Source: Escherichia virus TH58 | Sequence record: MT446423.1 | Reading direction: 5' to 3' (one strand) | Length of the DNA: 64,000 nucleotides | Shown here: in pieces, positions 1 through 64,000 of the stretch | Position numbering within the stretch: position 1 is the first letter of the stretch | How the letters are laid out: each line of letters begins with the position of its first letter | Made by a program: the position numbers and the translations under genes | The notes under the pieces: model-generated | Told to the model about the DNA's origin: nothing | The model's database searches: none | Seen by the model: only the letters and a program-made list of their open reading frames with translations

Positions 1-30
1 ATCTCTTATTCTAGCTATTCATTATGTCCT

Positions 31-369
31 ATGAGCCGAGCTCACGGTAAAGATGTATCATATCTTTCAATTCGGAAACGTGTAAACTTCAAACGTAGTA
101 CAGAGTATGTTGGTGGTCTCTTTGTTAAAGATAATAAAATAACCCGTATTAGTTATCCTTTAAGTGTAGGTCAAAAAGATGTTGATGTTGATTTAGACTT
201 AACTGAAAGTAACATTAATCGTATTGCTTCTGTATATTTTGATATCGATGAAAAAATTGTAGTGTGTGGATACGAATTACCACCTGAAGAAAAGGCTGAA
301 ACAATTGAAGTCGAATTAGAAATTTCTGTTGATGACCAAATATTTAATGCATTTATGAATCGAGGTTAA
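31..369 (+). CDS. hypothetical early protein
   Basis: ATG ORF upstream of primase in T4-like 61.x region; no recognisable motif. Confidence 0.4.
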   Translation: MSRAHGKDVSYLSIRKRVNFKRSTEYVGGLFVKDNKITRISYPLSVGQKDVDVDLDLTESNINRIASVYFDIDEKIVVCGYELPPEEKAETIEVELEISVDDQIFNAFMNRG

Positions 370-370
370 A

Positions 371-568
371 ATGACTACTGCAATTTGCACTGGTTCTAAA
401 ATTAGTGTTTTTACAAGTTTTGAAGATTATGAAGTTGTTTCAAAACACCAATGCCATATTAGCGTAAAAGCTAATGATGGTGTAATTTGGAATATTCCAC
501 ACTATGAAGACACTACATATGAAGTCACAGATGCGAACGGTGATAAAGCGATCTTTGTGATTGATTAA
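371..568 (+). CDS. hypothetical small early protein
   Basis: ATG ORF, tightly packed with neighbours. Confidence 0.35.
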   Translation: MTTAICTGSKISVFTSFEDYEVVSKHQCHISVKANDGVIWNIPHYEDTTYEVTDANGDKAIFVID

Positions 569-587
569 ATATACTCAGGAGGTACCT

Positions 588-1055
588 ATGGGTATTATTA
601 ACACTGCAATAGATTCTGTTTATGCATATAAGTTTATTCGACTAATGCAAAAACCTTTTACCGAATGGAAAGCATACGAAGCCAAAATCATCGATGAACG
701 TGGAAGTGTTCTTAAACGCCCTTCCACTCCCGAAGAGAAAGCTGCGTATACACCTTTTCATGCTTCAGTTCGTTCAATGAAGCGAATGATGAGCACTATT
801 CCAGGTCTTAATGGAATGGCCTCAATGATGTCTGCCTGGAGTGCTGTAGCTTCACGCTATAACATTACGGAAGAACAACAGAAAGAAATATTTAAAGAAC
901 TCCCTTTATTTGAGGATATGGTTGCTGGTGATTCAGGTGGCAGCCCTCAAGCTATTGCATCAGGAACAACTACAGGTGCAGTCGTAAATAAAGGTCCAGA
1001 AAAAATTCCTTCCAAGAAAAGAAAGCGAATTAAAGTAAATATTAATAAGTTGTGA
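588..1055 (+). CDS. hypothetical protein with basic C-terminal tail
   Basis: GGAGG RBS 7 nt before ATG at 588; C-terminal KKRKRIK. Confidence 0.45.
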   Translation: MGIINTAIDSVYAYKFIRLMQKPFTEWKAYEAKIIDERGSVLKRPSTPEEKAAYTPFHASVRSMKRMMSTIPGLNGMASMMSAWSAVASRYNITEEQQKEIFKELPLFEDMVAGDSGGSPQAIASGTTTGAVVNKGPEKIPSKKRKRIKVNINKL

Positions 1056-1094
1056 TATGATGGCCTTATTAATTTAAGGCCTCTGGAGAATACT

Positions 1095-2117
1095 ATGGCT
1101 GAATGGATAGATAATGAATTTGCTTATCGTGCGTTTTCTCACCTACCTCGTTTTAGACAAATCAATAATTCAAGCACATTTAAATTAACATTTCGATGCC
1201 CAGTTTGTGGCGACTCCCAGACAGATGCAATGAAAGCTCGCGGATGGTATTATGGCGGTACTCCAGGTAATGTGCATTGCTATAACTGTCAATATCATAA
1301 TACGATTTCCGGATACTTAAAAGAGTATGACGAAGAGCTTTATCGTGAATATCTAATGGAAGTTCGTAAAGAAAAAGCTAGAATGGAACCAAAGATTGAA
1401 AAGGTTCCTGAACATAAACCAGAACCGGAGAAAAAGACTATAAATTCTTTGCCGTCTTGTTCTCGTCTGGACAAGTTGCCTGAAGAGCATCCTATTGTGA
1501 AATATGTTAAGTCTCGGTGTATTCCTAAAGAATCATGGAACAGATTATGGTTCACATTAGAATGGCCTAAATTGGTCAACAAGATTCAACCAGGCACGTA
1601 TAAGAAAGAGATTCCAGAACCGCGTTTAGTGATTCCTATTTTTAATAAAGACGGGAAGGCTGAGTCATTTCAAGGACGTGCACTTCGCAAAGATGCTCCT
1701 CAGAAATATATCACTATTAAAGCGTTTGAGTCTGCAACAAAAATTTATGGTGTTGAACGTGTTAAGGAAGGAGACGTCTGGGTAATGGAAGGCCCTATTG
1801 ATAGTTTATTCATACCCAATGCAATCGCTATTACAGGCGGCTCAATAGATTTAGATGTGGTACCATTTAAAGAACGTCGGGTATGGGTGATGGATAATGA
1901 ACCTAGGCATCCGGATACTATAGCTCGTATGAAGCGATTAGTAGATGCAGGCGAACGTGTTATGTTCTGGGATAGAGCTCCATGGAGTTCAAAGGATGTG
2001 AATGATATGGTAATGAAAGAAAATGCAACACCACAAGAAATTTTAGAATATATGAAACAGAATATTTCAAGTGGGTTGCATGCTAAAATGAGATTATCTC
2101 GTTATTCGAAGATTTAA
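1095..2117 (+). CDS. 61: DNA primase (T4 gp61-like)
   Basis: 340 aa; N-terminal zinc ribbon CPVCG...CYNC; length and context match T4 gp61. Confidence 0.9.
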   Translation: MAEWIDNEFAYRAFSHLPRFRQINNSSTFKLTFRCPVCGDSQTDAMKARGWYYGGTPGNVHCYNCQYHNTISGYLKEYDEELYREYLMEVRKEKARMEPKIEKVPEHKPEPEKKTINSLPSCSRLDKLPEEHPIVKYVKSRCIPKESWNRLWFTLEWPKLVNKIQPGTYKKEIPEPRLVIPIFNKDGKAESFQGRALRKDAPQKYITIKAFESATKIYGVERVKEGDVWVMEGPIDSLFIPNAIAITGGSIDLDVVPFKERRVWVMDNEPRHPDTIARMKRLVDAGERVMFWDRAPWSSKDVNDMVMKENATPQEILEYMKQNISSGLHAKMRLSRYSKI

Positions 2118-2311
2118 ACAAGCCCTATAATAGCAAAGGCCAAATCAACTACAGTATCCAAAGGAACAGAAGGAACCATAACACCATGGGCAACTAACAA
2201 TGGTGCAATCCCGAAGTTCCATGAAATAATGCCACCTACAACTATTGCAGCGATAGCAGTTTTCTTTTTATTGCCTTTAATAGCGTTGATTAACGATGGA
2301 AGTTTAAACAT
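2114..2311 (-). CDS. small membrane protein (two predicted TM helices)
   Basis: 65 aa hydrophobic ORF on opposite strand; strong AAGGAGA RBS 6 nt upstream of ATG. Confidence 0.45.
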   Translation of the reverse strand: MFKLPSLINAIKGNKKKTAIAAIVVGGIISWNFGIAPLLVAHGVMVPSVPLDTVVDLAFAIIGLV

Positions 2312-2340
2312 AATATCTCCTTAGTTACCTTATTATTTAT

Positions 2341-2367
2341 TACGCTTTATAAAATTAATGTTAGAAT
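2341..2367 (+). promoter_or_regulatory. possible MotA-dependent middle promoter for gene 56
   Basis: MotA-box-like TACGCTTTA, 12-nt spacer, TAGAAT -10. Confidence 0.4.
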
Positions 2368-2401
2368 TAACTTCTCTTATACTGAATTGAAAGGAAAAAT
2401 A

Positions 2402-2923
2402 ATGGCGCACTTTAATGAATGTTCACAACTTATTTCTGGTGTTGATAAAGCAGAAGAAGCTTATTTTAATGCTCTGATTCACGAAGATAAAGACCCACTT
2501 CAGGTAATGCTTGATATGCAGAAATCTTTACAGGTTCGTCTGGCAAATGACAAGCCTGATCATAACAAACATCCTGATGAATTGGCCACTGCCGGCGATG
2601 TTGTTGATTGGTTGCGTAATCAGAAAGATTATATTGATGATGAATTCCGTGAACTGCTGACTTCACTTGGTGGTATGTCCAACGGTGAAAAAGCCGCTAG
2701 CTCTGTATGGAAGCCATGGAAAGCACAACATGCTGAATATCGAAATCGTCGTATCGATGAACTGTCTCCTGAAGACCAGCTTGAAATTAAATTCGAGATG
2801 ATTGATATCCTCCACTTTGTTCTGAATATGTTCCAAGGTCTGGGACTTTCCGCTGAAGAAATCTTTAAACTGTATTACTTGAAGAATGCTGAAAACTTCG
2901 CTCGCCAAAACCGAGGTTACTAA
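2402..2923 (+). CDS. 56: dCTP pyrophosphatase (dCTPase, T4 gp56-like, MazG fold)
   Basis: N-terminus MAHFNEC.. and overall sequence recognisably T4 gp56-like; start chosen at internal ATG after RBS. Confidence 0.85.
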   Translation: MAHFNECSQLISGVDKAEEAYFNALIHEDKDPLQVMLDMQKSLQVRLANDKPDHNKHPDELATAGDVVDWLRNQKDYIDDEFRELLTSLGGMSNGEKAASSVWKPWKAQHAEYRNRRIDELSPEDQLEIKFEMIDILHFVLNMFQGLGLSAEEIFKLYYLKNAENFARQNRGY

Positions 2924-2989
2924 TGGCTCGTTTAAATAAACGACAGCTTAAGAAAGCCCACAAGAAACGTATTGACCAGCTATTTAAAA

Positions 2990-3310
2990 ATGATAACAGT
3001 GAGCTTATTTGTAAGCTCCTGTCTAATCAGCTTCAGCATGTTAGTCAATTATCAGACCATCTACATATGGTTGATTGGGTTGCAAATGAAACTTGATTTT
3101 TATGCATGGCAAAAAGCCGGGAGACCGGCTAATAAAGCATTCGGCTCTGATGGATATAGTACTAGACTCCACTGGAAATTTAATACTCCGGATGATTATT
3201 CTCCGGTAATAATTAACGGTGATGTTGTTATATTAGCTAAATTCGGATATTTTATTGTCCCGAAGAAATTTATTATAAATACACCTGTAATTAAACAACA
3301 AAGGAGTTAA
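2990..3310 (+). CDS. hypothetical protein with N-terminal TM segment
   Basis: track ORF starts at TTG 2972; first ATG at 2990; hydrophobic N-terminus. Confidence 0.3.
   Translation: MITVSLFVSSCLISFSMLVNYQTIYIWLIGLQMKLDFYAWQKAGRPANKAFGSDGYSTRLHWKFNTPDDYSPVIINGDVVILAKFGYFIVPKKFIINTPVIKQQRS
3274..3281 (+). promoter_or_regulatory. late promoter (TATAAATA) for soc
   Basis: exact TATAAATA 32 nt upstream of soc ATG. Confidence 0.5.
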
Positions 3311-3312
3311 TT

Positions 3313-3549
3313 ATGGGTGGTTATGTAAACATCAAAACCTTTACGCATCCTGCTGGTGAAGGTAAAGAAGTTAAAGGCATGGAAGTTTCTGTACCGTTTG
3401 AGATTTATTCAAACGAACACCGGATTGCAGATTCTCATTACCAAATCTTTCCATCAGAAAAGGCAGCATATTCTACTGTAGTTTCTGATGCAGCTGATTG
3501 GAAAACTAAGAATGCTGCAATGTTTACGCCTACACCAGTAAGTGGTTAA
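3313..3549 (+). CDS. soc: small outer capsid protein Soc
   Basis: 78 aa; GYVNIKTF...HYQ.FPSEKAAYSTV motif matches T4 Soc; AAGGAG RBS. Confidence 0.8.
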   Translation: MGGYVNIKTFTHPAGEGKEVKGMEVSVPFEIYSNEHRIADSHYQIFPSEKAAYSTVVSDAADWKTKNAAMFTPTPVSG

Positions 3550-3558
3550 ATAATTTAA

Positions 3559-3585
3559 GGAATCCTTCGGGATTCCTTTTTTTGT
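3559..3585 (+). terminator. rho-independent terminator after soc
   Basis: GGAATCC-TTCG-GGATTCC hairpin plus T9. Confidence 0.7.
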
Positions 3586-3592
3586 TTCTACG

Positions 3593-3622
3593 GTTTACAA
3601 CCACTAAAAACTGTGTTAAGAT
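3593..3622 (+). promoter_or_regulatory. possible early promoter (weak -10)
   Basis: GTTTAC -35 after soc terminator; TAAGAT -10. Confidence 0.3.
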
Positions 3623-3650
3623 ATTCTTACTTACTCAAGAGGAGAACAAT

Positions 3651-3878
3651 ATGTTAAATCGTTGGATTAAACCTAATAACACATTAGGTGCTTTGATTGC
3701 TCAAGAAGTTTCGTTGAAATACGGCCTTGGATATTATGATGATGTAGTCGTACACTCATTCATGATGGATGGTGAAGACGTCAAATTTAATGCCGAAATT
3801 CGTTGGGATGATGGTGGTGTTCGTTTTGTTCGAGGAACAATTAATGCTTACGATGCTGAAGAAGTTGTTTGCTGTTAA
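3651..3878 (+). CDS. hypothetical protein
   Basis: ATG at 3651 after GAGGAGA RBS, downstream of terminator and promoter. Confidence 0.4.
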   Translation: MLNRWIKPNNTLGALIAQEVSLKYGLGYYDDVVVHSFMMDGEDVKFNAEIRWDDGGVRFVRGTINAYDAEEVVCC

Positions 3879-3891
3879 ACCAGGCGAAGGT

Positions 3892-4092
3892 ATGATGCCT
3901 ATTCCTGATACACACGAAAAAAGTTGGGAATATATCGGTGACGGAATGATGGAAGAAGTTGTTCGTCCAAAAGCAAAACATGTTAATGCTTCAAGCTCTT
4001 CCGATTATAATCATTCATACGTATCGTCTTGGCCTGGTGATTCTGGGCCAAGTTATTCTGATTGTGGTTCAAGCTCAGGGAGCTGCGAATGA
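3892..4092 (+). CDS. hypothetical protein, Ser/Cys-rich C-terminus
   Basis: ATG at 3892 just after upstream stop; C-terminal DCGSSSGSCE. Confidence 0.35.
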   Translation: MMPIPDTHEKSWEYIGDGMMEEVVRPKAKHVNASSSSDYNHSYVSSWPGDSGPSYSDCGSSSGSCE

Positions 4093-4268
4093 ACAAGATA
4101 GTTAAATGGTTTAAAAGCTGGAATGATGGAGTCGGTCCGGAAGATTGGCTGGATGTTCTTGAAGAGAATATGGCTAAAGAATTCCAGAAACACGAAGAGA
4201 AGCTCGTCGAAGATGAAGGCGAACGTATTGTAAAACTTTATATGGGTGAACCATCGAGGAAATTATAA
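4089..4268 (+). CDS. hypothetical acidic small protein
   Basis: ATG 4089 overlapping upstream stop; coupled to next ORF. Confidence 0.4.
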   Translation: MNKIVKWFKSWNDGVGPEDWLDVLEENMAKEFQKHEEKLVEDEGERIVKLYMGEPSRKL

Positions 4269-4732
4269 TGGATGCTATGTTATTTAAAATGTATTTGCTT
4301 GAAGCCAAGTCGTTTAAACATATACCAGTAGAAGATAAGACTCCACTGGAAATAGCTATTCTCATTAACAAAAGTCTAAATAACCCGCAATATATCGTAG
4401 AAGAATTCTGCAAATTGCAGATTCCTAAAGGTTACAAAATTCGTGTAGAGCGAGTTGGAGCTATTACTCGTTCTAAAAATTCTCCGTTTAGTCTTGAAGA
4501 AGGCATAAAGGACTTAGGTTATGAATCTACGGAAAATGCCGTTTATGTGAATCCTGAAAAGCGTTTAGACTTGTTTGAAAAGCGAGACCATAAGTATTTT
4601 GCCAAAAAATACTTTATTACATCATTAGCAGATTTAACCCATTTGCAACGAGCTATTTGGAAATTTTTTAAGACAAAAGGTGTAGCACTAGAAACATTCT
4701 CTGAACCTGCTAGTTTTTATCTCGGTGAATAA
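4268..4732 (+). CDS. hypothetical protein (occupies T4 mrh position)
   Basis: 154 aa ORF between soc and the Mod genes; positional only. Confidence 0.45.
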   Translation: MDAMLFKMYLLEAKSFKHIPVEDKTPLEIAILINKSLNNPQYIVEEFCKLQIPKGYKIRVERVGAITRSKNSPFSLEEGIKDLGYESTENAVYVNPEKRLDLFEKRDHKYFAKKYFITSLADLTHLQRAIWKFFKTKGVALETFSEPASFYLGE

Positions 4733-4733
4733 T

Positions 4734-4913
4734 ATGGACTTGATGAGTATGTTTGATGAGCCCGAAGTTGAGGCTCCTAAAGTGCATCGTAGTGAACTTG
4801 TTGATGAACTAGATAGTATTATAAAACGACACGGCTTTAGTTTACCTGTCGAAGCCCTGAAAGATCTTGCCTCTTATTATGACGACCCTCCACCATGGAG
4901 TCCTTGGAAATGA
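4734..4913 (+). CDS. hypothetical small protein
   Basis: first ATG at 4734 after stop of previous ORF. Confidence 0.35.
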   Translation: MDLMSMFDEPEVEAPKVHRSELVDELDSIIKRHGFSLPVEALKDLASYYDDPPPWSPWK

Positions 4914-5073
4914 AAGAGAAATTTAAAGAGAAATTCTTACTAGAAATCAAGGAAAAAGACTTTGAGACATGGTATCGAATGGTGAAAGGGTTGACATTGC
5001 TTTTTAAAGCATCATTATTCATGCTAGAACAACCTGGACCTGACGGACCTTTAGTAGGAAAGCTTAAAAAGTA

Positions 5074-5102
5074 GTTTACATTCCCTCCTCTCGTGTTATG
5101 AT
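5074..5102 (+). promoter_or_regulatory. T4-type early promoter
   Basis: GTTTAC -35, 17-nt spacer, TATGAT -10; upstream of Mod ART gene. Confidence 0.5.
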
Positions 5103-5129
5103 AGGCTTATCTTTAAATGGAGGTCTATC

Positions 5130-5711
5130 ATGACATGTCAATCTGAACTTCAAGAACGTGAATACCTAACAAATCTGATTGATAGCAAATTCACCCGCCA
5201 AGAACAAAACATTCTCTGGGCTTGCACTGATTCTAAGGAAGACCCGGATTTCCACTATGAATTAGACCATCTTGTTCGTAAGCATATGACTTCTACAGTA
5301 CCAGTAGAACTCTACCGTGGTGTAACTCCAGAAGAAGTAGAACGTCTTTCCCTTCTTTCTGTTGGATGTCATTGGTCTCCTGGACGAGTAACATCGTTCA
5401 CAACTGATTTCAGTACAGCTCGTCAATTCTCCGGGAGTTGGGAGTATCAGACGTACACTATTCTTAGTCTCAGGAATGCTCCATTCATTTTTGATTACTA
5501 CCAAAACATGATTAACATTGTACTTGCCGGAAAGAACCCTAAGCATGTTATGGAAGAAAAACGTGTTGACGTCCTAGATATGATTGAATCTGAACAAGAG
5601 TACATGGTCTCAGGTATCTCTAGATTTGAGATTGTGGAAATTGAAGACTTAGAATATGACCCTTTATCTCGATTATACAAAATCATTCATTTAAAAATGT
5701 TGAATTTTTAG
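5130..5711 (+). CDS. modB: Mod-family mono-ADP-ribosyltransferase (ModB position)
   Basis: R (LYRGV), S-x-S (FTTDFSTAR) and E-x-E (EQEYMV) motifs; GGAGG RBS; symbol assigned by T4 gene order only. Confidence 0.7.
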   Translation: MTCQSELQEREYLTNLIDSKFTRQEQNILWACTDSKEDPDFHYELDHLVRKHMTSTVPVELYRGVTPEEVERLSLLSVGCHWSPGRVTSFTTDFSTARQFSGSWEYQTYTILSLRNAPFIFDYYQNMINIVLAGKNPKHVMEEKRVDVLDMIESEQEYMVSGISRFEIVEIEDLEYDPLSRLYKIIHLKMLNF

Positions 5712-5740
5712 TGTACAAACTCTTCCGACGATGATACTAT
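5711..5740 (+). promoter_or_regulatory. T4-type early promoter
   Basis: GTGTAC -35, 18-nt spacer, TACTAT -10. Confidence 0.45.
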
Positions 5741-5768
5741 ACTTTTATCAACCACAGGAGAAACCTAA

Positions 5769-6377
5769 ATGTTTATGCCGTATAACGAGTGTGAAATTGA
5801 AGAAATGGTTCGTCGTGCTCAATGCCCGGATTATCAAGATATGCTTCAGTACAAAATCGATGAGCAATTCAGCGACATTGAACAAAGTGTACTATGGCAG
5901 TGTATGGAAAACAAGCCAGACAGCATCCAACAAGATTTAAGTGCAATTGTTCGTAGAAATTGGTCTTCTTCAGTTCCTGAGACAATGTATCGTGGAATCT
6001 CTAAGAAAACTATGGCCACACTTGATGATAAAGGCATAGGTAGTATTATTAAATTTGACAGAGTAATGAGCTTTAGTCCGGTGTTCGGTGTAGCACGTAA
6101 CTTCGCTTCATATAATTTTTACGGAACATTTAATATGTTCTGCATCAAAGATGCACCATTTGCTTTCAACTTCCGTGAACATATGCTTAACATGATTCTG
6201 GCTGCGCCATCTTGTGAGTTCAATGGAGCTTTCCCTGAAGCGACAAGACGGTCTAATGCTAGACTTATATCTGACGAATGTGAATTTATGCTCCCTATAG
6301 GGACTACACTGCGTGTAGATTCTATTATTCAAGATGGACGTTATACAATCTGGAATCTGTCTATTATCGGTTACTGA
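5769..6377 (+). CDS. modA: Mod-family mono-ADP-ribosyltransferase (ModA position)
   Basis: R (MYRGI), S-x-S (MSFSPVFG), E-x-E (ECEFML) motifs; tandem to previous ART; symbol positional. Confidence 0.7.
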   Translation: MFMPYNECEIEEMVRRAQCPDYQDMLQYKIDEQFSDIEQSVLWQCMENKPDSIQQDLSAIVRRNWSSSVPETMYRGISKKTMATLDDKGIGSIIKFDRVMSFSPVFGVARNFASYNFYGTFNMFCIKDAPFAFNFREHMLNMILAAPSCEFNGAFPEATRRSNARLISDECEFMLPIGTTLRVDSIIQDGRYTIWNLSIIGY

Positions 6378-6451
6378 CTGGATTGGAATAACCGGATGGA
6401 ACTCAGAACCATTATAACACATAAAAAATTAAAGCATTTTACGAAAAAAGT

Positions 6452-6480
6452 GTGTACACTACCTGAGGGCGTGATATTAT
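6452..6480 (+). promoter_or_regulatory. T4-type early promoter
   Basis: GTGTAC -35, 17-nt spacer, TATTAT -10, TAGACCTATC downstream box. Confidence 0.5.
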
Positions 6481-6530
6481 AGACCTATCAGCTAAATGAC
6501 CTTAACGTCCGTAAGACAGAGGAAAATATT

Positions 6531-7277
6531 ATGTTATCAAATAATAAAATTAACAAAATCAATCGTCGTCTTGACCACACCAGAGCTTCTGCGAAGAGAC
6601 GCTCTAAGGATTTTAACTTAGACTTTAATTACCTTAAAAACATTCTTGATCAAAAGGTCTGCGCTTACTCAGGTGAATCTTTCAATAACTCTGTTGAAGG
6701 TGAGAAATTATCCTTAGAACGTTTTAATAACGATATCGGCTACATTAAAGGTAATGTTATCCCAGTTAAGAAAAAATATAACACGGCTCGTTCTGATTTA
6801 ACATTAGAAGAACTTATTGAGAAACGTGATGCCATTGCAAGACGTATCGCTAATCCTTCTGCCCGTAAAGTAGAGAAACTTAATCTCGACGAGAAGAAAT
6901 GGGCCCAAATTAAAAAGGTTTATGATACTATTTTAAAAATCCGAGCAAAACGTGAAAATCGTGTTAAGCATATGGCGAACATGATGAAAAATCAACCTTT
7001 ATCTAACGAATCTAAACTTAAAATTGTTGCTTTGAAAGCACGCATTAATGGCTCACATCAAGCAGAAGGCCATGAACTTACTAAACTCAACGTTCTTCTT
7101 AAAGGCTCTGACTGGAAAACTAAAACTAAATTAACTGACGCTGAATCGCTTTTCGATACATATGATAAAGTTATCAAAGGTCTGCAACGTTTTGAAAAGA
7201 TCGGTTTCATTGGTAAATTAAAATTGAAACGTGGCTTACCACTTAGCGCATCATTATTCCAACTGATTAAAGGTTAA
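6531..7277 (+). CDS. hypothetical Lys-rich protein (occupies T4 srd position)
   Basis: 248 aa ORF between mod genes and dda; positional only. Confidence 0.5.
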   Translation: MLSNNKINKINRRLDHTRASAKRRSKDFNLDFNYLKNILDQKVCAYSGESFNNSVEGEKLSLERFNNDIGYIKGNVIPVKKKYNTARSDLTLEELIEKRDAIARRIANPSARKVEKLNLDEKKWAQIKKVYDTILKIRAKRENRVKHMANMMKNQPLSNESKLKIVALKARINGSHQAEGHELTKLNVLLKGSDWKTKTKLTDAESLFDTYDKVIKGLQRFEKIGFIGKLKLKRGLPLSASLFQLIKG

Positions 7278-7279
7278 TT

Positions 7280-7591
7280 ATGGTTTATGTATATGCAATA
7301 GTTTATCGAGATATGGAAGGATTTACTGTCCCGGTTCCACTCGATGAGCATCGTCCTGCAGTATTTTTTAGAAAGGATATTGCAGATAAAGTTTTCGATA
7401 CTTTGAAAACCCAGTATAAAACAGATTTAAAAATGGGAGCTCTAAGAATGGTCGAAACTCCGCGTAAGTTCTGGTTTAATAAGCTTGAAATGAAACACAT
7501 TAAACTAGATGCGGAGACGCAAAAATTGTATCAACGAATCCTGGATACAGGCCGTATTGTTAGTATTCCAATTGCAGGGACTTTACGATGA
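7280..7591 (+). CDS. hypothetical protein (dda.1 position)
   Basis: 103 aa; stop overlaps dda start (ATGA). Confidence 0.45.
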   Translation: MVYVYAIVYRDMEGFTVPVPLDEHRPAVFFRKDIADKVFDTLKTQYKTDLKMGALRMVETPRKFWFNKLEMKHIKLDAETQKLYQRILDTGRIVSIPIAGTLR

Positions 7592-8901
7592 CATTTGATG
7601 ATTTGACTGAAGGCCAGAAAAACGCCTTCAACGTTGTTATGAACGCTATTAAAGAAAAGAAACATCATGTAACTATTAATGGGCCTGCTGGTACAGGTAA
7701 AACAACCCTTACTAGATTCATCGTTGAAGCCCTTATTTCTTCTGGAGAATCAGGTATTATTTTAGCAGCCCCTACACATGCTGCTAAAAAGGTTCTAAGC
7801 AAACTTGCGGGTCAAGAAGCATCGACTATTCATAGCATTCTTAAAATCAACCCAACTACATACGAAGAAAACGTATTGTTTGAACAGAAAAAGGTTCCCG
7901 ACTTAGCCTTGTGTCGTGTACTGTTATTTGATGAAGCGTCAATGTGCGACCGTTCTCTGTTTAAAATAATGTTAGCTAGTATCCCTAAATGGTGTACAGT
8001 AATTGGAATCGGCGACAGATGCCAGATTCGTCCGGTAGACCCAGGCGAATCAACTGCGTATCTAAGTCCTTTCTTCACTCACAAAGACTTCGTGCAATGC
8101 AACCTTACAGAAGTTAAACGTAGCAATGCACCAATTATTGATGTTGCTACTGATATTCGTAATGGCAAATGGATCTACGATAAAGTAGTTGATGGGCACG
8201 GTGTTCATGGATATACAGACCTTAAATCGTATATGATGAACTATTTTAACGTCGTTAAAACTCCTGAAGACCTTTTCGAAAATCGAATGATGGCATTCAC
8301 AAATAAGTCGGTGGACAAGTTAAATTCAATTATTCGCCGAAAACTTCTTGAAACAGAAAAACCATTTATTAAAGACGAAGTCATTGTTCTACAGGAGCCA
8401 TTTACTAAGACATATAAGCTAGATGGTAAAAATATGACCGAAATGCTTTTCAATAACGGCCAATTCGTTCGTATTCGAGATGCTGTAGAAACGTCTACAT
8501 TCGTTAAAGCACGTGGTGTTTCAGGCGAATATATGATACGATACTGGAATCTTACAGTAGAAACATATGGGGATGATGAAGAATATATCCGTGAAGATAT
8601 AAAGGTTATTTCTTCTGAAGAAGAGCTTTATAAATTTAATTTGTTTTTAGCTAAGACCGCAGAAACATACAAATTTTGGAATAAAGGTGGTAAAGCTCCA
8701 TGGAGCGAATTCTGGGATGCTAAACGTATGTTCACTAAGGTGAAGGCACTACCAGTATCAACTTTCCATAAGGCCCAGGGTATGTCTGTTGACACGGCCT
8801 TTGTTTATACACCGTGTATCCATTATGCTGATTCAGAATTAGCTAAACAGTTATTGTATGTCGGCACAACTCGTGGTCGTTTTGACGTCCATTTTATTTG
8901 A
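7588..8901 (+). CDS. dda: Dda SF1B DNA helicase
   Basis: 437 aa; MTFDDLTEGQKNAFN.. Walker A GPAGTGKT; near-colinear with T4 Dda. Confidence 0.9.
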   Translation: MTFDDLTEGQKNAFNVVMNAIKEKKHHVTINGPAGTGKTTLTRFIVEALISSGESGIILAAPTHAAKKVLSKLAGQEASTIHSILKINPTTYEENVLFEQKKVPDLALCRVLLFDEASMCDRSLFKIMLASIPKWCTVIGIGDRCQIRPVDPGESTAYLSPFFTHKDFVQCNLTEVKRSNAPIIDVATDIRNGKWIYDKVVDGHGVHGYTDLKSYMMNYFNVVKTPEDLFENRMMAFTNKSVDKLNSIIRRKLLETEKPFIKDEVIVLQEPFTKTYKLDGKNMTEMLFNNGQFVRIRDAVETSTFVKARGVSGEYMIRYWNLTVETYGDDEEYIREDIKVISSEEELYKFNLFLAKTAETYKFWNKGGKAPWSEFWDAKRMFTKVKALPVSTFHKAQGMSVDTAFVYTPCIHYADSELAKQLLYVGTTRGRFDVHFI

Positions 8902-8910
8902 GAGAAAATT

Positions 8911-9588
8911 ATGAGCACTGATGTTATTATAGATTTTGAAACATTCGGCAATACATCAAAAGCGGCTGTTATTGACCTTGCGGTTATTGCATATAATTCC
9001 GACCCTGAAGTTGTTGAATCATTTGAAGAACTTGTTCAACGAGGTAAGCGAATTAAATTTAATCTAGCTTCTCAGAAAGGGAAGCGAGTTTTCGCTAAAT
9101 CCACTATGAAATGGTGGAAAGAGCAATCGGCTGAAGCACGTAAAAACTTGGCTCCATCTGAAGACGATGTCACTACGCTTGAAGGCATTAAAATCTTTTT
9201 AGACTATTGCCGAGCTAATAAAGTTGACCAATGGAAATCACAGATGTGGTGCCGTGGTATGAGCTTTGACTTCCCGATCTTGGTCGATTTGATTCGTGAC
9301 CTCTATCGTGATGAAGGTGTTCTTGAACCGGATATTGATACTGATAAATTAGAACCGGTTAAATTCTGGGCTCAACGTGATATTCGTACGGCAATCGAAG
9401 CTTACTCGTTGACACGAGGATTAAGTATGTGTCCATTACCGATGGGTACACTAAAAGGATTCGTTGCCCATGATAGTATTCATGATTGTGCTAAAGATAT
9501 TTTGATGTTAAAATATGCTCAGCGTTATGCGCTTGGTCTTGAAGATGTCCCTGAGAATCCTGACCCGTTAAGTGTAAAACAGCGATAA
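8911..9588 (+). CDS. dexA: exonuclease A (DexA, DEDD family)
   Basis: 225 aa; IDFETFG exonuclease motif; follows dda as in T4. Confidence 0.8.
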   Translation: MSTDVIIDFETFGNTSKAAVIDLAVIAYNSDPEVVESFEELVQRGKRIKFNLASQKGKRVFAKSTMKWWKEQSAEARKNLAPSEDDVTTLEGIKIFLDYCRANKVDQWKSQMWCRGMSFDFPILVDLIRDLYRDEGVLEPDIDTDKLEPVKFWAQRDIRTAIEAYSLTRGLSMCPLPMGTLKGFVAHDSIHDCAKDILMLKYAQRYALGLEDVPENPDPLSVKQR

Positions 9589-9593
9589 AACCA

Positions 9594-9623
9594 GTTTACA
9601 ACCAAGGATGGTTGGAGTATAAT
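9594..9623 (+). promoter_or_regulatory. T4-type early promoter with spacer hairpin
   Basis: GTTTAC, spacer AACCAAGGATGGTT inverted repeat, TATAAT. Confidence 0.55.
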
Positions 9624-9653
9624 CTTTCTATCTTAACCAAACAGGAAAACATT

Positions 9654-10148
9654 ATGAACATCAATACTACGGCTACTTACATCCTGAAAGACGAAAAACA
9701 AATCAACTGGTACGGTGCTTCAGTGCGAGCTTATGAAAAGTTTTGTGAAATTTTAGGTGCCACTCAAGGTAATAGTTTCACTATTGTTAACTTCATCAAA
9801 CAAGCTGAAGGTCCTTGGTTATTCTTAGAAATTAAAAATTCATATGGTACAATTTCTACTACCGCCCTTCCAAGCACCGACTTTGAACTGTTGATTGAAG
9901 AAGCACCTGTTAAAGATGGTCTCCACTTTGATATGGATATCGCTTGTATGTACGGTACTCTGATTAAGCCTATTGAGCCTACTGATTTGTTGTGTAAAGC
10001 TGTTTCGATTCGTCGTCCGTTTGCAGGTCCAGTGAGTGGATGGGTAACTGATCAGTGGATTGAAGACGGCGTTGAACTTCTGAACGTTGTTCATGCAGGT
10101 GATTTTAGTGTAGTTCCACGTAGTGCTGTGGTTAATATCCTTAATTAA
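9654..10148 (+). CDS. hypothetical protein, paralog 1 of tandem triplet
   Basis: C-terminal module GWVTDQWIEDGVELLNVVHAGDFSVV shared with next two ORFs. Confidence 0.55.
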   Translation: MNINTTATYILKDEKQINWYGASVRAYEKFCEILGATQGNSFTIVNFIKQAEGPWLFLEIKNSYGTISTTALPSTDFELLIEEAPVKDGLHFDMDIACMYGTLIKPIEPTDLLCKAVSIRRPFAGPVSGWVTDQWIEDGVELLNVVHAGDFSVVPRSAVVNILN

Positions 10149-10150
10149 TG

Positions 10151-10180
10151 TTGTACATCCAAGGATGGATGGAGTATAGT
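10151..10180 (+). promoter_or_regulatory. T4-type early promoter with spacer hairpin
   Basis: TTGTAC, spacer CATCCAAGGATGGATG, TATAGT. Confidence 0.45.
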
Positions 10181-10210
10181 GAATTCAATTTAAACAAAGA
10201 GAGAGAAATT

Positions 10211-10708
10211 ATGATTACTATTGGTGAAATCCTTCGTGTATCTCCTGCTTCTCGTTCTAAAGCTGCAGGTCGTCTGGTTGAAGTAGCAGGGCTTCGTACT
10301 AACGGCATGGGACGTGTTAAAGAAGTTAAAGTTCGAATCATGCCCAGTTTTGGCGGACAAGAGGCCCAGTATGCTTACGTAAGTCCTAAATTCCTGGAAA
10401 AACATATACGAGTCCAATTTGCTTCAAGCGAAGAAGTTGCACCTGCACACTTTGCTTCAAACGATATCGTTGAGCCTACTACACAGTTCAAATGGGCCCT
10501 TTGCAAAGGCGTTGAATTTATAACCGATAAAGAATTTGATTACATCGACGAATACGGTTATCCAAGCAAAACTGATATTATGTGCGGCTTCATTAGTGAC
10601 CAATGGGTTGAAGATGGTAAAAAGTTATACAATATTGTATTTTTAGGTGACTTCCGAGTTGTTGAAGAATCTGAAATCACTCGCTATGTTTCTCCTCGTA
10701 AAGCTTAA
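10211..10708 (+). CDS. hypothetical protein, paralog 2 of tandem triplet
   Basis: shares N-terminal ASRSK..LVEV and C-terminal GFISDQWVEDGKKLYNIVFLGDF with paralog 3; start at 10211 aligns with paralog 3 (an ATG at 10148 is also possible). Confidence 0.55.
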   Translation: MITIGEILRVSPASRSKAAGRLVEVAGLRTNGMGRVKEVKVRIMPSFGGQEAQYAYVSPKFLEKHIRVQFASSEEVAPAHFASNDIVEPTTQFKWALCKGVEFITDKEFDYIDEYGYPSKTDIMCGFISDQWVEDGKKLYNIVFLGDFRVVEESEITRYVSPRKA

Positions 10709-10717
10709 GGAATTATT

Positions 10718-11137
10718 ATGAATATTGCAAATCTCTCTATTGGTGATTATGTACACGTATCAGATGCTTCTCGCTCTAAAGTTGTCGGGAAGTTGGTCGA
10801 AGTTCTTTCTGTGAGTGATCCGGTTTTTGGACGTAACGAAGTTAAAGTTCGTGACGCTGATGGTAACATTGGTTACGTTAAAAGCCAATTCATTGAACCA
10901 GAAGAAAAAGCGTTCAAATGGAAACTGTGCAGATCGGTTTTAGTTGTAAAAGACCATGAATTTACTATTGCTGCTGCAACTGACGGGTCTCCATGGAAAA
11001 CTAAGCAAATAGCCGGATTTATTAGCGACCGTTGGGTAGAAGATGGTGTTAAGCTTTATAACATCGTTTTCGCTGGGCAGTTCATGGTAGTTCCTGAGTT
11101 CCAAATCAAAAAATATTGTCCAGCATCTTTTGCATAA
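10718..11137 (+). CDS. hypothetical protein, paralog 3 of tandem triplet
   Basis: GFISDRWVEDGVKLYNIVFAGQF module; AAGGA RBS. Confidence 0.55.
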   Translation: MNIANLSIGDYVHVSDASRSKVVGKLVEVLSVSDPVFGRNEVKVRDADGNIGYVKSQFIEPEEKAFKWKLCRSVLVVKDHEFTIAAATDGSPWKTKQIAGFISDRWVEDGVKLYNIVFAGQFMVVPEFQIKKYCPASFA

Positions 11138-11141
11138 AGTT

Positions 11142-11170
11142 GTTTACTTCTCCTCTAGATGTGTTACTAT
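11142..11170 (+). promoter_or_regulatory. T4-type early promoter
   Basis: GTTTAC, 17-nt spacer, TACTAT, TAGACCTATC box. Confidence 0.5.
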
Positions 11171-11198
11171 AGACCTATCAAAACAAGAGGAGAATATT

Positions 11199-11426
11199 AT
11201 GAAACGTCAAATCATTAAAAATGTAACTACTGATTCAAACATCGATGAGTTTGAAGATGTTCTGTTTAATCCTGATTTAGTTGTTGTACAGAAAAACTGG
11301 ACCGAATTTTTATGCTACACCGAAGTGGTTTACGTTTACGAAAAACTCGGTGATGAAATGCCTATCTACGGTATCTTCCGTGAAATCACTGAAAACGGTA
11401 CAACTTATTGGAAGGAAACTTACTAA
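11199..11426 (+). CDS. hypothetical small protein
   Basis: ATG 11199 after GAGGAG RBS, downstream of early promoter. Confidence 0.45.
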
Positions 11427-11836
11427 TGGCTAATAAATTCCGCGTTAACTCATGGTACCAATTTATAGATAAACGTGCCCAAGAAGAGTTTATTAAAGAC
11501 CACACTGATAATGGGATTTATGCACGACGTCTTGGCATGGAACCATTTAAAGTATTAGATGTTGACCATCTTGGTCGTCCTACTAAAATTGTGACATCTA
11601 CTGGCATGGTTGGATATGCAACAGGCGGTGATATCCTTGATGAAAACTTTATCTGGCTCTCCACGAATGAAGCAGAGTTCTTTGAAGAAGTTGGAAATCC
11701 ATATCAAGCGTCTGAAGAGCAAGATTCTGGTGAACTTGACGAATTGTCTGAATTTCCTGTGATGACGATTACTATCGAAAATAATGACCAGGCATGGTCT
11801 TTGTATCAAATGTTGAAAGCACATTTTAAGGAATAA
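11426..11836 (+). CDS. hypothetical acidic protein
   Basis: ATG 11426 with GGAAGGA RBS. Confidence 0.5.
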
Positions 11837-11838
11837 TA

Positions 11839-12018
11839 ATGCCGTTATACGACTATAAATGCCAATCTGAAGATTGTGGTCATGAATATGAAAAAATTAA
11901 AAGGATTTCTGAACGAGAAAACGATGTTTGCCCTGAATGTCATCGTCTGTCTACTCGTCGGGTTTCTGCTCCTAAACATGTGAACGGTGGTTTTTACGAC
12001 TTACTTAAGAAGGGTTAA
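11839..12018 (+). CDS. small zinc-ribbon protein (CxxxxC...CxxC)
   Basis: 59 aa ORF absent from track; CQSEDC...CPEC motif; start overlaps upstream stop. Confidence 0.45.
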   Translation: MPLYDYKCQSEDCGHEYEKIKRISERENDVCPECHRLSTRRVSAPKHVNGGFYDLLKKG

Positions 12019-12020
12019 TT

Positions 12021-12446
12021 ATGGCTTTTAAAGGTTTTGAAGTTGGTAAGAAATATCGTATTATCAAAGGACAGGAAGATAATTTCTTGAGACTTCTTAA
12101 TACGACTGGTAAACGTCTTAATACTAATCTGCATACTACTTTATTGTCCAAAGATTTTATTGTGGAAAAGATGATTGGTTACGGTGTTTCTGTGATTGCT
12201 GTAGAAGCCGTAGGCGATTATGGCCGAACTATTCATAGTATGCAAGGTGATATTCTGCTTTATGGTGCAGAATTTAAATTCTTTGAAGAAGTTCCGGAAC
12301 CAGATACAGCTGTCGATTTCAAAAAAGGCTCTGTAGAATTTGTTGATGGTTCGGTGATCGTATCAGGTGATGTGGTCATTACAGTTAAAAGTGAACAAGG
12401 GCGTTTGGCTGCAATTGATGCACTTCAGAAAATTAAATTTAAATAA
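12021..12446 (+). CDS. hypothetical protein
   Basis: 141 aa ORF followed by hairpin terminator. Confidence 0.5.
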   Translation: MAFKGFEVGKKYRIIKGQEDNFLRLLNTTGKRLNTNLHTTLLSKDFIVEKMIGYGVSVIAVEAVGDYGRTIHSMQGDILLYGAEFKFFEEVPEPDTAVDFKKGSVEFVDGSVIVSGDVVITVKSEQGRLAAIDALQKIKFK

Positions 12447-12464
12447 GGGCTTCGGCCCTTTTTG
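12447..12464 (+). terminator. rho-independent terminator
   Basis: GGGC-TTCG-GCCC hairpin plus TTTTT. Confidence 0.55.
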
Positions 12465-12487
12465 CTTTAGATTTCGGATGATAGAAT
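12461..12487 (+). promoter_or_regulatory. possible MotA-dependent middle promoter for gene 39
   Basis: TTTGCTTTA MotA box, 12-nt spacer, TAGAAT. Confidence 0.4.
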
Positions 12488-12509
12488 ACCTTCATAACGA
12501 GGAGACAAC

Positions 12510-14330
12510 ATGATTAAAAATGAAATTAAGGTATTGTCAGACGTAGAACATATTAAGAAACGTAGTGGCATGTATATTGGTTCTTCGGCCAAAGAAGCCC
12601 ACGAGCGTTTTTTGTTTGGTAAATATCAACAAGTTGAATATGTTCCTGGTCTGGTTAAATTAATCGATGAGATTATTGACAACTCGGTTGATGAAGCTAT
12701 TCGTACATCATTTAAGTTTGCAAATAAAATTGATGTGCAAATTAAAAATAATCAAGTTTCTGTTGAAGATAACGGACGTGGTATTCCTCAAGGTTTAGTT
12801 ACCGACCAAACAGGTGAACAAATTCCTGGGCCTGTAGCAGCCTGGACTATTCCAAAGGCTGGCGGTAACTTTGGTGATGACTCTGAACGTAAGACTGGTG
12901 GTATGAATGGCGTCGGTAGTAGTTTAACTAATATCTTCTCTACGTTGTTTACAGGCATCACGTCAGATGGTGAAAATGAAATCACTGTTAACTGTTCAAA
13001 TGGAATGGAAAACAAATCATGGACTTCTAAGAAATCTAAAGGTAAAGGCACTAAAGTAATCTTCACTCCTGATTTCTCTTCATTCGAAGAGCATAATTTA
13101 TCTCAAATTTATTTAGATATTACTTTAGACCGACTTCAAACATTGGCAGTCGTTTATCCTGATATCAAGTTCACATTTAATGGTAAAAAGGTTGATGGTA
13201 ATTTTAAACGATTTGCTAAACAATTTGGCGAAGATAACATCATTCAAGAAAATGATAAAGTCTCTATAGCATTCACAACATCACCAGACGGCTTCCGTCA
13301 TTTAACTTATGTGAATAACATCCATACCAAAAATGGCGGTCATCATGTTGAATGTGTAATGGATGATATCTGCGAACATCTTTTGCCGGGTATTAAAAAG
13401 AAATATAAGGGTATTGAAGTCACTAAAGCTCGTGTTAAAGAATGTCTCACAATGTTGATGTTTATTAGAGACATGAGCAACATGCGTTTTGATTCTCAGA
13501 CTAAAGAACGTTTAACGTCAACGTATGGTGATATTCGTAATCATATCCAATTGGATGCTAAGAAAATTGCTCAGGCACTTCTTAAAAACGAAGCCTTGAT
13601 TATGCCTATTGTTGAAGCAGCATTAGCTCGTAAATTGGCAGCAGAAAAGGCTGCAGAAACTAAAGCAGCTAAAAAGGCAACTAAAGCTAAGGTTCATAAG
13701 CATATTAAAGCTAACCAATGTGGTAAAGATGCAGATACGACATTGTTTTTAACAGAAGGTGATTCGGCAATTGGTTATCTCATTGATGTTCGTGACCGTG
13801 AACTACACGGCGGATTCCCATTACGTGGTAAGGTGATGAATAGCTGGGGTATGTCATATGCTGATATGATGAAGAACAAAGAGCTCTTTGATATCTGTGC
13901 TATCACAGGTCTTATTCTTGGTGAAAAGGCAGAGAATACAAACTATCGTAATATTGCAATTATGACCGATGCCGATCATGACGGTCTTGGAAGTATTTAC
14001 CCGGCTTTGCTTGCTTTCTTTAGTAATTGGCCTGAATTGTTTGAACAAGGACGTATTCGCTTTGTTAAAACACCTGTAATTATTGCACAAATTGGCAAAA
14101 CTCAAAAATGGTTTTATACTGTAGCTGAGTATGAAGAAGCCAAAGATACACTGCCTAAGCATAGTATTCGATACATCAAGGGATTGGGCTCACTTCAGCG
14201 GGATGAATATAAAGAAATGATTCAAAACCCTGTGTACGATGTAGTTAAACTTCCTGAAAATTGGAAAGAACTATTTGAAATGCTCATGGGTAACGACCCT
14301 GAACTCCGTAAAGACTGGATGCTTGGTTAA
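12510..14330 (+). CDS. 39: DNA topoisomerase II large (ATPase, GyrB-like) subunit, fused 39/60 form
   Basis: 606 aa; GHKL ATPase N-terminus and Toprim region; continuous ORF, not split as in T4. Confidence 0.9.
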   Translation: MIKNEIKVLSDVEHIKKRSGMYIGSSAKEAHERFLFGKYQQVEYVPGLVKLIDEIIDNSVDEAIRTSFKFANKIDVQIKNNQVSVEDNGRGIPQGLVTDQTGEQIPGPVAAWTIPKAGGNFGDDSERKTGGMNGVGSSLTNIFSTLFTGITSDGENEITVNCSNGMENKSWTSKKSKGKGTKVIFTPDFSSFEEHNLSQIYLDITLDRLQTLAVVYPDIKFTFNGKKVDGNFKRFAKQFGEDNIIQENDKVSIAFTTSPDGFRHLTYVNNIHTKNGGHHVECVMDDICEHLLPGIKKKYKGIEVTKARVKECLTMLMFIRDMSNMRFDSQTKERLTSTYGDIRNHIQLDAKKIAQALLKNEALIMPIVEAALARKLAAEKAAETKAAKKATKAKVHKHIKANQCGKDADTTLFLTEGDSAIGYLIDVRDRELHGGFPLRGKVMNSWGMSYADMMKNKELFDICAITGLILGEKAENTNYRNIAIMTDADHDGLGSIYPALLAFFSNWPELFEQGRIRFVKTPVIIAQIGKTQKWFYTVAEYEEAKDTLPKHSIRYIKGLGSLQRDEYKEMIQNPVYDVVKLPENWKELFEMLMGNDPELRKDWMLG

Positions 14331-14344
14331 TTGATAGATGTCCT

Positions 14345-14375
14345 AAGCTCCTGAAGGAGCTTCATTTTAATTTTT
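14345..14375 (+). terminator. rho-independent terminator after gene 39
   Basis: AAGCTCC-TGAA-GGAGCTT hairpin plus T-rich tail. Confidence 0.55.
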
Positions 14376-14389
14376 AATAAGGCTTAATT

Positions 14390-15490
14390 ATGAAAGTTAT
14401 GTTTATCCCATCTCGTGCGGTCCCATTTAATCCTGACCGTGTACAAGGTGGCCTTGAAGCAGTACATTTAAATGTGTTGAAATATTTAGTTTCTATTGGT
14501 GCTGATATTGATTATATCGGTTTTGATAATGACACGTTTGGTGACTGGAAAGTTACACACCATCCTGTTGGTCATCTGACTAAATTCAGTCTAGGTATGA
14601 GTTATACTATGGCTCGTAAGATTGTTGAACTAGCCGGCATCCATGAATACGATTTTGTTGTTACTATGGAACCGACTAAACTAACCGTTCAGGCAATTAA
14701 AGACGCAGGTCTCTCTAAAGTTCATAAGAATTTTATGGCAACACCATTTGAACCGGTATCTCGTGGCATTGTTCAAATTTGGGACCAGACTATTCAAATT
14801 CATAAGAATGGTGGTAAGAGTTATGCTCCTACTAAAGCCTTCCGTGAATTTGAACGTAAATATTGTTATATGACTTCAGGTCTGACTGACAAAATTGATT
14901 ATGATTATTGGCGAGCAAATCCGTTGTTTGAAGCCGAAGATTATCCGGTTATTTGTTTGAATGAGAAACCTGAAGTTCTTCCGGCGACTGATTTGATTAT
15001 TAGTGCACAACGTTATGACACTAAAATGCGTCGTACTGATGTTGCTCTTGAAGCGATTAAAGCACTAGGCGAAAATGGTGTAGGATATTGTCCAAGCAAA
15101 TGGGCACCACCAGCTAAATATCCTGTTATTATTGATGCTCAACATAGTGAAATCATGGAACGTCTTAAAACAGCTAAAGCACTTATTAATACGTGTCCTG
15201 ACACAGGTACGGTAGAGAATAGTTCTATTGAAGCCATCTCTAAAGGTGTCCCTGTAATCCAGTTAGTTTTTAAGGATTATCCTCATGCGACATTCGAATA
15301 CGACCCAGATACTGTGCGTGTAGAAATTGATTCCTCTACTCCTAAGAAAGAAGTAGTTGCGCTTTACACAAAAGCTGTATTAGAATTCACTGACACATAC
15401 GAAGCTCGAGTTAAACGTGCTGAAGCAGTATGGAAGAAGTATAATCGAGATGCAGTTGTTGCGATGTGGGATAAAATCTTCACAGCGTAA
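14390..15490 (+). CDS. putative GT-B fold DNA glycosyltransferase
   Basis: 366 aa; N-terminus resembles T4 alpha/beta-glucosyltransferase starts; C-terminal E...EA..G.PVI GT-B-like motif. Confidence 0.5.
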   Translation: MKVMFIPSRAVPFNPDRVQGGLEAVHLNVLKYLVSIGADIDYIGFDNDTFGDWKVTHHPVGHLTKFSLGMSYTMARKIVELAGIHEYDFVVTMEPTKLTVQAIKDAGLSKVHKNFMATPFEPVSRGIVQIWDQTIQIHKNGGKSYAPTKAFREFERKYCYMTSGLTDKIDYDYWRANPLFEAEDYPVICLNEKPEVLPATDLIISAQRYDTKMRRTDVALEAIKALGENGVGYCPSKWAPPAKYPVIIDAQHSEIMERLKTAKALINTCPDTGTVENSSIEAISKGVPVIQLVFKDYPHATFEYDPDTVRVEIDSSTPKKEVVALYTKAVLEFTDTYEARVKRAEAVWKKYNRDAVVAMWDKIFTA

Positions 15491-15582
15491 ATCCTGAATA
15501 GCCTGAGGCACTATTACACATAAGATGATAAATTATATGGTCTTTAGTAATAGTGCCCTAGCAATCTACTGAAGAGAATATT

Positions 15583-15783
15583 ATGAGAACGTATAACGTA
15601 GACTTGGAACTTTTTGATAAAGCAGTGCTCCGGGAATTCCGGCTTATCCAAAGATTTTTTGATATCGAATCAGCTGAAGCCTTTAAAGAACGCTTTAAGG
15701 AAATTCGATATAAAATACAAAACGATACAGCTACTAAAGAAGAACTTCTTGAAGTAGCAGAAATTTTTAAACGTAACTTGTGA
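15583..15783 (+). CDS. hypothetical small protein (rIIA.1 position)
   Basis: 66 aa ORF with GAAGAG RBS immediately upstream of rIIA. Confidence 0.45.
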   Translation: MRTYNVDLELFDKAVLREFRLIQRFFDIESAEAFKERFKEIRYKIQNDTATKEELLEVAEIFKRNL

Positions 15784-15795
15784 TGAGAGAAAAAT

Positions 15796-18009
15796 ATGAT
15801 TATTGAAACGGCTAAAGAAACGATTATTGGTTCAGGCGGTAAGAGCACAGCATTTACTATTCAAGGCAATAGCAAAGTTTATAAGATTTTGTCTAATGAC
15901 CTTTATACAAACAAAGAATTGGCTTGTGTACGTGAATTAATCACAAACTGTATCGATGGACAAATTCTTAACGGTTGCACTGATAAGTTTATTGTTCAGG
16001 CTCCAGGTCGTTTAGACCCGCGTTTTGTAGTTCGAGACTTTGGTCCTGGTATGAGTGATTTCACCATTCGAGGTAATGACGAAGAGCCAGGAATCTATAA
16101 CTCATATTTTGCTTCAACTAAAACATCGAGTAACGATTTCATTGGTGGATTCGGACTCGGCTCTAAAGCTCCACTAGCATATACCGATACGTTTAACCTT
16201 ACGTCTTATCACAACGGTGAAGTTCGTGGTTATGTAATTTATCAAGATGACAGTGGTCCACAAATTAAGCCAACCTTTGTAGATAAGATGGGCCCTGATG
16301 ACCGGACTGGCGTTGAAGTAGTTGTGCCTGTTAACCCAGAAGATTTTGAAAAGTTCGCATCTGAAATTGCATATGTTATGCGTCCTCTAGGTGATATTGC
16401 AGAAGTTCGTGGTGTTAAAGATATCAAATACTTCCCTGAATTTGACGATGTATATTTGGCCAAGGAAGCTCCATGGGGTGAACGCGGTAATATCATGGCT
16501 GTTTATGGCGGTATTGTATATCCAATCGGAAGTGTTATTAAAGAACAAACGTGGATGATGACGCGATGCACTACAGCTTATATTAAATTCCCTATGGGTG
16601 AACTAGATGTAGCTCCGTCTCGTGAAGCATTGTCATTTGATAAACGTACAGTAGCAAATATCCATAAACGTGTTGCAGAAATCGATGCTAAATTGTTCGC
16701 TGAAGATTCTAAGAAATGGATTGATTGTAAATACCCACGTCATGTGTTCCGTGAAATTGATTCTCTTGGCTATACCGCTCGTAAATACATGGAAAAGGCC
16801 GGGTCTAATATTGAATCACTGAAATACTCTAAAGAACAACTAACTTATTCTGAGTTGTACAAACGTTTTAAAATGGGGCCTGAGTGGTGTAATCTTGGTG
16901 TCGTATACGATATCGTTGAATCCCCTCGTCTTCGTCGTATTCGTGAAAGCGGTAGCTCAACGGCAACCATTTCAATTAACAGTCTGATTGGCATTAACAT
17001 TAAAAATGTTGAAATTGTTATTGACGACGTTAAGGGACGCGTTCCATTAATGCGAGCTCTTAATTCAATTGAAATGTCTAAAGACGAGGTTAAATTAACC
17101 GGTAAAGTTCCACGCGGTTTTGGTAAAAGCGTACTATTCGTTGACCCTACAGACGAAGATGCAATGAAACTTCTGGAACGCCTTAAAGTTATCTTTGATG
17201 GCGACAACATTAACATGTACAAGACTTCAGAGCTTTTACAAATCGTTAAGCCATGGATTGAAGTCAGGAAACGGACTAATGAGCCTCGTCCTAAATCGCC
17301 AAGTGCTCATCGATTCTTTAAGAATGAAAACGATGTTTGGGTATCAGAAGACCTCTTTATTCCGGCAAGTGAAGCAGATGAAATCCAAGGTTATGCTATA
17401 GTTCGTAATCGTTCTAATGCTGAATGTCTTGACGCAGATAAAGGTTGGTTGAACTATGACTCCAATTTCTTAACCCGTATTGCTGATTTGTCAGGTATTA
17501 AAGAGTTCACTGTAGTTCGTCCACAGATTGCTAAGAAAGTTCGTAAACTTGGTGAAGTAGAATGCTTGTTCGAAAAATCAATTAATGACTATATTACGCT
17601 AATCGATAAAGTGGATTATGATGAGTATGTATCACCAAGTCGTAGAGCACAGCCTTATTTGAATCATATTACTCGTAATGAAGAGCTTAACTTCCTTAGT
17701 AAGTATTTTAGCTCTAAGAACAAAGAAATCAGTAAAGACTTTGCAAAGCTCTCAACAGTAAATAATCGTTGGGGATGGAATCGATTCGCAGGTGCTACTA
17801 ATACAGACCTGAATAAGAAGTTAGAATTGTGTGCTAAAATTTTCGATAAGCTTAAAGATAATGCTTACGATAATGATGATAAAATGGTTATTGAATTTGA
17901 AACCAATTATCATATTGTGTCAGAATACATGGGACGACGTGGTACTCTTTCTAAAGAACAGGTCGCTCAAATCGTTAAATTCATGAAGGCCGTGGAAGCG
18001 GCCAAATAA
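15796..18009 (+). CDS. rIIA: rIIA protein
   Basis: 737 aa; size, position next to rIIB, GHKL-like N-terminal region. Confidence 0.85.
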   Translation: MIIETAKETIIGSGGKSTAFTIQGNSKVYKILSNDLYTNKELACVRELITNCIDGQILNGCTDKFIVQAPGRLDPRFVVRDFGPGMSDFTIRGNDEEPGIYNSYFASTKTSSNDFIGGFGLGSKAPLAYTDTFNLTSYHNGEVRGYVIYQDDSGPQIKPTFVDKMGPDDRTGVEVVVPVNPEDFEKFASEIAYVMRPLGDIAEVRGVKDIKYFPEFDDVYLAKEAPWGERGNIMAVYGGIVYPIGSVIKEQTWMMTRCTTAYIKFPMGELDVAPSREALSFDKRTVANIHKRVAEIDAKLFAEDSKKWIDCKYPRHVFREIDSLGYTARKYMEKAGSNIESLKYSKEQLTYSELYKRFKMGPEWCNLGVVYDIVESPRLRRIRESGSSTATISINSLIGINIKNVEIVIDDVKGRVPLMRALNSIEMSKDEVKLTGKVPRGFGKSVLFVDPTDEDAMKLLERLKVIFDGDNINMYKTSELLQIVKPWIEVRKRTNEPRPKSPSAHRFFKNENDVWVSEDLFIPASEADEIQGYAIVRNRSNAECLDADKGWLNYDSNFLTRIADLSGIKEFTVVRPQIAKKVRKLGEVECLFEKSINDYITLIDKVDYDEYVSPSRRAQPYLNHITRNEELNFLSKYFSSKNKEISKDFAKLSTVNNRWGWNRFAGATNTDLNKKLELCAKIFDKLKDNAYDNDDKMVIEFETNYHIVSEYMGRRGTLSKEQVAQIVKFMKAVEAAK

Positions 18010-18018
18010 GGAAACATT

Positions 18019-18966
18019 ATGTACAATATCAAATGCTTGTCCCAAGAAGAACAGTTAGAAGCTTACGGCCTGGTTGAATCAGGCAAATGGACTCGTAAAG
18101 AAATTGCTGATTACTTCGACATTTCAACAGATACTCTTCGTAAGATTGTTAAGAATTTTAAAGCTGAAGGCGTTGTCCCTGAAGCAAACGATGCCTCTTA
18201 TGTAATCGAAGAAGTTCCAGAAAATAATGAACCTATTATTACAGGTCACCGTCCAGAAATAGTATGGAACGCGTCATCTAAATTTATTTCAATCATTGAA
18301 GGACGCGTAGCATACAATGCGACCCCATCAAGTCATGCAAATTTTGAAGAAATTAAAGCTAATTTGGTCGCAGGAAACCTTAGTAAAGCTGTCGAACTTA
18401 TTAACATCAAGAAAGCTATTAGTAAGTTTGTTGACGGTAATGTTGTTATTGAAGGTGGTAGTTTATTTTATCAAGGTATAGAGATTCGTTCTGGTCTGGT
18501 TAATCGTATTATTGATTCTATGGAAAAAGGCGAAGACTTTAAATTCTATCTACCGTTCCTTGAAAACCTGTTAGAAAACCCAAGCGAAAAAGCTGTACAA
18601 CGTTTATTCGACTTCTTGGTTGCAAATGATATTGAAATCACTGAAGATGGGCATTTCTACGCGTGGAAAGTAGTTCGTAAAGATTATTTAGATTGCTATA
18701 GCGGTACATTTGATAACTCACCAGGTAAAGTTGTTTCAATGCCTCGTACTCGTGTTAACGATGATGATACACAAACCTGCTCCCGTGGTCTACATGTTTG
18801 CGCTAAATCGTATATTCGTTACTTTGGTTCTAGCTCAGATAAAGTTGTTAAGGTTAAAGTTCATCCACGTGATGTTGTGTCCATCCCAGTTGACTATGGC
18901 GATGCTAAGATGCGTACTTGTCGTTATGAAGTAATTTCAGACGTTACTGAATTATTTGCAGAATAA
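18019..18966 (+). CDS. rIIB: rIIB protein
   Basis: 315 aa; position and size match T4 rIIB (312 aa). Confidence 0.8.
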   Translation: MYNIKCLSQEEQLEAYGLVESGKWTRKEIADYFDISTDTLRKIVKNFKAEGVVPEANDASYVIEEVPENNEPIITGHRPEIVWNASSKFISIIEGRVAYNATPSSHANFEEIKANLVAGNLSKAVELINIKKAISKFVDGNVVIEGGSLFYQGIEIRSGLVNRIIDSMEKGEDFKFYLPFLENLLENPSEKAVQRLFDFLVANDIEITEDGHFYAWKVVRKDYLDCYSGTFDNSPGKVVSMPRTRVNDDDTQTCSRGLHVCAKSYIRYFGSSSDKVVKVKVHPRDVVSIPVDYGDAKMRTCRYEVISDVTELFAE

Positions 18967-18971
18967 TAATT

Positions 18972-18995
18972 GGGGACTTCGGTCCCCTTTTTTTC
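18972..18995 (+). terminator. rho-independent terminator after rIIB
   Basis: GGGGAC-TTCG-GTCCCC hairpin plus T8. Confidence 0.7.
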
Positions 18996-19008
18996 TTTAG
19001 GGGTAATT

Positions 19009-19296
19009 ATGATTCATCCATTTGACGTATCAGAATCCAAAATTGCTAATCTTCGTGGTCATCATAAGTGTAAATCAGTTTATTGTGCTAAATTGGTAAA
19101 ACATCCTGGCGATGCACACTACGGTTGGTTAGAATGCGACGAAGTTGTTATTGAAATCCCACCGGTAGATGCAGAATATCTTGAAGAAGGTGACCGCATT
19201 TATTTTGGCGAACTACACATCAGAGGTATCTATGGTAAAGACGAACTTGGGACTGTTGAGACTGAAGAATCTTCCGACATTTATCCTGTCGAATGA
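19009..19296 (+). CDS. hypothetical protein
   Basis: ATG 19009 after terminator; Cys/His-containing 95 aa. Confidence 0.4.
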   Translation: MIHPFDVSESKIANLRGHHKCKSVYCAKLVKHPGDAHYGWLECDEVVIEIPPVDAEYLEEGDRIYFGELHIRGIYGKDELGTVETEESSDIYPVE

Positions 19297-19312
19297 GTTT
19301 TTGACTAGTGAA

Positions 19313-19789
19313 ATGAAGGTGAAGATTGCTGACACTGCTCGGTATTCCCTGAGCCAAAATCCTGACCAAAACAAAGAAGATGTAGTTCGACGTTGTAAGG
19401 TTGCGGTCTTTGCAGAGTATGTAGTAGCAAATTGGCTAGACGGATATGTTAATAAAGGTATTGAAGATGTAGAAGACCCGTACACGTATGCATGGGACGT
19501 GTTAGCCCATCCCAAATATTGTGGAATTCGTGTAGAAGTCAAGACACACCAGATAGATTCTAAATGGATTTCTGTTACCACAGGATACAGTGGTGATTAT
19601 CCGGGTGGCAACGGAATCAATATAGGGCCCTTCTTGAACCATCGAGTCGCAGATTGCATTATTATATTAGATGTCAAAGAAACCTCACCTGACGTCTTCT
19701 CTTATTCTATAAAGTTCGTGGGAGACCATGAAGACCTAAAGAAAATCGTCCGCAAGAGCAACTACAATGGGTGGTATCTTCAACTTTAA
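19313..19789 (+). CDS. hypothetical protein (occupies T4 denB position)
   Basis: in-frame ATG at 19313; positional only. Confidence 0.4.
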   Translation: MKVKIADTARYSLSQNPDQNKEDVVRRCKVAVFAEYVVANWLDGYVNKGIEDVEDPYTYAWDVLAHPKYCGIRVEVKTHQIDSKWISVTTGYSGDYPGGNGINIGPFLNHRVADCIIILDVKETSPDVFSYSIKFVGDHEDLKKIVRKSNYNGWYLQL

Positions 19790-19801
19790 TTTCATAAAAG
19801 T

Positions 19802-19831
19802 GTTTACAACTAAGTAGGACTATGATATAGT
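19802..19831 (+). promoter_or_regulatory. T4-type early promoter inside inverted repeat (PeSL-like)
   Basis: GTTTAC, TATAGT; arms TAGGACTA/TAGTCCTA flank the -10. Confidence 0.55.
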
Positions 19832-19857
19832 AGTCCTATCTAAAAGAGGATAACATC

Positions 19858-20121
19858 ATGAAATTTAAATTTTTCTACGCAAAACATAAAGTAACAGGCG
19901 AATTTGTTTCAATGTACAACACTGCAGATGACGAAGGGATGATTTATACCCATTTGGGACTATCTCATTGGGACTCAGACGTGCCTTATATGTCATCTGA
20001 AGCCGAAATAACTCGTCTGGTTAATGGACATATGAACGACCATTTTAGTGTTATTCTTTCTAAAGACCTTAAAGAGGTTATCAACAAAGGATATATGGAA
20101 CTCGCGGAAGTTGAGATATGA
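19858..20121 (+). CDS. hypothetical protein
   Basis: 87 aa ORF downstream of early promoter. Confidence 0.45.
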   Translation: MKFKFFYAKHKVTGEFVSMYNTADDEGMIYTHLGLSHWDSDVPYMSSEAEITRLVNGHMNDHFSVILSKDLKEVINKGYMELAEVEI

Positions 20122-20204
20122 GCTCTAAAATGTGGATCGGAATATGGTTGCTTAGTATCCCTATGATTTGTATAATATTTTCAATTGCATTGAGGTACTT
20201 ATGA
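20118..20204 (+). CDS. putative 28-aa single-TM peptide
   Basis: ATGA overlap with upstream stop; hydrophobic; not in ORF track. Confidence 0.25.
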   Translation: MSSKMWIGIWLLSIPMICIIFSIALRYL

Positions 20205-20311
20205 AAAATGCACTTCTTATTGTACTAAGAACAATTTGCGATACAGGTTTTTACATCGCATGTTCGTTCACCGGAACATGGTTGGCTTTAACATATTTTA
20301 ATGTAATTTAA
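20201..20311 (+). CDS. putative 36-aa hydrophobic peptide
   Basis: ATGA overlap with previous peptide; not in ORF track. Confidence 0.25.
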   Translation: MKNALLIVLRTICDTGFYIACSFTGTWLALTYFNVI

Positions 20312-20313
20312 TT

Positions 20314-20343
20314 GTTTACATCAAGGTAGGATTATGGTATAGT
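20314..20343 (+). promoter_or_regulatory. T4-type early promoter inside inverted repeat (PeSL-like)
   Basis: GTTTAC, TATAGT; arms GTAGGATTA/TAGTCCTAC. Confidence 0.55.
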
Positions 20344-20371
20344 AGTCCTACTGAAACATGAGGAACACAAA

Positions 20372-20572
20372 ATGGCTAAGCTTTTTAAAGATGTTGAAAT
20401 TGGTGAAAAATTTGTTCTGAATAATGGTCAGCAGCTTATTCGTGTAGCTTCTATCGCCGGACAAACTCATAACTGTATCGCCCCAACGTGTTGGACTCGA
20501 TTCTTTATTGAAGATGATACTGAATGTTTAACTGTTGAAGAGCTTTTTGAACGTTCTGATATGGCCGAATAA
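20372..20572 (+). CDS. hypothetical protein
   Basis: 66 aa ORF with GAGGAA RBS after early promoter. Confidence 0.45.
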   Translation: MAKLFKDVEIGEKFVLNNGQQLIRVASIAGQTHNCIAPTCWTRFFIEDDTECLTVEELFERSDMAE

Positions 20573-20574
20573 AA

Positions 20575-20604
20575 TTGTACAAACTCTTGAGAGCAGAGTA
20601 TAAT
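20575..20604 (+). promoter_or_regulatory. T4-type early promoter inside inverted repeat (PeSL-like)
   Basis: TTGTAC, TATAAT; arms GAGAGC/GCTCTC. Confidence 0.5.
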
Positions 20605-20648
20605 GCTCTCATGGATTACAAAAACATTAATCAATTGAGGAAATTAGC

Positions 20649-21095
20649 ATGTCCAAATATTTAACTCGTAAAGACCTTCTGGCAGTTGGCGGTGAAGTTG
20701 TTGCAGTAGTTCGTAATGGCGAATACGGTTCTGAAGTTTCTAAAGAGTTTCGTTCTCGTGAAGGTTTTTACTTCTTTGTTAAAGGTTCATCTGATTGGCG
20801 TCAAGTAGCAGCACGATTCTTTGTAGGACGTCAACGTTCTAAACAAGGGTTGGATGCAATTCTTTCTCACATTCGTCAAGGCCGTTCGCAACTAGCCCGT
20901 ACCATGGGCACTAACAATATTGAATATGATGTAATCTTTGTTGCAGCTAAGAACATGAAACCACTGACTACTGGTTATGGTAAAGGACAATTGGCTCTAG
21001 CATTCACTCGCAATCATACATCAGAATATCAAACACTCACTGAAATGAACCGTCTTCTGGCAGATAATTTCAAATTCATTCTGCAGAGTTACTAA
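20649..21095 (+). CDS. ndd: nucleoid disruption protein Ndd
   Basis: 148 aa; FYVGxQRSKQG...LSHIRQ.RSQLART...[12 protein letters not shown] motif block matches T4 Ndd. Confidence 0.8.
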
Positions 21096-21102
21096 TTTAT
21101 AC

Positions 21103-21136
21103 GGGCCTATTAAGTTGGCCCTTTAATTTATTTTTT
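21103..21136 (+). terminator. rho-independent terminator after ndd
   Basis: GGGCC..GGCCC stem plus T-rich tail. Confidence 0.5.
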
Positions 21137-21148
21137 GAGGTAATTAAA

Positions 21149-21295
21149 ATGGTAACATGGATTATTGCATTGCTGTGTTGGACGTTTTTATTCGTTAACA
21201 CTTTAGTTACAGGCGAAACAACAGTATTTCAACAGGCGGTGTCACAAGGTACTTTAGCGGTCTTAGCTCTTTTTAACGTATTAAAAGGCGAGTAA
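21149..21295 (+). CDS. small membrane protein (possibly Ac-like)
   Basis: 48 aa two-TM ORF absent from track; T4 ac lies between ndd and 52. Confidence 0.35.
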   Translation: MVTWIIALLCWTFLFVNTLVTGETTVFQQAVSQGTLAVLALFNVLKGE

Positions 21296-21435
21296 TGATT
21301 AAGAAAATCTTAGCAGGAGCCTTCGGGCTCTTGTTGTTGCTTATGGTTCTGTACTATGGTGTGATGTTTGGACTAATCCAAGTAGTGCTTTTCATTTCAG
21401 ATGTTATAATGACTATTCGTTCATTAATATGGTGA
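21295..21435 (+). CDS. small membrane protein
   Basis: 46 aa hydrophobic ORF; TAATG overlap with previous ORF. Confidence 0.3.
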   Translation: MIKKILAGAFGLLLLLMVLYYGVMFGLIQVVLFISDVIMTIRSLIW

Positions 21436-21439
21436 AAAT

Positions 21440-22765
21440 ATGCAATTGAATTCTCGTAATCTAAAAAGTATTATTGATAACGAAGCCTTAGCATATGCTA
21501 TGTACACCGTTGAAAACCGTGCAATCCCAAACATGATTGATGGATTTAAGCCGGTTCAACGTTTTGTAGTTCATCGTGCATTAGATTTGGCTCGTGGTAA
21601 TAAAGAAAAATTTCATAAACTTGCGTCAATTGCAGGTGGTGTAGCAGACCTTGGATATCATCATGGTGAAATCTCTGCGCAAGACGCAGGTGCTTTGATG
21701 GCTAATACTTGGAATAATAACTTTCCTCTGTTAGATGGTCAAGGAAACTTTGGTTCTAGAACAGTCCAAAAAGCTGCAGCATCTCGTTATATTTTTGCTC
21801 GTGTAAGTAAAAATTTCTATAACGTATATAAAGATACTGAATATGCTCCAGCTCATGAAGATAAAGAACACGTTCCACCAAAATTCTATCTTCCTATTAT
21901 TCCGACAGTTCTTTTGAATGGTGTCTCCGGTATTGCAACCGGTTATGCAACAAATATTCTGCCTCATAGTTTTAAATCGGTCAAAAAGGCGGTATTACAA
22001 GCTCTTCAAGGTAAAAATGTCACTAAGCCAAAAGTTGAATTCCCAGAATTCCGTGGTGAAGTGCATGAAGTTGATGGGCGTTATGAGATTCACGGAACAT
22101 ACAAGTTCACATCTCGTACTCAAATGCAGATAACTGAAATCCCATATAAATTCGACCGTGAAACGTATGTGAGTAAGGTTCTTGACCCGTTGGAAGACAA
22201 AGGTCTAATCTCATGGGAAGATGATTGTGGTGAACACGGCTTTGGGTTTAAGGTGAAGTTCCGTAAAGAGTACTCGCTTCCTGATGATGAAGAGCTACGT
22301 CATGAAAAAATCATGAAAGATTTTAGTCTCATCGAACGTCGCTCACAAAACATCACAGTGATTAATGAAAAGGGTAAATTAGCGGTCTACGATAACGTAG
22401 TGGACTTAATCAAAGATTTTGTTGAAGTCCGTAAGACTTACGTTCAGAAACGTATTGACAACAAAATCCTTGAATCTGAAAAAGCATTTAAACTGGCTTT
22501 TGCTAAGGCACACTTCATCAAAAAAGTTATCAGTGGCGAAATTGTGATTCAAGGCAAGACCCGTAAAGCTTTGACTGAAGAGCTAGCACAAATCGAAATG
22601 TACAAAGAACATGTCGATAAACTGGTGGGTCTTAACATCTTCCATATCACTTCTGACGAAGCACGTAAACTGGCAGAAGAAGCTAAAGCTAAGAAAGAAG
22701 AAAATGAGTATTGGAAGTCTACTGATGTTGTGACAGAGTACACTAAAGACTTGGAGGCGCTTTGA
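21440..22765 (+). CDS. 52: DNA topoisomerase II medium (GyrA-like) subunit gp52
   Basis: 441 aa; N-terminus with ENRAIPNMIDGFKPVQRF GyrA-like block. Confidence 0.9.
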   Translation: MQLNSRNLKSIIDNEALAYAMYTVENRAIPNMIDGFKPVQRFVVHRALDLARGNKEKFHKLASIAGGVADLGYHHGEISAQDAGALMANTWNNNFPLLDGQGNFGSRTVQKAAASRYIFARVSKNFYNVYKDTEYAPAHEDKEHVPPKFYLPIIPTVLLNGVSGIATGYATNILPHSFKSVKKAVLQALQGKNVTKPKVEFPEFRGEVHEVDGRYEIHGTYKFTSRTQMQITEIPYKFDRETYVSKVLDPLEDKGLISWEDDCGEHGFGFKVKFRKEYSLPDDEELRHEKIMKDFSLIERRSQNITVINEKGKLAVYDNVVDLIKDFVEVRKTYVQKRIDNKILESEKAFKLAFAKAHFIKKVISGEIVIQGKTRKALTEELAQIEMYKEHVDKLVGLNIFHITSDEARKLAEEAKAKKEENEYWKSTDVVTEYTKDLEAL

Positions 22766-22841
22766 GTGCCCTAGCCTTAGGATTTCTCGGTGCAATAGCT
22801 GCACTAGTGATTTGGCTGTATTGGTTAGACAAACATGATTA

Positions 22842-22876
22842 GGGAGCTTCGGCTCCCTTTTGTGCATTTTTTTCTC
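22842..22876 (+). terminator. rho-independent terminator after gene 52
   Basis: GGGAGC-TTCG-GCTCCC hairpin plus T-rich tail. Confidence 0.65.
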
Positions 22877-22884
22877 ACAAAACA

Positions 22885-22913
22885 GTTTACATGTGCTTCA
22901 AACATGATATTAT
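22885..22913 (+). promoter_or_regulatory. T4-type early promoter upstream of motA
   Basis: GTTTAC, 17-nt spacer, TATTAT, TAGACCTATC box. Confidence 0.55.
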
Positions 22914-22952
22914 AGACCTATCAAAACAAAACAACCAAATTGGAGAAATAAA

Positions 22953-23585
22953 ATGTCTAAAGTTACTTACATCATCAAAGCTTCTGAAAACGCTCTGAAT
23001 GAAAAAACTGCTGCAATAATGGTTTATATCATTAAGAACAACTTCACCACTGCTGCCAATGTCCGTGAAGCTCTGGAAGCAGAATACAATGCATCAGTTG
23101 TTAACTCTAACATTGGTGTATTGATTAAGAAAGGTTTAGTCGAAAAATCAGGTGATGGACTTGTAGCAACAGGCGAAGCAATGGATATTATCCAAAAAGC
23201 CGCAGACCTCTTTGCCCAAGAAAATGCTCCAGAACTTCTTCAGAAACGTAACACCAGAAAAGCACGTGGAGTTACTCCTGAAATGCATGAATTAGCAAAC
23301 TTTGTTTTTGAAAATATTAAAGATAAAGTTGAAGTTAAAGAAATTGGCGAAAACCGTAGTAACTTAGAAGTTCGATTTGCAAAACGAGTTCTAGGTATTC
23401 GCCAGATCGAAATTCGTCGAGATGGTTCTCTTAGAATCTTTGCGTACAACATGTCAGAAACTGAATCAAAGCTGTTTACTTCTCTTGAAAATGATGTTAA
23501 GATTAAAATCGGTGGTAAATATACTTACATTGACTTCCCTAATGTGTCCAAAGAAATCATTACCCTTGTAACTAACGTACTGTGA
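22953..23585 (+). CDS. motA: middle-transcription activator MotA
   Basis: 210 aa; MSKVTYIIKAS..NSNIGVLIKKGLVEKSGDGL matches T4 MotA. Confidence 0.85.
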   Translation: MSKVTYIIKASENALNEKTAAIMVYIIKNNFTTAANVREALEAEYNASVVNSNIGVLIKKGLVEKSGDGLVATGEAMDIIQKAADLFAQENAPELLQKRNTRKARGVTPEMHELANFVFENIKDKVEVKEIGENRSNLEVRFAKRVLGIRQIEIRRDGSLRIFAYNMSETESKLFTSLENDVKIKIGGKYTYIDFPNVSKEIITLVTNVL

Positions 23586-23595
23586 GGAATACATA

Positions 23596-23925
23596 ATGAA
23601 TAAGCTGAATATTATTAACGAACTTCGTAAATGCGCAGAACCTACTCAGGAAGGATGGGATATTTGGTACCACGGAGCTTATCTTGGAACTATTGTAAAG
23701 ATTAAGACTGGTAAATACATGATTATTCGTGAATGTAAAGATGCTCCAGTAGGTATTCGCAATAATTTCATGGCAGCGATAAGTTCCTTTACAGATTCAG
23801 CTTACGAAATTTACCTTGCTGATTATAAAGAATTCCAGGAATCTCAACCAGTTATTCGCTCAATTGGTGTTAACAAAGCTCAACAGAAAACTTTGTGGCA
23901 ACGTATTAAAGGATGGTTTAAATGA
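23596..23925 (+). CDS. hypothetical protein
   Basis: 109 aa ORF in motA-asiA variable cluster. Confidence 0.45.
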   Translation: MNKLNIINELRKCAEPTQEGWDIWYHGAYLGTIVKIKTGKYMIIRECKDAPVGIRNNFMAAISSFTDSAYEIYLADYKEFQESQPVIRSIGVNKAQQKTLWQRIKGWFK

Positions 23926-24215
23926 ATATAAAGACAATCGAAGAGCAGTATAAAGATTACTCTAAGTTGGTTCATTCAGTAAAAACAATCAGCATTATTA
24001 ATCTTCAGGTTAATAATTTAACTCTTAATTTTGGTAATGAACTGGCTAAATATTGTTGTATTATTAATACAAATCTAACACCAGTTGATATGTATGGTTC
24101 ACGCCAAACTGCTGATATCAAGATTTCAGGTGAATCACTGAATGATGTATTAGATACCGCCGCCAAGATTCGAGCTTTCTGTGCAGTTAACAATTATGAG
24201 GCCTTAATCAAATGA
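23922..24215 (+). CDS. hypothetical protein
   Basis: 97 aa; ATGA coupling. Confidence 0.45.
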
Positions 24216-24673
24216 AAACTTTTAAAGAGCGCCTTGAACTTTTAGACCAGGCTTTATCGCGTGAGACTCCTGAAAGCCTAGCAGCTAAATTACAGTCCTA
24301 TGGTTATAATTATTCTGCTGATGATGTAATGAATGAAGTTCCTGAAATCTGTTGGCAAACGTGCTATTGGAATAATGACCAAAAAGTTCAACGTGTTATA
24401 GTATGTGCAGCTAATAGGTTTAAATTGAAGAGTGGTGGAACTCTGGTTATTCCTGGAGTTCGTCATTACTCTAAAGATATGGCTGAAGTACTTGATATAG
24501 TTGGTCCTCAATTAGTCTCGCAACAAGTTTGTGGTGACGACCAAGGCTTTATCGATCAATACTCTAATTACTGGACTCGTGAAGAAGCAATGATTATTGC
24601 AACGTATGCTGGACAGGTACGTATTGAACGTGGCGGAAGTGAGAAAGAACTTTATTCAGAGGACCTTTATTAA
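24212..24673 (+). CDS. hypothetical protein
   Basis: 153 aa; ATGA coupling. Confidence 0.45.
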
Positions 24674-24954
24674 TGAATATTAAACAACTGCAGAAAGATG
24701 CTATTGAATCACGTATCCAAGATATCAAACGTCTTAATCATATGATGGAAGAAAACTATGGTATGTATGCTAATCAGCCTGGTTGGGATGCTTTAGACCA
24801 TCCTTATTTGGTTAATTTATGTAAAGGTGATACGTTAGCAATTATTCGTGATGGGTTAAAACCTTTCTTGCGTGACATGTATATTAAAATGAACGAAGAA
24901 ATTATTAGCTCGTTGCAATATCAATTAAGGAAATTAGATGATGAGAATAATTGA
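24673..24954 (+). CDS. hypothetical protein
   Basis: 93 aa. Confidence 0.45.
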   Translation: MNIKQLQKDAIESRIQDIKRLNHMMEENYGMYANQPGWDALDHPYLVNLCKGDTLAIIRDGLKPFLRDMYIKMNEEIISSLQYQLRKLDDENN

Positions 24955-25156
24955 TTCTAAAGCAGATTATTTTAATTCTGTTAATGATAAGAATAAAGCT
25001 TTAATTCGTCACTTTATTACTGAGATGGGATATACCGACTCTAAAGATTTGAAAGAGCACATTGTCGAATGTTCTGTGGCTAAAAAGTTTTCTTTCACAG
25101 ACAAATGTTTAAACGAGGTTATAAATCATTATGAACAATCTTGTAGCAAAACATGA
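24938..25156 (+). CDS. hypothetical protein
   Basis: 72 aa, overlaps previous ORF end. Confidence 0.35.
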   Translation: MMRIIDSKADYFNSVNDKNKALIRHFITEMGYTDSKDLKEHIVECSVAKKFSFTDKCLNEVINHYEQSCSKT

Positions 25157-25239
25157 TTTCAATAAGGCTTCCGTCCATAAGGACAAGAAGAAATCAGAAC
25201 TTCAATCTAAACGTAAACAAAAACATAAGGGTAAAGACT

Positions 25240-25539
25240 ATGCTTACTAAAATCAAAGAAAATCCTGCCACTGAACTTGTTATTCGATGTGAAGAACTTG
25301 CAGAGCTTTATCAGGTTAACCGAGAAGTGTATCGTAGTGTTGTTGCAGATATGGCAGACGAAGTATGTTCTCGTATTCCTTTTAGTGTCGATTTCAATCA
25401 CATGAAGCCTGGTGAAATCACTATCGTCTTTGGTTCTGACTATACTGAAGAACGGGCTCTTAATGCCCTAGAATATGAAATGTCATTCTTTGACATACAG
25501 GACTATATTGATAGTTATAAGGAACGATATGAGTCATAA
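25240..25539 (+). CDS. hypothetical acidic protein (candidate DNA-mimic; Arn position)
   Basis: internal ATG 25240 after AAGGG RBS; Asp/Glu-rich; positional guess. Confidence 0.4.
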   Translation: MLTKIKENPATELVIRCEELAELYQVNREVYRSVVADMADEVCSRIPFSVDFNHMKPGEITIVFGSDYTEERALNALEYEMSFFDIQDYIDSYKERYES

Positions 25540-25693
25540 TCTTCAGAACGTAGTAGAGGCCGAACGTGAGCGTGAGGCTTTAGTCTATAATGAACTATTA
25601 GTTCCGTTCTTGGCCTTACACTCGTACGAACAAGAAGACTACATTGATTACGTTAAAAGCGTAGAAAAAGCCGTTTACAATCAACACCGATAA
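25529..25693 (+). CDS. hypothetical small protein
   Basis: ATG 25529 overlapping previous stop. Confidence 0.3.
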   Translation: MSHNLQNVVEAEREREALVYNELLVPFLALHSYEQEDYIDYVKSVEKAVYNQHR

Positions 25694-25736
25694 TGGTACT
25701 ATATCCATATCAACTAAGTGGAATGAATAAAACGTT

Positions 25737-26009
25737 ATGAATAAAGATATTGAAATCGTGCGTGAAATTATTACTATTGCTTCTATTTTGATTAAATTCT
25801 CTAGGGAAGATATTGTTGAAGACCGAGCAAGTTTCATCGGATTCTTGAATGAGATTGGAATTAAAAAAGATGGTCGGCAGCTAAATCAGAATTCGTTCAG
25901 AAAACTAATTACAAATTTAACTGCCGAAGAAAAGAAAACACTGATTAGTGAATTCAATGAAGGTTTTGAAAATATTTATCGTCATTTAGCGATGTATTCT
26001 AACAACTAA
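25737..26009 (+). CDS. asiA: anti-sigma70 factor AsiA
   Basis: 90 aa; MNK.I..VREIIT.ASILIKFSREDIVE.RA.FI.FLNEIG nearly colinear with T4 AsiA. Confidence 0.85.
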   Translation: MNKDIEIVREIITIASILIKFSREDIVEDRASFIGFLNEIGIKKDGRQLNQNSFRKLITNLTAEEKKTLISEFNEGFENIYRHLAMYSNN

Positions 26010-26669
26010 TTATTTAGCCCTTCCTAGTATTCGGACCGCTTGGTTGCATATAGCCGCTAAGCGATCCTCCTCAAGTATATTACTCCCCTTATACCAATAC
26101 ATCGTCACAGTTCCAGCATAGATGTTATCCAAATTAAAGTATGGGCAACTATACATATAAGAAAGTTCGGCAGTCTTAGATTTTGTAGGCAAAAATGCAA
26201 ATTCTGATTTAGATGAGAAATGACGGCCACTTAAATGAATTATATATTCATTAGCCGTTTTATCCACCGGGAATCCGCCAAGGGACTTTTCAGAAATTGT
26301 GCTAGGTAGTTTGCCTTCATAAGCTATAAGGTCGACGAAATAATTTAAGTTTTTAGGTCTGAAAGAATACACAGCACTAAAATCTGCACCAGATGAGATA
26401 TGAACTATTTGCAGTTGTTCTAGAGCCGCAGATTCAAAACGTAAAGCTCGTTCTTTTTGGATTACTTCAGTATAAGTATCATACTTAGCTCTTACATAAT
26501 AATCCAGCAAAATACTTCCTTTGTACCATATTAGTGCCATTAGGAACAAAAGAATAATTACCGCTACTCGGGATATTAAGACTTTCCCAGTAGCGTTATC
26601 TTTGAAAATACGATCTAGCAACCCAAATAGAATATCACTAGGCGAAAATGATACTTTTGGTGTTGCCAT
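26010..26669 (-). CDS. t: holin T
   Basis: 219 aa; near-colinear with T4 T holin. Confidence 0.9.
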   Translation of the reverse strand: MATPKVSFSPSDILFGLLDRIFKDNATGKVLISRVAVIILLFLMALIWYKGSILLDYYVRAKYDTYTEVIQKERALRFESAALEQLQIVHISSGADFSAVYSFRPKNLNYFVDLIAYEGKLPSTISEKSLGGFPVDKTANEYIIHLSGRHFSSKSEFAFLPTKSKTAELSYMYSCPYFNLDNIYAGTVTMYWYKGSNILEEDRLAAICNQAVRILGRAK

Positions 26670-26678
26670 AATACCTCC

Positions 26679-27230
26679 TCACTTAAAGATATTTATAATC
26701 GCTTTAATAATAGATTTGTTTTCAAGGTCAGGGAATTTAGGGAACTCGCCGCCAAGATGCTTGTGTTTTTCTAAAAGGGCAAAGAATTTTTTGAGCTCTT
26801 TAAATTTTTGTTTTTCTTCTCTATTAGCAACCTCAGCATCAATAAGAGAACTTAAAACACTGAATAATTTATAGAGTTCACGAATTTTCTTATCGCGTTG
26901 AACTGTGCGCTTATACACTTCATCTTCCTTCCATCCGTTGCCTGTCCAAAGGTCAAATTCACCCGGTTCTTCTGTGGTGACATTTTGAAGAGGGCCCAGA
27001 GTGTCAATAACAATTTTTTGCTTATCATAAGTCCATACTGTTTTTCCACGATGGTCTTCGATGTATTCCCAGTCCTTTTCACGTTCATTAAAAATAACAG
27101 CGTATCCATCTTTAGGTTCTAAAGGTGGTATTTCCGAGGAGTGTGCCGGTAATCCTAATCCCGGGATTACCGTATGGTCGGTTTCTTTATAAAATTCAAA
27201 TGTGTCATAATAATAGTGATAAATTTTCAT
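26679..27230 (-). CDS. 38: gp38 tail fibre assembly/receptor-recognition protein (T4-type, 183 aa)
   Basis: MKIYHYY.DT.EFYKE...GLGLPAHS...LEPK.GYAV matches T4 gp38. Confidence 0.85.
   Translation of the reverse strand: MKIYHYYYDTFEFYKETDHTVIPGLGLPAHSSEIPPLEPKDGYAVIFNEREKDWEYIEDHRGKTVWTYDKQKIVIDTLGPLQNVTTEEPGEFDLWTGNGWKEDEVYKRTVQRDKKIRELYKLFSVLSSLIDAEVANREEKQKFKELKKFFALLEKHKHLGGEFPKFPDLENKSIIKAIINIFK
26690..26697 (-). promoter_or_regulatory. late promoter for holin t
   Basis: TATAAATA on minus strand, followed by GAGGAGG RBS; lies just upstream of the gene 38 stop. Confidence 0.5.
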
Positions 27231-27256
27231 AATTAAAGGGGCTAACGCCCCTCTCC

Positions 27257-30200
27257 TTAGGCTAAGCGAACGATATAGTTAAAAGCAATGTTTTTAACAG
27301 TGTTTTCGGTGTTACCGGTGCTGTTAACAGTAATTGTATGGCCATGAGCAGCAATAGAAAACGTGTGAGTATGTGAACCTATAGCCACTGTATGGTTATG
27401 TGTACCGATATCAGTATAGTGACTATGTTCTGGAGCGACTGATGTAGTACCTGACCACGTGTGTGAGTGTAGACCATCCTCGTTAGTCCATGTCGTTGCT
27501 GTCTGACCGGAACTGGATGCTGCAAATCTACCGGACTGAACGTTAGCGTTGTTACCAAGTGAAGCAGTGTGTGCGTGCCTACCGTCAGTACTCGTTGTAC
27601 CGGATACTGTATGAGTATGTGCACCAGCGGTGTTAGTATGTTTACGGCCTAGATCTGTTGTACTAACAGTTTTAGTCCCTAAATCAGTAGCGCTTGTAGT
27701 ACCAGACAAAGCAGTAGTGGATGCAGAAGCAATATGGGTATGGGACTTAATACCATCAGCTTCAGCACTCAACACTGCGCGACCGCTCGGTTTACCCTTA
27801 ATAGTCTGCCCTCGCATATCAGGAATTACGCCACTAGGATACGCAACAGCTAGCTTTGGATATGCAGACTTATCAAAGGTCTGGCCTTCCATTAAAGCAA
27901 ATCCGGCTGGAACTGAATCACTCGGCCATGGAATCGGAGCACCGACCGGATAAGGTATCTGGGCATCAGAATACATCATATACACTTGTCCGAGTATATG
28001 GCCTGCAGGTAATTCTTCTACTGGTGTTTGGGCGCCGCTGTTAATCCCAACAACTGACACGGTGGAGTTGGCTGAGCACTCATATTCAACCACCAACGAG
28101 TTTGCATAGGCCCCAACATATACATAAACATCATACACATCACCGGAGGTATTCATGGTAGCAATATTAGTGAAACCCTTATCGGTACGAGACCATAAAG
28201 TAGCGTTAATGGCTTTAGGATTATTATTGCCTGTACGAAGAACAATTTCTGTAATAGTAGCTTGTTCCGGAGAATTGGCATTAAATCCACTACCACCCAT
28301 TACTTTAAAGCTTGCAGTCCCTACAGATTGTGGAATATTTACTGTAGCAAATTTATACCATCCAGCGCTTGCGCCTGCGGCACTCCAACCACCCGTATTA
28401 ACCTTACGGTCTAAAGTGGTGTTCAAGTTAGAAAAGTTACCAGTACCGCCAGTAATATTACCATCAGTTCCTAATTTAGTATTTCCTATTTTAAGAGGCT
28501 TAGTAATATCGACAGTATCAGAGTTTAATGCAATACCATGGGCGTAGGTGTAATTATGCATACGAACAATGTTTCCACCATCACCAATACCTACATACCA
28601 TTTTGTAACATCTGCTTTGCGTCCTTGGATGAAGTTAGAAGACTCTTGTGTTGGAGCATTTATTCTAATAGCATCGGCGGCAGTATTAACTGTTATACGC
28701 TGAGATGCTGTAGTACCTGATGTATCTACTTTAAACTTGCCCGCACCAATATCAACAACGTGATTCATAGAAACTGCGCCGGTGCCTAACTCAATACTAA
28801 ACGGGCGAAGGTTGTTTATTTCACCATTTTCCCCTTCATTTTCGTTAGTTGGGATAATATGTAATGATGTTTCTGAGCGTCGGAAAATGGCACCATAACG
28901 AGAGTTCCAAATTCTTAATGCATTGATGATGCCACCGATTTTAACTGGTCCATTTGCAGTTAAATTGTTGGTAAGTAAATTACCAAATGTCACAGTTTGA
29001 CCTTCACCGACGCCAAGGTTATTACGGGCAGCAGCTACAGAAGTCGCTCCAGTACCACCTAAATTAATCGGTTGAACACCAGATACAACTTCCTGCCATG
29101 CAGTCCACGATCCGCCTTGTCCGTAGCGAACATATACGCCTAAAGCATTACCGCTCTTTGTAGTAAAGGTCTGCTTACATGACCAGTCGCTATCGGAAAC
29201 TTTACGCAAAGACAGAACTTCGAGAACAAAGTTTCCATCAGAGGTAGGTTTGTTCAATATATTAGAACCACCACCAGAAGATGTACATTTATACAGCTTA
29301 CGAGTACCTAAATCTGAACGTCTAATAATCAGGCTATTAAGGTCAATAGTCTGGTCAGTAATATCAACTGCTTCTTCAACACCACGGTAAGTTTGCTTAA
29401 AAACTAAATCACCTTCTACTTCAAGACCGTTAGGTTTAATTAGAATATACTTACTAGGAGATGGAGTAACAACTGTAGGTTGATAACCAAATTGCACGTG
29501 TCCTTCAGGAGTAATTTTAAGCATTGCTACACCAGCGCCATCTCCAATTTTACGAGCAAGAGTTAATCTGCTATACTTATCAGATTCCTCTGAACCTAAA
29601 TCAACAAACGTTCCGTTGGTGTTTTCGACTTTTAAGTTAGCGTTAATAGTCAAGTTACCGGTCATGGTATCGCCGGTTTTACTTACTTTCTTATTATCAC
29701 CAGCAACAATGTCATTTTTAATAGAAGTCAAATAGTTGTTAAGGTTACCACCAAACAATGAACCTGACGTAATGTTACCGTCTTTGGTTAGCATCGCAGC
29801 CCCGCCGATTTTAACTGCTACAGGAACCTCAAATTGGCCATCAGAGCGGAAACTGTACTCGCCGGCAGAAACACCACCTGTGGTTTTTGCCCGAATACGT
29901 ACAGTGCCTAGGTCTGAGGTGTTTGGAGTAGCCCAAATCACACCACGTTCTATACCATTGTTATTTTCAAACCAAACATGTGTATTCGCATCGACATCTG
30001 GAGCACGAGCATAATAAGAACCAGACCGAGCATAATAAGTTGTTGCAATTATAGCGGCTCCAGAATTAATACCGCCCGTGGTATTAATACCAGCTAGAGT
30101 CTGAACATACGCACCATTTAATGTTAATTTACCGTTGATAGTCACATCACCATCGACTTGCCCACCTTTAGCGAAGCCAAGGTCGATAATTTGACCTGCA

Positions 30201-30328
30201 TCATCTTTAGTAAAAATTGTTCTATCTTTTAAGTTTATAGCCAATTCACCTTCGGCTAATACTGAAGCAGCAGGACGTGCACCTGCGGTTTTGCTTCTTT
30301 TAAATTGTATTTGTTTTAAAGTAGCCAT
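27257..30328 (-). CDS. 37: long tail fibre distal subunit gp37
   Basis: 1023 aa; size, order and His-x-His-rich C-terminal tip as in T4 gp37. Confidence 0.9.
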
Positions 30329-30336
30329 AAGTCCTC

Positions 30337-31002
30337 TTAATAATAGCCGAAATCTTGAACAGAATCCTTAATTACGATTTGGTCAAATCGTGGAACATGC
30401 GAAGGTTGAGATGCAGGATTCTGTGAGAAAAAGTTTGGCGCTGTTAAGTTACCTGTCATGGTATCACCTGACCGTAGCACCCTGGAATTTGCGTTATCTG
30501 TAACAATATTTATTCGTCCATCAACGTAATCTTTTCTTGTGAGATCATTCGCTGCTATAGGAGCAGTCGCATCACTTCTTACTTGACCAGCTGCCGACAC
30601 AACACCTTTTGTATTAATATCACCATTACGTGCATTAATTACAACAGTTCGGGCTGCTGAACCCTGTGATGATTTAAAACCAATGCCATTCCACGAAACA
30701 ATATCGATATTTGCTACAGCAAAAGTAGCATTATCACCGTTACCTGGATAAATACCACATGGGTTTGTATTGTTTACAGCATATGGTACTTGAACACCAG
30801 CATTAAATGTTACCTTTGATGCATAAGTACCGCCATTAGCTTTAGAAACGAAATCGTTATCAGCAGCTTGTGGTTTATTATATTCTGAATAAAGTTTAAA
30901 CGTTTTATACAGGACGTCATCACCTGCCGGCATTAAAGGGAAATTACCTTGATGCCATATAACGGCACCACCAGCTGTACTACCAGCTTTTAAATCGGCC
31001 AT
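30337..31002 (-). CDS. 36: long tail fibre small distal subunit gp36
   Basis: 221 aa as T4 gp36; position between 35 and 37. Confidence 0.85.
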
Positions 31003-31026
31003 AGTTGTCTCCTTATATGTATACCA

Positions 31027-31034
31027 TATTTATA
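31027..31034 (-). promoter_or_regulatory. late promoter for gene 36
   Basis: TATAAATA on minus strand between terminator hairpin and gp36 RBS. Confidence 0.55.
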
Positions 31035-31059
31035 CAAAAATGGGAGACCGAAGTCTCCC
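31035..31059 (-). terminator. rho-independent terminator after gene 35
   Basis: GGGAGAC-TTCG-GTCTCCC hairpin followed by T5 on minus strand. Confidence 0.55.
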
Positions 31060-31064
31060 TAAAT

Positions 31065-32192
31065 TTATTCTGATGCTTCTTTAAATTCTTGTCCAAATAC
31101 CTTACCAGTATCAGTTGAAGATTGAGTAGGTAATGTCATTATGTCTGGGGCACTTAAAGATTCTGAAACATAATTTACACGAATACCATTTATACCAAAC
31201 TCAGCAGGTTTTGAAACGCTTCCATTACCTGATACTTCAGTGAATATAATGTTTCTTAATCCGCCTTGTCCTATTGGAGCTGTACGATAACAATAAATCG
31301 TGAACCCGTCAGCACCAGCAGGAATTTCTATGTAGTCTTCATATATCTTCCATTCACCTGCGGCCCCATCAAAGTTTATATCCTTAAATGAAATAGGTGA
31401 AGTAGAAGGAGATTTAAAGAAACGAATAGAAAGACGTGTCGTTCCTTGTGCTAACAAATCAGCATCTGCCGTTAGTTGGAATTTCGTATAAAGGAAATTT
31501 CCGGGCTTCAATTTGTACCCAGCGAGAGGTGTAATAAGGGATGTTGTAGGCATCCTTTTAATTTCGTTATTAGTACCTCCAACAGCAGATAAAAATGTGT
31601 CTATCGATTCATACATACGTCTAGGGAAGCCAGTAGCACCAATATCATCAATCGTGTCATACACAACGTCAAGTGGTGTACTATAGTCAGTTGAAGTTTT
31701 CTTATTACTGTACTTAATATGTTCTAATGCTATAGCATTCTTACCGGAAATATAAAATGCTGAATAAGAAATGTCCACTATATTTAAAACTTGTTGTGCT
31801 AATGGAATAACAGAACTCCCGACTTTAGTAAACCATGCAAGAACTTCAGGAGGAAAGTTTGTTTTAGCATTAGTAACAAGGGCAAATATAAAATTAGAAG
31901 CATATGTGTCCATGTAAGTAACGAATGCACTCGACGTGGCGTCATTTACAGTAGAGAAATTATATGACTTAGATTCAACTACCGCACCTGTTGTAGGATT
32001 TATTACACGAACGTTTAATCCAACAGAAAAAACCTGAGACCCAAGTGGATTATCTTGGAACTTAATATAAGCAGGAGATGTTGATAGCGGGCAAGAGCCC
32101 GCTATGCTTAATTTAAATCGCACCGAATTGCTTTCCGATAAAAATGGCGTTTGGACATATCCTTGTCCAAACTTAGCCATAAATTTTTCCAT
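31065..32192 (-). CDS. 35: long tail fibre hinge connector gp35
   Basis: 375 aa; position between 34 and 36. Confidence 0.85.
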   Translation of the reverse strand: MEKFMAKFGQGYVQTPFLSESNSVRFKLSIAGSCPLSTSPAYIKFQDNPLGSQVFSVGLNVRVINPTTGAVVESKSYNFSTVNDATSSAFVTYMDTYASNFIFALVTNAKTNFPPEVLAWFTKVGSSVIPLAQQVLNIVDISYSAFYISGKNAIALEHIKYSNKKTSTDYSTPLDVVYDTIDDIGATGFPRRMYESIDTFLSAVGGTNNEIKRMPTTSLITPLAGYKLKPGNFLYTKFQLTADADLLAQGTTRLSIRFFKSPSTSPISFKDINFDGAAGEWKIYEDYIEIPAGADGFTIYCYRTAPIGQGGLRNIIFTEVSGNGSVSKPAEFGINGIRVNYVSESLSAPDIMTLPTQSSTDTGKVFGQEFKEASE

Positions 32193-32200
32193 AATACCTC

Positions 32201-35200
32201 TTATTCAATCCACTCGAATTTAACAGATTTATTCACAGGGTCTGGAATAATGCGGACATTACCAATTCGTAAGAAATCACGAATAGTAAGATTCCCCATT
32301 GTAGCATTATCAGACGGTAAAGCACCGATATCAGATGGTTGAGGAGGGTTACCTCCATCAAATACCTGAACAAAACTTGACCAAGAGTTTTTGGTTTTCT
32401 GCCATGTACGTGTCCAGCGAGTGGTACGCGCTTCTGGAGTTGTTGGATAAGTAATCCAATCTTGGTAAAGAGAATCAAGCGTATTACCAAACTGAGTCAA
32501 AGTACCAGGAGATTTAACTTCTTCGCCACGTTCTAAGTACGGAAGTCCAGTCACTTCATTAGTTTTTTCAACCATTTTAAAATAACCTGGGAACTGGTTA
32601 TAAGTGGCCGAATCATTAATGTCAATTGACCAGAATCCTACAGTATCAGATGTTGGCGCACGAGTATATAAATCAGATGTTTTAGTACCCTGAGAACGAA
32701 TTCTCGAGTTAACAGTCAAACCACCTGAATTTATAGTAGCACCTTTGGCAATGATTAAGCTTTCACCAATCGTAACCTGACCGGATTGATTATTAATTGA
32801 TAATGGACGTAATCCATTAAATCCACCGCTCTGATCACCTGCTGCAGTGAGCATAAAATAGGTGTCATTACCAGCATTACGAATAAAGAATCCGTAATTT
32901 CCGTTTATTGCTCTAAAAGCATTTGACGATTTACTGATAATTTCGCCGGTTGCAGTAACTGAACTACCGAATGTTGCAACGCCATTCGCATTCAATGAAC
33001 CCGAAGCATTTACATTTATCGGCATTACAGTACCATTGATATTAAACATTATATTTCCGGCTGTATTGCGCTGAGAATAAAAGTGATGAGATGTTTCATC
33101 ACCAACTTCAAATACAGTAGAACGCGTTGTATCTGGTCTGTCACTAAACTGATTTCCCCAAACTTTGATATCCATCGTCTGTGCTGGGTTAGTTCCAGTT
33201 TGAGGTCCTTTCTCAAAAATCAAACGAGATGCTGTTCCAGTTTTAGAAATAGTTAATGTATTTACCGTAACTGCCCCACCAAACGTAGCAGTACTAGATG
33301 ATACAAGAGGGGCACTCAGATTCGTTTGTTGGGTTAAGGTTAGTGAACCATTAACCGTCTGTGCAATGTCCCTACGAATGAACTGAGATGAATCTAGGCC
33401 ATCTAATAAATTTGCGTCAGCAGCTTTTGCTTTTAATGGCAAATAATTTGCTAATACACGGTTTAATTCATATGGTGATACCGCATAGCTATTTTTCTCA
33501 TATGATTCTAAAGGTTGTGTTGAACCAACTGTATCATCACCAACGAATGTAATAGAACCGGATGAAGTTTTAACGAATCCACGAATTGCCGTAGTAGCAG
33601 CCCATGTTGGTTCAGACTGGACAATCCATTTTAAATTCTTAGGCGATACAGCAGTATTAGCAGAAGTTCCTGTTACAGTTTCAGCCCGAGTAGCAACCTT
33701 AATTACGCCTTCAGACGTTTCAGTGGACTTAGTCCCTAAAAGCTTTTTAGGAGTAATAAGAACATCATCTAAAGTTCCTGCATTAGATTCTGCCTGAGTC
33801 GCTACGCGAAGTGTACCGCGTTGTGTTTCATTTGCTTTAGAAATATCAAGAGTATAATGGTTCCACAAGGTTCCTTCTTCAATAAGTCCGGAATCAGAAT
33901 TAACACTGGTACGGTCAGAAGAATCAAAATAAGTTTTAATTTTCAGTGGAGTCGAGATACGAGTATCATCAGTTCCAGTATCAAATTCAACTTGCGTAGC
34001 AATTTCGGCTATGCCGGATAATCCTTCCGTAGCTTTCCTACCATTTAATGTCTTAGGCGTTACTGCACGTGTATAATCAGTCCCAGCATTAGTTTCTGTT
34101 TGCGTAGCAATTTCAATTAAACCAATACGTCCATCAGTAGAAGTTTTCTTATGTAGTGTTTCAGGAGTTACTACAGCGTGAGAATAACCTGCTTGTGATT
34201 GTCCAGCAATAACTTCACTATCAACAGCTAAAATTACTGCACCTTGTTGAGCATAAGTTGCTTTATATTGGTCAAGGGCTTTAGGAGAAATAGTTAAATT
34301 ATTTACTGTTTTATTATAAACGTTAGTGCCTGCAGCCCCACGAGTTTCAGCAGGAGTAGCAGAAGTAGTCGATACATATTTAACTATACCCGATAGTGTT
34401 TCGGAACCCTGACGTGCCTGTAATTTCTTAGGCGTAATAATCGTTGTGTCATCAATACCAGCATCAGTTTCAGCCTGAGTAGCAATTTCAGCAAGACCAC
34501 GACGAGTTTCAGTTGCTGTACGCTCATTTAGTTTTTTAGGCGTAACAATAGTATCGTCCACAAATGATGCTATGGAATTCTGGTTAACTTGCGCTGTTGT
34601 AGCAATTTTGGCGATACCACGTCGAGCTTCAGTTGCTGTACGATTTGCCAACGTTTCAGGAGTAATAGCCACTTCTTTAGCTGGAGTATTCTCTAAATCA
34701 ACATTTGCTTGCGCTTGAGTAGCAAGAGCAATAACACCTAAACGAGCTCGTGTAGCATCAGATCCAGCATCAACGCGTTCTACCGTAGGGACATTCTGTT
34801 GCACAACCCAATAACGTGTACCAGCAACGGTGTCTTCGATATACGATAATTCTAATACAGGAACATATGAAGTAGTGCCATTGAATTCTAGTTCAGTAAC
34901 AGAGACCCATTGAGCATCAGGTGGATATTCAGAACGTTTAGGGAACTGAAGCAACGCAACAGAAGAAGCAATTGTATCACCTTCGGCAGCTTTAATTTTT
35001 ACTGTTTGGCCTTTACGCATGTAGTTCATTGAAATTTTAACGGTGTCACCACTCAAAATTCCGGTAGGCAGCGTAAGATTAATAGTTCCGGTTGCATCGT
35101 TATTTGTGCCAAAAATAAGAACTTCTTCATTTGGACGAATATTTGAATCCGCACGGATAATACGAAGACGCGATTTCTGGTCGCCTTCCCATATACGCCA

Positions 35201-36073
35201 TAAACTATTTGCAGCATCAAAAACAAAAAACGCGTCGGAGTCATTTCTGCCTTCGGCAATATGAGTCCCGACTTCACCAATAGACGTTGTATCATCAAAT
35301 GTTTTAACAATTGTATGATACAGTGGGTTTAATTTATCTAAATCGACTAGGCTGATTATATCGCCATTGTTAGCATTACGTGGAAGTGTAATGTTGATTG
35401 GTGCTGCACTAGTAAAACGACGAACGATAAAATCATTTGCTTGCGCTTGATATGGTGCTGCAGGTGTAACAGTGATTGATTCTTTACCATAATCAATGAT
35501 ATACATCTGCCACAAACGATTACTAAACACAAACACTAGTTGTGAACGTGGTCGCGTCATTAAAACTGAACGAACTTGTTCACCTCTAAAGTTTAAAATA
35601 CTCTGAACAGACGCGTTAATCTGTACTTTAACTGTCCCGGTTCTTCCACCAATATCAGCCAAAACAACAGTATCACCATCAACCGGTGTATTTGGCAATG
35701 TGAAAACCATATCATTGCCGGCACCAGTGTTAACCGAAATCGAATCACCTGAAGAAAGTTGATAAGTCCCAGAAGCGACAGTTATCCATTGTGCATCGGT
35801 ACGAACTGCACGCCATTGTAAAAGGTTAAATGCCCCGGAAGGAGACACGATATCATTTATTGCTTGATATAAACGGTTGTCATAAAGAACAACAAATCCT
35901 TTGTTATATCCACGCGTAGAATCATATACTTGAACGGTGTTTTCTTGTACCAGGAAGTCAACGTTTACGCCATCAGTACCTACTGTACGGTCGGCTAATG
36001 CTACGTTAACAATCTTGTCGCCACCGGCGTCCAGACCGTCTTCGGCTCTGAACTTACGTTTGATGTCGGCCAT
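32201..36073 (-). CDS. 34: long tail fibre proximal subunit gp34
   Basis: 1290 aa (T4 gp34 1289 aa); late promoter upstream. Confidence 0.9.
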   Translation of the reverse strand: MADIKRKFRAEDGLDAGGDKIVNVALADRTVGTDGVNVDFLVQENTVQVYDSTRGYNKGFVVLYDNRLYQAINDIVSPSGAFNLLQWRAVRTDAQWITVASGTYQLSSGDSISVNTGAGNDMVFTLPNTPVDGDTVVLADIGGRTGTVKVQINASVQSILNFRGEQVRSVLMTRPRSQLVFVFSNRLWQMYIIDYGKESITVTPAAPYQAQANDFIVRRFTSAAPINITLPRNANNGDIISLVDLDKLNPLYHTIVKTFDDTTSIGEVGTHIAEGRNDSDAFFVFDAANSLWRIWEGDQKSRLRIIRADSNIRPNEEVLIFGTNNDATGTINLTLPTGILSGDTVKISMNYMRKGQTVKIKAAEGDTIASSVALLQFPKRSEYPPDAQWVSVTELEFNGTTSYVPVLELSYIEDTVAGTRYWVVQQNVPTVERVDAGSDATRARLGVIALATQAQANVDLENTPAKEVAITPETLANRTATEARRGIAKIATTAQVNQNSIASFVDDTIVTPKKLNERTATETRRGLAEIATQAETDAGIDDTTIITPKKLQARQGSETLSGIVKYVSTTSATPAETRGAAGTNVYNKTVNNLTISPKALDQYKATYAQQGAVILAVDSEVIAGQSQAGYSHAVVTPETLHKKTSTDGRIGLIEIATQTETNAGTDYTRAVTPKTLNGRKATEGLSGIAEIATQVEFDTGTDDTRISTPLKIKTYFDSSDRTSVNSDSGLIEEGTLWNHYTLDISKANETQRGTLRVATQAESNAGTLDDVLITPKKLLGTKSTETSEGVIKVATRAETVTGTSANTAVSPKNLKWIVQSEPTWAATTAIRGFVKTSSGSITFVGDDTVGSTQPLESYEKNSYAVSPYELNRVLANYLPLKAKAADANLLDGLDSSQFIRRDIAQTVNGSLTLTQQTNLSAPLVSSSTATFGGAVTVNTLTISKTGTASRLIFEKGPQTGTNPAQTMDIKVWGNQFSDRPDTTRSTVFEVGDETSHHFYSQRNTAGNIMFNINGTVMPINVNASGSLNANGVATFGSSVTATGEIISKSSNAFRAINGNYGFFIRNAGNDTYFMLTAAGDQSGGFNGLRPLSINNQSGQVTIGESLIIAKGATINSGGLTVNSRIRSQGTKTSDLYTRAPTSDTVGFWSIDINDSATYNQFPGYFKMVEKTNEVTGLPYLERGEEVKSPGTLTQFGNTLDSLYQDWITYPTTPEARTTRWTRTWQKTKNSWSSFVQVFDGGNPPQPSDIGALPSDNATMGNLTIRDFLRIGNVRIIPDPVNKSVKFEWIE

Positions 36074-36103
36074 TCGTTTTTCCTTTATTGTTTCAATAAT
36101 ACT

Positions 36104-36111
36104 TATTTATA
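36104..36111 (-). promoter_or_regulatory. late promoter for gene 34
   Basis: TATAAATA on minus strand about 30 nt upstream of gp34 ATG. Confidence 0.55.
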
Positions 36112-36114
36112 CCA

Positions 36115-36144
36115 GTTTACGCTTTCAAATGAGTATGTTACTAT
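36115..36144 (+). promoter_or_regulatory. T4-type early promoter upstream of rnh
   Basis: GTTTAC, TACTAT, followed by palindrome TAGTCAAGTTGACTA. Confidence 0.5.
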
Positions 36145-36176
36145 AGTCAAGTTGACTAACTGAACAAGAGGTTCAT

Positions 36177-37094
36177 ATGGATTTAGAAATGATGTTGGAT
36201 GAAGATTACAAAGAAGGTATTGCACTTGCTGATTTTAGTAACATTGCATTGGCAGCCGCATTAAACAACTTTGAAGACGGCGATAAAATTACTGTTCCGA
36301 TGGTTCGACATGTAATCTTGAATTCAATTCGTAAAAACGTAGTGATGTTCCGTAAGCAAGGCTATACAAAATTTGTATTGTGTATGGATAATGCTACTTC
36401 AGGTTATTGGCGTCGTGACTTTGCTTACTATTACAAGAAAAATCGTAAAACCGATCGTGAAGCTTCAAAGTGGGATTGGGAAGGATATTTTACTGCACTC
36501 CATCAAGTTGTTGATGAGATTAAGAAATACATGCCATACGTTGTAATGGATATTGACAAGTATGAAGCGGATGACCATATTGGTGTATTAACTAAATATT
36601 TGTCATTAGCTGGACATAAGGTATGTATTGTTGCATCAGACGGTGACTTTACACAATTACACAAATATCCTAACGTTAAACAGTGGTCACCACCACAGAA
36701 AAAATGGGTTAAAATTAAGAACGGTTCTGCTGAAATTGATTGCATGACTAAAATTCTTAAAGGCGACCGTAAAGACGGCGTTGCATCTGTTCGAGTTCGT
36801 GGCGACTTCTGGTTTACTAGAGTTGATGGTGAACGAACTCCGAGCATGAAAACAACGATTATTGAAGCAATTGCCAATGACCGTTCTCAAGCTGAAGTAT
36901 TATTAAGTGCAGAAGAATATAAACGGTATCAAGAAAATTTGGTTCTCATTGATTTTGATTATATCCCTGATAATATTGCTTCAACCATTATAGAGTATTA
37001 TAACTCATATAAACCACAACCTAAAGGCAAGATTTATTCATACTTTGTAAAATCTGGTCTTTCTAAATTAACAAGTGTAATTAATGAATTCTGA
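36177..37094 (+). CDS. rnh: RNase H (5'-3' flap exonuclease)
   Basis: 305 aa; near-colinear with T4 RNase H. Confidence 0.9.
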   Translation: MDLEMMLDEDYKEGIALADFSNIALAAALNNFEDGDKITVPMVRHVILNSIRKNVVMFRKQGYTKFVLCMDNATSGYWRRDFAYYYKKNRKTDREASKWDWEGYFTALHQVVDEIKKYMPYVVMDIDKYEADDHIGVLTKYLSLAGHKVCIVASDGDFTQLHKYPNVKQWSPPQKKWVKIKNGSAEIDCMTKILKGDRKDGVASVRVRGDFWFTRVDGERTPSMKTTIIEAIANDRSQAEVLLSAEEYKRYQENLVLIDFDYIPDNIASTIIEYYNSYKPQPKGKIYSYFVKSGLSKLTSVINEF

Positions 37095-37101
37095 GGTAAA
37101 C

Positions 37102-37371
37102 ATGGCTAAGAAAGAAGCAGTTGAATTTAATCAAGATGTGCATGGTGAAGAACTGGCTAAACTAGTCAAGGAAGCTTCCGATAACAAACTTAAAATTTCT
37201 GGTTATAATGAACTGATTAAAGACATTCGTACTCGTGCTAAAGAAGAGCTTGGCGTCGATGGAAAAATGTTTAACCGTTTGTTGGCTCTTTATCATAAAG
37301 ACGCTCGTGATCAATTTGAAGCTGAAAACGAAGAGGTAGTCGAGCTTTATGACACAGTTTTCACTAAGTGA
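37102..37371 (+). CDS. dsbA: dsDNA-binding late transcription protein DsbA
   Basis: 89 aa from ATG 37102; MAKKE.VEF...HGE.LAK..KEASD.KLKISGYNELIKDIR matches T4 DsbA. Confidence 0.8.
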   Translation: MAKKEAVEFNQDVHGEELAKLVKEASDNKLKISGYNELIKDIRTRAKEELGVDGKMFNRLLALYHKDARDQFEAENEEVVELYDTVFTK

Positions 37372-37687
37372 TATTAAACCGGTTGATGAGACCGGTTTAT
37401 CTGAACAAGAATTAGCAGTAAAACACGATAAAGATGATATCGCTAAATTGCTTGACCGACAAGAAAATGGATTCATTATCGAATCCATGGTTGAACAATT
37501 TGGTATGTCTTATTTAGAAGCAACAACTGCTTTCTTGGAAGAAAATTCTATTCCAGAAACACAATTTGCTAAATTTATTCCTACAGGAATTGTTGAAAAA
37601 ATTACAAGCGAAGCAATTGACGAAAATATGCTTCGCCCATCAGTTGCTCGTGGTGAAAAAACTAATACGTTAGATTTCTTATTATGA
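37349..37687 (+). CDS. 33: late transcription co-activator gp33
   Basis: 112 aa; MTQFSL.DI.PVDETGLSE.EL matches T4 gp33. Confidence 0.8.
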   Translation: MTQFSLSDIKPVDETGLSEQELAVKHDKDDIAKLLDRQENGFIIESMVEQFGMSYLEATTAFLEENSIPETQFAKFIPTGIVEKITSEAIDENMLRPSVARGEKTNTLDFLL

Positions 37688-38337
37688 TTAAAATACGCAT
37701 GCCTCCTGATGGAGAACGTTATATTAACGGAAAATCGGTATACAAACTATACTTGATGTGCAAACAACATTTTAATGGTCGGTATGACGTAATCAAATAT
37801 AACTGGTGCATGCGTGTTTCGGATAATGCGTATCAAAAACGCCGAGATAAATATTTCTTTGAAAAACTAGCAGAGAAATATAAATTGAAGGAACTCACCT
37901 TGATATTCATAAGTAACTTAGTTGCTAACCAAGACGCATGGATTGGTGAGATATCAGACGCTGATGCATTAGTTTTCTATAGGGAATATATTGGACGTCT
38001 CAAACAAGCCAAGGAGACGTTTGCTGAAGATGTACGTAACATCTACTATTTCGGTAGGAAAGTTGAAGTTAGCGCGCTTCAAGAGATATTTGATTATAAT
38101 AATAAAGTTCAGTCGAGCTACATATTTAAATTGCTACAAAGCAATATAATTTCATTTGAAACCTTCTTGTTGTTAGATTCATTTTTGAATATTATAGATA
38201 AGCACGACGAACTCACCGATAACTTAGTCTGGCAAAATTATTCTACCAAATTAAAGGCATATCGAAAAATACTTCAAATCGATGGAAATGCTGCTAAGAA
38301 ATTGTTCATAGAAACAATCAAATCATGTAAGTATTAA
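37684..38337 (+). CDS. 59: helicase loader gp59
   Basis: 217 aa; near-colinear with T4 gp59. Confidence 0.85.
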   Translation: MIKIRMPPDGERYINGKSVYKLYLMCKQHFNGRYDVIKYNWCMRVSDNAYQKRRDKYFFEKLAEKYKLKELTLIFISNLVANQDAWIGEISDADALVFYREYIGRLKQAKETFAEDVRNIYYFGRKVEVSALQEIFDYNNKVQSSYIFKLLQSNIISFETFLLLDSFLNIIDKHDELTDNLVWQNYSTKLKAYRKILQIDGNAAKKLFIETIKSCKY

Positions 38338-38361
38338 GCTTTATTTCTTGTGTGTTAAAAT
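38336..38361 (+). promoter_or_regulatory. possible middle promoter for gene 32
   Basis: AAGCTTTA box, 12-nt spacer, TAAAAT. Confidence 0.35.
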
Positions 38362-38366
38362 TACTT

Positions 38367-38374
38367 TATAAATA
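38367..38374 (+). promoter_or_regulatory. late promoter for gene 32
   Basis: exact TATAAATA about 80 nt upstream of gp32 ATG. Confidence 0.5.
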
Positions 38375-38455
38375 AATCATACCAGCTACGAGGTATAAGT
38401 GTCGTAGCAACCAACTGTAAATAAATTAAATAATCTAAATAAAAGGTAATAATCC
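38375..38455 (+). promoter_or_regulatory. gene 32 5' leader: hairpin plus AU-rich tract (autoregulatory operator-like)
   Basis: stem GCTACGA/TCGTAGC (38385-38408) followed by A/U-rich unstructured run to the start codon. Confidence 0.45.
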
Positions 38456-39358
38456 ATGTTTAAACGTAAATCTACTGCTGACCTCGCTGCTCAAATGGCT
38501 AAACTGAATGGTAACAAAGGTTTCTCTTCAGAAGATAAAGGCGAATGGAAGCTGAAGCTAGATGCATCCGGTAATGGTCAAGCGGTAATTCGTTTCTTGC
38601 CAGCAAAAACTGATGATGCACTACCATTTGCAATTCTTGTTAACCACGGTTTCAAGAAAAATGGTAAATGGTATATTGAAAATTGCTCTTCTACACATGG
38701 TGATTACGACTCTTGTCCTGTATGTCAGTACATTAGTAAAAATGACCTGTACAATACAAACAAAGCTGAATATTCTCAACTGAAACGTAAAACTTCTTAT
38801 TGGGCTAATATTCTGGTTGTTAAAGACCCTCAAGCTCCAGATAACGAAGGTAAAGTATTTAAATATCGTTTCGGTAAAAAGATTTGGGACAAAATCAATG
38901 CAATGATTGCAGTTGATACCGAAATGGGTGAAACTCCGGTTGATGTTACTTGTCCGTTTGAAGGTGCTAACTTCGTTCTGAAAGCTAAGCAGGTTTCTGG
39001 TTTTAGCAACTATGACGAATCTAAATTCTTGGGTCAATCTGAAATTCCTCGTATTAATGACGAAGCATTCCAGAAAGAACTATATGACCAGATGGTAGAC
39101 CTTACAACTTTAACGGCTAAAGACCAGTTCAAATCATTTGAAAAATTAAATGAATCTTTCGCTAAGGTTCTTGGTACTGCCGCTCTTGGTGGTGCAGCAG
39201 CCGCAGCAGCTTCTGTTGCAGATAAAGTTGCTTCTGACCTTGACGATTTTGATAAAGACATGGAAGCCTTTAGTTCTGCAAAAACTGAAGATGACTTCAT
39301 GAGCTCTACCTCATCCTCTGATGATGGTGACCTCGATGACCTGTTAGCTGGTCTATAA
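38456..39358 (+). CDS. 32: single-stranded DNA-binding protein gp32
   Basis: 300 aa; [35 protein letters not shown] and zinc site C..H..C..C; acidic C-terminus. Confidence 0.9.
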
Positions 39359-39364
39359 TAAATC

Positions 39365-39387
39365 GGGAGACTTCGGTCTCCCTTTTG
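39365..39387 (+). terminator. rho-independent terminator after gene 32
   Basis: GGGAGAC-TTCG-GTCTCCC hairpin plus TTTT. Confidence 0.65.
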
Positions 39388-39413
39388 AGTATCTGTAAAT
39401 TGCCGAAAAAGTT

Positions 39414-39442
39414 GTTTACTTCTTCCCTGGATGTGTTAGTAT
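39414..39442 (+). promoter_or_regulatory. T4-type early promoter
   Basis: GTTTAC, 17-nt spacer, TAGTAT. Confidence 0.5.
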
Positions 39443-39471
39443 AGTCATATCAACAACATGAGGAAATCAAA

Positions 39472-39876
39472 ATGGAAATCGGAAAATCTTATATCATTAA
39501 CCCTTTATTTAAAGACGACTTTGTTCAAGAAGCACCACATAATAACGCTAAGATGTTAAAACTGATTGAACTCCATGGGCCTAGTTTTGTTGTAAACGGA
39601 ATGGAACCTGATTATGATAGCGATACGTCAAACGTAGTAAGTGTAACTATGGAAGATGGTACTGTATGTTCTGCCGGTGGTGAAATTGAAACTTATTTTG
39701 AGATTTATCCCGACGAGTTTAAATACTTTATTGAGTACTTTACTGAGGTAGATTTAGTAAAGCCTCAACCTACTAACGAAGGTATAACTTTAGGTGTAAC
39801 AAAAATCCATTGTATCGTAGATGAAACCAACGTCGACGAAATCATCAAACTTTTGCAAAAAACTTTTAAAAAGTAA
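39472..39876 (+). CDS. hypothetical protein (frd.x region)
   Basis: 134 aa after early promoter. Confidence 0.5.
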   Translation: MEIGKSYIINPLFKDDFVQEAPHNNAKMLKLIELHGPSFVVNGMEPDYDSDTSNVVSVTMEDGTVCSAGGEIETYFEIYPDEFKYFIEYFTEVDLVKPQPTNEGITLGVTKIHCIVDETNVDEIIKLLQKTFKK

Positions 39877-39905
39877 TATACAATCAGATAGGGTTATGTT
39901 ATAGT
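39877..39905 (+). promoter_or_regulatory. possible early promoter inside inverted repeat
   Basis: weak -35 TATACA, TATAGT -10, arms ATAGGG/CCCTAT. Confidence 0.35.
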
Positions 39906-39940
39906 AGCCCTATCAAATCAAAAGTGAAGCGGAGAATAAA

Positions 39941-40189
39941 ATGAGATTGCAACGCCAGAGCATCAAAGATTCTGAAGTTAGAGGTAAATGGTACTTCAAC
40001 ATCGTCGGTAAAGACGCTGAACTCCTTGAACAAGCTGAAGAAGCTTTACGCGAAATGGGTTGGAACGAAGAATGTGACAGATGTCCACTCTACGAAGATG
40101 GTGAAAGTGCAGGATTCTGGATTTATCATTCTGACGTCGATCAGTTTAAAGCTGATTGGAAAGTTGTTAAGAAAAATCTGAGGAAATAA
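39941..40189 (+). CDS. hypothetical protein
   Basis: 82 aa after promoter-like element. Confidence 0.45.
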   Translation: MRLQRQSIKDSEVRGKWYFNIVGKDAELLEQAEEALREMGWNEECDRCPLYEDGESAGFWIYHSDVDQFKADWKVVKKNLRK

Positions 40190-40191
40190 TT

Positions 40192-40440
40192 ATGAATGTT
40201 GTTGTTGAATACTCCCAAGGCGCTGATGTCGGATATGAAGTTTATACTTCAGTTAATTTAGACCATCCGGATTTGGCTGAATTCATTGGTGACGCATTTG
40301 ATTTATCCGGGCGATACACAACAAAACCTCGCGTTTGTGTTACAACATTTGACCAAACCGATGGTTTGGAAATTCAGACAGAACTAGTTTCGTCTAAATC
40401 AAAAATCCAAAAAGTTATTAAAGGACTTAAAAATGCTTAA
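40192..40440 (+). CDS. hypothetical protein
   Basis: 82 aa. Confidence 0.45.
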   Translation: MNVVVEYSQGADVGYEVYTSVNLDHPDLAEFIGDAFDLSGRYTTKPRVCVTTFDQTDGLEIQTELVSSKSKIQKVIKGLKNA

Positions 40441-41020
40441 ATTAGTATTCGCATGTGCTCCGTCTAAAACAGTTGATGATAAACTGGAATATGCTTTTGG
40501 GTTAGGTGATGGGCTGCCGTGGAAGCATATCAAACAAGATATGAGTAACTTTGTTGCTCGCACTAAAAACACTTTAATGGTTATGGGTGCTAAGACTTTT
40601 GCATCATTACCTCGTCTACTCCCAGATCGTACTCATGTGGTTGTCACTGATATGGCCAGAAAACTGCCTAGGACTAAAACTGATGAACTTGCACGGTTCT
40701 ATATCACCCAAGCAGAATTTATTACCCTGGTGACTGGTAGTGAAATTAACTTGTTCGGCCCTTCAACAGACGTACCGTTTAAACTTTCTACTGAACATGT
40801 TGATGTATCTGTTATCGGCGGTCCTGCTCTATTAAAACAAGCACTGCCTTATGCCGATGAAATTGTGATGACTAAAATCATTAAGAAATGTCGTGTTAAT
40901 TCCGATGTTCAACTTGATAAAGATTTCGTCCAAGATATTATGCTTCAACGTTCTATGGTAGAATCTCATTACTACAGAATCGATGAACTCACCGAAATTA
41001 CTGAGAGCGTTTATAAATGA
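40433..41020 (+). CDS. frd: dihydrofolate reductase
   Basis: 195 aa; N-terminal VFACAP...GLGDGLPW DHFR signature; adjacent to td. Confidence 0.8.
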   Translation: MLKLVFACAPSKTVDDKLEYAFGLGDGLPWKHIKQDMSNFVARTKNTLMVMGAKTFASLPRLLPDRTHVVVTDMARKLPRTKTDELARFYITQAEFITLVTGSEINLFGPSTDVPFKLSTEHVDVSVIGGPALLKQALPYADEIVMTKIIKKCRVNSDVQLDKDFVQDIMLQRSMVESHYYRIDELTEITESVYK

Positions 41021-41877
41021 AACAATACCAATACCTAATTAAAGATATCTTAGAAAATGGCTACGAAACAGACGACCGTACAGGCACAGGAACAATTGCC
41101 CTGTTCGGAACTAAATTACGTTGGGACCTGACTAAAGGATTCCCTGCAGTAACAACTAAGAAATTAGCATGGAAAGCTTGTATTGCCGAGTTACTGTGGT
41201 TCATGTCTGGTTCTACTAATGTTAATGAATTACGTCTTCGTACTCATGGTAGTCTAATTGAAGGTAAAACTATTTGGGATGATAATTACGAAAATCAGGC
41301 AAAAGACCTTGGGTACCATAGCGGTGAACTTGGTCCTATATATGGTAAGCAATGGCGTGATTTTGGTGGTGTAGACCAATTAGTTGAAACAATCAACCGT
41401 ATTAAAAAATTACCAACTGACCGTCGTCAAATAGTTTCTGCATGGAACCCTGCCGAAATTGACCAAATGGCTCTTCCTCCTTGTCATATGTTCTATCAAT
41501 TTAATGTGCGTAATGGTCATCTTGATTTACAATGGTACCAGAGAAGTGTCGATGTTTTCTTGGGTTTGCCGTTCAACATTGCCTCGTACGCTGCCTTGAC
41601 GCATATTGTAGCGAAGATGTGTAACCTTATCCCAGGTGATTTAGTGTTCTCAGGCGGCAACACGCATATCTACAGCAATCATGTAGAACAATGCAAAGAA
41701 GTTCTTCGTCGTGAGCCTAAAGAACTGTGTGAATTAGTTATTAATGGATTACCATACAAATTTAGACATCTATCAACCGAAGAACAAATCGAATATGTAT
41801 TAAAACTTCGTCCTAAAGACTTTATTCTTAAAAATTACGAATCTCATCCAACTATCAAAGCTAAAATGGCGGTATAA
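41017..41877 (+). CDS. td: thymidylate synthase (intron-less)
   Basis: 286 aa continuous ORF; active-site block PPCHMFYQF. Confidence 0.9.
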   Translation: MKQYQYLIKDILENGYETDDRTGTGTIALFGTKLRWDLTKGFPAVTTKKLAWKACIAELLWFMSGSTNVNELRLRTHGSLIEGKTIWDDNYENQAKDLGYHSGELGPIYGKQWRDFGGVDQLVETINRIKKLPTDRRQIVSAWNPAEIDQMALPPCHMFYQFNVRNGHLDLQWYQRSVDVFLGLPFNIASYAALTHIVAKMCNLIPGDLVFSGGNTHIYSNHVEQCKEVLRREPKELCELVINGLPYKFRHLSTEEQIEYVLKLRPKDFILKNYESHPTIKAKMAV

Positions 41878-42132
41878 ATGATTTTACGTTTTATTAATTC
41901 ATATGGCACAACAATTTTTGAAATGAAAAATCCAAGTGAACTGGATATCCCTTCACCAAATAGTGAAATCACAGTTAAAGGTGAACGATTCATTTGCTAT
42001 TCACACGAACGAATTTATGAATATCGTGAATTTTGTGGTGGATTCGGTATAGAAAAAGAACCGTTGGTTTATTTCGATATCACGGTCTTGACACCTAAAG
42101 AATACGAAGAAATTATTGCTGAGGATAATTAA
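41878..42132 (+). CDS. hypothetical protein
   Basis: 84 aa between td and nrdA. Confidence 0.4.
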   Translation: MILRFINSYGTTIFEMKNPSELDIPSPNSEITVKGERFICYSHERIYEYREFCGGFGIEKEPLVYFDITVLTPKEYEEIIAEDN

Positions 42133-42156
42133 CGCTTCAGTTTAAAAGTGTATAAT
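42132..42156 (+). promoter_or_regulatory. possible middle promoter for nrdA
   Basis: ACGCTTCA box, 11-nt spacer, TATAAT. Confidence 0.4.
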
Positions 42157-42219
42157 AAATTAACGGGATAAATACTATCCCGTTTGGAGTAATGTCTATC
42201 AACCTATACTGAGGAATAT

Positions 42220-44475
42220 ATGCAAGTAACTAAGAGCAGTGGGGTATCCCAAAATTTTGATGCACAGAAAATTATTCAAGTCTTAACTTGGCAATGTGAA
42301 GGAACACAAATCGACCCATATGAATTGTACGAAGAAATTAAGACCCATCTTGTCGATGGGATGAGCACCAAAGATATCCAGAAGATTTGTATTAAAGTTG
42401 CAGCTAACTCGATTTCTGTCGAAGAACCTGACTATCAATATGTCGCTGCCAAAGGGCTGATGTTTGCACTTCGTAAAGATGTATACGGACAGTTTGAACC
42501 ACCTGCTTTTATCGACCATATTTCTTACTGTGTTAATGAAGGCAAATATGACCCTGAGTTGTTGTCTAGATATTCTGCAGAAGAAATCATTTATCTTGAT
42601 TCTCGGATTAAACATGAGCGAGATTTTGACCTGACTTATGCTGGTGCTATGCAGCTTAAAGAAAAATATCTAGTTAAAGATAAAACAACTGGGAAGATTT
42701 ATGAAACTCCTCAGTTTGCTATCATGGCTATTGGTATGGCCTTACACCAAGACGAAACCCATGACCGTTTGAAACATATTATTCGTTTTTATGATGCCGT
42801 TTCTACTCATCAAGTTTCATTGCCAACCCCAATTATGGCAGGTGCTCGTACTCCAACTCGCCAGTTCTCTAGTTGTGTAGTTATTGAAGCAGGTGATTCG
42901 TTAAAATCTATTAACAAAACTTCAGCGTCAATTATCGAATATATTTCTAAACGAGCTGGCATTGGTATTAACGTTGGTATGCTTCGTGCAGAAGGTTCTA
43001 AGATCGGTATGGGTGAAGTTCGACATACGGGTGTTATTCCATTCTGGAAACATTTCCAAACTGCAGTAAAATCTTGTTCTCAAGGTGGTATTCGCGGTGG
43101 TGCTGCTACAGCGTATTATCCGATGTGGCACTTAGAAGTAGAGAACCTATTAGTTCTGAAAAATAACAAAGGCGTGGATGAAAACCGTATTCGACATATG
43201 GACTACGGAATTCAGATTAACGACCTCATGATGGAACGCCTTGGCAAAAATGATTATATTACTTTATTTAGCCCTCACGAAATGTCAGGCGATCTATATT
43301 ACTCATTCTTTGAAGATCAAGATAAATTCCGTGAGCTTTATGAGAAAGCTGAAAAAGACCCCACAATCAGAAAGAAAAGAATCAAAGCACTAGAACTCTT
43401 TGAATTGTTCATGACTGAACGTTCTGGTACTGCTCGAATTTATCCACAGTTTGTTGATAACACGAATAACTACACTCCATTTATTCGTGAAAAAGCTCCA
43501 ATTCGTCAGAGTAACTTATGTTGTGAAATCGCTATTCCAACTAATGATGTGAATGGTCCTGACGCTGAAATTGGTTTATGTACGTTATCTGCTTTTGTAT
43601 TGGATAAATTTGATTGGCAAGACCAAGATAAAATTAATGAACTTGCTGAAGTACAAGTACGTGCACTTGATAACCTGTTAGACTATCAAGATTATCCGGT
43701 TCCAGAAGCTTTAAAAGCCAAAAAGCGTCGAAATCTCGGTGTTGGTGTGACGAACTATGCTGCATGGTTAGCTTCTAACTTTGCTTCATATGAAGACGCT
43801 AACGATTTGACTCATGAATTGTTTGAGAGATTGCAATATGGCCTTATCAAAGCTTCAATCAAACTCGCCAAAGAAAAAGGACCTTGTGAGTATTATTCAG
43901 ACACTAAATGGTCTAGAGGCGAATTACCTATCGACTGGTACAATAAAAAAATTGACCAAATCGCAGCCCCGAACTACGTCTGTGACTGGGAAGAACTTCG
44001 AGCTGAACTCAAAGAACATGGAATTCGTAACTCAACGTTGTCTGCACTCATGCCTTGTGAGTCAAGCAGTCAAGTATCTAACTCTACAAACGGGATTGAG
44101 CCACCACGCGGTCCAGTAAGTATTAAAGAATCTAAAGAAGGTAACTTCCGTCAGGTTGTTCCTAATATAGAACATAACATGGGTCTTTACGACTACGCGT
44201 GGAAACTTGCTAAGAAAGGTAATAAACCTTATTTGACCCAAGTTGCTATCATGTTGAAATGGGTGTGCCAATCTGCTTCTGCTAATACTTACTATGACCC
44301 TGCAGTATTTGAGAAAGGTAAAGTGCCAATGTCAGTAATGCTTGACGATCTGCTTTACTTCTGGTACTTTGGCGGAAAAAACCTCTACTATCATAACACT
44401 CGTGATGGGTCAGGTACAGATGACTATGAATTAGAAACACCTAAAGCTGAAGATTGTTCTGCTTGTAAGCTTTAA
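42220..44475 (+). CDS. nrdA: ribonucleotide reductase class Ia large subunit
   Basis: 751 aa; ATP-cone N-terminus, C-terminal Cys pair; T4 NrdA-like. Confidence 0.9.
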   Translation: MQVTKSSGVSQNFDAQKIIQVLTWQCEGTQIDPYELYEEIKTHLVDGMSTKDIQKICIKVAANSISVEEPDYQYVAAKGLMFALRKDVYGQFEPPAFIDHISYCVNEGKYDPELLSRYSAEEIIYLDSRIKHERDFDLTYAGAMQLKEKYLVKDKTTGKIYETPQFAIMAIGMALHQDETHDRLKHIIRFYDAVSTHQVSLPTPIMAGARTPTRQFSSCVVIEAGDSLKSINKTSASIIEYISKRAGIGINVGMLRAEGSKIGMGEVRHTGVIPFWKHFQTAVKSCSQGGIRGGAATAYYPMWHLEVENLLVLKNNKGVDENRIRHMDYGIQINDLMMERLGKNDYITLFSPHEMSGDLYYSFFEDQDKFRELYEKAEKDPTIRKKRIKALELFELFMTERSGTARIYPQFVDNTNNYTPFIREKAPIRQSNLCCEIAIPTNDVNGPDAEIGLCTLSAFVLDKFDWQDQDKINELAEVQVRALDNLLDYQDYPVPEALKAKKRRNLGVGVTNYAAWLASNFASYEDANDLTHELFERLQYGLIKASIKLAKEKGPCEYYSDTKWSRGELPIDWYNKKIDQIAAPNYVCDWEELRAELKEHGIRNSTLSALMPCESSSQVSNSTNGIEPPRGPVSIKESKEGNFRQVVPNIEHNMGLYDYAWKLAKKGNKPYLTQVAIMLKWVCQSASANTYYDPAVFEKGKVPMSVMLDDLLYFWYFGGKNLYYHNTRDGSGTDDYELETPKAEDCSACKL

Positions 44476-44528
44476 GACTTTTGATTATAATTTACTCATG
44501 GATGAGTTAAACTAAGTGAGAAAATATA

Positions 44529-45668
44529 ATGAGTACAGTTTTTAACACGCAACAAGTCGATGTTTTGAATGAACCAATGTTCTTTGGTTCTGGTCTTGGC
44601 CTCGCACGTTATGATATTCAGCGACATAAAGTTTTTGAAGAACTTATTGAAAAGCAATTGTCGTTTTTCTGGCGCCCAGAAGAGGTAAACTTGATGTTGG
44701 ACTCTGCGCAGTTCAATAAGCTTCCTCAGTTCCAACAGGACATCTTTACAAACAATCTTAAGTATCAATCATTATTAGATTCTATCCAAGGCAGGGCCCC
44801 ATCTGCGGTACTTATGGCACTGATTTCCGACCCTTCATTAGATACGTGGGTTGCAACATGGACATTCAGTGAAACTATTCACTCTCGTTCGTACACTCAT
44901 ATTATGCGAAATCTTTATACCGATCCATCTAAGGTATTTGATGAAATTGTATTAGACGAAGCAATCATGAAACGAGCTGAATCAATAGGTAAATATTACG
45001 ATGATGTTCTAGTCAAGACTCGCCTTTACCAGAATGCTTTAGAAGAATATCACGAGTTTAGCGAAGGCGTAAAACAGGCTAAATACGAACTAATGCGTTC
45101 TCTTTACCTCTGTCTGCACGTAATCAACGCTCTGGAAGCTATTCGTTTTTACGTATCATTTGCATGTACTTTCAACTTCCATAAAAATATGGAAATCATG
45201 GAAGGTAATGCAAAGATTATGAAGTTCATTGCTCGTGACGAACAACTCCACCTCAAGGGTACTCAGTACATTATTCGTCAACTTCAATCCGGTATTGACG
45301 GCGATGAGTGGGTTAAAATTGCCCAAGAGTGTGAACAAGAAGCAGTTGATATTTTCATGGAAGTTAACCGTCAAGAGAAGGAATGGGCTGCACACCTCTT
45401 TAAAGATGGTACATGTCCAGGTATCAATACGCAGAGTATGTGTGCTTTTGTTGATTACTTGACTGTGTCTCGTATGAAACAGTGTGGTTTGCCATGCCCA
45501 ATCACTGATGCTCCGACCAAGCATCCGTATCCTTGGATTCGTGAATATCTGAACTCTGATTTAGTTCAAGCAGCTCCTCAGGAAGTTGAAATCAGTTCTT
45601 ATCTTGTCGCACAAATTGATAATGATGTAGACCAAAATGTAATCAATTCATACAAAAAATATTTCTAA
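44529..45668 (+). CDS. nrdB: ribonucleotide reductase class Ia small subunit
   Basis: 379 aa continuous ORF directly after nrdA. Confidence 0.9.
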   Translation: MSTVFNTQQVDVLNEPMFFGSGLGLARYDIQRHKVFEELIEKQLSFFWRPEEVNLMLDSAQFNKLPQFQQDIFTNNLKYQSLLDSIQGRAPSAVLMALISDPSLDTWVATWTFSETIHSRSYTHIMRNLYTDPSKVFDEIVLDEAIMKRAESIGKYYDDVLVKTRLYQNALEEYHEFSEGVKQAKYELMRSLYLCLHVINALEAIRFYVSFACTFNFHKNMEIMEGNAKIMKFIARDEQLHLKGTQYIIRQLQSGIDGDEWVKIAQECEQEAVDIFMEVNRQEKEWAAHLFKDGTCPGINTQSMCAFVDYLTVSRMKQCGLPCPITDAPTKHPYPWIREYLNSDLVQAAPQEVEISSYLVAQIDNDVDQNVINSYKKYF

Positions 45669-45672
45669 GGAC

Positions 45673-45694
45673 GGGACTTCGGTCCCACTTTATT
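45673..45694 (+). terminator. hairpin (weak terminator) after nrdB
   Basis: GGGAC-TTCG-GTCCC with short T-rich tail. Confidence 0.4.
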
Positions 45695-46105
45695 ATGAAA
45701 GATATCGCCGCCGAATATTCCTTTATTAAATATACAGAATTGGAGCTATTAGAAGATGCAACAATTAAAACAGTTGATGTCCCTAATAAGAAAAATGTCA
45801 TATACGCTATTGCTATAGATGACGAACTTGTGTATATTGGTAAAACCAAGAATTTAAAGAAACGCATTAACTATTATCGAACAGCCATAAATCGAAAAGA
45901 CCAGACTTCAGATTCAAGAAAATCACTTATGATTTTGGATGCCTTAATGCAAGGCAAAAAGGTTGAATTCTGGGCCCGCCAATGTTTTGACCTTTCAGTC
46001 ACCAACGAACTTGGTTCAATGACCATCGCAACAATGGACCTTGAAGAACCGCTTTTTATCAAAAAGTTCAACCCGCCTTGGAATATCCAACATAAGAAAA
46101 AGTAG
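45695..46105 (+). CDS. denA: endonuclease II (GIY-YIG fold)
   Basis: 136 aa as T4 EndoII; VIYAI...LVYIGKT GIY-YIG-like motif; between nrdB and RNA ligase. Confidence 0.6.
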   Translation: MKDIAAEYSFIKYTELELLEDATIKTVDVPNKKNVIYAIAIDDELVYIGKTKNLKKRINYYRTAINRKDQTSDSRKSLMILDALMQGKKVEFWARQCFDLSVTNELGSMTIATMDLEEPLFIKKFNPPWNIQHKKK

Positions 46106-46134
46106 TTTACACACCACAAGGATTGTGGTACAAT
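46105..46134 (+). promoter_or_regulatory. T4-type early promoter with spacer hairpin
   Basis: GTTTAC, spacer CCACAAGGATTGTGG, TACAAT. Confidence 0.5.
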
Positions 46135-46152
46135 TTAAAAAAAACTAACTGA

Positions 46153-47286
<1,134 letters not shown>

Positions 47287-47288
47287 CG

Positions 47289-47318
47289 GTTTACAAACAC
47301 CAAGGATGGTGATACTAT
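47289..47318 (+). promoter_or_regulatory. T4-type early promoter with spacer hairpin
   Basis: GTTTAC, spacer CACCAAGGATGGTG, TACTAT. Confidence 0.5.
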
Positions 47319-47347
47319 GGCTTTATCAACAACACGAGGAGAAAATT

Positions 47348-47848
47348 ATGAATATGCAATTGATTACTAACGATATGGTTGTGGCAGCATTTGGTGATTC
47401 TACAGATGGAATCCGGGTCTTTAAGAAAGGCCGTGCAGTTGGTTATCTTACAGACCTTCGTACTACTCTAGCGAAAAATGCTAAAAAGAAATTAAAGCAA
47501 AAGGAATATTCCACCCGATACGCTGAAGAGAAACGTGAAGCAATGCCGGAAGCAGTTAATGCTATGGTAGAATTTCTTCAAAACAATTTGACTAAATACG
47601 ACGCTAATGTGTTCGTTAATATTAGTCAACCTAACGTACATATCGCGGGTATAAAATTCTACATCATTTGCGACCCTCTTACCGACAAATTCAACCGTCT
47701 CGGAATTTCAAGTCCGTATCATACAGCAGAAGAGTTGTGTGTATTGTTTGAATCGTACAAAATTCAGTGTGATGGTCCGAAAACCGTTCTTATCAATGGA
47801 TTATCCCGAGATGAAATCATTGAGATTATTAAAACATGCTTAAAGTAA
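47348..47848 (+). CDS. alc: Alc, inhibitor of host transcription on C-containing DNA
   Basis: 167 aa from ATG 47348 (as T4 Alc); position between RNA ligase and pseT. Confidence 0.55.
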   Translation: MNMQLITNDMVVAAFGDSTDGIRVFKKGRAVGYLTDLRTTLAKNAKKKLKQKEYSTRYAEEKREAMPEAVNAMVEFLQNNLTKYDANVFVNISQPNVHIAGIKFYIICDPLTDKFNRLGISSPYHTAEELCVLFESYKIQCDGPKTVLINGLSRDEIIEIIKTCLK

Positions 47849-48192
47849 ATGCATCATATATTGTAGTGGCAGCTTTTGCGGTTGTTGCTACTGTAACAAT
47901 AGCATTTCTGAACCATAAAGTCGATTCGCTGAATACTGAATTGGCTTCTGTTAAAGAGACTGCTAAAAACAATGCTAAAGTATTAGACGACTTCAAGATT
48001 CAATATCAGTCTATAGAAGAAATGACATATAAGAATCGTGTTTTAGTTGACCAACTTAAGGCTGAAAATGAAAAGCTCCGTAAGGATTCGAAGAAGAAGA
48101 ACGTGGTGGCAAGTAAGCCAGGATTGGTCGAAAAACAAATCAACAGGTCCTTCGATTCCTTTGCAGAAGACCTCAGGAAGCTCTCAGAATGA
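47836..48192 (+). CDS. i-spanin (Rz-like; T4 pseT.3 equivalent)
   Basis: N-terminal TM helix followed by coiled-coil-like region. Confidence 0.6.
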   Translation: MLKVNASYIVVAAFAVVATVTIAFLNHKVDSLNTELASVKETAKNNAKVLDDFKIQYQSIEEMTYKNRVLVDQLKAENEKLRKDSKKKNVVASKPGLVEKQINRSFDSFAEDLRKLSE

Positions 48193-48479
48193 TTAAATTA
48201 ACTGTGGCTGTATTATCTATTGGTCTCCTAGTTGGATGTACTCAGGATGTGCCAGTAAGCCCTAAAGAAACTTTACATCCTTCATGGCCTACGCCTATTT
48301 CCGAATACAACCAGAAATGGCAAGTAAAGGTTATTGATGGTAATCCATGGGTTGGAATGCCGTTTGAAGACTCTCAAGAATTTCGTATCTGGTTAAACGA
48401 CGTAAAAAGATATGTACATGACCAGAAGACTATGTTATGTTATTATCGTAGTGGTTTAAAAGAGGAAAAATGCCAATGA
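48189..48479 (+). CDS. o-spanin lipoprotein (Rz1-like; T4 pseT.2 equivalent)
   Basis: signal peptide with lipobox LLVGC; immediately follows i-spanin. Confidence 0.6.
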   Translation: MIKLTVAVLSIGLLVGCTQDVPVSPKETLHPSWPTPISEYNQKWQVKVIDGNPWVGMPFEDSQEFRIWLNDVKRYVHDQKTMLCYYRSGLKEEKCQ

Positions 48480-48694
48480 CTAAAGAACAGCATGAATACA
48501 TTAAAGGGCTTATCTATGAATCTGAAATGGCGGCTATGATTTATGGGCGACAGATTCAACGATTAGAATCTTTGCCTCCGACTAATGACCGCTTGTTAGT
48601 TCAGTCTCGTGCTAATCTGAAAAATGAATATCAGAATAAGTGGGCAGTAGCTACTAAAGCTCTTCATGAGTATATTGGATCTTTAGTAAAATAG
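48470..48694 (+). CDS. hypothetical protein
   Basis: 74 aa. Confidence 0.45.
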   Translation: MPMTKEQHEYIKGLIYESEMAAMIYGRQIQRLESLPPTNDRLLVQSRANLKNEYQNKWAVATKALHEYIGSLVK

Positions 48695-48723
48695 TTTACA
48701 AACTCTCGGGAGCGGAGTATAAT
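48694..48723 (+). promoter_or_regulatory. T4-type early promoter inside inverted repeat (PeSL-like)
   Basis: GTTTAC, TATAAT; arms GGGAGC/GCTCC. Confidence 0.55.
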
Positions 48724-48751
48724 GCTCCTATGGATAATTGAGGAAATCTAA

Positions 48752-49050
48752 ATGAAAACATTACTAGAGAATTACATCAAACGGTCCGATGAGTATATTG
48801 ATATCTGCCGTGGAATGTCACTTGCCAATTATGACAAAGATGCAGCAAAGGCATTAGATGAAGCAGGTAAAGCTCTTCGTAAAGCTGCTAAAGAAAAAGG
48901 GGTGGATTTGCAACAACTCAAAAGTCATATGATTAAATTTATTTCTTCAAACGTTAGAAGTAAGTCAATTAATAAAAACGTTGCTGAAATTAATAAAGAC
49001 CGTCGCGAGCATAACATTCGTATTCTTGAAACTTTCTTAGGAATAAAATA

Positions 49051-49051
<1 letters not shown>
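48752..49051 (+). CDS. hypothetical protein
   Basis: 99 aa after early promoter. Confidence 0.45.
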
Positions 49052-50137
<1,086 letters not shown>

Positions 50138-50138
<1 letters not shown>

Positions 50139-50329
50139 TGAAACGATTATATGAAGTGATTGAGGCCATCGAACAGCATAAAGAATATTTGTTTGTAGCC
50201 TGGCCTTTAGTAAATGGACAATTCGGTATTGATGTGCTGGACTATGAGCATGAAGAACGTTTGGACGGCGGTATATTTGATAACGTCGACCAGGCAATTG
50301 AATGGTTAAATGAAAACTATGTACGATAA
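50138..50329 (+). CDS. hypothetical protein
   Basis: 63 aa. Confidence 0.4.
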
Positions 50330-50534
50330 ACATCATGAAATCGAAGATGAAGCATACAAAATGCTTCGTAAACTAGTGGGACTTAATATGAGTCCTACAT
50401 TAATTAACAAACTCGCAGGAATTCGTAATGATCTGAATACTCGTTACAAAGGCGAATATCATGTAGAGTTTGTTCCTGTAGGTGAACCGACCGAGCGATT
50501 TGTTGTTCGAGTTAAAGTAAATACTGTACACTGA
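50310..50534 (+). CDS. hypothetical protein
   Basis: 74 aa. Confidence 0.4.
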   Translation: MKTMYDKHHEIEDEAYKMLRKLVGLNMSPTLINKLAGIRNDLNTRYKGEYHVEFVPVGEPTERFVVRVKVNTVH

Positions 50535-50541
50535 GGTAATT

Positions 50542-50817
50542 ATGTTCCCAACTTATTCTGAAATTGTAAAGGTAGTCTTCAGTCAGATTATTGCTAATAA
50601 TATGTTTGAAGTGCTTGATAATGCAGCCGAACTCAGAGTTCATTCTCAACTAACTCATGTACTCAATGCTTTGCTCCCAGACCAAGTAGATTCTATTGCT
50701 ATTACTCTTCTCCCTGGGTCTGCACACGCCATAGTGGTATTTGATCTTGACGGCGATTTAGTTATCCAATGTGATATCAATTTCGGTACACAAAAAATTG
50801 AATGCAAAGCAATTTAA
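50542..50817 (+). CDS. hypothetical protein
   Basis: 91 aa. Confidence 0.4.
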   Translation: MFPTYSEIVKVVFSQIIANNMFEVLDNAAELRVHSQLTHVLNALLPDQVDSIAITLLPGSAHAIVVFDLDGDLVIQCDINFGTQKIECKAI

Positions 50818-50819
50818 TG

Positions 50820-50849
50820 GTTTACAACATGGTGGAGTTGTGATACTAT
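50820..50849 (+). promoter_or_regulatory. T4-type early promoter with spacer hairpin
   Basis: GTTTAC, spacer ACAAC..GTTGT, TACTAT. Confidence 0.5.
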
Positions 50850-50877
50850 AACTCTACCAACAAATGAGGAAATAGAA

Positions 50878-51114
50878 ATGCTAAGTGAAAACCCAATTAC
50901 AGTACACGAATTTCAGATTAAAGTAAAAGAATTTGCTCAAGCACTCATCAATAAAGTGTCTGAACGTTTCCAAGATGCAACATTACGAGTTATTCAAGAA
51001 TCTCCACGTTCTTTTCTCATAATCGTTAATCCTAAAGATGGTGACCAAATTACTAATCTTAAATTAGGCAGTGATGGTCTTGTTGAAGCAACTCGAGTAT
51101 ACGGAACACTATAA
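50878..51114 (+). CDS. hypothetical protein
   Basis: 78 aa after early promoter. Confidence 0.45.
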   Translation: MLSENPITVHEFQIKVKEFAQALINKVSERFQDATLRVIQESPRSFLIIVNPKDGDQITNLKLGSDGLVEATRVYGTL

Positions 51115-51234
51115 TGAGAGCTATCTCATTACTATCGAGAATGGTCATAAATCTGAGCACTACCAACTTAGCCTGTCTAATCCGGTTAAAGGTATTGTTG
51201 AATCAGAATCTTTTTATATCTCCTAAGGATTGTT

Positions 51235-52227
51235 ATGTTACCTGTCGTCAGAAAACTTATTTCTCCAAAAGAACTGGCTGAGATTATTCCTTTGTCGGAA
51301 GCTTACGCATCACAAGTGGCTTCTCATCGCGAACAAGTTAATTCGATTATGAATGGTGAAGACCCACGCAAACTTATTGTTGTAGGTCCTTGTTCAATTC
51401 ATGACCCTATTGCTGCTGTTGAATACGGCAAACGACTGGCTGAACTTCAAACTCGTCTTCCTAATGTTCTGTTAGTGATGCGCGTTTATTTTGAAAAGCC
51501 TCGAACTACCGTAGGTTGGAAAGGTCTTGTAAATGATCCATATCTTGACGGAAGCTTTGATATGAACCACGGTCTTATAGTTGCACGAACATTGTGTCGT
51601 AAACTTCTACGTATGGGACTTCCATTAGCAACTGAAGTATTAGACCCATTCACGATTAAGTATCTTTCTGGTATTTTCTCATGGGTTGCTATTGGCGCCC
51701 GTACGACTGAAAGTCAGACACATCGTGAAATTGCTTCAGGTCTACCGATGTGCGTAGGCTTCAAGAACGCAACTAATGGTTCTATTAAAGTAGCTACAGA
51801 CGCGATGTATAGTGCCGCCTGGCCTCATCGGTATATGGGTATGGACGTCGATGGTACTGTAGGCATTGTTGAAGCTGAAGGTAATCAGAATACGCATATC
51901 GTATTGCGTGGCGGGACTAACGGCCCGAACTATCATTCTTCTGATATTCAAGAAGCTTCTAACAAAGCAAGTGCATTAGGTCTGAATCATTATGTAATGG
52001 TTGACTGTAGCCATGCAAACGCTGATGGGTATTATAGCAATCAAATTGGTATTGGTAAAAATTTAGCAGCTAATGATTTGGTCAAAGGAATTATGATAGA
52101 ATCATTCCTACATGAAGGAAATCAAAAAATTTCTGATAATATGTCCTATGGCGTTTCCATTACCGATGCGTGTATCAGTTGGGAACAAACTAAAGAGCTG
52201 TTAACTTATATTAATAAGGTTCAATAA
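51235..52227 (+). CDS. class I (AroG/AroF/AroH-type) 3-deoxy-D-arabino-heptulosonate-7-phosphate (DAHP) synthase
   Basis: 330 aa; blocks VGPCSIHDP, RVYFEKPRTTVGWKGL, IGARTTESQ and VESFLHEGNQ match E. coli AroG active-site regions; TAAGGA RBS. Confidence 0.8.
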   Translation: MLPVVRKLISPKELAEIIPLSEAYASQVASHREQVNSIMNGEDPRKLIVVGPCSIHDPIAAVEYGKRLAELQTRLPNVLLVMRVYFEKPRTTVGWKGLVNDPYLDGSFDMNHGLIVARTLCRKLLRMGLPLATEVLDPFTIKYLSGIFSWVAIGARTTESQTHREIASGLPMCVGFKNATNGSIKVATDAMYSAAWPHRYMGMDVDGTVGIVEAEGNQNTHIVLRGGTNGPNYHSSDIQEASNKASALGLNHYVMVDCSHANADGYYSNQIGIGKNLAANDLVKGIMIESFLHEGNQKISDNMSYGVSITDACISWEQTKELLTYINKVQ

Positions 52228-52808
52228 TGAAAGCTAGCACATATCTTCAAATTGCTTATTTGATTTCTCAAGAATCAAAATGTTGTTCATGGAAAGTTGG
52301 TGCCGTCATTGAAAAAGATGGACGCATTATCTCTACTGGATATAATGGTTCACCGGCCGGTGGCGTTAACTGTTGTGAACATGCATCTGAAAATGGTTGG
52401 TTGAAGAATAAACCAAGCCCGGTCATCGTTGCTGGCCATAAAGAAGGCACTACAGCATTTGGACGGGTAGATAATTTTGTTTTAGCTAAAGAACATCGGG
52501 CCGCTCATAGTGCATGGTCTGCTAATAATGAAATCCATGCAGAATTGAATGCAATTTTGTTTGCAGCTCGTAAAGGTAATTCTATTGAAGGTGCTACGTT
52601 ATATACGACGCTTTCCCCATGTCCTGATTGCACTAAAGCTATTACGCAGTCAGGTATTAAAAAGGTTGTATACGCAGAATTATACGATCGATCTCCTGAA
52701 AATTGGGCAGACATTCTAAAACAAGCAGGTATTGAAGTAATTCAGTACTCTCGTAATAATCTTCGTTCTCTGAATTGGGAACAAATTCGAAACTTTTGTG
52801 GTGAATAA
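52227..52808 (+). CDS. cd: dCMP deaminase
   Basis: 193 aa; zinc motifs HAE and PCxxC (SPCPDC); start overlaps DAHPS stop (TAATG). Confidence 0.85.
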   Translation: MKASTYLQIAYLISQESKCCSWKVGAVIEKDGRIISTGYNGSPAGGVNCCEHASENGWLKNKPSPVIVAGHKEGTTAFGRVDNFVLAKEHRAAHSAWSANNEIHAELNAILFAARKGNSIEGATLYTTLSPCPDCTKAITQSGIKKVVYAELYDRSPENWADILKQAGIEVIQYSRNNLRSLNWEQIRNFCGE

Positions 52809-52809
52809 T

Positions 52810-53106
52810 ATGATTTTAACTGAACAAGAAACTATGGTTCTTCGTGAACGTATTAAAACTATTCTGTCTGTAGGCGTTCATTGTGTTGTATTTGAAAAGG
52901 CTAACGGCGAGGTACGCACCATGTTTGCTTCGCGCGATGAACTTGAAGTCAAATATGAAAATAACAATCCAGCAACAGAAGTTCGTTATGAACCTCGTGA
53001 ATCAGTTCGAGCATTCGATACCAAGTTAGGTCAGTGGCGTTCTTTCCGCCTTGATAAAGTAATTTCGGTTGATGGTACTCCGGTAGAACGTTTGCTTCTT
53101 ATGTAA
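52810..53106 (+). CDS. hypothetical protein
   Basis: 98 aa from ATG 52810. Confidence 0.45.
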   Translation: MILTEQETMVLRERIKTILSVGVHCVVFEKANGEVRTMFASRDELEVKYENNNPATEVRYEPRESVRAFDTKLGQWRSFRLDKVISVDGTPVERLLLM

Positions 53107-53133
53107 TATGCTTTACGAATAGTATGGTATTAT
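53107..53133 (+). promoter_or_regulatory. MotA-dependent middle promoter for gene 31
   Basis: TATGCTTTA MotA box, 12-nt spacer, TATTAT. Confidence 0.5.
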
Positions 53134-53163
53134 TAATCTATCGTCAAATAACAAGGAAATAAG

Positions 53164-53496
53164 ATGTCTGAAGTACAACTCCCAATTCGTGCTGTTGGTG
53201 AATATGTCATTCTGGTTTCTGAACCCGCTCAAGCAGGTGATGAAGAAGTTACCGAATCAGGACTTGTGATTGGTAAACGTGTTCAAGGTGAAGTTCCTGA
53301 ACTATGTGTAGTTCATTCTGTAGGTCCTGATGTTCCTGAAGGTTTTGTTGAAGTCGGTGATTTGACTCCACTGCCAGTTGGACAAATTCGAAATGTTCCA
53401 CATCCATTTGTGGCTTTGGGACTTAAACAACCTAAAGAAATTAAACAGAAATTCGTAACATGCCACTATAAAGCTATTCCATGTCTTTATAAGTGA
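53164..53496 (+). CDS. 31: GroES-like co-chaperonin gp31
   Basis: 110 aa; almost identical to remembered T4 gp31. Confidence 0.9.
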
Positions 53497-53504
53497 TATA
53501 AATA
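53497..53504 (+). promoter_or_regulatory. late promoter upstream of rIII
   Basis: exact TATAAATA immediately after gene 31 stop. Confidence 0.45.
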
Positions 53505-53620
53505 ACTATATGAAGAGAACACTCTTCTAAGCGGTAGCCTACAACTGAGAGACTTGTCGAAAGAAGGTGAAATTCAGACGAACGTGGCTACTAAATATTA
53601 TCTCGAATTGAGAATTTAAA

Positions 53621-53869
53621 ATGATTAAACAATTACAACACGCTCTCGAACTGCAACGCAACGCATGGAATAACGGTCATGAAAACTACGGTGCATCTAT
53701 TGATGTTGAAGCCGAAGCTCTTGAAATCTTACAGTATTTCAAACATCTGAATCCAGCACAAGCCGATCTTCGCGATATCCTGGTCCAGAAAGATGAATTG
53801 AAATATGCTAAGCCTCTGGCTTCTGCAGCACGTAAAGCAGTTCGTCATTTTGTTATTACCCTGAAGTAA
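53621..53869 (+). CDS. rIII: rIII lysis-inhibition accessory protein
   Basis: 82 aa; near-colinear with T4 rIII. Confidence 0.8.
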   Translation: MIKQLQHALELQRNAWNNGHENYGASIDVEAEALEILQYFKHLNPAQADLRDILVQKDELKYAKPLASAARKAVRHFVITLK

Positions 53870-53947
53870 GTTAAATCGAGGAGCCGTCGAACTGTTTGAT
53901 TAATGATTTGCGAATCATTATAGTTTTAAGACCTCAACAGTTTTACG

Positions 53948-53976
53948 GTGTACCTCTTGAATGTATTTTGTACTAT
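53948..53976 (+). promoter_or_regulatory. possible early promoter
   Basis: GTGTAC -35, 17-nt spacer, TACTAT -10; begins long structured leader. Confidence 0.4.
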
Positions 53977-54133
53977 CACGCGTCAGAAAAAGGTTATCTG
54001 TCTAAGTCGTGGTCGGTATGATGACGGGTTTATGGTTATCCTGTCGTTAAATATCCAAAAACCTATGTTCCCCTCGAGGGCTTGCGCAGGCAATGTCAAT
54101 AAGTCCTGCATTTTCATTTAAAGAGAATTTATA

Positions 54134-54313
54134 ATGGCAAAACAAGCTAAAGCAAAGAAAGCAGTTGAAAAGAAAGTTGATGGTACCTCTAAACGCGCTG
54201 GATACAAGCGTGGGTCGAACTCTCGTATTAATCAAACAGTTGAGAAGATCATGCGCAGAGCACGTGCAGTTCTTCGAGATGATGCTTCTCGTTTTGGAAA
54301 GGTTGTTGCATAA
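54134..54313 (+). CDS. small highly basic protein (59 aa)
   Basis: ATG 54134; Lys/Arg-rich; followed by strong terminator; not in ORF track. Confidence 0.45.
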   Translation: MAKQAKAKKAVEKKVDGTSKRAGYKRGSNSRINQTVEKIMRRARAVLRDDASRFGKVVA

Positions 54314-54318
54314 TTTTA

Positions 54319-54341
54319 GGGAGACCGAAGTCTCCCTTTTG
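54319..54341 (+). terminator. rho-independent terminator after small basic ORF
   Basis: GGGAGAC-CGAA-GTCTCCC hairpin plus TTTT. Confidence 0.65.
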
Positions 54342-54373
54342 TGCGTTTAGGGCAGAAAAAGTTTAAAAAAGAT

Positions 54374-54402
54374 GTTTACTCTCCTGTAGGATGTGTTACT
54401 AT
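54374..54402 (+). promoter_or_regulatory. T4-type early promoter
   Basis: GTTTAC, 17-nt spacer, TACTAT, TAGACTTGTACC box. Confidence 0.5.
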
Positions 54403-54443
54403 AGACTTGTACCACCTAATCAATAAAACAATCGGAGAATAAA

Positions 54444-54812
54444 ATGAAAATCAATCTGAACTCATACATCAAATGTAAAGACCACGATGGTTATAAAGCT
54501 ATCGAAATTAAAGAATTCCAGTGGATGTTATACAAAGAGCAATTTGAGTTCGTAGGTTGTATGACACCTGAAGGTCCTTCAGATGATTTCTCTTGGAAAA
54601 TTGTGTTAGCAAACTTTTTCACAGGTGACACATACGAATTAAAAACTATTATTACCGGTAAAATTCGTTCAGAAACATATGTTGACGAAGAAACTGGTTA
54701 CTCTGAAGATGTTACATGGTATCAAAATGGACGCATTACAGCAGATAACCTGATCGAAAAAATGAAAGCCAAAGGTGTTTTAAATTTAGACAATTGGATT
54801 AAAGTTGCATAA
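54444..54812 (+). CDS. hypothetical protein
   Basis: 122 aa; own early promoter cassette; GGAGAA RBS. Confidence 0.5.
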   Translation: MKINLNSYIKCKDHDGYKAIEIKEFQWMLYKEQFEFVGCMTPEGPSDDFSWKIVLANFFTGDTYELKTIITGKIRSETYVDEETGYSEDVTWYQNGRITADNLIEKMKAKGVLNLDNWIKVA

Positions 54813-54816
54813 AACA

Positions 54817-54845
54817 GTTTACTTTGGTACAGGTTATGTTATTAT
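54817..54845 (+). promoter_or_regulatory. T4-type early promoter inside inverted repeat (PeSL-like)
   Basis: GTTTAC, TATTAT; 10-bp arms TTGGTACAGG/CCTGTACCAA flank -10. Confidence 0.55.
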
Positions 54846-54886
54846 AGACCTGTACCAACAAACAACTTAAACATCTGGAGAATAAA

Positions 54887-55252
54887 ATGAACTACACCAA
54901 CTTCGAACGTAAATATGTTTCTAACGGTATCGCTGGTTCTATTGATACGATTTGTTTATGGAAACATAAAAATGGTTCAGTATGTGAAATTGAGCAGTAT
55001 ATGACTCCTAATTACGTTTATATGCGATTTGAAAATGGCATCACGGTTTCAGTCACAATGGAAGGTTCCAACTTCAAAATTGCATTAGATGACGATTTCC
55101 GTCAACGTGATTTAGGTACTCATCCTTGCTGGAACGGTGTTAATCGTAAACTTCTGGTTAAAACTTGGATTCGTCATATCCTGAGTAACCGAGCTAAACC
55201 TGAACATCTCGAAGCAATCTTTGATGTAGTTCTTAACGAATTCGATATCTAA
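54887..55252 (+). CDS. hypothetical protein
   Basis: 121 aa; own early promoter cassette. Confidence 0.5.
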   Translation: MNYTNFERKYVSNGIAGSIDTICLWKHKNGSVCEIEQYMTPNYVYMRFENGITVSVTMEGSNFKIALDDDFRQRDLGTHPCWNGVNRKLLVKTWIRHILSNRAKPEHLEAIFDVVLNEFDI

Positions 55253-55287
55253 TTTAACTGGGAGCCGAAGCTCCCAGTGAGGAAATT

Positions 55288-55902
55288 ATGTTTAAAGTTA
55301 ATACTTTTTATAAAATGAATTTTAAAAATGGGGATATTACTCCACGCCTTAAAAACATGTTCTCATATGACCTTATTGAGCCTTTTGAAGTTTTAGAAGT
55401 TACTGATGCCGGCTCGGTTTGTGAAATTAGAACTTCTGAAGGTAAAATTTATCAGGCAGGTGTTGGTAAATTTAGTAATTGTTTTACTTTAATATTCTCG
55501 ACCGATTTAGATGAGCATTTTATTGAATGTCCTAACCCTAAGGTCTACGAAGTTCCACATCAAGAAACTAAGAAAAACGGCCCGCACGAATATACGAAGG
55601 TTGAAACTCCTCACGGCGTGATGTGGCGTCATAACTCTCCTTTTGGAAGTAAAGGAACATTTGCTCAACCATCTAAACCGTATGACGATGAAAAATACAT
55701 CGTCGTCTTTTTATCTGAACAGGGTACTCAAGACCGTGGATGCCAACGAAGTGGTTTACTAAGTGAACTTGAAGCTCATAACCAAGCACGTGAATTCGTT
55801 GAGAAAAATCCTGGTTCTGAAGCTCTAGTCATGAAAGCAATTACTCAATATATCACTGCTCAACCTGTTGTTCATCCGGTAGAAATTAATTTCGTTAAGT
55901 AG
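55288..55902 (+). CDS. hypothetical protein
   Basis: 204 aa. Confidence 0.5.
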   Translation: MFKVNTFYKMNFKNGDITPRLKNMFSYDLIEPFEVLEVTDAGSVCEIRTSEGKIYQAGVGKFSNCFTLIFSTDLDEHFIECPNPKVYEVPHQETKKNGPHEYTKVETPHGVMWRHNSPFGSKGTFAQPSKPYDDEKYIVVFLSEQGTQDRGCQRSGLLSELEAHNQAREFVEKNPGSEALVMKAITQYITAQPVVHPVEINFVK

Positions 55903-55932
55903 TTTACATCCAAGGACGGATTAGAGTATAAT
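55902..55932 (+). promoter_or_regulatory. T4-type early promoter with spacer hairpin
   Basis: GTTTAC, spacer ATCCAAGGACGGAT, TATAAT. Confidence 0.5.
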
Positions 55933-55955
55933 GATTTCTTTAGTAAGTGGAAAAT

Positions 55956-56153
55956 ATGAAATTTTTAATAGCACAAACAGTCCAATTAAAAGGTGTTGGA
56001 ATCCCTGGGATGATTTTTAAAGTTCTCCATGAATTTAAAACCGCTGCTGGAATTATCAATGAAGCGTATGCTGTTCAATGGGTTGATGGGACTTCTGACA
56101 TACGTATGGGTAAAGAGTTATCTCCTATTAAAGGGTTGAAACATGTTGAATAA
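55956..56153 (+). CDS. hypothetical small protein
   Basis: ATG 55956 after early promoter. Confidence 0.4.
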   Translation: MKFLIAQTVQLKGVGIPGMIFKVLHEFKTAAGIINEAYAVQWVDGTSDIRMGKELSPIKGLKHVE

Positions 56154-56355
56154 ATTAATCCAGAAATTTTTTGGTACGGAAATGATTGAAGTTACGTATC
56201 GTGTGACTGATGTAAGCCCGTGGGCCCGAAAAGTTGAACCATATACTAAAACAATTAAAATGCTGAAATATGACGGTGGATTATCTATCAAAGACCGTCT
56301 ACCGGCTTATGGACATTGGGCTGATGTTGAAATTATAAGTGTTAAAGATGTCTGA
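56143..56355 (+). CDS. hypothetical small protein
   Basis: 70 aa. Confidence 0.4.
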   Translation: MLNKLIQKFFGTEMIEVTYRVTDVSPWARKVEPYTKTIKMLKYDGGLSIKDRLPAYGHWADVEIISVKDV

Positions 56356-56806
56356 GTTAGAGATTAGAAGCAATTTTAGATGGCCGTCATGTGCATTAAG
56401 TAACTTTGCTCAATGGCCTTTTGTTATGGATGGTATTCAATTCGGAGGTCTTGAAGGATTTCTCCAAGGATGTAAGGTGAAAAATGTTGAACAACAAAAA
56501 CGTATATTTGGGTTGTCTGGATTGGCTGCACAGCAAGCTGGAAGGTCTTATGCAAGAGCTCAGGACCGTGGGACTCTCTTCTGGTTAGGAGTTCCATTTT
56601 CAAGATACTCCGAAGCGTGGAAAGAATTATACACAAATGCATATTTTGAAGCCGCGATCCAAAATAAGGGGTTTCGTGATGCCTTACAAGCCTCTAAAGG
56701 AAAAATTTTGAAGCACAGCATGGCCAGCCATCTAACAAAAGATGATACAATATTAACCGAAGCCGAATTTATTGATGTGTTAAACCTATTAAGAGACTCT
56801 TTATGA
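56348..56806 (+). CDS. NADAR (YbiA/DUF1768)-like protein
   Basis: LSNFAQWPF..DG..F...E..LQ..K resembles the NADAR N-terminal signature. Confidence 0.5.
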   Translation: MSELEIRSNFRWPSCALSNFAQWPFVMDGIQFGGLEGFLQGCKVKNVEQQKRIFGLSGLAAQQAGRSYARAQDRGTLFWLGVPFSRYSEAWKELYTNAYFEAAIQNKGFRDALQASKGKILKHSMASHLTKDDTILTEAEFIDVLNLLRDSL

Positions 56807-57627
56807 AACCTACTATTTTGACTGATATTGATGGTGTATGTTTAAGCTGGCAATCTGGACTTCCTTATTTTGCCCAAAAATATAATCTTCCATTAGAACA
56901 TATTTTAAAAATGATTCAGGACGAAAAATTTATTTCTCCTGGTAAACTATTCAATACCGATGATAACCTTGGTAAACAATTAATAGAAAAATATAATAGC
57001 TCTGATTTTATTCGTTACTTAGCGCCTTATTCAGATGCTCTTCGAGTTATCAATAAACTAAAAGAAGACTATAATTTTGTAGCCGTGACGGCGCTAGGTG
57101 ATTCAATTGATGCTCGATTGAATAGACAATTTAATTTGAATGCTTTGTTCCCAGGCGCCTTTTCTGAAGTAATGATGTGTGGACATGATTCTTCAAAGGA
57201 ACAATTATTCGAACTAGCTAAAACAAAATATAACGTGATTTGTTACGTTGACGATTTAGCTCATCACTGTGACCATGCAGCAGAAATTCTTAATGTACCG
57301 ATTTATTGGTTGGCTCGTGGTGAACGTGATGATATTCCTCGCGCTGCACAACGTGTACACACGTGGGATGATATTGAATCTCGTTTGGTTCCACCAGAGC
57401 ATAATTCAGATTCAGATCGTGAAGACCTTTTAAAACGATTGGCGGATTTGCTTAAAGAATCTGGTGCAACAAGTCCAGGTGCATGGCCTAATCAAATTGG
57501 TGGCCCCTCGACAACACGTACTCCATATACCTGGCGAACCCCAGGACCAACTGATATGCAGCCGTGGTGGACGATTCAAAACTTTCCTTTAGATTCGTCT
57601 AAATGGACTTGGTCTATAAATTGTTAA
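56803..57627 (+). CDS. HAD-superfamily phosphatase-like protein with Trp-rich C-terminal tail
   Basis: N-terminal HAD motif I (TDIDGV); ATGA coupling to NADAR gene. Confidence 0.5.
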   Translation: MKPTILTDIDGVCLSWQSGLPYFAQKYNLPLEHILKMIQDEKFISPGKLFNTDDNLGKQLIEKYNSSDFIRYLAPYSDALRVINKLKEDYNFVAVTALGDSIDARLNRQFNLNALFPGAFSEVMMCGHDSSKEQLFELAKTKYNVICYVDDLAHHCDHAAEILNVPIYWLARGERDDIPRAAQRVHTWDDIESRLVPPEHNSDSDREDLLKRLADLLKESGATSPGAWPNQIGGPSTTRTPYTWRTPGPTDMQPWWTIQNFPLDSSKWTWSINC

Positions 57628-57636
57628 GGGTTAATT

Positions 57637-57906
57637 ATGTTTGTAGTTCATGATATTACAGATGGCAAAAACACCACACGTGACTACGGTCACGTTAACA
57701 TGTTCTTTCGAGACTGGCCATTGTTTCGTTCAGTAAAAGACGCAGAAATATTTAAAGAGTGTGTTGAACAAGGGTTCATCTACATTTCAGAATACTATGT
57801 TGAAGGACTCGGTAAATGGATTACCACTTATCAGAAAACGCTGAAATCGCTTCTAGATGAAGTGGCTTATAATAGAACCGTAACCAAAATCGAGGACATC
57901 AAATGA
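57637..57906 (+). CDS. hypothetical protein
   Basis: 89 aa; coupled to ligase start. Confidence 0.45.
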   Translation: MFVVHDITDGKNTTRDYGHVNMFFRDWPLFRSVKDAEIFKECVEQGFIYISEYYVEGLGKWITTYQKTLKSLLDEVAYNRTVTKIEDIK

Positions 57907-59396
57907 TTTTAGATATTTTAAACCAAATAGCTGCGATCGGTTCTACTAAAACAAAACAAGAAATCCTTAAGAAAAATAAGGACAACAAATTACTTGAACG
58001 TGTGTTTCGTTTAACATATGCACGTGGTATCCAGTATTATATTAAGAAATGGCCAGGACCGGGTGAAAGGTCTCAAGCATATGGTCTTCTTGAATTAGAT
58101 GACATGTTGGATTTTATTGAGTTCACATTAGCCACTCGTAAACTCACTGGTAATGCTGCAATTAAAGAGCTCATGGGTTATATCGCTGACGGTAAACCTG
58201 ATGATGTAGAAGTCCTTCGTCGTGTAATGATGCGCGACCTTGAAGTAGGTGCTTCAGTGTCTATCGCGAATAAGGTGTGGCCTGGACTTATTCAATTGCA
58301 ACCGCAGATGTTAGCATCTGCATATGATGAGAAATTGATTACTAAAAATATTAAATGGCCCGCATTTGCCCAATTAAAAGCAGATGGTGCTCGTTGTTTC
58401 GCTGAAGTTCGCGATGATGGCGTTCAATTCTTTTCTCGTGCCGGTAACGAATACCATGGTCTTACTCTATTAGCAGATGAACTAATGGAAATGACTAAAG
58501 AAGCTCGTGAAAGACACCATAATGGGGTTTTAATCGACGGTGAATTAGTTTATCATTCATTCGATATTAAAAAGGCTGTGAGCTCAGGAAATGACCTGTC
58601 GTTCTTATTTGGTGATAATGAAGAATCCGAAGAAGTACAAGTTGCAGACCGTAGCACTTCAAATGGTTTAGCAAATAAATCTCTTCAAGGGACTATTTCT
58701 CCTAAAGAAGCGGAAGGTATGGTTCTTCAAGCCTGGGACTATGTTCCTTTAGATGAAGTCTATTCTGATGGCAAAATTAAAGGTCAGAAATACGATGTTC
58801 GTTTTGCTGCTCTTGAAAATATGGCTGAATGCTTTAAGCGAATTGAGCCAATTGAAAATCAGTTAGTTCGTAATCTTGATGAAGCTAAATTGGTTTATAA
58901 GAAATATGTTGACCAAGGTCTTGAAGGTATTATCCTTAAAAACCGTGATTCATATTGGGAAAACAAACGCTCTAAGAACCTAATTAAATTTAAAGAAGTT
59001 ATTGATATCGCTTTAGAAGTTGTAGGATACTATGAACACTCTAAAGACCCTAACAAATTAGGTGGTGTCGAACTCGTATCACGTTGTCGTCGTATTACAA
59101 CCGATTGTGGTTCAGGGTTTAAAGATACAACTCATAAAACAGTTGACGGTGTAAAGGTTCTTATTCCTTTAGACGAACGTCATGATTTGGACCGTGAACG
59201 ATTAATGTCCGAAGCTCGTGAAGGTAAATTAATTGGACGTATCGCTGATTGTGAATGTAATGGTTGGGTTCATTCTAAAGGCCGTGAAGGTACTGTAGGT
59301 ATTTTCCTTCCAATTATTAAAGGGTTCCGTTTTGATAAAACAGAAGCGGATTCATTTGAAGACGTATTTGGACCGTGGTCCCAGACAGGTTTATAA
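57903..59396 (+). CDS. 30: ATP-dependent DNA ligase
   Basis: 497 aa; KADG adenylation motif; near-colinear with T4 DNA ligase. Confidence 0.9.
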   Translation: MILDILNQIAAIGSTKTKQEILKKNKDNKLLERVFRLTYARGIQYYIKKWPGPGERSQAYGLLELDDMLDFIEFTLATRKLTGNAAIKELMGYIADGKPDDVEVLRRVMMRDLEVGASVSIANKVWPGLIQLQPQMLASAYDEKLITKNIKWPAFAQLKADGARCFAEVRDDGVQFFSRAGNEYHGLTLLADELMEMTKEARERHHNGVLIDGELVYHSFDIKKAVSSGNDLSFLFGDNEESEEVQVADRSTSNGLANKSLQGTISPKEAEGMVLQAWDYVPLDEVYSDGKIKGQKYDVRFAALENMAECFKRIEPIENQLVRNLDEAKLVYKKYVDQGLEGIILKNRDSYWENKRSKNLIKFKEVIDIALEVVGYYEHSKDPNKLGGVELVSRCRRITTDCGSGFKDTTHKTVDGVKVLIPLDERHDLDRERLMSEAREGKLIGRIADCECNGWVHSKGREGTVGIFLPIIKGFRFDKTEADSFEDVFGPWSQTGL

Positions 59397-59584
59397 TGAA
59401 AGCTTATTTAGAAACAGTTATTGTAGCTAAGAAGGAAGGTGGAGATGTTTCCACCTCTTGTTCCCAAATTGTATTAGATTTTCCTAATAACGATTCCTAT
59501 AATATTTTTATGGACAATTTTGATAAGTACGAAAAAGGCCCTAATTTTGAAGTTTATCGTACTTTGCTCCTGATTGTGGATTAA
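59396..59584 (+). CDS. hypothetical small protein
   Basis: ATG overlapping ligase stop (TAATG); followed by terminator. Confidence 0.4.
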   Translation: MKAYLETVIVAKKEGGDVSTSCSQIVLDFPNNDSYNIFMDNFDKYEKGPNFEVYRTLLLIVD

Positions 59585-59603
59585 GAGCCTTCGGGCTCTT
59601 TTT
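59584..59603 (+). terminator. rho-independent terminator upstream of alt
   Basis: AGAGCC-TTCG-GGCTCT hairpin plus TTTT. Confidence 0.6.
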
Positions 59604-59605
59604 GG

Positions 59606-59619
59606 CATAAATATAAATT
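59606..59619 (+). promoter_or_regulatory. possible late promoter for alt (near-consensus)
   Basis: CATAAATATAAATT, two overlapping near matches to TATAAATA. Confidence 0.3.
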
Positions 59620-59639
59620 ATTACTAAAAGGAAAACACT

Positions 59640-61727
59640 ATGTCTGAACAATTAAATGAAGTGTTTGAATCTGAAGGCAGTCTTCCTGTCGTCAATTTGA
59701 ACCCTAAAGCTAAAGTTCCACAAGTCTGGAAAATTGGTGATATCGATACAAACATCGTAGTTCGTTTATTCTCTTACCTTTCCGAAGGCGATGCTGTAAA
59801 ACAAGTTAAACTTGGTGACAAATACGCTCATGTCGTTATTATGAGTCTTTCTGAAAAGGGTAATCTCGCTGAATTGAAAAATGGCCTTGGTCCTGCTCCT
59901 ATTGATGCAATCAACACCATTTTCAATACGGTATATGAACAGGTTAAAGCTCTTCGTATGGATGCAGTTCTGTTCCGATTCCCTACCAAGAAATTGAAAG
60001 GACGTGGACAACAACTTCAAACTCTTCTTGCTCGTTTAGTTTCTACTAAAACCGGTGGTCGTTTTAAAGTATTGTCTGCAATGTATCAATTCACAGGTAA
60101 ACACACATATGTGATGATGGTTCGTAAAAATGCCGACATTGAAGATATTAAAGGCATCCCTAACATTAACACAGAGTTGTACACGAAAGTAGATTCTGAT
60201 GTTGGTGAAGTTTATGTGAGTAAAAAGACTGGCGAAAAAGTCACCAAAGAAATGGCTATCGCTGGTTCTATTGCTGCTGTAGAAGAAAAACGTAAAGATA
60301 AGCCTGTTATTGCTCGTACTAAAATTTCTCGTCGCGCTATTGCAGCAAGTCAATCTTTAGAAGCTGACCGCCAAGAAGGTGAGCTATTCCAGAAATACGA
60401 AAATTCTGCTAAAGAAGTTAGTGGCCCAGCTACAGCTGAATTACTTCCTGAAGCATATGAAATCGTACTAGCCCAAGCATCGTCCACAGCAAAAGGCACT
60501 TTAGTTGCTGATATCGAAAATAAGATTTATAATCGTATTGATGAATCCTTTAGATTTGCTGATGAAGTTTCTTATGGCAGTGTTATTAAGCCAACTTTAG
60601 AAAAGTTTGCTAAGAAAATTAAAACTGAAAAAACAACATCTGTTAAAGCATTAGCTGCTTTTGTTGAAGCTGCAAACGAAATTGCAGACTCTATTAAAGA
60701 CGAATGGTTTGAAGATTTTAGACGAGATAATTTCCAACTGGCTGACGACGTTTTAGCTGAAGTATCTGAAAAAACTTGGAAACAACGTAAATCAGCGTTC
60801 TTGTCTAATGTGATGTATACTTATGCACGAGAATCGGCTAGAGGCACCTTTAATATAACAATGAATCGGGACCCTAAACAATACTCTGTTGCTGAAAAAC
60901 GAGCTATTCGTGAATATGCCTCTTCTGCGTATACCGATATCAATAATATGTTGTTAGGCCGTTATAAACCGGATTTTTACGATGTTGCAGATGAAGATGA
61001 AGTTAAACGCGCTATCGATGGTCTTGATTCGGCGTTTTTAAATGGAGACCGTTTACCTGAAGGACTAACGTTATATAGAGCTCAGTCTATCAGAATGCCT
61101 ATTTACGAAGCAATGGTTAAAAATAAGGTATTCTACTTCAGAAACTATGTTTCCACTTCACTAGCTCCTATTATTTTCGGTGGGTTTAAAGAGAACGTTG
61201 CCCTTGGACTTGCTCCTGAAGAAGTTCGCAAAGAGCTTAACATTGACAATAATGACGAAGGTGTTACTATTTCTCCTAGTCAAGTAAGAACAGCTATGCA
61301 TGCACCAGAACAAATCCGTGTTAACGTTGGATGGGCTATTGATGGCGCCCATAAAGTTAACGTGATTTATCCTGGACAGTTGAGTAATCACCCTAATGAG
61401 CAAGAAATTATTTTGCCTAGAGGCATTCTCTTGCAGATAAATAAAATTACGGATGCGTCATCTGACACTGGTGCAGGTTTAGAATCCAACCTTAAATTTA
61501 TTCAAGCTGAAGTCATGTCCTCAGACCAGTTGGACGAAGCTGTCATTTACGATGGTGATGTTCTCATGGAAACAGGCGAGGTTGTTGCTATGACTGGTGA
61601 AATCGAATCGGATGAGCCGGTATCGTTCTCTTCATTTGTAGAAAAAACTAGTGCTCCTAAAGGATTGAAATTGTTAGCATCTTTAATGGATTTAGAATCA
61701 GTTCCGTTTAAATTTGTCCAAGGATAG
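59640..61727 (+). CDS. alt: Alt ADP-ribosyltransferase (virion-packaged)
   Basis: 695 aa; R (LYRAQS), STS (YVSTSLAP), E-x-E (EQEIILPRG) in C-terminal part; T4 Alt size and position. Confidence 0.85.
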   Translation: MSEQLNEVFESEGSLPVVNLNPKAKVPQVWKIGDIDTNIVVRLFSYLSEGDAVKQVKLGDKYAHVVIMSLSEKGNLAELKNGLGPAPIDAINTIFNTVYEQVKALRMDAVLFRFPTKKLKGRGQQLQTLLARLVSTKTGGRFKVLSAMYQFTGKHTYVMMVRKNADIEDIKGIPNINTELYTKVDSDVGEVYVSKKTGEKVTKEMAIAGSIAAVEEKRKDKPVIARTKISRRAIAASQSLEADRQEGELFQKYENSAKEVSGPATAELLPEAYEIVLAQASSTAKGTLVADIENKIYNRIDESFRFADEVSYGSVIKPTLEKFAKKIKTEKTTSVKALAAFVEAANEIADSIKDEWFEDFRRDNFQLADDVLAEVSEKTWKQRKSAFLSNVMYTYARESARGTFNITMNRDPKQYSVAEKRAIREYASSAYTDINNMLLGRYKPDFYDVADEDEVKRAIDGLDSAFLNGDRLPEGLTLYRAQSIRMPIYEAMVKNKVFYFRNYVSTSLAPIIFGGFKENVALGLAPEEVRKELNIDNNDEGVTISPSQVRTAMHAPEQIRVNVGWAIDGAHKVNVIYPGQLSNHPNEQEIILPRGILLQINKITDASSDTGAGLESNLKFIQAEVMSSDQLDEAVIYDGDVLMETGEVVAMTGEIESDEPVSFSSFVEKTSAPKGLKLLASLMDLESVPFKFVQG

Positions 61728-61756
61728 TTTACAAACACATGGATGTGTGATACTAT
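61727..61756 (+). promoter_or_regulatory. T4-type early promoter with spacer hairpin
   Basis: GTTTAC, spacer ACACATGGATGTGT, TACTAT. Confidence 0.5.
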
Positions 61757-61785
61757 CATCCCATCAACAACATGAGGAAAACGTT

Positions 61786-62079
61786 ATGAAATCTATGCTT
61801 CGCTTTAATGGTCAAGAACTAGTAGTTGAAGATGCTATCCCAGCGGATGATGTTTTTAACGAAGCTGTGATTGACGAATTGAATCGAGTATTCCCAGGTG
61901 CATTCCATATTGCTATGGAACCTCTTAAAAACTTTCGTGACCCTGAGCACACTGATCAAATTTTTGTCGGTGTAGTGACAGGTCATTTAGAAACAGAGGT
62001 ACCAATGGTCGTATTAGTTAAATACTCTAAAGATGATACTCCATTCCGAGCACCAGCATTCCTTTCATTCCGTAAATAA
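61786..62079 (+). CDS. hypothetical protein
   Basis: 98 aa from ATG 61786 after early promoter; followed by terminator. Confidence 0.45.
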   Translation: MKSMLRFNGQELVVEDAIPADDVFNEAVIDELNRVFPGAFHIAMEPLKNFRDPEHTDQIFVGVVTGHLETEVPMVVLVKYSKDDTPFRAPAFLSFRK

Positions 62080-62088
62080 ACCCCTAAA

Positions 62089-62112
62089 GGGAGACAACGT
62101 CTCCCTTTTTTC
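62089..62112. terminator. terminator between convergent genes (alt-distal ORF and gene 54)
   Basis: GGGAGAC-AAC-GTCTCCC hairpin plus T7 on + strand. Confidence 0.6.
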
Positions 62113-63075
62113 TTATAGACCTAAAACTCTTGATGTAGAATTCACCATACCTGTCATTGTGTTTATATTAGACACACCTCCAGCGGTCCCACCTAATCTA
62201 GAAAGTCTTGATACTGCACTTCCTAGCCCAGAATCATTCTGATTATTCCCAAACATTCCTGAAACACTACTAATAAGTCCTGATTCCAGCCATTCTAAAG
62301 CAGCCTGTCTATTTACAGCACCTGATTGCATAACGCGATAAGCAAATGTTACATCAAAAACTGTTATCTGATTATCACCATCATACGTTAACTCAGGAGA
62401 AGAGACACTAACAGGAATACATCCTGTGAACATGACAGCGGTATGTGGTAAACCATTTCGTGCATGTAAATTAACCTGAATATCTGCTTCGACGTCTTGT
62501 GGTAAAGCACGAAGACCTGTTACAGGGTCTTGGACCGAGTTTACCCAGTCTTGCATTGCTCTAAAGTTAGATGCTTCGGAATCCATTCTAAAGCTTATTA
62601 CTAACGGGTCCATTTCACGACCGGTAATTCGGATATTCGGGGAGTTATAGTTGAAATCCGTTTCATAAGATAATCGGTTCTCAGGCATTTTTACAGAATA
62701 AATCATTAAACCCGTATTATTATATGCCATATTGAAGAAGTCTATCAGATAAGTTCCTACTGTGAACTCACCTAACAAGCTTTGTACCGTACGTTGACTC
62801 ATTGCTCCAATCAGATATTTACTTGCACCCGATTTTCGAATTAATTTCTGTGTTCCTGCTGTAATCAAGGTTGTTACGCCCTGATTGATATCACCTTGAG
62901 ACAATCCTAGCCAATCTGAATCCAACCCTAAGTTATTATAAGCAAAACTACCAATTGACGAAATTAGTGAAGACGATTTGGTTGATGGTGTAGTAGCAAA
63001 TACACAACTAAACATATTGTTTCGTTGGAAATCTGCATTTATAGCTTGGTTATTAAATTCTTCTAAAGAGTACAT
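62113..63075 (-). CDS. 54: baseplate tail tube initiator gp54
   Basis: 320 aa as T4 gp54; adjacent to alt and 48. Confidence 0.8.
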   Translation of the reverse strand: MYSLEEFNNQAINADFQRNNMFSCVFATTPSTKSSSLISSIGSFAYNNLGLDSDWLGLSQGDINQGVTTLITAGTQKLIRKSGASKYLIGAMSQRTVQSLLGEFTVGTYLIDFFNMAYNNTGLMIYSVKMPENRLSYETDFNYNSPNIRITGREMDPLVISFRMDSEASNFRAMQDWVNSVQDPVTGLRALPQDVEADIQVNLHARNGLPHTAVMFTGCIPVSVSSPELTYDGDNQITVFDVTFAYRVMQSGAVNRQAALEWLESGLISSVSGMFGNNQNDSGLGSAVSRLSRLGGTAGGVSNINTMTGMVNSTSRVLGL

Positions 63076-64000
63076 TAGAAAGTCCCCGCATAAAGTGAAG
63101 AACGGTTTAATGTAATAATTTCTCGCATTGTTATCTCTAACGTAAATGTTGACGGTAAGTTAGGAGCAACAGCAAGACCATTAAATTGTCCATTTGGAGT
63201 TTTATCAAAACGTACGCTTTGAATTTGGCATGGGCCAAATACGTCAGTTAATCCATCAAATTTAGACGTATAACCAAAGTTTTTAACCATCCAAATTGTA
63301 GGGTTGCTTACAACTAATACGTTTGTTAATGACGCAGTAATCTTTTCAAACAATGTCTTATTTTTTACTGCATCATCCGGCGTCATAGGCTCAATAAACG
63401 TTGAACGGTACCATTCGTCTAAATAACTTTTAATCTCTTGGGCGTACTGTGATTTACCGGTCTCACCATATGAGAAATAGTTAAAATACTGGTAAATGTT
63501 TATAATAGCCATAAGGTCTTCAGTTGAACGTGGAGTTAAATCCCATGTAAAGACTTTAGTACGGTTCTCAGCACCGCCATACATACTACGAGAAGTCGTA
63601 TAAATCTGTTCGTTATTATCAGCCATAAGCCCTTGAGTAATAGAATCTAATGCACCAAAAACTGCAGTAGAAGCAATGTTACTTAAAACACCTGTAGCAG
63701 TACCTCCACCTTTAGTAATAAGGCTATCACCGATATCATTAAAACGATGTGAAGTTGTATCAACGTCAGATTTGGAACGTGGCAAAAGTATATTAGCAAC
63801 AGGAGTTTTATTTATAGTAGGTTTATTAGCTCCGGCAGGAAGCAACCCATTAGAGAATTTAGTCACTGCATCTTTCACATTATCAGTTAAATCTGATATG
63901 ATACCGTTAGATGAAGTGCCGGCATATGCAGGACGTAAATTCCTGAGGGATCCTGAATCGCGTGCAGACATATTGTACGCGGTAAATAATAATCCGTTCT
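63075..64000 (-). CDS. 48: baseplate tail tube cap gp48 (partial, 5' end beyond window)
   Basis: reading frame stays open to window edge; T4 gp48 is 364 aa; order 48-54. Confidence 0.7.
   Translation of the reverse strand, partial: NGLLFTAYNMSARDSGSLRNLRPAYAGTSSNGIISDLTDNVKDAVTKFSNGLLPAGANKPTINKTPVANILLPRSKSDVDTTSHRFNDIGDSLITKGGGTATGVLSNIASTAVFGALDSITQGLMADNNEQIYTTSRSMYGGAENRTKVFTWDLTPRSTEDLMAIINIYQYFNYFSYGETGKSQYAQEIKSYLDEWYRSTFIEPMTPDDAVKNKTLFEKITASLTNVLVVSNPTIWMVKNFGYTSKFDGLTDVFGPCQIQSVRFDKTPNGQFNGLAVAPNLPSTFTLEITMREIITLNRSSLYAGTF

Follow-up and report, generated by a model that had tools for sequence, protein, structure and literature searches.

Background

The cytosine of phage RB69 DNA has been identified by MS/MS and NMR as beta-D-Araf-(1-3)-alpha-D-Araf-5-hydroxy-2'-deoxycytidine (Lee et al. 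2026, NAR, PMC13326640). In that work the base fragment was found at m/z 128.05, not 142.06, the arabinose was ether-linked to 5-hydroxycytosine, 5hodCMP was made by an FMN-binding ThyA homolog, and RB69 gp3 was proposed as 'beta-arabinosyltransferase 2'. Thomas et al. 2018 (PMC6024577) had reported ara-hmC in RB69 and had proposed ORF003c as the arabinosyltransferase; the earlier hmC assignment is called erroneous in the Durham Collection paper. According to published work, Thanatos has a single ara-GT and mono-arabinosylated DNA. In vitro, gp76 and gp77 of Acinetobacter phage DLP3 add Araf from UDP-Araf to RB69 DNA; both proteins had to be present for this activity, and in the published experiments bare 5hoC DNA was not a substrate for any single GT.

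T4 has two DNA glucosyltransferases. In the T4 record, b-gt is flanked by 42 and uvsX, and a-gt by 47 and 55 (47.1 and mobB/55), and the interval from 39 to rIIA is occupied by rIIA.1, 60, 60.1 and mobA. A preliminary description of a gene between 39 and rIIA in Escherichia virus TH58, made with the same GT-B argument that was used in 2018 for ORF003c, presented its product as a candidate for a non-glucose modification of hydroxymethyl-dC. Which step of arabinosylation would such an enzyme catalyse, the first on the base or the second on the first sugar? Here we compare the gene, its product and its surroundings with the described systems.

The gene, its neighbours and its flanking signals

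The window analysed is a stretch of 64,000 nucleotides of TH58 (MT446423.1). It is collinear with positions 44377-108813 of Escherichia phage ST0 (Mosigvirus JS09), the closest complete genome; the aligned blocks have identities of 91-97%, for the most part 95-97%. The glycosyltransferase gene, the orthologue of RB69 ORF003c/gp3, is at 14390..15490 on the + strand, stop codon included; it is in the ORF list, its product is 98.9% identical to that of RB69, and the match to PDB 9IQZ has an E value of 5.5e-250. It starts with ATG, ends with TAA and encodes 366 aa, exactly as first described. The protein begins MKVMFIPSRAVPFNPDRVQGGLE, and residues 274-290 read TVENSSIEAISKGVPVI. The 5' neighbour is gene 39 (12510..14330, 606 aa, unsplit), and the 3' neighbours are rIIA.1 (15583..15783, Pfam T4_RIIA1), which precedes rIIA, and rIIA itself (15796..18009). 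The location between 39 and rIIA therefore stands as first reported, and the comparison that had been drawn with the T4 interval and the T4 a-gt and b-gt loci agrees with the T4 record. The ORF is judged to be a conserved gene, and no chance reading frame, because it is found in 155 phage records at 95% or higher amino acid identity and because 15 of its codon differences from the ST0 gene are synonymous and 6 non-synonymous.

The topoisomerase gene 39 is itself of a different form from that of T4. It is one ORF of 606 aa (12510-14330, +) with the gene 60 part fused, and it has neither the mobA insertion nor the translational bypass element of T4.

The ribosome-binding site AAGG (14379..14382, +) was read directly from the sequence, 7 nt 5' of the ATG. 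A terminator scan found a weak terminator-like hairpin, AAGCTCC-TGAA-GGAGCTT with a T-rich tail (14345..14376, +), between the stop of gene 39 and the start of the transferase gene; its stability is not above that of shuffled sequences (z -0.48). A scan for sigma-70 promoters gave no promoter-like site in the 59-nt gap 5' of the ORF, and three in the wider region, which is fewer than in shuffles. Because the scan of the gap was empty and the hairpin was no better than shuffles, no promoter or terminator of its own is claimed for the transferase gene. Just 3' of its stop codon and before rIIA.1 there is an 11-bp perfect inverted repeat, GGCACTATTAC / GTAATAGTGCC (15507..15557, +). The RNA fold at this position has -25.2 kcal/mol (z -3.92), and none of 200 shuffles was as stable. 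The repeat may serve RNA stability or termination at the 3' end.

Other features of the window

Several further features of the window were recorded. At 51235-52224 (+), directly 5' of the dCMP deaminase gene, there is a 330-aa AroFGH-type DAHP synthase (NCBIfam TIGR00034, E 7e-128), the gene for which resembles a phage auxiliary metabolic gene that serves the entry step of the shikimate pathway. The TIGR00034 match to the AroFGH type ruled out a KdsA-like, arabinose-5-phosphate-consuming enzyme at 51235-52224. About 350 bp just 3' of the dCTPase gene (2925-3272) have no counterpart in ST0; there, a 57-aa ORF (2923-3096) and a 112-aa ORF (2972-3310, Pfam DUF7422) are present, and the equivalent place in T4 holds the segF homing endonuclease. 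Likewise, 27401-30161, 23927-24209 and 53870-53972 have no nucleotide match to ST0. By collinearity, the first of these would fall in the gene for the distal long-tail-fibre subunit, the usual host-range hypervariable region. Three consecutive paralogous ORFs of 178, 186 and 139 aa at 9612-11137 (+) have the C-terminal motif GFISD(Q/R)WVEDG.KLYNIVF.G.F.VV in common. The alignment between the window and ST0 breaks at 11162-11201, where some 540 bp of ST0, including gp104, are missing.

Identity and distribution of the transferase

Searching 50,697 phage records with tblastn returned homologues of the transferase in 211, from Mosigvirus-type or Acinetobacter phages only. The 155 records at 95% identity or higher are Mosigvirus-type coliphages or Shigella phages; another 55, at about 42% identity, are Acinetobacter phages with two copies in each. 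The identity is 98.9% to RB69 ORF003c over all 366 residues and 99.7% to HX01, and the homology extends over the full length to the Acinetobacter-phage paralogs (40-43%, 64 invariant columns). The window protein differs from RB69 ORF003c by a handful of substitutions, none at positions invariant in the family, and the RB69 gene likewise has gene 39 and rIIA.1 as its neighbours. Among the matches listed, most are labelled 'hypothetical protein' and a few 'DNA alpha-glucosyltransferase'; the record of Bas47 AlbertHofmann has 'putative hmC-arabinosyltransferase'.

Scans of the protein against Pfam (E<=10) and NCBIfam found no families, and it fails every GT model in Pfam. PHROGs gave a single match, to phrog_8302, a family without annotation. 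A sequence search of the PDB found one protein, 9IQZ/9IR0 (369 residues, E 5.5e-250, 99% identical with four positions different), and neither the single-sequence nor the profile search of the PDB found anything beyond it. The descriptions seen through Foldseek call this protein 'phage HY126 glycosyltransferase', 9IQZ being the apo form and 9IR0 'with UDP', and the entries were released on 2025-07-16. They reportedly belong to a paper by He et al. in Nat Chem Biol (2026). A word-indexed search of 5.8 billion proteins gave 12 clusters at 90% identity, and reading a profile over all 1.84 billion cluster representatives gave 23 matches at E<=0.001, only 8 of them at E<=1e-30. Judged by these searches, the family is very small.

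The gene is already known, and it is no novelty in itself, since it was proposed in 2018, is labelled in Bas47, has a 99%-identical counterpart in a crystal structure with UDP and was assigned in 2026. We put the probability at roughly three in four that the ORF encodes the Mosigvirus DNA arabinofuranosyltransferase RB69 gp3 / ORF003c, that this is the same protein as the crystallised HY126 glycosyltransferase, and that it adds the second Araf. What is added here is minor: the contrast with the distribution of GT1, the duplication in Acinetobacter phages, the ancestral position within a cluster and the variant EX7E motif.

Fold, domains and conserved motifs

An AlphaFold2 model built from a 13-sequence family alignment (pLDDT 88, pTM 0.84) has the alternating strands and helices of two Rossmann-like domains, which would face a cleft, and C-terminal helices that probably return to the N-domain. 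Foldseek matched the model first to 9IR0/9IQZ (TM 0.95-0.96) and then to the GT4 enzymes BshA, PimA, MshA and WaaG; T4 beta-glucosyltransferase was absent from the best 60 matches. On its sequence and model, the protein is a soluble, UDP-binding GT-B glycosyltransferase distantly derived from the GT4 family. The GT-B fold claimed in the preliminary description was thus correct, because both the model and the Foldseek matches fit it, as does hhalign to the GT4 relatives, and the protein resembles cellular GT4 enzymes more closely than it does either of the two T4 DNA glucosyltransferases.

The N-terminal Rossmann-like domain (approximately residues 1-190, 14390..14959, +; elements E2-6 to E180-184 of the model) is presumed to be the acceptor-binding half, and GT4 relatives match Pfam Glyco_transf_4 over the equivalent residues. 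The C-terminal Rossmann-like domain (approximately residues 198-335, 14981..15394, +; elements E203-206 to H319-332) would be the UDP-sugar-binding half, consistent with 9IR0 with UDP. The C-terminal helices (residues 337-365, 15398..15484, +; modelled as H337-351 and H353-365) probably fold back onto the N-domain, which is typical of GT-B enzymes.

Three groups of residues stand out in the family. The first is the glycine loop G20-G21-L22-E23 after the first beta-strand (14447..14458, +), in which G20, G21 and L22 are invariant and which aligns with the GG of GT4 relatives. The second is the basic pair R208...R214 (QRYDTKMR, 15011..15031, +), invariant in the family and aligned to the R-x5-K/R of GT4 relatives. 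Thomas 2018 (PMC6024577) pointed to G20, to an Arg numbered 207 and to E281, and aligned G20 with G15 of T4 a-gt, which is a beta-phosphate contact. From established knowledge of GT4 enzymes and from the 2018 work, R208 and R214 would be the diphosphate-binding residues.

The third is a variant of the EX7E motif, T272-G-T-V-E276-N-S-S-I-E281-A-I-S-K-G-V-P-V-I290 (15203..15259, +), defined by invariant columns and by hhalign mapping to GT4. E281 is invariant and aligns with the second, ribose-binding Glu of the GT4 motif. The first Glu is replaced by an invariant T272, so that the complete EX7E is absent, and E276 is an invariant Glu peculiar to this family. A changed active site would at least be in keeping with the altered motif. 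UDP binding is taken from the title of 9IR0, which names a UDP complex of the 99%-identical protein; together with E281 this indicates nucleotide-sugar binding in the C-terminal half with a ribose-contacting Glu. The roles given to G20/G21, R208/R214, E276 and E281 are putative and come from the alignments.

Relationship to GT4 enzymes and to the T4 glucosyltransferases

The protein does not reach the curated Pfam thresholds of Glyco_transf_4 and Glycos_transf_1. The weak tail of the profile hits nevertheless includes genuine GT4 proteins (P0020, P0023, P0024, P0026 and P0029) that pass Glyco_transf_4 and/or Glycos_transf_1, and hhalign of the family against these relatives gave a probability of 99.9% (E 2.7e-35, 355 columns). 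Homology to bona fide GT4 members was found in this way, and the link was visible only through the exhaustive search of representatives combined with hhalign. From the cellular GT4 enzymes (BshA 3MBO/6N1X, PimA 2GEJ, MshA 3C4Q, sucrose-phosphate synthase 6KIH, WaaG) the transferase differs by Thr272, by the extra Glu276 and by matching nothing in Pfam or NCBIfam. It would differ also in its acceptor, which is likely to be a sugar on DNA, and in the published beta linkage of the second sugar.

T4 a-gt (PDB 1Y6F/1XV5) has 9% identity to the transferase and no BLAST similarity; its locus, sugar and acceptor are different, and it is structurally further from the transferase than many cellular GT4 enzymes are. 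Neither sequence similarity nor close structural similarity to T4 b-gt was found. A tblastn search of the window and of the complete ST0 genome with T4 a-gt and b-gt gave nothing better than E = 2, and the ST0 interval between 47 and 55, the position of a-gt in T4, contains small ORFs only. That the gene is no orthologue of a-gt or b-gt, as had been supposed, is borne out.

The arabinose cluster and the origin of the locus

The Acinetobacter phage KARL-1 has two homologs, gp208 and gp209, directly after genes for an A5P isomerase, a 553-aa NTP-transferase/kinase, a phosphatase, the ThyA-like protein, GT1 and a nucleotide kinase. A T4-like metagenomic contig carries the most divergent homolog found (P0011, 36% identity), there as a single copy within the same cluster, with the kinase on one side and uvsX on the other. 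In ST0 this cluster separates DNA polymerase from uvsX, some 6-8 kb 5' of the position that corresponds to the start of the window; the genes found in that part of the T4 genome are 42 and b-gt. Its transferase gene is about 20 kb away from the cluster, at the 39/rIIA junction. The 5hodCMP synthase, GT1 and UDP-Araf genes were all seen in ST0, KARL-1 and the metagenomic contig (L003). In TH58 the cluster would lie outside the window, 5' of its start, and we infer its presence from relatives that are 96-97% identical. Given the in-cluster homologs of KARL-1 and the T4-like contig, this comparison puts the ancestral position within the modification cluster, and it is only in Mosigvirus that the locus is non-canonical.

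The two paralogs of the Acinetobacter phages share 57% identity with one another and 40-43% with the window protein, and they form sister clades in a neighbour-joining tree. By tree and identity matrix, the Mosigvirus gene is thus co-orthologous to both, and the duplication lineage-specific. The Mosigvirus gene is marginally closer to the gp208/gp77 type, which holds the ancestral slot. DLP3 gp77/gp76 correspond to KARL-1 gp208/gp209 and share 43% and 40% identity with the window protein over the full length, with the same invariant residues. The DLP3 genes form a tandem pair within the arabinose cluster, whereas the Mosigvirus gene is single-copy and relocated.

In ST0, KARL-1 and the metagenomic contig alike, the ThyA-like protein has RSQN, which is the D169N signature of 5hodCMP synthases, at the position where T4 gp42 reads RSND and phage td RSVD. 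ST0 gp070, the ThyA-like protein, is 25.5% identical to T4 gp42. Those encoded beside GT1 (L001 1-607, which is ST0 gp070; L002 6814-7521; L003 7853-8554) keep the dCMP-specifying Asp together with RSQN, and several GenBank records still call such genes dCMP hydroxymethylase or thymidylate synthase.

The catalysed step

GT1 (ST0 gp071, which is RB69 gp46:47) was found in 348 phage records, in phages of Escherichia, Klebsiella, Enterobacter, Serratia, Proteus, Yersinia, Kosakonia, Providencia and Acinetobacter. Because GT1 occurs in 348 records and the gp3-type enzyme in 211, GT1 is, on this distribution, the universal transferase and the gp3-type enzyme accessory. The copy number of the latter can be set against the sugars on the DNA: there is no copy in the mono-arabinosylated Thanatos, one in RB69 and NP, which carry mono- and di-arabinose, and two in DLP3, which carries tri-arabinose. 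These comparative data support an extension role, the addition of the second sugar, since GT1 is broader in distribution than the gp3-type enzyme, the copy number tracks the extra arabinoses, and homologs lie in the arabinose/ThyA-like cluster.

In the pathway that we propose, dC would be replaced by 5-hydroxy-dC, made as 5hodCMP by the flavin-dependent ThyA homolog encoded 5' of the window, and GT1 would attach alpha-D-arabinofuranose to the 5-OH. The transferase would then use UDP-arabinofuranose to place a second, beta-linked D-Araf on O3 of the first sugar, on DNA. The product would be di-arabinosyl-5-hydroxycytosine, which would protect the phage genome against defences by restriction, CRISPR or glycosylases. 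It is our inference that the single-copy enzyme of Mosigvirus performs the second addition; the DLP3 pair needed both members, so that an enzyme on its own may act in another way.

GT4 is a retaining family. The first arabinose is alpha-linked and the second beta-linked, so the second transfer would be an inversion if the donor is UDP-alpha-D-Araf, which would be unusual for a GT4-like scaffold. Because GT4 enzymes retain but the second sugar is beta, the assignment to the second rather than the first step is less than certain. The enzyme might be an inverting beta-D-arabinofuranosyltransferase on a GT4 scaffold, in which the loss of Glu at T272 and the gain of E276 (possibly with His138) mark a change of mechanism and an adaptation to a donor in furanose form and to an acceptor sugar carried by DNA, and which works alone, unlike the DLP3 pair; we put this forward tentatively, as a doubtful proposition.

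The same stereochemistry bears on the proposal of 2018 with the base corrected, in which the transferase would be the first, base-proximal arabinosyltransferase, putting alpha-D-Araf on the 5-OH, and GT1 would do something else. Retention of the GT4 kind fits an alpha product from a UDP-alpha-sugar, ORF003c was the only GT detectable in RB69 (Thomas 2018, PMC6024577), and the published reconstitution leaves the initial arabinosylation step out. However, many phages, including Thanatos, have the ThyA-like/arabinose cluster and GT1 without a homolog of the transferase (348 versus 211 records), DLP3 gp76/gp77 are inactive on 5hoC DNA and extend arabinosylated DNA, and two paralogs are present exactly where three sugars are found. 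We therefore regard a base-proximal role as unlikely.

The transferase could instead glycosylate an acceptor other than DNA (host LPS or another envelope component, a small-molecule thiol or a protein); its gene would then have entered a plastic locus and have no relation to DNA modification. Its closest structural neighbours do act on lipids, LPS, bacillithiol or mycothiol precursors or sucrose phosphate, and the Mosigvirus gene is far from the arabinose cluster; we give such an acceptor only a very small chance.

The transfer of arabinose, as a non-glucose sugar, to hydroxymethylcytosine can be dismissed almost completely: it agrees with the ara-hmC of the 2018 report and with the presence of the dCTPase (2402-2920), Alc (47321-47845) and dCMP deaminase (52227-52805) genes, but the published MS/MS and NMR data identify the base as 5-hydroxycytosine with ether-linked Araf, and the ThyA-like protein of ST0 has the RSQN signature and is distant from T4 gp42. 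All three genes had been correctly recognised in the preliminary description; they do not point to hmC in particular, because they suit any phage that replaces dC. The placing of the gene in an RB69-like arabinosylation system holds, while the hydroxymethyl-dC base does not, and the enzyme is most likely a second, sugar-on-sugar transferase and not one that modifies the base itself.

Conclusions

The reading that we prefer remains the extension transferase, and the value of the present analysis lies in correct annotation, as the labels among the records listed are mostly 'hypothetical protein' and in a few cases 'DNA alpha-glucosyltransferase'. In a 2025 Cell Host Microbe paper by Mahler et al., deletion of the Bas46 arabinosyltransferase reportedly sensitises the phage to a defence system. 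Mosigvirus genomes with arabinosylated 5-hydroxycytosine are guarded against type II restriction, DNA glycosylases and some CRISPR-Cas systems, and the same modification lays them open to type IV enzymes such as BrxU. These outcomes change with how many arabinoses are attached, so that a transferase that extends the first sugar would shape both the host range of the phage and the ease with which it can be engineered.

Follow-up and report, generated by a model that had tools for sequence, protein, structure and literature searches.

The 64,000-nt stretch of Escherichia virus TH58 analysed here (the window) is collinear with Mosigvirus phages of the RB69/JS09 group, for example ST0, at ~97% identity. 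The only large block strongly diverged from ST0 is the gp37 region (27400–30162, − strand), which carries the distal long-tail-fibre gene; homology there falls to 73% or is lost, as expected of a host-range determinant. At seven sites in the window, the −10 element of an early promoter is bracketed by the arms of an inverted repeat (Table 1). Three of these sites (19802, 20314, and 20575) lie in the denB–ndd interval, one (39877) lies 3′ of gene 32 at 39.9 kb, and three (48694, 50820, and 54817) lie in the pseT–cd–30.x region at 48.7–54.9 kb. All embedded-stem copies lie on the + strand, as do the genes involved, and the tail-fibre block at 26–36 kb has none.

An earlier sequence-only reading had listed six of these sites, and all six were found where it had placed them; it missed a seventh of the same type, 50820–50859, which was picked up by the folding test. 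That reading gave the −35 element as GTTTAC, which is correct for four of its six sites, the exceptions being 20575 (TTGTAC) and 39877 (TATACA), and it described the repeats as perfect, which applies to 19802, 20575, and 54817, with G·T wobbles found in the remaining three. It also placed the sites in variable regions, and we indeed observed same-orientation copies in the small-ORF regions of denB–ndd, downstream of gene 32, and of pseT–cd–30.x.

Results

Architecture of the promoters

Each site reads, in order, −35, left arm (within the spacer), a loop that includes TGnTATA or GAGTATAA, and right arm. This last element begins at the final −10 base or just after it and spans the discriminator and the expected +1; at most sites, the −10 and the 3′ arm share one base, the last of the former and the first of the latter. 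The stems at the seven sites are 7–13 bp long with loops of 8–13 nt, so that the −10 falls within the loop or the 3′ arm. Their RNA folding energies range from −11.3 to −17.9 kcal/mol, with z-scores between −2.3 and −6.4 relative to dinucleotide-preserving shuffles (−13.2 kcal/mol, z −4.2 at 19802; −16.3 kcal/mol, z −6.4 at 39877). No perfect inverted repeat in the window has longer arms than that at 54817 (54824–54858).

Five of the seven promoters have GTTTAC(A/T) and TAnnnT elements with a spacing of 16–17 nt counted from the TTTACN hexamer, and the −35 boxes of 20575 and 39877 match at 4/6 positions. A TGn extension of the −10 is present at 5/7 sites. The 30 nt 5′ of the −35 are 67–83% AT, compared with a window mean of 62%, and the gap from the stop codon of the upstream gene to the −35 is −1 to 12 nt across the seven sites (12 nt at 19802; at 39877 the −35 adjoins the stop codon). 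An SD and ATG follow 40–70 nt 3′ of the −35 at each site and open ORFs of 66–148 aa. An Rfam scan of the window gave zero matches, and in the T4 GenBank record neither promoters nor terminators are annotated for this region.

Promoters with hairpins in other positions also occur in the window. In a spacer-hairpin class, stems of 4–7 bp (AACC/GGTT, CCAC/GTGG, CACC/GGTG, ATCC/GGAT, ACAC/GTGT) enclose a near-constant loop, A(A/T)GGA(T/C); unlike the −10-bracketing class, it has no sense-strand bias. T4 has a promoter of this class 3′ of denB, with a spacer hairpin and not the embedded −10 stem seen in the window. Composites of a canonical terminator followed by an early promoter are included in Table 1.

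Table 1. Early promoters, stems, and associated features, with positions as in the window
Feature	Span	Strand	−35	Left arm	−10	Right arm	Remarks
Embedded stem 19802	19802–19838	+	19802–07 GTTTAC	19815–22 TAGGACTA	19826–31 TATAGT	19831–38 TAGTCCTA	Perfect repeat; between denB and an 87-aa ORF; ATG at 19858
Embedded stem 20314	20314–20351	+	20314–19 GTTTAC	20326–34 GTAGGATTA	20338–43 TATAGT	20343–51 TAGTCCTAC	One T·G (U·G in RNA); 5′ of ndd.1 homologue (66 aa)
Embedded stem 20575	20575–20611	+	20575–80 TTGTAC	20588–95 TGAGAGCA	20599–604 TATAAT	20604–11 TGCTCTCA	Perfect repeat; degenerate −35; 5′ of ndd
Embedded stem 39877	39877–39914	+	39877–82 TATACA	39887–96 GATAGGGTTA	39900–05 TATAGT	39905–14 TAGCCCTATC	One T·G; degenerate −35; extended −10 TGtTATAGT; ATG at 39941
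Embedded stem 48694	48694–48729	+	48694–99 GTTTAC	48708–14 GGGAGCG	48718–23 TATAAT	48723–29 TGCTCCT	5 perfect bp and two G·T (G·U); after pseT.1; ATG at 48752
Embedded stem 50820	50820–50859	+	50820–25 GTTTAC	50830–39 TGGTGGAGTT	50844–49 TACTAT	50850–59 AACTCTACCA	One G·T (G·U); after cd.3; ATG at 50878
Embedded stem 54817	54817–54858	+	54817–22 GTTTAC	54824–34 TTGGTACAGGT	54840–45 TATTAT	54848–58 ACCTGTACCAA	11-bp perfect stem; ATG at 54887; right-hand repeat of ORF122 cassette
Promoter 54374	54318–54448	+					Without embedded stem; paralogue of 54817; left-hand repeat of ORF122 cassette; preceded by canonical terminator 54318–37 (GC stem, then TTTTGTG)
Stem-upstream-of-promoter composite	22841–22955	+					Canonical terminator 22841–58, then early promoter 22885, UTR, and ATG
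Promoter 11142	11142–11201	+					Early promoter, chimera of the two promoters flanking ST0 gp104; deletion/insertion junction
Promoter with spacer hairpin	46105–46139	+					Early promoter; small hairpin within spacer (CCACAAGGATTGTGG, 46114–28)
Spacer-hairpin promoters	9600–13; 46114–28; 47298–311; 55908–21; 61735–48
Terminator-then-promoter composites	3557/3593; 22841/22885; 39365/39414; 54318/54374
Candidate mini-circle cassettes	19802–20314; 54374–54817

Excess over chance and covariation of the arms

Among + strand promoters in the window that match GTTTAC-N16–18-TAnnnT, 6/21 fold with p ≤ 0.008 in shuffles that keep the −10. The sequence-only reading implied that inverted repeats would exceed those of shuffled sequence, and they do: perfect inverted repeats with a stem of at least 7 bp number 80 window-wide, compared with 47.9 ± 7.9 in dinucleotide shuffles. 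Promoters were also drawn from IMG/VR with patterns that fix the promoter bases only and leave the arms free. Among the matches listed, the number of consecutive pairs in register was bimodal, either ≤ 5 or 7–14. Contigs were counted as T4-like when they had a tblastn match to a window protein, a definition under which the control group probably retains some T4-like contigs; among the matches listed, 16 of the 54 unique promoters on T4-like contigs had at least 7 consecutive pairs. From base-pairing odds, we estimate that runs of at least 7 pairs would be expected by chance in < 1%.

We then chose 14 unique sequences by the invariant −35 side and loop only (GTTTACAAACTC...GAGTATAAT), again leaving the arms free. 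The stem was present in 14/14, with 94.6% of positions paired as opposed to 37–58% when the partner was slid, and 0/500 shuffles matched the observed value. At three pairs, both partners have changed (GC/AU, AU/GC, and GC/CG/AU/UG), and pair 15:36 is G·U in 7/14 sequences. The true register still outscored all shuffles and every slid alternative when 37 promoters were taken as a mixed set. This one register accommodates at least 20 different arm sequences, with complementarity kept. The site upstream of ndd has arms that differ by clade: the window has TGAGAGCA/TGCTCTCA, T4 has GGCCG/CGGCC, and a further clade has CGAGAATC/GGTTCTCG. In the T4 ndd.1–ndd spacer (T4 locus 2121–2180), the hairpin GGCCGtgtgtattcatgCGGCC stands at the position equivalent to 20575 and the promoter hexamers are weak, which would fit a “degraded PeSL” whose stem has outlived its promoter.

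To judge from these comparisons, the embedded stem is a real feature that is under selection, and about one-third of the early promoters in this RB69-like T4-type phage have such a conserved stem-loop with the −10 box in the loop.

Strand on which the pairing is selected

The sense RNA is more stable than the antisense RNA at 7/7 window sites (−13.6 vs −6.8 kcal/mol at 20314; −16.9 vs −8.1 kcal/mol at 50820) and in 22/27 significant hairpins. The helices contain 18 G·T pairs, compared with 6 A·C (p = 0.011; the sequences used here and in the covariation and exclusion tests are phylogenetically related, and the p-values are optimistic). As DNA, the hairpins are weak, with −3.7 to −10 kcal/mol and z-scores down to −1.6. 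The G·U-biased wobbles and the sense-stabler folds thus suggest that pairing is selected in the sense (+ strand) RNA. Transcription by sigma70 polymerase starts ~7 nt 3′ of the −10, which would fall here on the last base of the 3′ arm. Since the expected +1 lies at the end of the 3′ arm, RNA containing the whole stem would arise only by read-through from the upstream gene, and we infer that the pairing is under selection in this sense read-through RNA.

Relation to terminators

Counts of T in the 8 nt that follow each stem stayed below 5 for all 32 helices (mean 1.47), and a terminator scan of the window called no embedded stem on the + strand. As there is no U-tract after them, the stems are not canonical intrinsic terminators, and canonical intrinsic termination at these positions appears unlikely. 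Terminators on the antisense strand were ruled out by the weaker antisense folds and by the lack of a T-run on that side.

In position, the canonical terminators of this phage resemble the embedded stems, lying after a stop codon and before the promoter that follows. Their stems are GC-rich and 6–9 bp long, with UUCG-type tetraloops and a T-run, whereas the embedded stems have 8–13 nt loops that hold the −10 and no T-run, and the two are mutually exclusive. A terminator within 90 nt upstream was found for 1/64 stem promoters compared with 22/138 stemless ones (p = 0.0016, an optimistic value as the contexts are related). The exclusion is also seen within a paralogous pair, in which promoter 54374 has a terminator and no stem while 54817 has an 11-bp stem and no terminator. 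The hairpin is not obligatory, since 116/138 stemless promoters have no terminator nearby.

We think it likely that the stems belong to PeSL-type composite cassettes in which the hairpin attenuates or insulates read-through RNA in place of a terminator, and in which the unit as a whole is also a recombination substrate. Each cassette would consist of a strong host-sigma70 early promoter adjoining the stop codon of the gene before it; its −35 would be of the GTTTAC type and preceded by an AT-rich tract, and its −10 would often carry a TGn extension. Among the promoter positions, only the spacer and the discriminator/+1 would be free to vary, and these would have been selected for mutual complementarity. 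RNA reading through from the upstream gene would then fold into a 7–13 bp hairpin with the −10 box as its loop, and this hairpin may act as an attenuator, as a 3′-end barrier (to 3′-exonuclease), or as an insulator, standing in for the separate intrinsic terminator seen before other early promoters. Transcripts from the promoter itself would have their 5′ end at or near the final base of the 3′ arm and would never include the hairpin. Finally, the ~75–90 nt promoter/5′UTR/ATG unit, repeated in the same orientation, would allow homologous recombination to gain or lose the small ORFs between copies.

The embedded stem is thus read here as probably a compact terminator substitute for read-through early RNA. 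We infer from sequence the promoter activity, the start position, and the effect of the hairpin on read-through RNA, be it termination or stabilisation/processing; for the terminator role, we extrapolate from a single RB49 stem assayed by others. Early read-through RNAs of T4 are abundant, nuclease-sensitive, and important (PMC2988021); a search of the available literature found no mapping of transcript 5′ or 3′ ends for this phage, T4, or RB69.

A different mechanism, which we consider unlikely, is that the stem is a U-tract-independent insulation device of packed early regions, in which the hairpin over the next −10/+1 stops, pauses, or trims read-through. If this were true, the promoter would be shielded from occlusion or the polymerase would be handed over for local re-initiation, and the intrinsic terminator would be replaced functionally by another mechanism.

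Cassette borders and recombination

The sequence-only reading took the sites to mark the borders of accessory gene cassettes. This held in part: direct repeats do flank three recent ORF indels, but across 38.5–60.5 kb promoter boundaries as such were not indel-enriched. When the window was compared with ST0, direct repeats of the promoter/UTR/ATG unit flanked 2/5 indels outside the tail fibres, those of gp104 and gp121, which are extra ORFs of ST0 (ST0 loci 10600–11250 and 22860–23300) that the window does not have. At the gp104 indel, window promoter 11142 (11142–11201) is a chimera of the two ST0 copies. In ST0, the −35 of the right-hand gp104 promoter is degenerate (ATGTAC), and its −10 is enclosed by a separate stem, GGTCTAT/ATAGACC. 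At the gp121 indel (window 22841–22961), the repeats are ~85 nt long and ST0 has two flanking promoter copies. The third event concerns ORF122 (54444–54812), which is missing in AV114: the indel lies between promoters 54374 and 54817 with 75 nt of shared junction, and AV114 has a single promoter copy at this position. For two of these three indels, the promoters are stemless in the window, while the ORF122 event involves the stem promoter 54817. As far as these junctions indicate, the stem is unnecessary for the recombination events observed.

Homology with more diverged relatives breaks exactly at 48747/48752, 50878–80, 54817, and 39869–39931; an insertion is present exactly at 48747/48752 in three diverged loci and at 50878–80 in 5/7. 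Across 38.5–60.5 kb, comparison with seven diverged loci gave no indel enrichment at promoter boundaries (6/9 vs 22/31, Fisher p = 1), by a breakpoint criterion (net length change of at least 150 nt) that is crude and misses equal-length replacements. The comparison loci were centred on DenB and PNK; a search for Ndd loci gave three near-identical loci only. The repeats are plausible recombination substrates and, on these counts, neither the sole nor the preferred breakpoints.

Several other variable segments were noted. Small ORFs at 2925–3272 and 23927–24209 are missing from ST0 and have no promoter repeat at their junctions, the latter segment being an ATG-to-ATG insertion relative to ST0. 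An aroG-like DAHP synthase gene (phospho-2-dehydro-3-deoxyheptonate aldolase; 51235–52227) is common to the window, ST0, AV114, and ATK47 and is missing from 7/7 diverged T4-like loci compared; its borders have no promoter. A 9-bp perfect inverted repeat without a T-run, ACTGGGAGCcgaaGCTCCCAGT (55257–55278), lies at the left edge of a cassette with a 204-aa ORF (55288–55955), in place of which AV113 and AV114 have a different, shorter ORF; the right edge of this cassette is the ATG after promoter 55902. In the terminator before promoter 54374 (54318–54337), the loop is CGAA in the window and TTCG in AV114 (8415–8432) and the stems are identical; the terminator loop has thus been inverted between close relatives.

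That inversion indicates that hairpin-associated DNA events occur, and it bears on the proposal that the stem acts as DNA, with a cruciform or single-strand hairpin serving as a structure-specific recombination signal (for example, for endonuclease VII) that gives the cassettes their mobility. In the same direction point the promoter repeats at indel junctions in this phage and, in RB49, a mini-circle crossover mapped to a stem loop along with speculation about a stem-binding protein (PMC2839356). The symmetry of a DNA duplex, however, predicts no strand bias, whereas G·T exceeds A·C and sense folds exceed antisense folds; moreover, the DNA hairpins are weak and their 8–13 nt loops are ill-suited to cruciform extrusion. 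Of the three recent indels, two are at stemless promoters; promoter boundaries are not enriched for indels; and the 75–90 nt of homology at the junctions is, going by the same source, sufficient by itself for T4 homologous recombination (PMC2839356). We regard a DNA-level signal as quite unlikely.

Other explanations of the complementarity

The complementarity could have no function and be a product of chance or of promoter paralogy. Sites 19802/20314/39877 are indeed paralogous, as are 20575/48694, and the right arm is largely the conserved discriminator of the clade, which is present in stemless promoters too. This would leave unexplained the outcome of the shuffle tests and the bimodal run lengths, the compensatory changes inside otherwise identical sequences, the exclusion between stems and canonical terminators, and the stem at the ndd site, which three clades have kept although their arms are unrelated, T4 with its degenerate promoter hexamers among them. 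We therefore hold absence of function to be very improbable.

Equally improbable in our view is that the hairpin discriminates at translation between read-through and self-initiated transcripts, as do the hairpins of T4 gene e, soc, and 49 (PMC3014915). These share with the window sites the logic of a promoter inside hairpin DNA, with the structure present only in long read-through transcripts, but they sequester the SD/AUG and carry a late internal promoter, whereas in the window the RBS is untouched and the promoter is an early sigma70 one. In predicted folds, self-initiation leaves the SD–AUG of the transcript a little more accessible at 6/7 sites; the differences are small, as expected of any longer RNA, and are reversed at 48694 (0.61 vs 0.35). 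The 3′ arm ends 15–45 nt 5′ of the SD, and the predicted folds contain no pairing with the SD/AUG. Occlusion of the SD/AUG by the stem was thus unsupported by either folds or accessibility.

Although a palindrome centred on the −10 has classic operator geometry, an operator for a dimeric DNA-binding repressor overlapping the −10 is scarcely credible and was ruled out by arm variability, given that at least 20 arm sequences share register and complementarity with no common recognition sequence, that double compensatory changes occur beside invariant promoter bases, and that strand-biased wobbles are tolerated.

Discussion

Comparison with known PeSLs

PeSLs are defined by a stop codon at the 5′ edge, an AT-rich tract, a sigma70-like early promoter, a stem-loop, and an SD and ATG at the 3′ side (PMC2839356, PMC4122927). 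The sequence-only reading had matched the sites to these cassettes, correctly so: every sequence feature of the definition is present. The PeSLs of RB49 and phi1 fall into five positional subclasses, in one of which the stem overlaps the −10, and are backed by lacZ evidence of promoter and terminator activity and by mini-circles (Arbiol et al, 2010, PMC2839356).

RB49/phi1 PeSLs share their layout with the window elements. Their commonest subclasses have the stem between −35 and −10 or over the −10, and both are found here; G-T pairs in the stems, tandem repeats among small ORFs, and repeats flanking ORF indels are likewise common to the two (PMC2839356). RB49 and phi1 are Krischvirus, whereas the window is Mosigvirus. 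The −35 is a near-perfect TTGACA in RB49/phi1 but GTTTAC in the window, and the window stems are not GGGG/CCCC-rich like those of RB49/phi1 (PMC2839356). Compared with RB49/phi1, the register of the window stems is essentially fixed, centred on the first −10 bases. Promoter and terminator activity and mini-circles are experimental findings in RB49/phi1, while the window elements are known from their sequence (PMC2839356).

The promoter type of PST/T4, TTTACW-N17-TAYWAT, is shared with the window (Comeau et al, 2014, PMC4122927), and the worked example, an ndd.4/.5 exchange, concerns the same denB–ndd locus. The stems of PST/T4 lie just 5′ of the promoter, an arrangement that also exists in the window beside the embedded subclass, and window sites 20575 and 39877 resemble the “degraded” PeSLs with a weak −35 described in that study of PST/T4 and nt-1/KVP40 elements (PMC4122927). 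RB69-type phages are not named in PMC2839356 and were not found in the accessible portions of PMC4122927, and a literature search gave no other description of such elements in them.

Significance

By layout and register, the window elements classify as PeSLs of the −10-overlapping subclass: they are of a known kind, with fresh Mosigvirus members, and reveal no new kind of system. This confirms an extension of the PeSL architecture to the RB69/JS09 (Mosigvirus) clade, which includes widely used therapeutic and model phages. To the two studies of PeSLs, the present comparison adds covariation, the fixed register, the sense-RNA wobble bias with its tolerance of G·U and not of A·C, and terminator exclusion, lines of evidence absent from the accessible parts of PMC2839356 and PMC4122927. 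In practice, the elements can be used in annotating the early transcription units of these phages. Labelling the embedded stems as ordinary Rho-independent terminators should be avoided, and ORFs between tandem copies can be flagged as likely mobile accessory cassettes.

Follow-up and report, generated by a model that had tools for sequence, protein, structure and literature searches.

Mosigvirus copies of T4 ndd.6, ac and 52.1 among the hydrophobic mini-ORFs that surround ndd

The four hydrophobic mini-ORFs around ndd in Escherichia virus TH58 are real but ordinary, having already been annotated in relatives. Three of them are the ndd.6, ac and 52.1 copies of this phage, and the fourth is an orphan found in one genus only. 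We have analyzed a 64,000-nucleotide stretch of record MT446423.1 (the window), which comes from a Mosigvirus and thus from one of the T4-like coliphages in the RB69/JS09/HX01 group. Over the region of interest, 162 related records were matched, with Mosigvirus PNJ-6 being 98.5% identical. The gene order of the region compared is that of T4, and it is highly probable (roughly 0.85) that we are dealing with the T4 denB-to-52 accessory region in its Mosigvirus form, arranged in two translationally coupled chains (Table 1). This is a variable early-gene region, crowded with very small, putative inner-membrane peptides.

The original prediction had listed ORFs of 28, 36, 48 and 46 aa, with coordinates and lengths that proved exact. 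The overlaps that it described were also found, as ATGA between the 28- and 36-aa ORFs and as TAATG between the 48- and 46-aa ORFs; the junction of the upstream 87-aa ORF with the 28-aa ORF is likewise ATGA. The four ORFs had been called unannotated, a label that came from the 60-aa cut-off of the ORF track used and that did not hold, since the RefSeq genome of phage HX01 and related public genomes annotate all of them.

Table 1. Features of the region between the first promoter/stem-loop and gene 52 (positions in the window)
Feature	Position	Strand	Remarks
PeSL-type early promoter/stem-loop 1	19802..19838	+	GTTTACA-N17-TATAGT; palindrome TAGGACTA..TAGTCCTA across -10; z -3.1
87-aa ORF, head of chain A	19858..20121	+	phrog_2390; stop overlaps ndd.6 start (ATGA)
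Ndd.6 ortholog, 28-aa single-TM peptide	20118..20204	+	phrog_8851; T4 Ndd.6 similarity
36-aa hydrophobic ORF, Mosigvirus-only orphan	20201..20311	+	phrog_18561
PeSL-type early promoter/stem-loop 2	20314..20350	+	near-identical to PeSL 1; z -3.25; drives ndd.1
Ndd.1 ortholog, 66 aa, not hydrophobic	20372..20572	+	45% identity to T4 Ndd.1, E 7e-15; phrog_2183
Promoter/stem-loop 5' of ndd	20576..20611	+	TGTACA-N17-TATAAT; palindrome GAGAGCA..TGCTCTC across -10; z -2.4
ndd (nucleoid disruption protein)	20649..21095	+	Pfam PF06591 E 4e-89; 59% identity to T4 Ndd
Terminator-type hairpin between ndd and ac	21103..21136	+	GGGCC-N9-GGCCC + T-run
Ac ortholog, 48 aa, acridine-sensitivity membrane protein	21149..21295	+	phrog_2501; T4 Ac similarity
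gp52.1 ortholog, 46 aa (DUF7396)	21295..21435	+	overlaps ac stop; ends 4 nt before gene 52
UUCG-loop G+C-rich hairpin in 52.1 codons 6-14	21311..21336	+	-16.6 kcal/mol, z -2.35; U-rich tract after
Gene 52 (topoisomerase II medium subunit), last cistron of chain B	21440..22765	+	

Identity of the mini-ORFs

By analogy with the small T4 proteins Ac and Stp of the ndd-to-52 interval, it had been supposed that one of the mini-ORFs could be Ac-like. This was correct for ac, the 48-aa ORF being, as judged by its sequence, the Ac ortholog; stp is absent, with a search of the whole window returning chance-level matches only. The 48-aa ORF matched phrog_2501 with an E value of 1.1e-21, the same family matched by T4 Ac (gene ac, 51 aa, UniProt P18924; E 2.2e-25). 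In a direct BLASTP comparison the two proteins were 37% identical over 35 aa (E 2.4e-7), and sequences from UPEC01, JS98-like phages and STML-198 bridge them. The identity reached 56% with Ac of the Gaprivervirus UPEC01, and the window protein is nearer (51-61%) to an allele present in certain members of Tequatrovirus and Gaprivervirus (UPEC01, Sf22, pSs-1) than to T4 Ac. Relatives annotate the ORF as "acridine resistance."

The position and predicted fold of the 48-aa ORF agreed with this assignment. It lies between ndd and 52.1, on the same strand and coupled to 52.1, much as T4 ac follows ndd (and stp) and overlaps the 52.1 start. Single-sequence AlphaFold2 gave helices at residues 2-21 and 24-46 (pLDDT 79), and the break between them, G22-E23, aligns with D26-A27 of T4 Ac, which is where the ESMfold description of the T4 protein places its own break (preprint 10.1101/2025.06.30.662393). 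Both proteins share the motif T..(E/A)(T/S)(T/S)VFxQAxxQG, including the glycine that is G38 in T4 and G34 in the window protein; in T4, G38R abolishes function and confers acriflavine resistance (preprint 10.1101/2025.06.30.662393). The differences from T4 Ac are the length (48 vs. 51 aa) and the junction with 52.1, which is TAATG or ATGA in place of the 8-nt overlap of T4.

The 46-aa and 28-aa ORFs are the named T4 genes 52.1 and ndd.6, which had gone unrecognized. The 46-aa ORF scored 78.7 bits against Pfam DUF7396 (cut-off 27; E 3.6e-22) over residues 1-46 of 46, and is 72% identical to T4 gp52.1 (46 aa, UniProt P18922; BLASTP E 6e-22), with which it shares its exact length, PHROG 3595, the distance of 4 nt to gene 52 and an embedded hairpin at the same 5' position. 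The two differ in the N-terminal third (AGAFGLLLLLMV vs. GYSLALAALLVA) and in the hairpin sequence encoded there. 52.1 was detected in 880 phage records by tblastn. It stands directly 5' of gene 52, and its start overlaps the small ORF before it, in the window and in T4, Dhakavirus-like, Gaprivervirus, Jiaodavirus and Gelderlandvirus loci. The predicted peptide is one continuous helix (residues 2-45, pLDDT 96, single-sequence AlphaFold2).

The 28-aa ORF matched phrog_8851 (E 1.9e-10), the family also matched by T4 Ndd.6 (28 aa, UniProt P39248), and is 50% identical to the latter over all 28 residues (BLASTP E 2e-10). The two have equal length and the shared motif SS..W...W...IP.IC..F, within which S2, S3, W6, W10, I14, P15, I17, C18 and F21 are invariant; ndd.6 was found in 730 phage records (tblastn). 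In both phages it is the first small ORF after denB and is ATGA-coupled to the next one. The window copy differs in being preceded by, and coupled to, the 87-aa ORF (pN/pS 0.07), which is missing from laboratory T4 and present in wild Tequatrovirus and JS98-like contigs, where its homologs are coupled to ndd.6 as well; it differs also in being followed by the 36-aa orphan and not by ndd.5. T4 and PHROG annotations label Ndd.6 an "outer membrane protein," and we have set this aside as a legacy localization prediction. The 28-aa peptide contains one hydrophobic stretch, and its sequence shows neither a signal-peptide cleavage motif nor a lipobox, the conserved Cys being preceded by I and not by G, A or S. 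On these features, a helix in the inner membrane is by far the likelier.

The 36-aa ORF gave full-length tblastn matches in 152 records, all of Mosigvirus type, and an exhaustive search among 1.84 billion representatives recovered its own cluster only. No T4 homolog was found for it among ndd.2, ndd.2a, ndd.3, ndd.4 and ndd.5 (best E 0.5). Pfam and NCBIfam gave no match for the 28-, 36- and 48-aa peptides.

Coupled chains, promoter/stem-loops and the 52.1 hairpin

Upstream of the first coupled chain (chain A) lies a PeSL, a composite of early promoter and stem-loop, and a second copy stands 512 bp further on. Both have TTTACA-N17-TATAGT and the stem TAGGAnTA/TAGTCCTA, and between them lie the 87-aa, ndd.6 and 36-aa ORFs; an additional copy, with compensatory changes in its stem, is present at 39889-39912. 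These elements fit the consensus reported for the T4/PST pair, TTTACW-N17-TAYWAT with the stem AGNA-loop-TCNT, by Comeau et al. 2014 (PMC4122927). Like the PeSLs of T4-type phages presented there and by Arbiol et al. 2010 (PMC2839356), they recur as near-identical tandem copies on either side of small variable ORFs, in a region that is hyperplastic, here the same ndd.x region for which PMC4122927 describes PeSL-mediated exchange, namely of the ndd.4/.5 cassette between T4 and PST. The particular copies of the window are absent from the descriptions in the accessible portions of these two papers.

Chain A would be transcribed from the PeSL at 19802, through the 87-aa ORF and Ndd.6 to the 36-aa peptide, with each start overlapping the preceding stop as ATGA, and would end at the second PeSL. 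As judged by its boundaries, it is a PeSL-bounded cassette of the type proposed to be exchanged by PeSL-PeSL recombination. The content between denB and ndd.1 varies between genera, and such an exchange would explain the differences among T4, JS98-like phages and Mosigvirus.

Between the two chains, the stretch separating ndd.1 from ndd is nearly invariant in Mosigvirus (1 of 76 sites varies). Some pipelines annotate a 29-aa ORF with a TTG start at 20575-20664, which we judged spurious because it has no family match and overlaps both the promoter/stem-loop and the start of ndd. The hairpin that follows ndd has retained its stem despite high local variability, with the loop inverted in HX01, and ARNold called a terminator there in phage ATK47.

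Chain B would start past this hairpin and comprise Ac, gp52.1 and gene 52, with the gp52.1 start always overlapping the stop of the preceding small ORF, whichever ORF that is. No promoter was identified for chain B, and a literature search for a middle promoter of gene 52 returned nothing. Within 52.1, TTGCTTA at 21338-21344 followed by TATGGT was suggestive of a MotA-type middle promoter; this candidate was dropped because TGCTTNA-N10-12-TANNNT has no match there and eight sites elsewhere in the window.

None of 300 synonymous recodings reached the stability of the hairpin within 52.1, and this excess was found again in T4, JS98-like and VR20-like phages (0-2 of 300 recodings over the four genera). 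The hairpin would appear to be a nucleotide-level element, either a partial terminator or an mRNA-stability element, acting on gene 52 expression. An alternative reading is that 52.1 is mainly a translated leader, its peptide being secondary: ribosomes following closely behind the polymerase would block the hairpin and let transcription proceed into gene 52, so that topoisomerase expression would be tied to translation. The excess stability in four genera, despite differing hairpin sequences, would be compatible with such a leader. So would the invariance of the hairpin in 13 Mosigvirus sequences, save for one pair-strengthening change (G.U to G-C), the U-rich tract 3' of it, the ARNold terminator call at this site in ATK47 and the constant placement of the ORF 4-8 nt upstream of gene 52. 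Nevertheless, we consider the leader reading unlikely. Over its C-terminal two-thirds (LYYGVMFGLIQVVLFISDVIM..SL.W), gp52.1 shows strong purifying selection at the protein level (dN ~0.2, dS saturated), of which a mere leader would have no need. Moreover, Jiaodavirus has a marginal hairpin and Gelderlandvirus none, whereas both have kept the ORF, and the U-rich tract could be made up of plain Leu and Phe codons.

Membrane character and possible functions

The GRAVY values of the 28-, 36-, 48- and 46-aa peptides were 1.53, 1.07, 1.14 and 1.81, and their best 19-residue Kyte-Doolittle windows reached 2.49, 1.56, 2.07 and 2.37, respectively. The 36-aa peptide lies just below 1.6, the value customarily taken as the limit for a transmembrane (TM) segment, which makes its TM call borderline; the other three exceed it.

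T4 Ac is responsible for acridine accumulation in infected cells, ac mutants being resistant. Plasmid-expressed Ac sensitizes Escherichia coli to acriflavine, and the AcrAB-TolC efflux pump has been proposed as its target on the grounds of phenotype and structure prediction (preprint 10.1101/2025.06.30.662393). The identity between the two proteins is only 32-37%, and it is by analogy that the window Ac would act as T4 Ac does. Another functional analogy is offered by E. coli AcrZ, a membrane peptide of about 50 aa that belongs to the small single-pass regulators of transporters. AcrZ supports the pump, whereas the effect of Ac would be inhibition if the hypothetical Ac-AcrAB-TolC interaction holds, and the sequences of AcrZ and the window Ac have no detectable similarity.

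For Ndd.6, gp52.1 and the 36-aa peptide, we propose that they would insert early into the inner membrane and act there as dispensable modulators of host membrane proteins. In T4, 52.1, ac and ndd.2-ndd.6 belong to the early class by their transcripts (PMC9697503, Table S2), and the sa-delta-9 deletion, which removes 52.1 through denB, is viable and loses the stimulation of phosphatidylglycerol synthesis (PMC6071114). The same properties could be expected of membrane-damaging effectors, that is, toxin-like, lysis-timing or superinfection-exclusion peptides with no specific host-protein target. Such effectors would also be small, hydrophobic, early and dispensable, the adjoining rIIB and rIIA concern membrane integrity, and the sa-delta-9 effect is on lipid synthesis. 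In addition, Ac sensitized E. coli to ampicillin as well as to acriflavine (10.1101/2025.06.30.662393), which a general permeability defect would fit equally, as in Silver's older permeability model. We regard membrane damage as quite unlikely: in Pfam, NCBIfam and PHROGs, the peptides had no match that would relate them to a known holin, Imm/Sp or a type I toxin, and what the preprint reports is drug sensitization on Ac induction, with no drug-free growth comparison (10.1101/2025.06.30.662393). The sequences themselves are equally compatible with damage and with the modulation of host proteins that we favor.

Coding status and significance

The comparative check proposed for the mini-ORFs supported their coding status. 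Several genera of the Tevenvirinae have conserved the frames of Ndd.6, Ac and gp52.1, and of 12 Mosigvirus relatives examined that span the 36-aa frame, 11 have it intact. In-frame pN/pS, computed from 12-13 closely related sequences and pooled over non-independent pairs, was 0.12, 0.28, 0.15 and 0.35 for the 28-, 36-, 48- and 46-aa ORFs, in each case below that of both other frames (2.0 and 4.7 for the 36-aa ORF). Between genera, codon position 2 was the most conserved and position 3 the least (for 52.1 against T4, identities of 76, 85 and 46% at positions 1, 2 and 3), and the amino-acid conservation of Ndd.6, Ac and gp52.1 persisted where synonymous sites are saturated. The stop-start overlaps were kept in every Mosigvirus sequence examined and persist across genera, even with a TTG start or a different upstream ORF; Ndd.6, Ac and gp52.1 have also kept their lengths and start positions.

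Same-strand ATG-ORFs of at least 28 aa gave equal coverage of the gap 20100-20371 in 3% of dinucleotide shuffles and of the gap 21096-21445 in 0.25%. The 36- and 48-aa ORFs have strong Shine-Dalgarno pairing (GAGGT, -7.0 kcal/mol); that of the 28- and 46-aa ORFs is weak (-4.1 and -4.2 kcal/mol), as would be expected of downstream cistrons that termination-reinitiation supplies with ribosomes. A literature search found no ribosome profiling of T4-like phages. In a T4 LC-MS time course, 52.1, Ac, Stp and Ndd.2-Ndd.6 went undetected, which is expected of tiny hydrophobic peptides but is still an absence.

These proteomic data would also suit the idea that the mini-ORFs, or a number of them, are spurious, being chance hydrophobic frames in T-rich DNA whose conservation comes from promoters, terminators or recent common ancestry. 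Hydrophobicity alone is weak evidence in such a T-rich genome, because a GRAVY of at least 1.0 is reached by 12.5% of the 28-60-aa ORFs that the window contains in its six frames, and a hydrophobic 59-aa alternative frame within gene 52 is likewise "conserved" across genera. The 36-aa ORF, in particular, is restricted to one genus and variable, several of its substitutions being radical (G16 to V or W), and its copy in phage PECP20 is frameshifted. Yet spurious frames are highly improbable given the protein conservation of Ndd.6, Ac and gp52.1 at saturated synonymous sites, the cross-genus retention of their lengths, starts and coupling, and the definition of T4 ac as a gene by genetics, and, for the 36-aa ORF, given its pN/pS contrast between frames, its integrity in 11 of 12 relatives, its strong ribosome-binding site and the existence of an allele with a 3-nt in-frame deletion. 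Overall, cross-genus conservation, the codon-position pattern of substitution and conserved coupling support, at the level of sequence comparison, the coding status of the mini-ORFs, more weakly so for the 36-aa orphan.

A more speculative and rather doubtful proposal is that the ndd-to-52 interval works as a conserved "socket." It would consist of a fixed gp52.1, with a translation-sensitive terminator hairpin gating the topoisomerase subunit, and of an upstream slot for interchangeable small membrane peptides, each with a different target in the host membrane or its defenses. Depending on the lineage, the slot may be filled by the T4-type Ac, the Mosigvirus/UPEC01-type Ac, a 53-54-aa GVWxPGP peptide, a 57-60-aa peptide or Stp.

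With ndd.6, ac and 52.1 named in T4, PHROG and Pfam families at hand and RefSeq relatives annotated, the mini-ORFs leave little to discover as genes. What they illustrate is that a 60-aa ORF cut-off conceals a substantial conserved class of early membrane peptides in T4-type phages. If the block of drug efflux proves true, Ac would be a natural efflux-pump inhibitor of which several divergent alleles are available for comparison.

Identity and annotation of the mini-ORFs

Apart from one orphan specific to the genus, the 36-aa ORF, which public records already list as a "hypothetical protein", the features around ndd are genes already known from a well-studied phage family. The coordinates and lengths of the four mini-ORFs were exactly those of the original prediction. 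Three of them shared a PHROG family (phrog_) with a T4 protein, and the 46-aa ORF scored 78.7 bits against Pfam DUF7396 (cut-off 27). The guess that one would be Ac-like was borne out by the 48-aa ORF, through its T4 Ac match and common family. No counterpart of stp was found in the whole window.

The T4 order is denB, ndd.6, ndd.5, ndd.4, ndd.3, ndd.2a, ndd.2, ndd.1, ndd, stp, ac, 52.1, 52; here, the + strand carries rIIB, denB, 87-aa ORF, 28-aa ORF, 36-aa ORF, ndd.1 (66 aa), ndd, 48-aa ORF, 46-aa ORF and gene 52. Unlike the window, laboratory T4 lacks the 87-aa ORF between denB and ndd.6, whereas environmental Tequatrovirus contigs (L015-L019, about 1280-1546) have, like the window, a copy (67% identical) that is ATGA-coupled to ndd.6.

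Features of the denB-to-52 region and a further stem-loop copy
Feature	Position	Strand	Description	T4 counterpart (BLASTP)	Family
PeSL-type element 1	19802-19838		sigma-70/T4-early-type promoter, -10 within palindrome		
87-aa ORF	19858-20121	+	upstream of 28-aa ORF		
28-aa ORF	20118-20204	+	peptide MSSKMWIGIWLLSIPMICIIFSIALRYL	Ndd.6 (50% over all 28 residues, E 2e-10)	phrog_8851
36-aa ORF	20201-20311	+		none (best E 0.5)	phrog_18561 only
PeSL-type element 2	20314-20350		near-identical to 19802-19838		
PeSL-type element 3	20576-20611		early promoter, -10 within palindrome		
Terminator-type hairpin	21103-21136		between ndd and the ac, 52.1, gene 52 chain		
48-aa ORF	21149-21295	+		Ac (37%, E 2e-7)	phrog_2501
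46-aa ORF	21295-21435	+	stop 4 nt ahead of gene 52 (21440)	gp52.1 (72%, E 6e-22)	phrog_3595; DUF7396
UUCG-loop hairpin	21311-21336	+	11-bp, G+C-rich, U-rich tract after; codons 6-14 of 46-aa ORF		
Further PeSL-type copy	39889-39912		compensatory stem changes, TAGGG..CCCTA vs TAGGA..TCCTA		

The segment matched 162 T4-like Mosigvirus records; its identity to Escherichia phage PNJ-6 was 98.5%. The description of the mini-ORFs as unannotated held only for the 60-aa track on which it was based: RefSeq phage HX01 annotates all four, and other records two or three. HX01 names the 48-aa ORF "Ac acridine resistance protein" and the 28-aa ORF "outer membrane protein", a label that does not fit Ndd.6, a 28-aa single helix. 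ATK47 labels the 48- and 46-aa ORFs as Ac-like and gp52.1-like, with two predicted terminators besides. The public annotation of phage SCS57 is wrong in naming ndd "naphthalene 1,2-dioxygenase", and the product names of phage JQD51 are off by one gene, Ac being named "nucleoid disruption protein". The 29-aa TTG-start ORF (20575-20664) annotated by some pipelines (NHEP11, TU01) is probably an over-call: it has no family hit, and it overlaps the start of ndd as well as its promoter/stem-loop.

Coding evidence from relatives

All four peptides are hydrophobic (GRAVY 1.07 to 1.81), with only the 36-aa peptide falling just under the classical Kyte-Doolittle membrane-segment threshold of 1.6. In single-sequence AlphaFold2 models, the 46-aa peptide is a single long helix (pLDDT 96) and the 48-aa peptide folds as two helices (pLDDT 79). 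Shuffled sequence reached equal ORF coverage in 3% (first gap) and 0.25% (second gap) of trials, and 12.5% of 28-60-aa ORFs have a GRAVY of at least 1.0. Since hydrophobic short ORFs are not uncommon in this T-rich DNA, composition by itself proves nothing, and the coding case therefore depends on comparison with relatives.

We have compared Tequatrovirus, JS98-like and VR20-like phages, Gaprivervirus UPEC01, Jiaodavirus and Gelderlandvirus. The frames of Ndd.6, Ac and gp52.1 were conserved between genera, with the motifs SS..W...W...IP.IC..F, T..(E/A)(T/S)(T/S)V(F).Q...Q(G) and LYYGVMFGLIQVVLFISDVIM..SL.W, respectively, kept while synonymous sites were saturated. Between gp52.1 and T4, codon positions 1/2/3 were identical at 76/85/46% (dN ~0.2). 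The tblastn matches came from 730 phage records for Ndd.6, 880 for gp52.1 and 284 for window-type Ac. Within Mosigvirus, the in-frame pN/pS was 0.12, 0.28, 0.15 and 0.35 for the 28-, 36-, 48- and 46-aa ORFs, each below both alternative frames, these being small-number figures from 12-13 sequences with non-independent pairs.

The start-stop overlaps (ATGA at 87-aa/28-aa and 28-aa/36-aa, TAATG at 48-aa/46-aa) were confirmed and were identical in all Mosigvirus sequences examined. Across genera, coupling was kept even with a TTG start of Ndd.6 (TTGA overlap), and that to 52.1 even when the upstream ORF encodes another peptide. Ribosome-binding sites were strong for the 48-aa ORF, where the chain is entered afresh, and for the internally entered 36-aa ORF, and weak for the 28- and 46-aa ORFs.

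Among 1.84 billion representative proteins, the 36-aa ORF has one cluster only, and the 152 records in which it occurs are all Mosigvirus-type. It shows several non-conservative substitutions, a 35-aa allele through an in-frame 3-nt deletion and, solely in phage PECP20 (1301-1407), a frameshifting 1-nt deletion. Most likely it is a genuine gene under weak constraint. An in-frame stop (W38*) was seen in the 87-aa ORF of a metagenomic Mosigvirus contig (L006, about 1710-1970). This stop and the PECP20 frameshift could be sequencing errors or true accessory-gene decay.

Functions of Ac and its neighbors

T4 ac mutants are acriflavine-resistant. In a 2025 preprint (10.1101/2025.06.30.662393), an ac deletion phage can plate on acriflavine, plasmid-borne Ac makes E. 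coli acriflavine-sensitive, and G38R is inactive. The block of AcrAB-TolC by Ac is only a hypothesis of that preprint, and the assumption was repeated in a 2026 PNAS paper. The Ac of the window has a glycine (G34) aligned with T4 G38 and a helix break aligned with that of T4 Ac. Because both are kept, we infer that it would have the same activity.

In T4, the 52.1, ac, stp and ndd.2-ndd.6 transcripts are early, and none of the corresponding peptides was detected by LC-MS (PMC9697503, Table S2). The sa-delta-9 deletion, which takes out 52.1 through denB, leaves T4 viable and abolishes the stimulation of phosphatidylglycerol synthesis (PMC6071114).

Hairpins and cassette architecture

Across four genera, the position of the hairpin inside 52.1 is conserved and its sequence is not: T4, JS98-like and VR20-like phages (L004, L010, L013, L028) form it from other nucleotides encoding other amino acids. 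Of 300 synonymous recodings, 298-300 folded less stably than the native hairpin in these three groups, and the hairpin of the window was likewise far more stable than recodings of its peptide; it was marginal in Jiaodavirus, absent from Gelderlandvirus and unchanged among Mosigvirus save one G.U to G-C. ATK47 already carries an ARNold terminator call on it. We read the hairpin as a nucleotide-level element (partial terminator or RNA-stability element) atop real coding sequence; it may also be a leader/attenuator ahead of gene 52. A MotA-type promoter at this site was not supported. Elsewhere, the MotA-box-plus-(-10) pattern TGCTTNA-N10-12-TANNNT had 8 matches in the window against 3.5 expected on both strands, and the seven on the + strand (3987, 12256, 12463, 36977, 40941, 49831, 53109) are likely middle promoters of TH58.

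The post-ndd hairpin lies where the region varies most (12 of 53 sites), with its stem preserved. Its loop in HX01 is the reverse complement of the loop in the other phages, suggestive of an inversion of the hairpin. Between ndd and 52.1, Tevenvirinae (L008, L010, L012, L013, L028, L029, L030) have a polymorphic slot in which Ac of two sequence types, a GVW(A/V)PGP two-helix peptide of 53-54 aa, another of 57-60 aa (MR.FF.MGYLF..) and Stp, duplicated in some loci, occur; only 52.1 is constant.

Every gap between coupled chains holds a promoter with its -10 inside a palindrome (7-11 bp in the four PeSL-type elements). These elements match T4-type promoter-early stem-loops (PeSLs) in the TTTACW-N17-TAYWAT promoter consensus and the AGNA-loop-TCNT stem. 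PeSLs have been proposed to shuffle small-ORF cassettes, as in the ndd.4/.5 exchange between T4 and PST (PMC4122927). Elements 1 and 2 flank the 87-aa ORF, ndd.6 and the 36-aa ORF, making this first chain a cassette bounded by PeSLs, which fits the lineage-specific content of the denB-to-ndd.1 interval.

Follow-up and report, generated by a model that had tools for sequence, protein, structure and literature searches.

An RB69-type arn operon between motA and asiA of Escherichia virus TH58 and its diverged Arn-family protein, a predicted DNA mimic

In phages T4 and T2, the arn operon lies between motA and asiA. T4 Arn is one of the few characterized phage DNA mimics. It inhibits McrBC and binds H-NS (review PMC12707154). 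In the stretch of DNA analyzed here (64,000 nucleotides of Escherichia virus TH58, MT446423.1; hereafter the window), a first-pass annotation made from the sequence alone had listed seven coupled, uncharacterized ORFs in the same interval and had guessed, by position only, that a strongly acidic one corresponds to T4 Arn. This study investigated what the block encodes and whether the acidic protein, ORF6, is related to Arn. The block is probably best explained as an RB69-type arn operon in which ORF6 is a diverged Arn-family DNA mimic.

Gene content and expression signals of the block

The top DNA matches of the window were Mosigvirus genomes, with approximately 95% identity and an identical gene order; the window is that of a Mosigvirus, an RB69-like T-even phage. 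Positions 23596-25693, between motA and asiA, contain eight overlapping small ORFs on the plus strand in the order arn.4, ORF2, arn.3, arn.2, arn.1, a DUF7230 gene, an arn-like gene, and an asiA.1-like gene (Table 1). The operons of T4 and T2 (T2: bioRxiv 10.64898/2026.06.19.733364) likewise lie between motA and asiA, run in the same order and direction, and are colinear with the block, except that the block carries the 97-aa ORF2 between arn.4 and arn.3. The order was also kept in the BLASTP matches to the T4 proteins, and homologues of block genes bear the Pfam families Y16F, Y16D, and Y16C. Judged by these sequence comparisons, the block is the arn operon of T-even phages in its RB69-type (Mosigvirus) allele. 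It differs from the T4 and T2 operons in several genes: arn.4 is full-length with an ATG start, whereas T4 has ATA and T2 a frameshift; arn.1 is full-length with an ATG start, whereas T4 and T2 have TTG; and diverged types stand in place of arn and asiA.1.

Table 1. Features of the motA-asiA region of the window; identities are to the T4 proteins by BLASTP
Feature	Coordinates	Strand	Product or description	Support
Candidate sigma-70-like promoter, 5' of motA	22886..22913	+	TTTACA-16-TG-TATTAT	Consensus match only
motA (left flank)	22953..23585	+	Middle-transcription activator	Pfam MotA_activ 2.4e-39, MotCF 2.1e-08; 51% identity to T4 MotA
ORF1	23596..23925	+	Full-length Arn.4, 109 aa, basic, pI 9.3	phrog_1594 2e-53; 97% identity across the 68 aa of T4 Arn.4
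ORF2	23922..24215	+	Rare 97-aa cassette gene in the arn.4/arn.3 slot	phrog_14178 1e-15
ORF3	24212..24673	+	Arn.3, 153 aa	74.5% identity to T4 Arn.3
ORF4	24673..24954	+	Arn.2, 93 aa	41% identity to T4 Arn.2, E 1e-20; phrog_1844 1e-40
ORF5	24938..25156	+	Full-length Arn.1, 72 aa	74% identity over the annotated 43 aa of T4 Arn.1
ORF5b	25131..25250	+	DUF7230 protein, 39 aa, very basic	Pfam PF23876 E 5.4e-13
ORF6	25240..25539	+	Diverged Arn-family protein, 99 aa, acidic; predicted DNA mimic/anti-restriction	
ORF7	25529..25693	+	AsiA.1-like small acidic protein, 54 aa	phrog_5245 2.6e-31
asiA (right flank)	25737..26009	+	Anti-sigma-70 factor	Pfam AsiA 2.4e-32; 73% identity to T4 AsiA
t	26010-26669	-	Holin gene, convergent with asiA and abutting it	

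The ORFs of the first-pass annotation were confirmed at their stated coordinates, on the plus strand, and the description "uncharacterized" holds as to function; the count of seven was one short. The eighth gene, ORF5b, closes an 83-nt gap (25157-25239) that was the sole apparent gap in the earlier set. The packing by overlapping stop and start codons was borne out at the junctions, where the overlaps range from 1 to 26 nt: ORF1/ORF2 and ORF2/ORF3 each overlap by 4 nt (ATGA), ORF3/ORF4 by 1 nt (TAATG), ORF4/ORF5 by 17 nt, ORF5/ORF5b by 26 nt, and ORF5b/ORF6 and ORF6/ORF7 by 11 nt each. A Shine-Dalgarno sequence of the GAGG/AAGGA type lies 5-12 nt 5' of each start in the block. Longer reading frames for ORF6 (from 25153) and ORF7 (from 25475) were rejected; both starts are without a Shine-Dalgarno sequence, and the homologues begin at 25240 and 25529.

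All eight ORFs matched PHROG families (E 1e-15 to 1e-69 for the seven listed earlier), and pairwise dN/dS, computed for ORF1-ORF5 and ORF5b, was 0.05-0.21. These six ORFs are under purifying selection, and the PHROG matches and dN/dS values together indicate that the block ORFs are genes rather than chance frames. NCBIfam held no family for any block ORF, and PDB sequence searches with ORF1, ORF2, ORF4, and ORF5 returned nothing significant.

The promoter-like sequence 5' of motA was the best sigma-70 consensus match within 22700-26100 (agreement at 10 of 12 positions and a TG of the extended -10 type), and a second promoter-like site was found at 25674-25702, 5' of asiA; sigma-70-like and terminator-like sites in the region were not above shuffled expectation. 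The site 5' of motA is likely the start of a transcription unit running through the block. A stem-loop at 22841-22858, 3' of gene 52, was flagged on the minus strand only; the annotation of ATK47 records a plus-strand rho-independent terminator right behind gene 52. No strict MotA-box middle promoter was found in 22700-26100, and hence none inside the block. The only Rfam match was to a plant microRNA family (E 0.07) and was not credible. In T2, arn.4 to arn were detected as one transcript (preprint 10.64898/2026.06.19.733364). On the basis of the consensus scans, we infer that one polycistronic early/middle mRNA from the motA promoter would carry the block genes, and the overlaps of 1-26 nt, with a Shine-Dalgarno sequence for each gene, would couple their translation.

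The T2 operon is reported to carry an ArcZ pairing site at the 3' end of arn.2 and an RNase E motif before arn.1 (10.64898/2026.06.19.733364). Both T4 and T2 have CCAGGGAAAT at arn.2 +285..+294 and GCATT 11 nt 5' of the annotated arn.1 ATG. The counterpart in the window reads AAGGAAAT followed by ATGATG, with TCACT in place of GCATT and with no arn.2-arn.1 intergenic region; both the pairing site CCAGGGAAAT and the GCATT motif were absent from the block. With the ArcZ seed, the best duplex reached -14.8 kcal/mol; the mean of the window background was stronger, at -18.4. The seed sequence used is the one that we take to be that of ArcZ, and it reproduces the coordinates of the T2 preprint. Control by ArcZ and RNase E, as reported for the arn transcript of T2, is thus not universal.

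Relationship of ORF6 to T4 Arn

The strong Asp/Glu richness claimed for ORF6 was evident: D+E make up 21% of the protein, the net charge is -11, and the pI is 4.37, compared with 17%, -9, and 4.55 for T4 Arn (PDB 3WX4; PF22134 DM_Arn; phrog_3151, labeled "inhibitor of MrcBC restriction"), which has 92 aa where ORF6 has 99. Among the 93 non-overlapping ORFs of at least 60 aa in the window, three reached its D+E fraction and one its net negative charge per residue.

Structure prediction had been proposed as a check on the positional guess, with a fold unrelated to known DNA mimics counting against it; the fold obtained matches that of Arn. An AF2 model of ORF6, built from a shallow alignment of 7 near-identical sequences, had a pLDDT of 87.9. 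Foldseek returned 3WX4 as the best match (TM 0.67/0.68, E 5e-3), and all others had a TM of 0.47 or lower (query-normalized). This structure ranked first by a clear margin in two independent structure-comparison methods. The model therefore assigns ORF6 the predicted three-dimensional fold of Arn.

Direct sequence comparisons gave no significant match. BLASTP of ORF6 against T4 Arn yielded 21% identity across 38 aa (database of 9 sequences, E 0.014), phmmer against the PDB did not match 3WX4, and hhalign of the shallow profiles without a bridging sequence gave a probability of 2% (E 0.025). Pfam DM_Arn, for which the gathering cutoff is 26 bits, did not match ORF6 at E<=1; T4 Arn scored 186.7 bits. 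On these results, ORF6 lies outside the present Pfam boundary of the family.

Intermediate sequences connected the two proteins. When 1.84 billion proteins were searched exhaustively by HMMER with the ORF6 profile, a metagenomic protein, P0011, was detected at E 4.9e-7. This bridging protein has 33% identity to T4 Arn by BLASTP (E 7e-11), matches 3wx4_A alone in the PDB (E 4.1e-6), and scores 16 bits against DM_Arn (E 0.015). With the bridge included, the profile matched 3wx4_A in the PDB at E 1.1e-4, and hhalign of ORF6 with Arn rose to a probability of 83% (E 8.9e-6, 83 columns). PHROG comparisons also crossed over between the families: P0007, a member of the ORF6 family, matched the Arn family phrog_3151 at 4.6e-6, and T4 Arn matched phrog_8202, the separate family in which ORF6 is filed, at 5.4e-3, both full-length and collinear. 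ORF6 and T4 Arn are about 17-20% identical and have the C-terminal motif [FY][DE][IL]x-DY-[IF][DE] in common. Four of the six HMMER matches (P0008, P0009, P0010, and P0012) were rejected as spurious; they are long proteins with 5-14 matched stretches each, and P0010 and P0012, when read, were internally repetitive. A scan of IMG/VR with the Arn-superfamily alignment added no diversity, as the single locus found held an ORF6 homologue that was 100% identical.

Genomic position agreed with these results. Like T4 Arn, ORF6 lies between the DUF7230 ORF and asiA.1/asiA, and the full order of the slot (arn.1/DUF7230 on the 5' side, asiA.1 and asiA on the 3' side) is found in the window, T4, and T2. 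The short contig of P0011 covers this order from the arn slot onward, with P0011 followed directly by an asiA.1-like ORF, then asiA, and then the holin gene in convergent orientation. The positional guess is therefore supported by fold, bridging sequence, and slot. Taken together, the intermediate sequences and profiles point to common ancestry, and we conclude that ORF6 is a true, highly diverged homologue of T4 Arn.

T7 Ocr and ArdA, anti-restriction DNA mimics of phages or plasmids, resemble Arn in being small early proteins of strongly acidic character that are proposed to fill the DNA-binding sites of defense enzymes, and they are non-homologous to Arn (PMC12707154); ORF6 matched Arn alone in the fold searches. 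Ocr and ArdA act on Type I restriction-modification and BREX, not on modification-dependent McrBC.

ORF6-type proteins occur in 178 listed phage records, all labeled "hypothetical," and phrog_8202 is described as "unknown function." The label "anti-restriction nuclease" sits instead on homologues of arn.1-arn.4; phrog_4452, the match of Arn.1, bears it without accompanying evidence, and it appears to derive simply from the naming of the arn.N genes. The present analysis corrects this annotation, in which the real Arn homologue is left unlabeled. The arn slot holds three discrete allele classes, between which sequenced phages offer no intermediates: the T4 type (485 records, all at least 88% identical), the ORF6 type (165 records, at least 80% identity), and a third type (13 records, about 31-33% identity). 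Some related loci are without any arn. The ORF6-type proteins offer a natural panel of highly divergent Arn alleles for studying how a DNA-mimic scaffold is retargeted. The advance is incremental, as the rest of the block is the known T4 gene set of unknown function.

Possible targets of ORF6 and alternative explanations

Dimerization, DNA mimicry, and target are features that we infer by analogy with T4 Arn. ORF6 would adopt the Arn alpha/beta fold, dimerize, and expose an acidic, DNA-like surface, which would fill the site where a host defense protein binds DNA. The default candidate target would be the McrB subunit of modification-dependent McrBC, the blocking of which would shield hydroxymethylcytosine phage DNA before its sugar modification. 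T4 Arn is also reported to block PUA-Cal-HAD, with a single residue setting the specificity, and its N70S substitution to abolish activity against one target (preprint PMC12871103). The target of ORF6 cannot simply be assumed to be that of T4 Arn, because this substitution alone loses one target and the identity of the two proteins is only 17-20%.

One alternative is that ORF6 is an Arn-fold DNA mimic that has turned from McrBC to a different main target. This would be some other DNA-binding host factor or defense system, such as H-NS, a PUA-Cal-HAD-type module, or a further type IV restriction enzyme, and the very different alleles would reflect diversifying selection by different host defenses. 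Consistent with such a shift are the three discrete allele classes in one slot, the loci without arn, the at least three reported partners of T4 Arn together with the one-residue switch of its PUA-Cal-HAD activity, and the alignment of T69 of ORF6 with the specificity residue N70. Small acidic proteins could, however, diverge near-neutrally if only fold and charge matter, and McrBC is common among the E. coli hosts of such phages. We consider retargeting possible but doubtful.

A broader version of this idea, which we put forward just as tentatively, treats the motA-asiA interval as a swappable anti-defense island. Its arn slot would hold at least three mutually unrecognizable classes of one DNA-mimic fold (T4-, RB69/ORF6-, and Dhaka/Gaprivervirus-type), each tuned to different host defense proteins; the ORF6 class would block proteins other than or besides McrBC, and ORF2, Arn.1, the AsiA.1-type proteins, and possibly Arn.3, in which the invariant R-H/QGF-D/R/Q/SE residues look enzyme-like, would be further counter-defense factors.

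We find it unlikely that the block as a whole serves not counter-defense but host takeover or the modulation of gene expression together with MotA and AsiA, for instance through RNA polymerase, the nucleoid, or ribosomes, with Arn-type proteins acting mainly through H-NS. The location of the block in what appears to be a single transcription unit, flanked by motA and asiA, the binding of H-NS by T4 Arn, and the extreme basicity of the 39-aa DUF7230 protein, which fits nucleic-acid binding, would all agree with this explanation. Anti-restriction, however, is the sole demonstrated function among genes of the block type, and the presence/absence of cassettes and replacement of alleles (ORF2, arn.1, arn, and asiA.1 types) are typical of arms-race accessory genes.

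It is very improbable that the likeness to Arn arose by structural convergence or reflects a generic small alpha/beta fold, with ORF6 an unrelated acidic protein, for instance one that assists transcription or replication: the direct sequence tests do fail and the Foldseek E-value is only 5e-3, but the clear first rank of 3WX4 in both structure comparisons, a bridge significant in both directions in database-wide searches, the full-length, collinear PHROG cross-matches, a genomic slot identical in four lineages, and the common C-terminal DY motif all argue against it.

Genes accompanying ORF6

The seven block genes other than ORF6 most plausibly also serve host takeover or counter-defense. Among these accessory genes, arn.4, arn.3, arn.2, and the DUF7230 gene are conserved, and ORF2, arn.1, and the asiA.1-type gene are cassette-like.

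The ORF1 homologue in L004 bears Pfam PF26821 Phage_T4_Y16F. The 3' 226 nt of ORF1 are 95.6% identical to T4, compared with 75.7% to the nearest Mosigvirus, which places a recombination breakpoint near 23650-23700. ORF2 is missing from the closest Mosigvirus genomes and makes up the unaligned 9%. Its homologues form only 4 protein clusters (61-94% identity) out of 5.8 billion; it is found in 25 phage records (identity 37% or lower), and all inspected loci have it in the arn.4/arn.3 slot. Its dN/dS was 0.13 against L004, and no match was found in Pfam, NCBIfam, or the PDB.

ORF5b matched Pfam PF23876 with 49.3 bits against a gathering cutoff of 27, which makes it a member of the family, and phrog_1359 at 3.8e-22. 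No other block gene is as widely conserved: tblastn detected it in 1267 phage records, among them those of Klebsiella, Enterobacter, and Aeromonas phages, its dN/dS was 0.05-0.08, and the DUF7230 gene is kept in loci with neither arn.1 nor arn. The ORF is annotated in T2 and unannotated in the T4 RefSeq record. The protein has 13 K+R and 4 D+E residues. Its K-rich composition and "KGK-Y" made an ArfA-like ribosome-rescue peptide a candidate; this relationship found no support, with no match to Pfam ArfA at E<=1 and none in the PDB at E<=10.

The homologue of ORF4 in L004 bears PF26819 Phage_T4_Y16C. The arn.1 frames of T4 and T2 are open over all 72 codons from a TTG, and the N-terminal 29 codons of Arn.1 had a dN/dS of 0.15. 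ORF7 occupies the position of T4 AsiA.1, directly 5' of asiA, and has only the N-terminal ~28 residues in common with it; T4 AsiA.1 belongs to phrog_3762 and itself cross-matches phrog_5245 at 2.6e-4.

The Arn.3 profile matched nothing in the PDB under E 0.9 and gave no convincing fold match. The first-pass annotation had singled out ORF3 as Cys-containing. Four Cys residues are indeed present, but none is invariant among 47 homologues, in some of which C65 is replaced by S or A, and the remark found no functional support. A Cys-based metal-binding protein was ruled out, since these homologues have neither an invariant Cys nor a CxxC-type motif. Arn.3 has a conserved C-terminal core of ~110 aa with invariant AA(NR), RH, QGFxD, RxxA, Q, and LxSE..Y.

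Gene content and orthology of the motA-asiA interval

The block of reading frames between motA and asiA is the already known arn operon, and the order gene 52-motA-block-asiA, followed by t, gp38, and gp37, is the arrangement of T-even phages. Of 50,697 phage records searched by megablast with 22900-26100, 747 matched; the top ones were Mosigvirus (RB69-like) genomes, E. coli O157 typing phage 3 (O157tp3) and ATK47 among them, with approximately 95% identity and a coverage of only 91%. A T2 preprint of June 2026 handled arn.4-arn.3-arn.2-arn.1-arn as a single transcript and claimed a known function for Arn alone among these genes (10.64898/2026.06.19.733364).

All seven ORFs proposed in the first-pass annotation exist, and their stop and start codons overlap as it had described, by 1-17 nt at the junctions read. 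All seven matched PHROG families (E 1e-15 to 1e-69), and pairwise comparison with diverged relatives yielded dN/dS values of 0.05-0.21 for ORF1-ORF5 and ORF5b; the block ORFs are therefore real genes. A GAGG/AAGGA Shine-Dalgarno sequence was located 5-12 nt upstream of every start. The number of genes is nevertheless eight, with no non-coding DNA across 23596-25693, because the 39-aa ORF5b spans the sole gap (25157-25239).

ORF5b is extremely basic and lysine-rich. Its Pfam DUF7230 score of 49.3 bits (E 5.4e-13) exceeded the threshold of 27, and it matched phrog_1359 (E 3.8e-22). A tblastn search detected it in 1267 phage records, among them Klebsiella, Enterobacter, and Aeromonas phages; the other block genes examined in this manner had far fewer. 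Its dN/dS of 0.05-0.08 denotes strong purifying selection, and it is kept in loci where both neighbouring genes are lost. T2 and some further records already carry an annotation for it, but the T4 RefSeq does not.

Features of the motA-asiA region; T4 similarities are from BLASTP against the T4 motA-asiA interval (L001, T4 locus; L010, T2 locus)
Feature	Position	Strand	Match or basis	Overlap with next ORF	T4 or T2 position
Gene 52, topoisomerase II medium subunit	21440-22765	+	ORF map		
Candidate promoter, motA-asiA unit	22886-22913	+	Consensus scan		
motA	22953-23585	+	Pfam MotA_activ, 2.4e-39		
ORF1 (109 aa)	23596-23925	+	T4 Arn.4, 97% across the 68 aa of the T4 annotation	4 nt, ATGA	
ORF2	23922-24215	+	No T4 counterpart found in the interval	4 nt, ATGA	
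ORF3	24212-24673	+	T4 Arn.3, 74.5%	1 nt, TAATG	
ORF4	24673-24954	+	T4 Arn.2, 41%	17 nt	
ORF5 (72 aa)	24938-25156	+	T4 Arn.1, 74% across the 43 aa of the T4 annotation	26 nt	
ORF5b (39 aa)	25131-25250	+	DUF7230, phrog_1359	11 nt	L001 4081-4200 (-), unannotated
ORF6 (99 aa)	25240-25539	+	T4 Arn by position	11 nt	
ORF7	25529-25693	+	T4 AsiA.1, N-terminal ~28 residues only in common; separate PHROGs, cross-match 2.6e-4		
asiA	25737-26009	+	Pfam AsiA, 2.4e-32		
Holin t, gp38, gp37	Beyond asiA	-	ORF map		
Mosaic junction	23650-24215				
ArcZ site/GCATT region	24925-24945, 25005-25025				L001 4377-4400 (-); L010 1980-2095
"Intergenic" stretches					L001 4306-4393, 5335-5457 (-); L010 947-1054, 1993-2085

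Newer Pfam names (Phage_T4_Y16F, T4_Y16D, and Phage_T4_Y16C) were found on homologues of the block genes, and none of them assigns a function. The label "anti-restriction nuclease" is widespread among homologues of arn.1-arn.4 (GenBank, for example the locus L002; phrog_4452); no evidence accompanies it, and it appears to be a carry-over from the gene names. Genes of the ORF6 type, which are the real homologues of Arn, were called only "hypothetical protein" in all matches listed.

The Arn.3 family, to which ORF3 belongs, has a widely conserved core of approximately 110 aa (130 clusters). Its invariant residues are A66, A67, R84, H85, Q111, G112, F113, D115, R123, A126, Q135, L147, S149, E150, and Y153. 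None of the cysteines is invariant among the homologues aligned, and the earlier remark that ORF3 contains cysteine is uninformative. That the invariant polar residues look enzyme-like is only an impression.

ORF6 as a diverged member of the Arn family

The start of ORF6 at 25240 was backed by its Shine-Dalgarno sequence and by the N-termini of homologues. As the first-pass annotation had stated, the protein is strongly Asp/Glu-rich (D+E 21%, net charge -11, pI 4.37, compared with 17%, -9, and 4.55 for T4 Arn), and it ranks with the most acidic ORFs in the window. Direct tests of homology failed: BLASTP against T4 Arn yielded a nonsignificant 21% identity over 38 aa, phmmer against the PDB did not find the T4 Arn structure 3WX4, the Pfam family DM_Arn was not matched, and hhalign of shallow profiles of ORF6 and Arn gave a probability of 2%. 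The ORF6 family is narrow, comprising six clusters at 83% identity or higher in a 5.8-billion-protein index.

Exhaustive HMMER searching through 1.84 billion representatives recovered P0007, a member of the ORF6 family (1e-36), and P0011, a 91-aa metagenomic intermediate (4.9e-7). P0011 showed 30% identity with ORF6 (E 3e-16) and 33% with T4 Arn (E 7e-11), and its sole PDB match was 3wx4_A (E 4.1e-6). When P0011 was added to the ORF6 profile, the best PDB sequence was 3wx4_A (E 1.1e-4), and hhalign against T4/T2 Arn gave a probability of 83% (E 8.9e-6, 83 columns). P0007 matched the Arn family phrog_3151 over its full length (4.6e-6), T4 Arn matched the ORF6 family phrog_8202 (5.4e-3), and a C-terminal motif, [FY][DE][IL]xDY[IF][DE], was common to all three Arn classes. 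ORF6, T4 arn, and T2 arn occupy one slot, downstream of the DUF7230 ORF and upstream of asiA.1/asiA; P0011 lies directly upstream of an asiA.1-like ORF, followed by asiA and a convergent holin gene. Because three independent lines, including intermediate sequences and synteny, agree despite the failed direct tests, ORF6 belongs to the Arn family in both homology and predicted fold, and the earlier positional guess was right in this respect. Recognition of this RB69-type Arn homologue appears to be new; a literature search found no paper linking RB69, McrBC, and Arn.

T4-type Arn was present in 485 phage records (all at least 88% identical), the ORF6 type in 165 (at least 80% identity), and a third, P0011-like type in 13 (approximately 31-33%). 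The gene was absent altogether in some lineages (SP18 and L004, a contig carrying homologues). This behaviour of the arn slot is that of a locus subject to allele replacement and to presence/absence variation.

Mosaicism and divergence from the T2/T4 operon

ORF2 accounts for the 9% that failed to align with Mosigvirus genomes; it is absent from O157tp3, ATK47, and one IMG/VR contig. Only four relatives at 61-94% identity were found, all from metagenome assemblies and in the same slot in those whose contigs were read; 25 distant relatives among sequenced phages reached at most 37%. Its dN/dS was 0.13. The arn.4/arn.3 junction is variable, being empty in T4 and occupied by a 51-aa ORF in RB32 and by a 112-aa distant ORF2 homologue in SP18. 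The last 226 nt of ORF1/arn.4 were 95.6% identical to T4 versus 75.7% to the nearest Mosigvirus; the 291-bp ORF2 cassette follows directly, after which Mosigvirus identity returns to 97%. The adjacency of the T4-like arn.4 end and the cassette suggests that ORF2 was acquired by recombination with a Tequatrovirus-like donor.

The T2 arn transcript has been described as carrying an ArcZ pairing site and, in the "intergenic region" between arn.2 and arn.1, the RNase E motif GCATT (10.64898/2026.06.19.733364). Both elements were visible in T4 and T2, the pairing site (arn.2 +285..+294) being found as CCAGGGAAAT in T4, whereas both were absent in the window. The place of the ArcZ site is occupied by the Shine-Dalgarno sequence and ATGATG start of a full-length arn.1, with no intergenic region, and TCACT stands where T2/T4 carry GCATT. 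ArcZ control is therefore probably absent in this phage.

The longer ORFs of the window and RB32 aligned in frame, codon for codon, with the T4/T2 "intergenic" stretches upstream of arn.1 and arn.4, and the dN/dS values of these stretches (0.15 and 0.11, respectively) were coding-like. The arn.1 start codon is replaced by TTG in T4 and T2 and that of arn.4 by ATA in T4; T2 arn.4 carries a frameshift. The short annotated forms in T4/T2 may be truncations or mis-annotations.

Proposed expression of the block and action of ORF6

We propose that the eight genes would be co-transcribed with motA and asiA and translationally coupled; such co-transcription agrees with the single arn transcript observed in T2 (10.64898/2026.06.19.733364). 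Scans found no strict MotA box within the block and no excess of promoter-like or terminator-like sites over shuffled sequences.

According to a review, T4 Arn mimics DNA, inhibiting McrBC and binding H-NS (PMC12707154). ORF6 is likely an Arn-family DNA mimic as well. By analogy, it would dimerise and expose an acidic surface resembling DNA, by which a DNA-binding defence protein of the host would be blocked at an early stage of infection. The chances that McrBC is a main target are about even. In a preprint, PUA-Cal-HAD was reported to be blocked by T4 Arn as well, but not by T2 Arn, whose sequence differs at three positions; N70S alone removed this activity of T4 Arn (PMC12871103). The ORF6 residue aligned with N70 is T69.

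Two further sites were observed. A sigma-70-like consensus match (TTTACA-17-TG-TACTAT, 25674-25702) within the 3'-terminal part of ORF7 and immediately ahead of asiA could be asiA's own promoter. A perfect GC-rich hairpin (AGGGAGC-TTCG-GCTCCCT, + strand, 22841-22858), downstream of gene 52 and upstream of the motA promoter, was flagged on the - strand only. The ATK47 annotation places a + strand rho-independent terminator just downstream of gene 52; it probably corresponds to this hairpin, and a terminator there would bound the motA-asiA unit on its upstream side.
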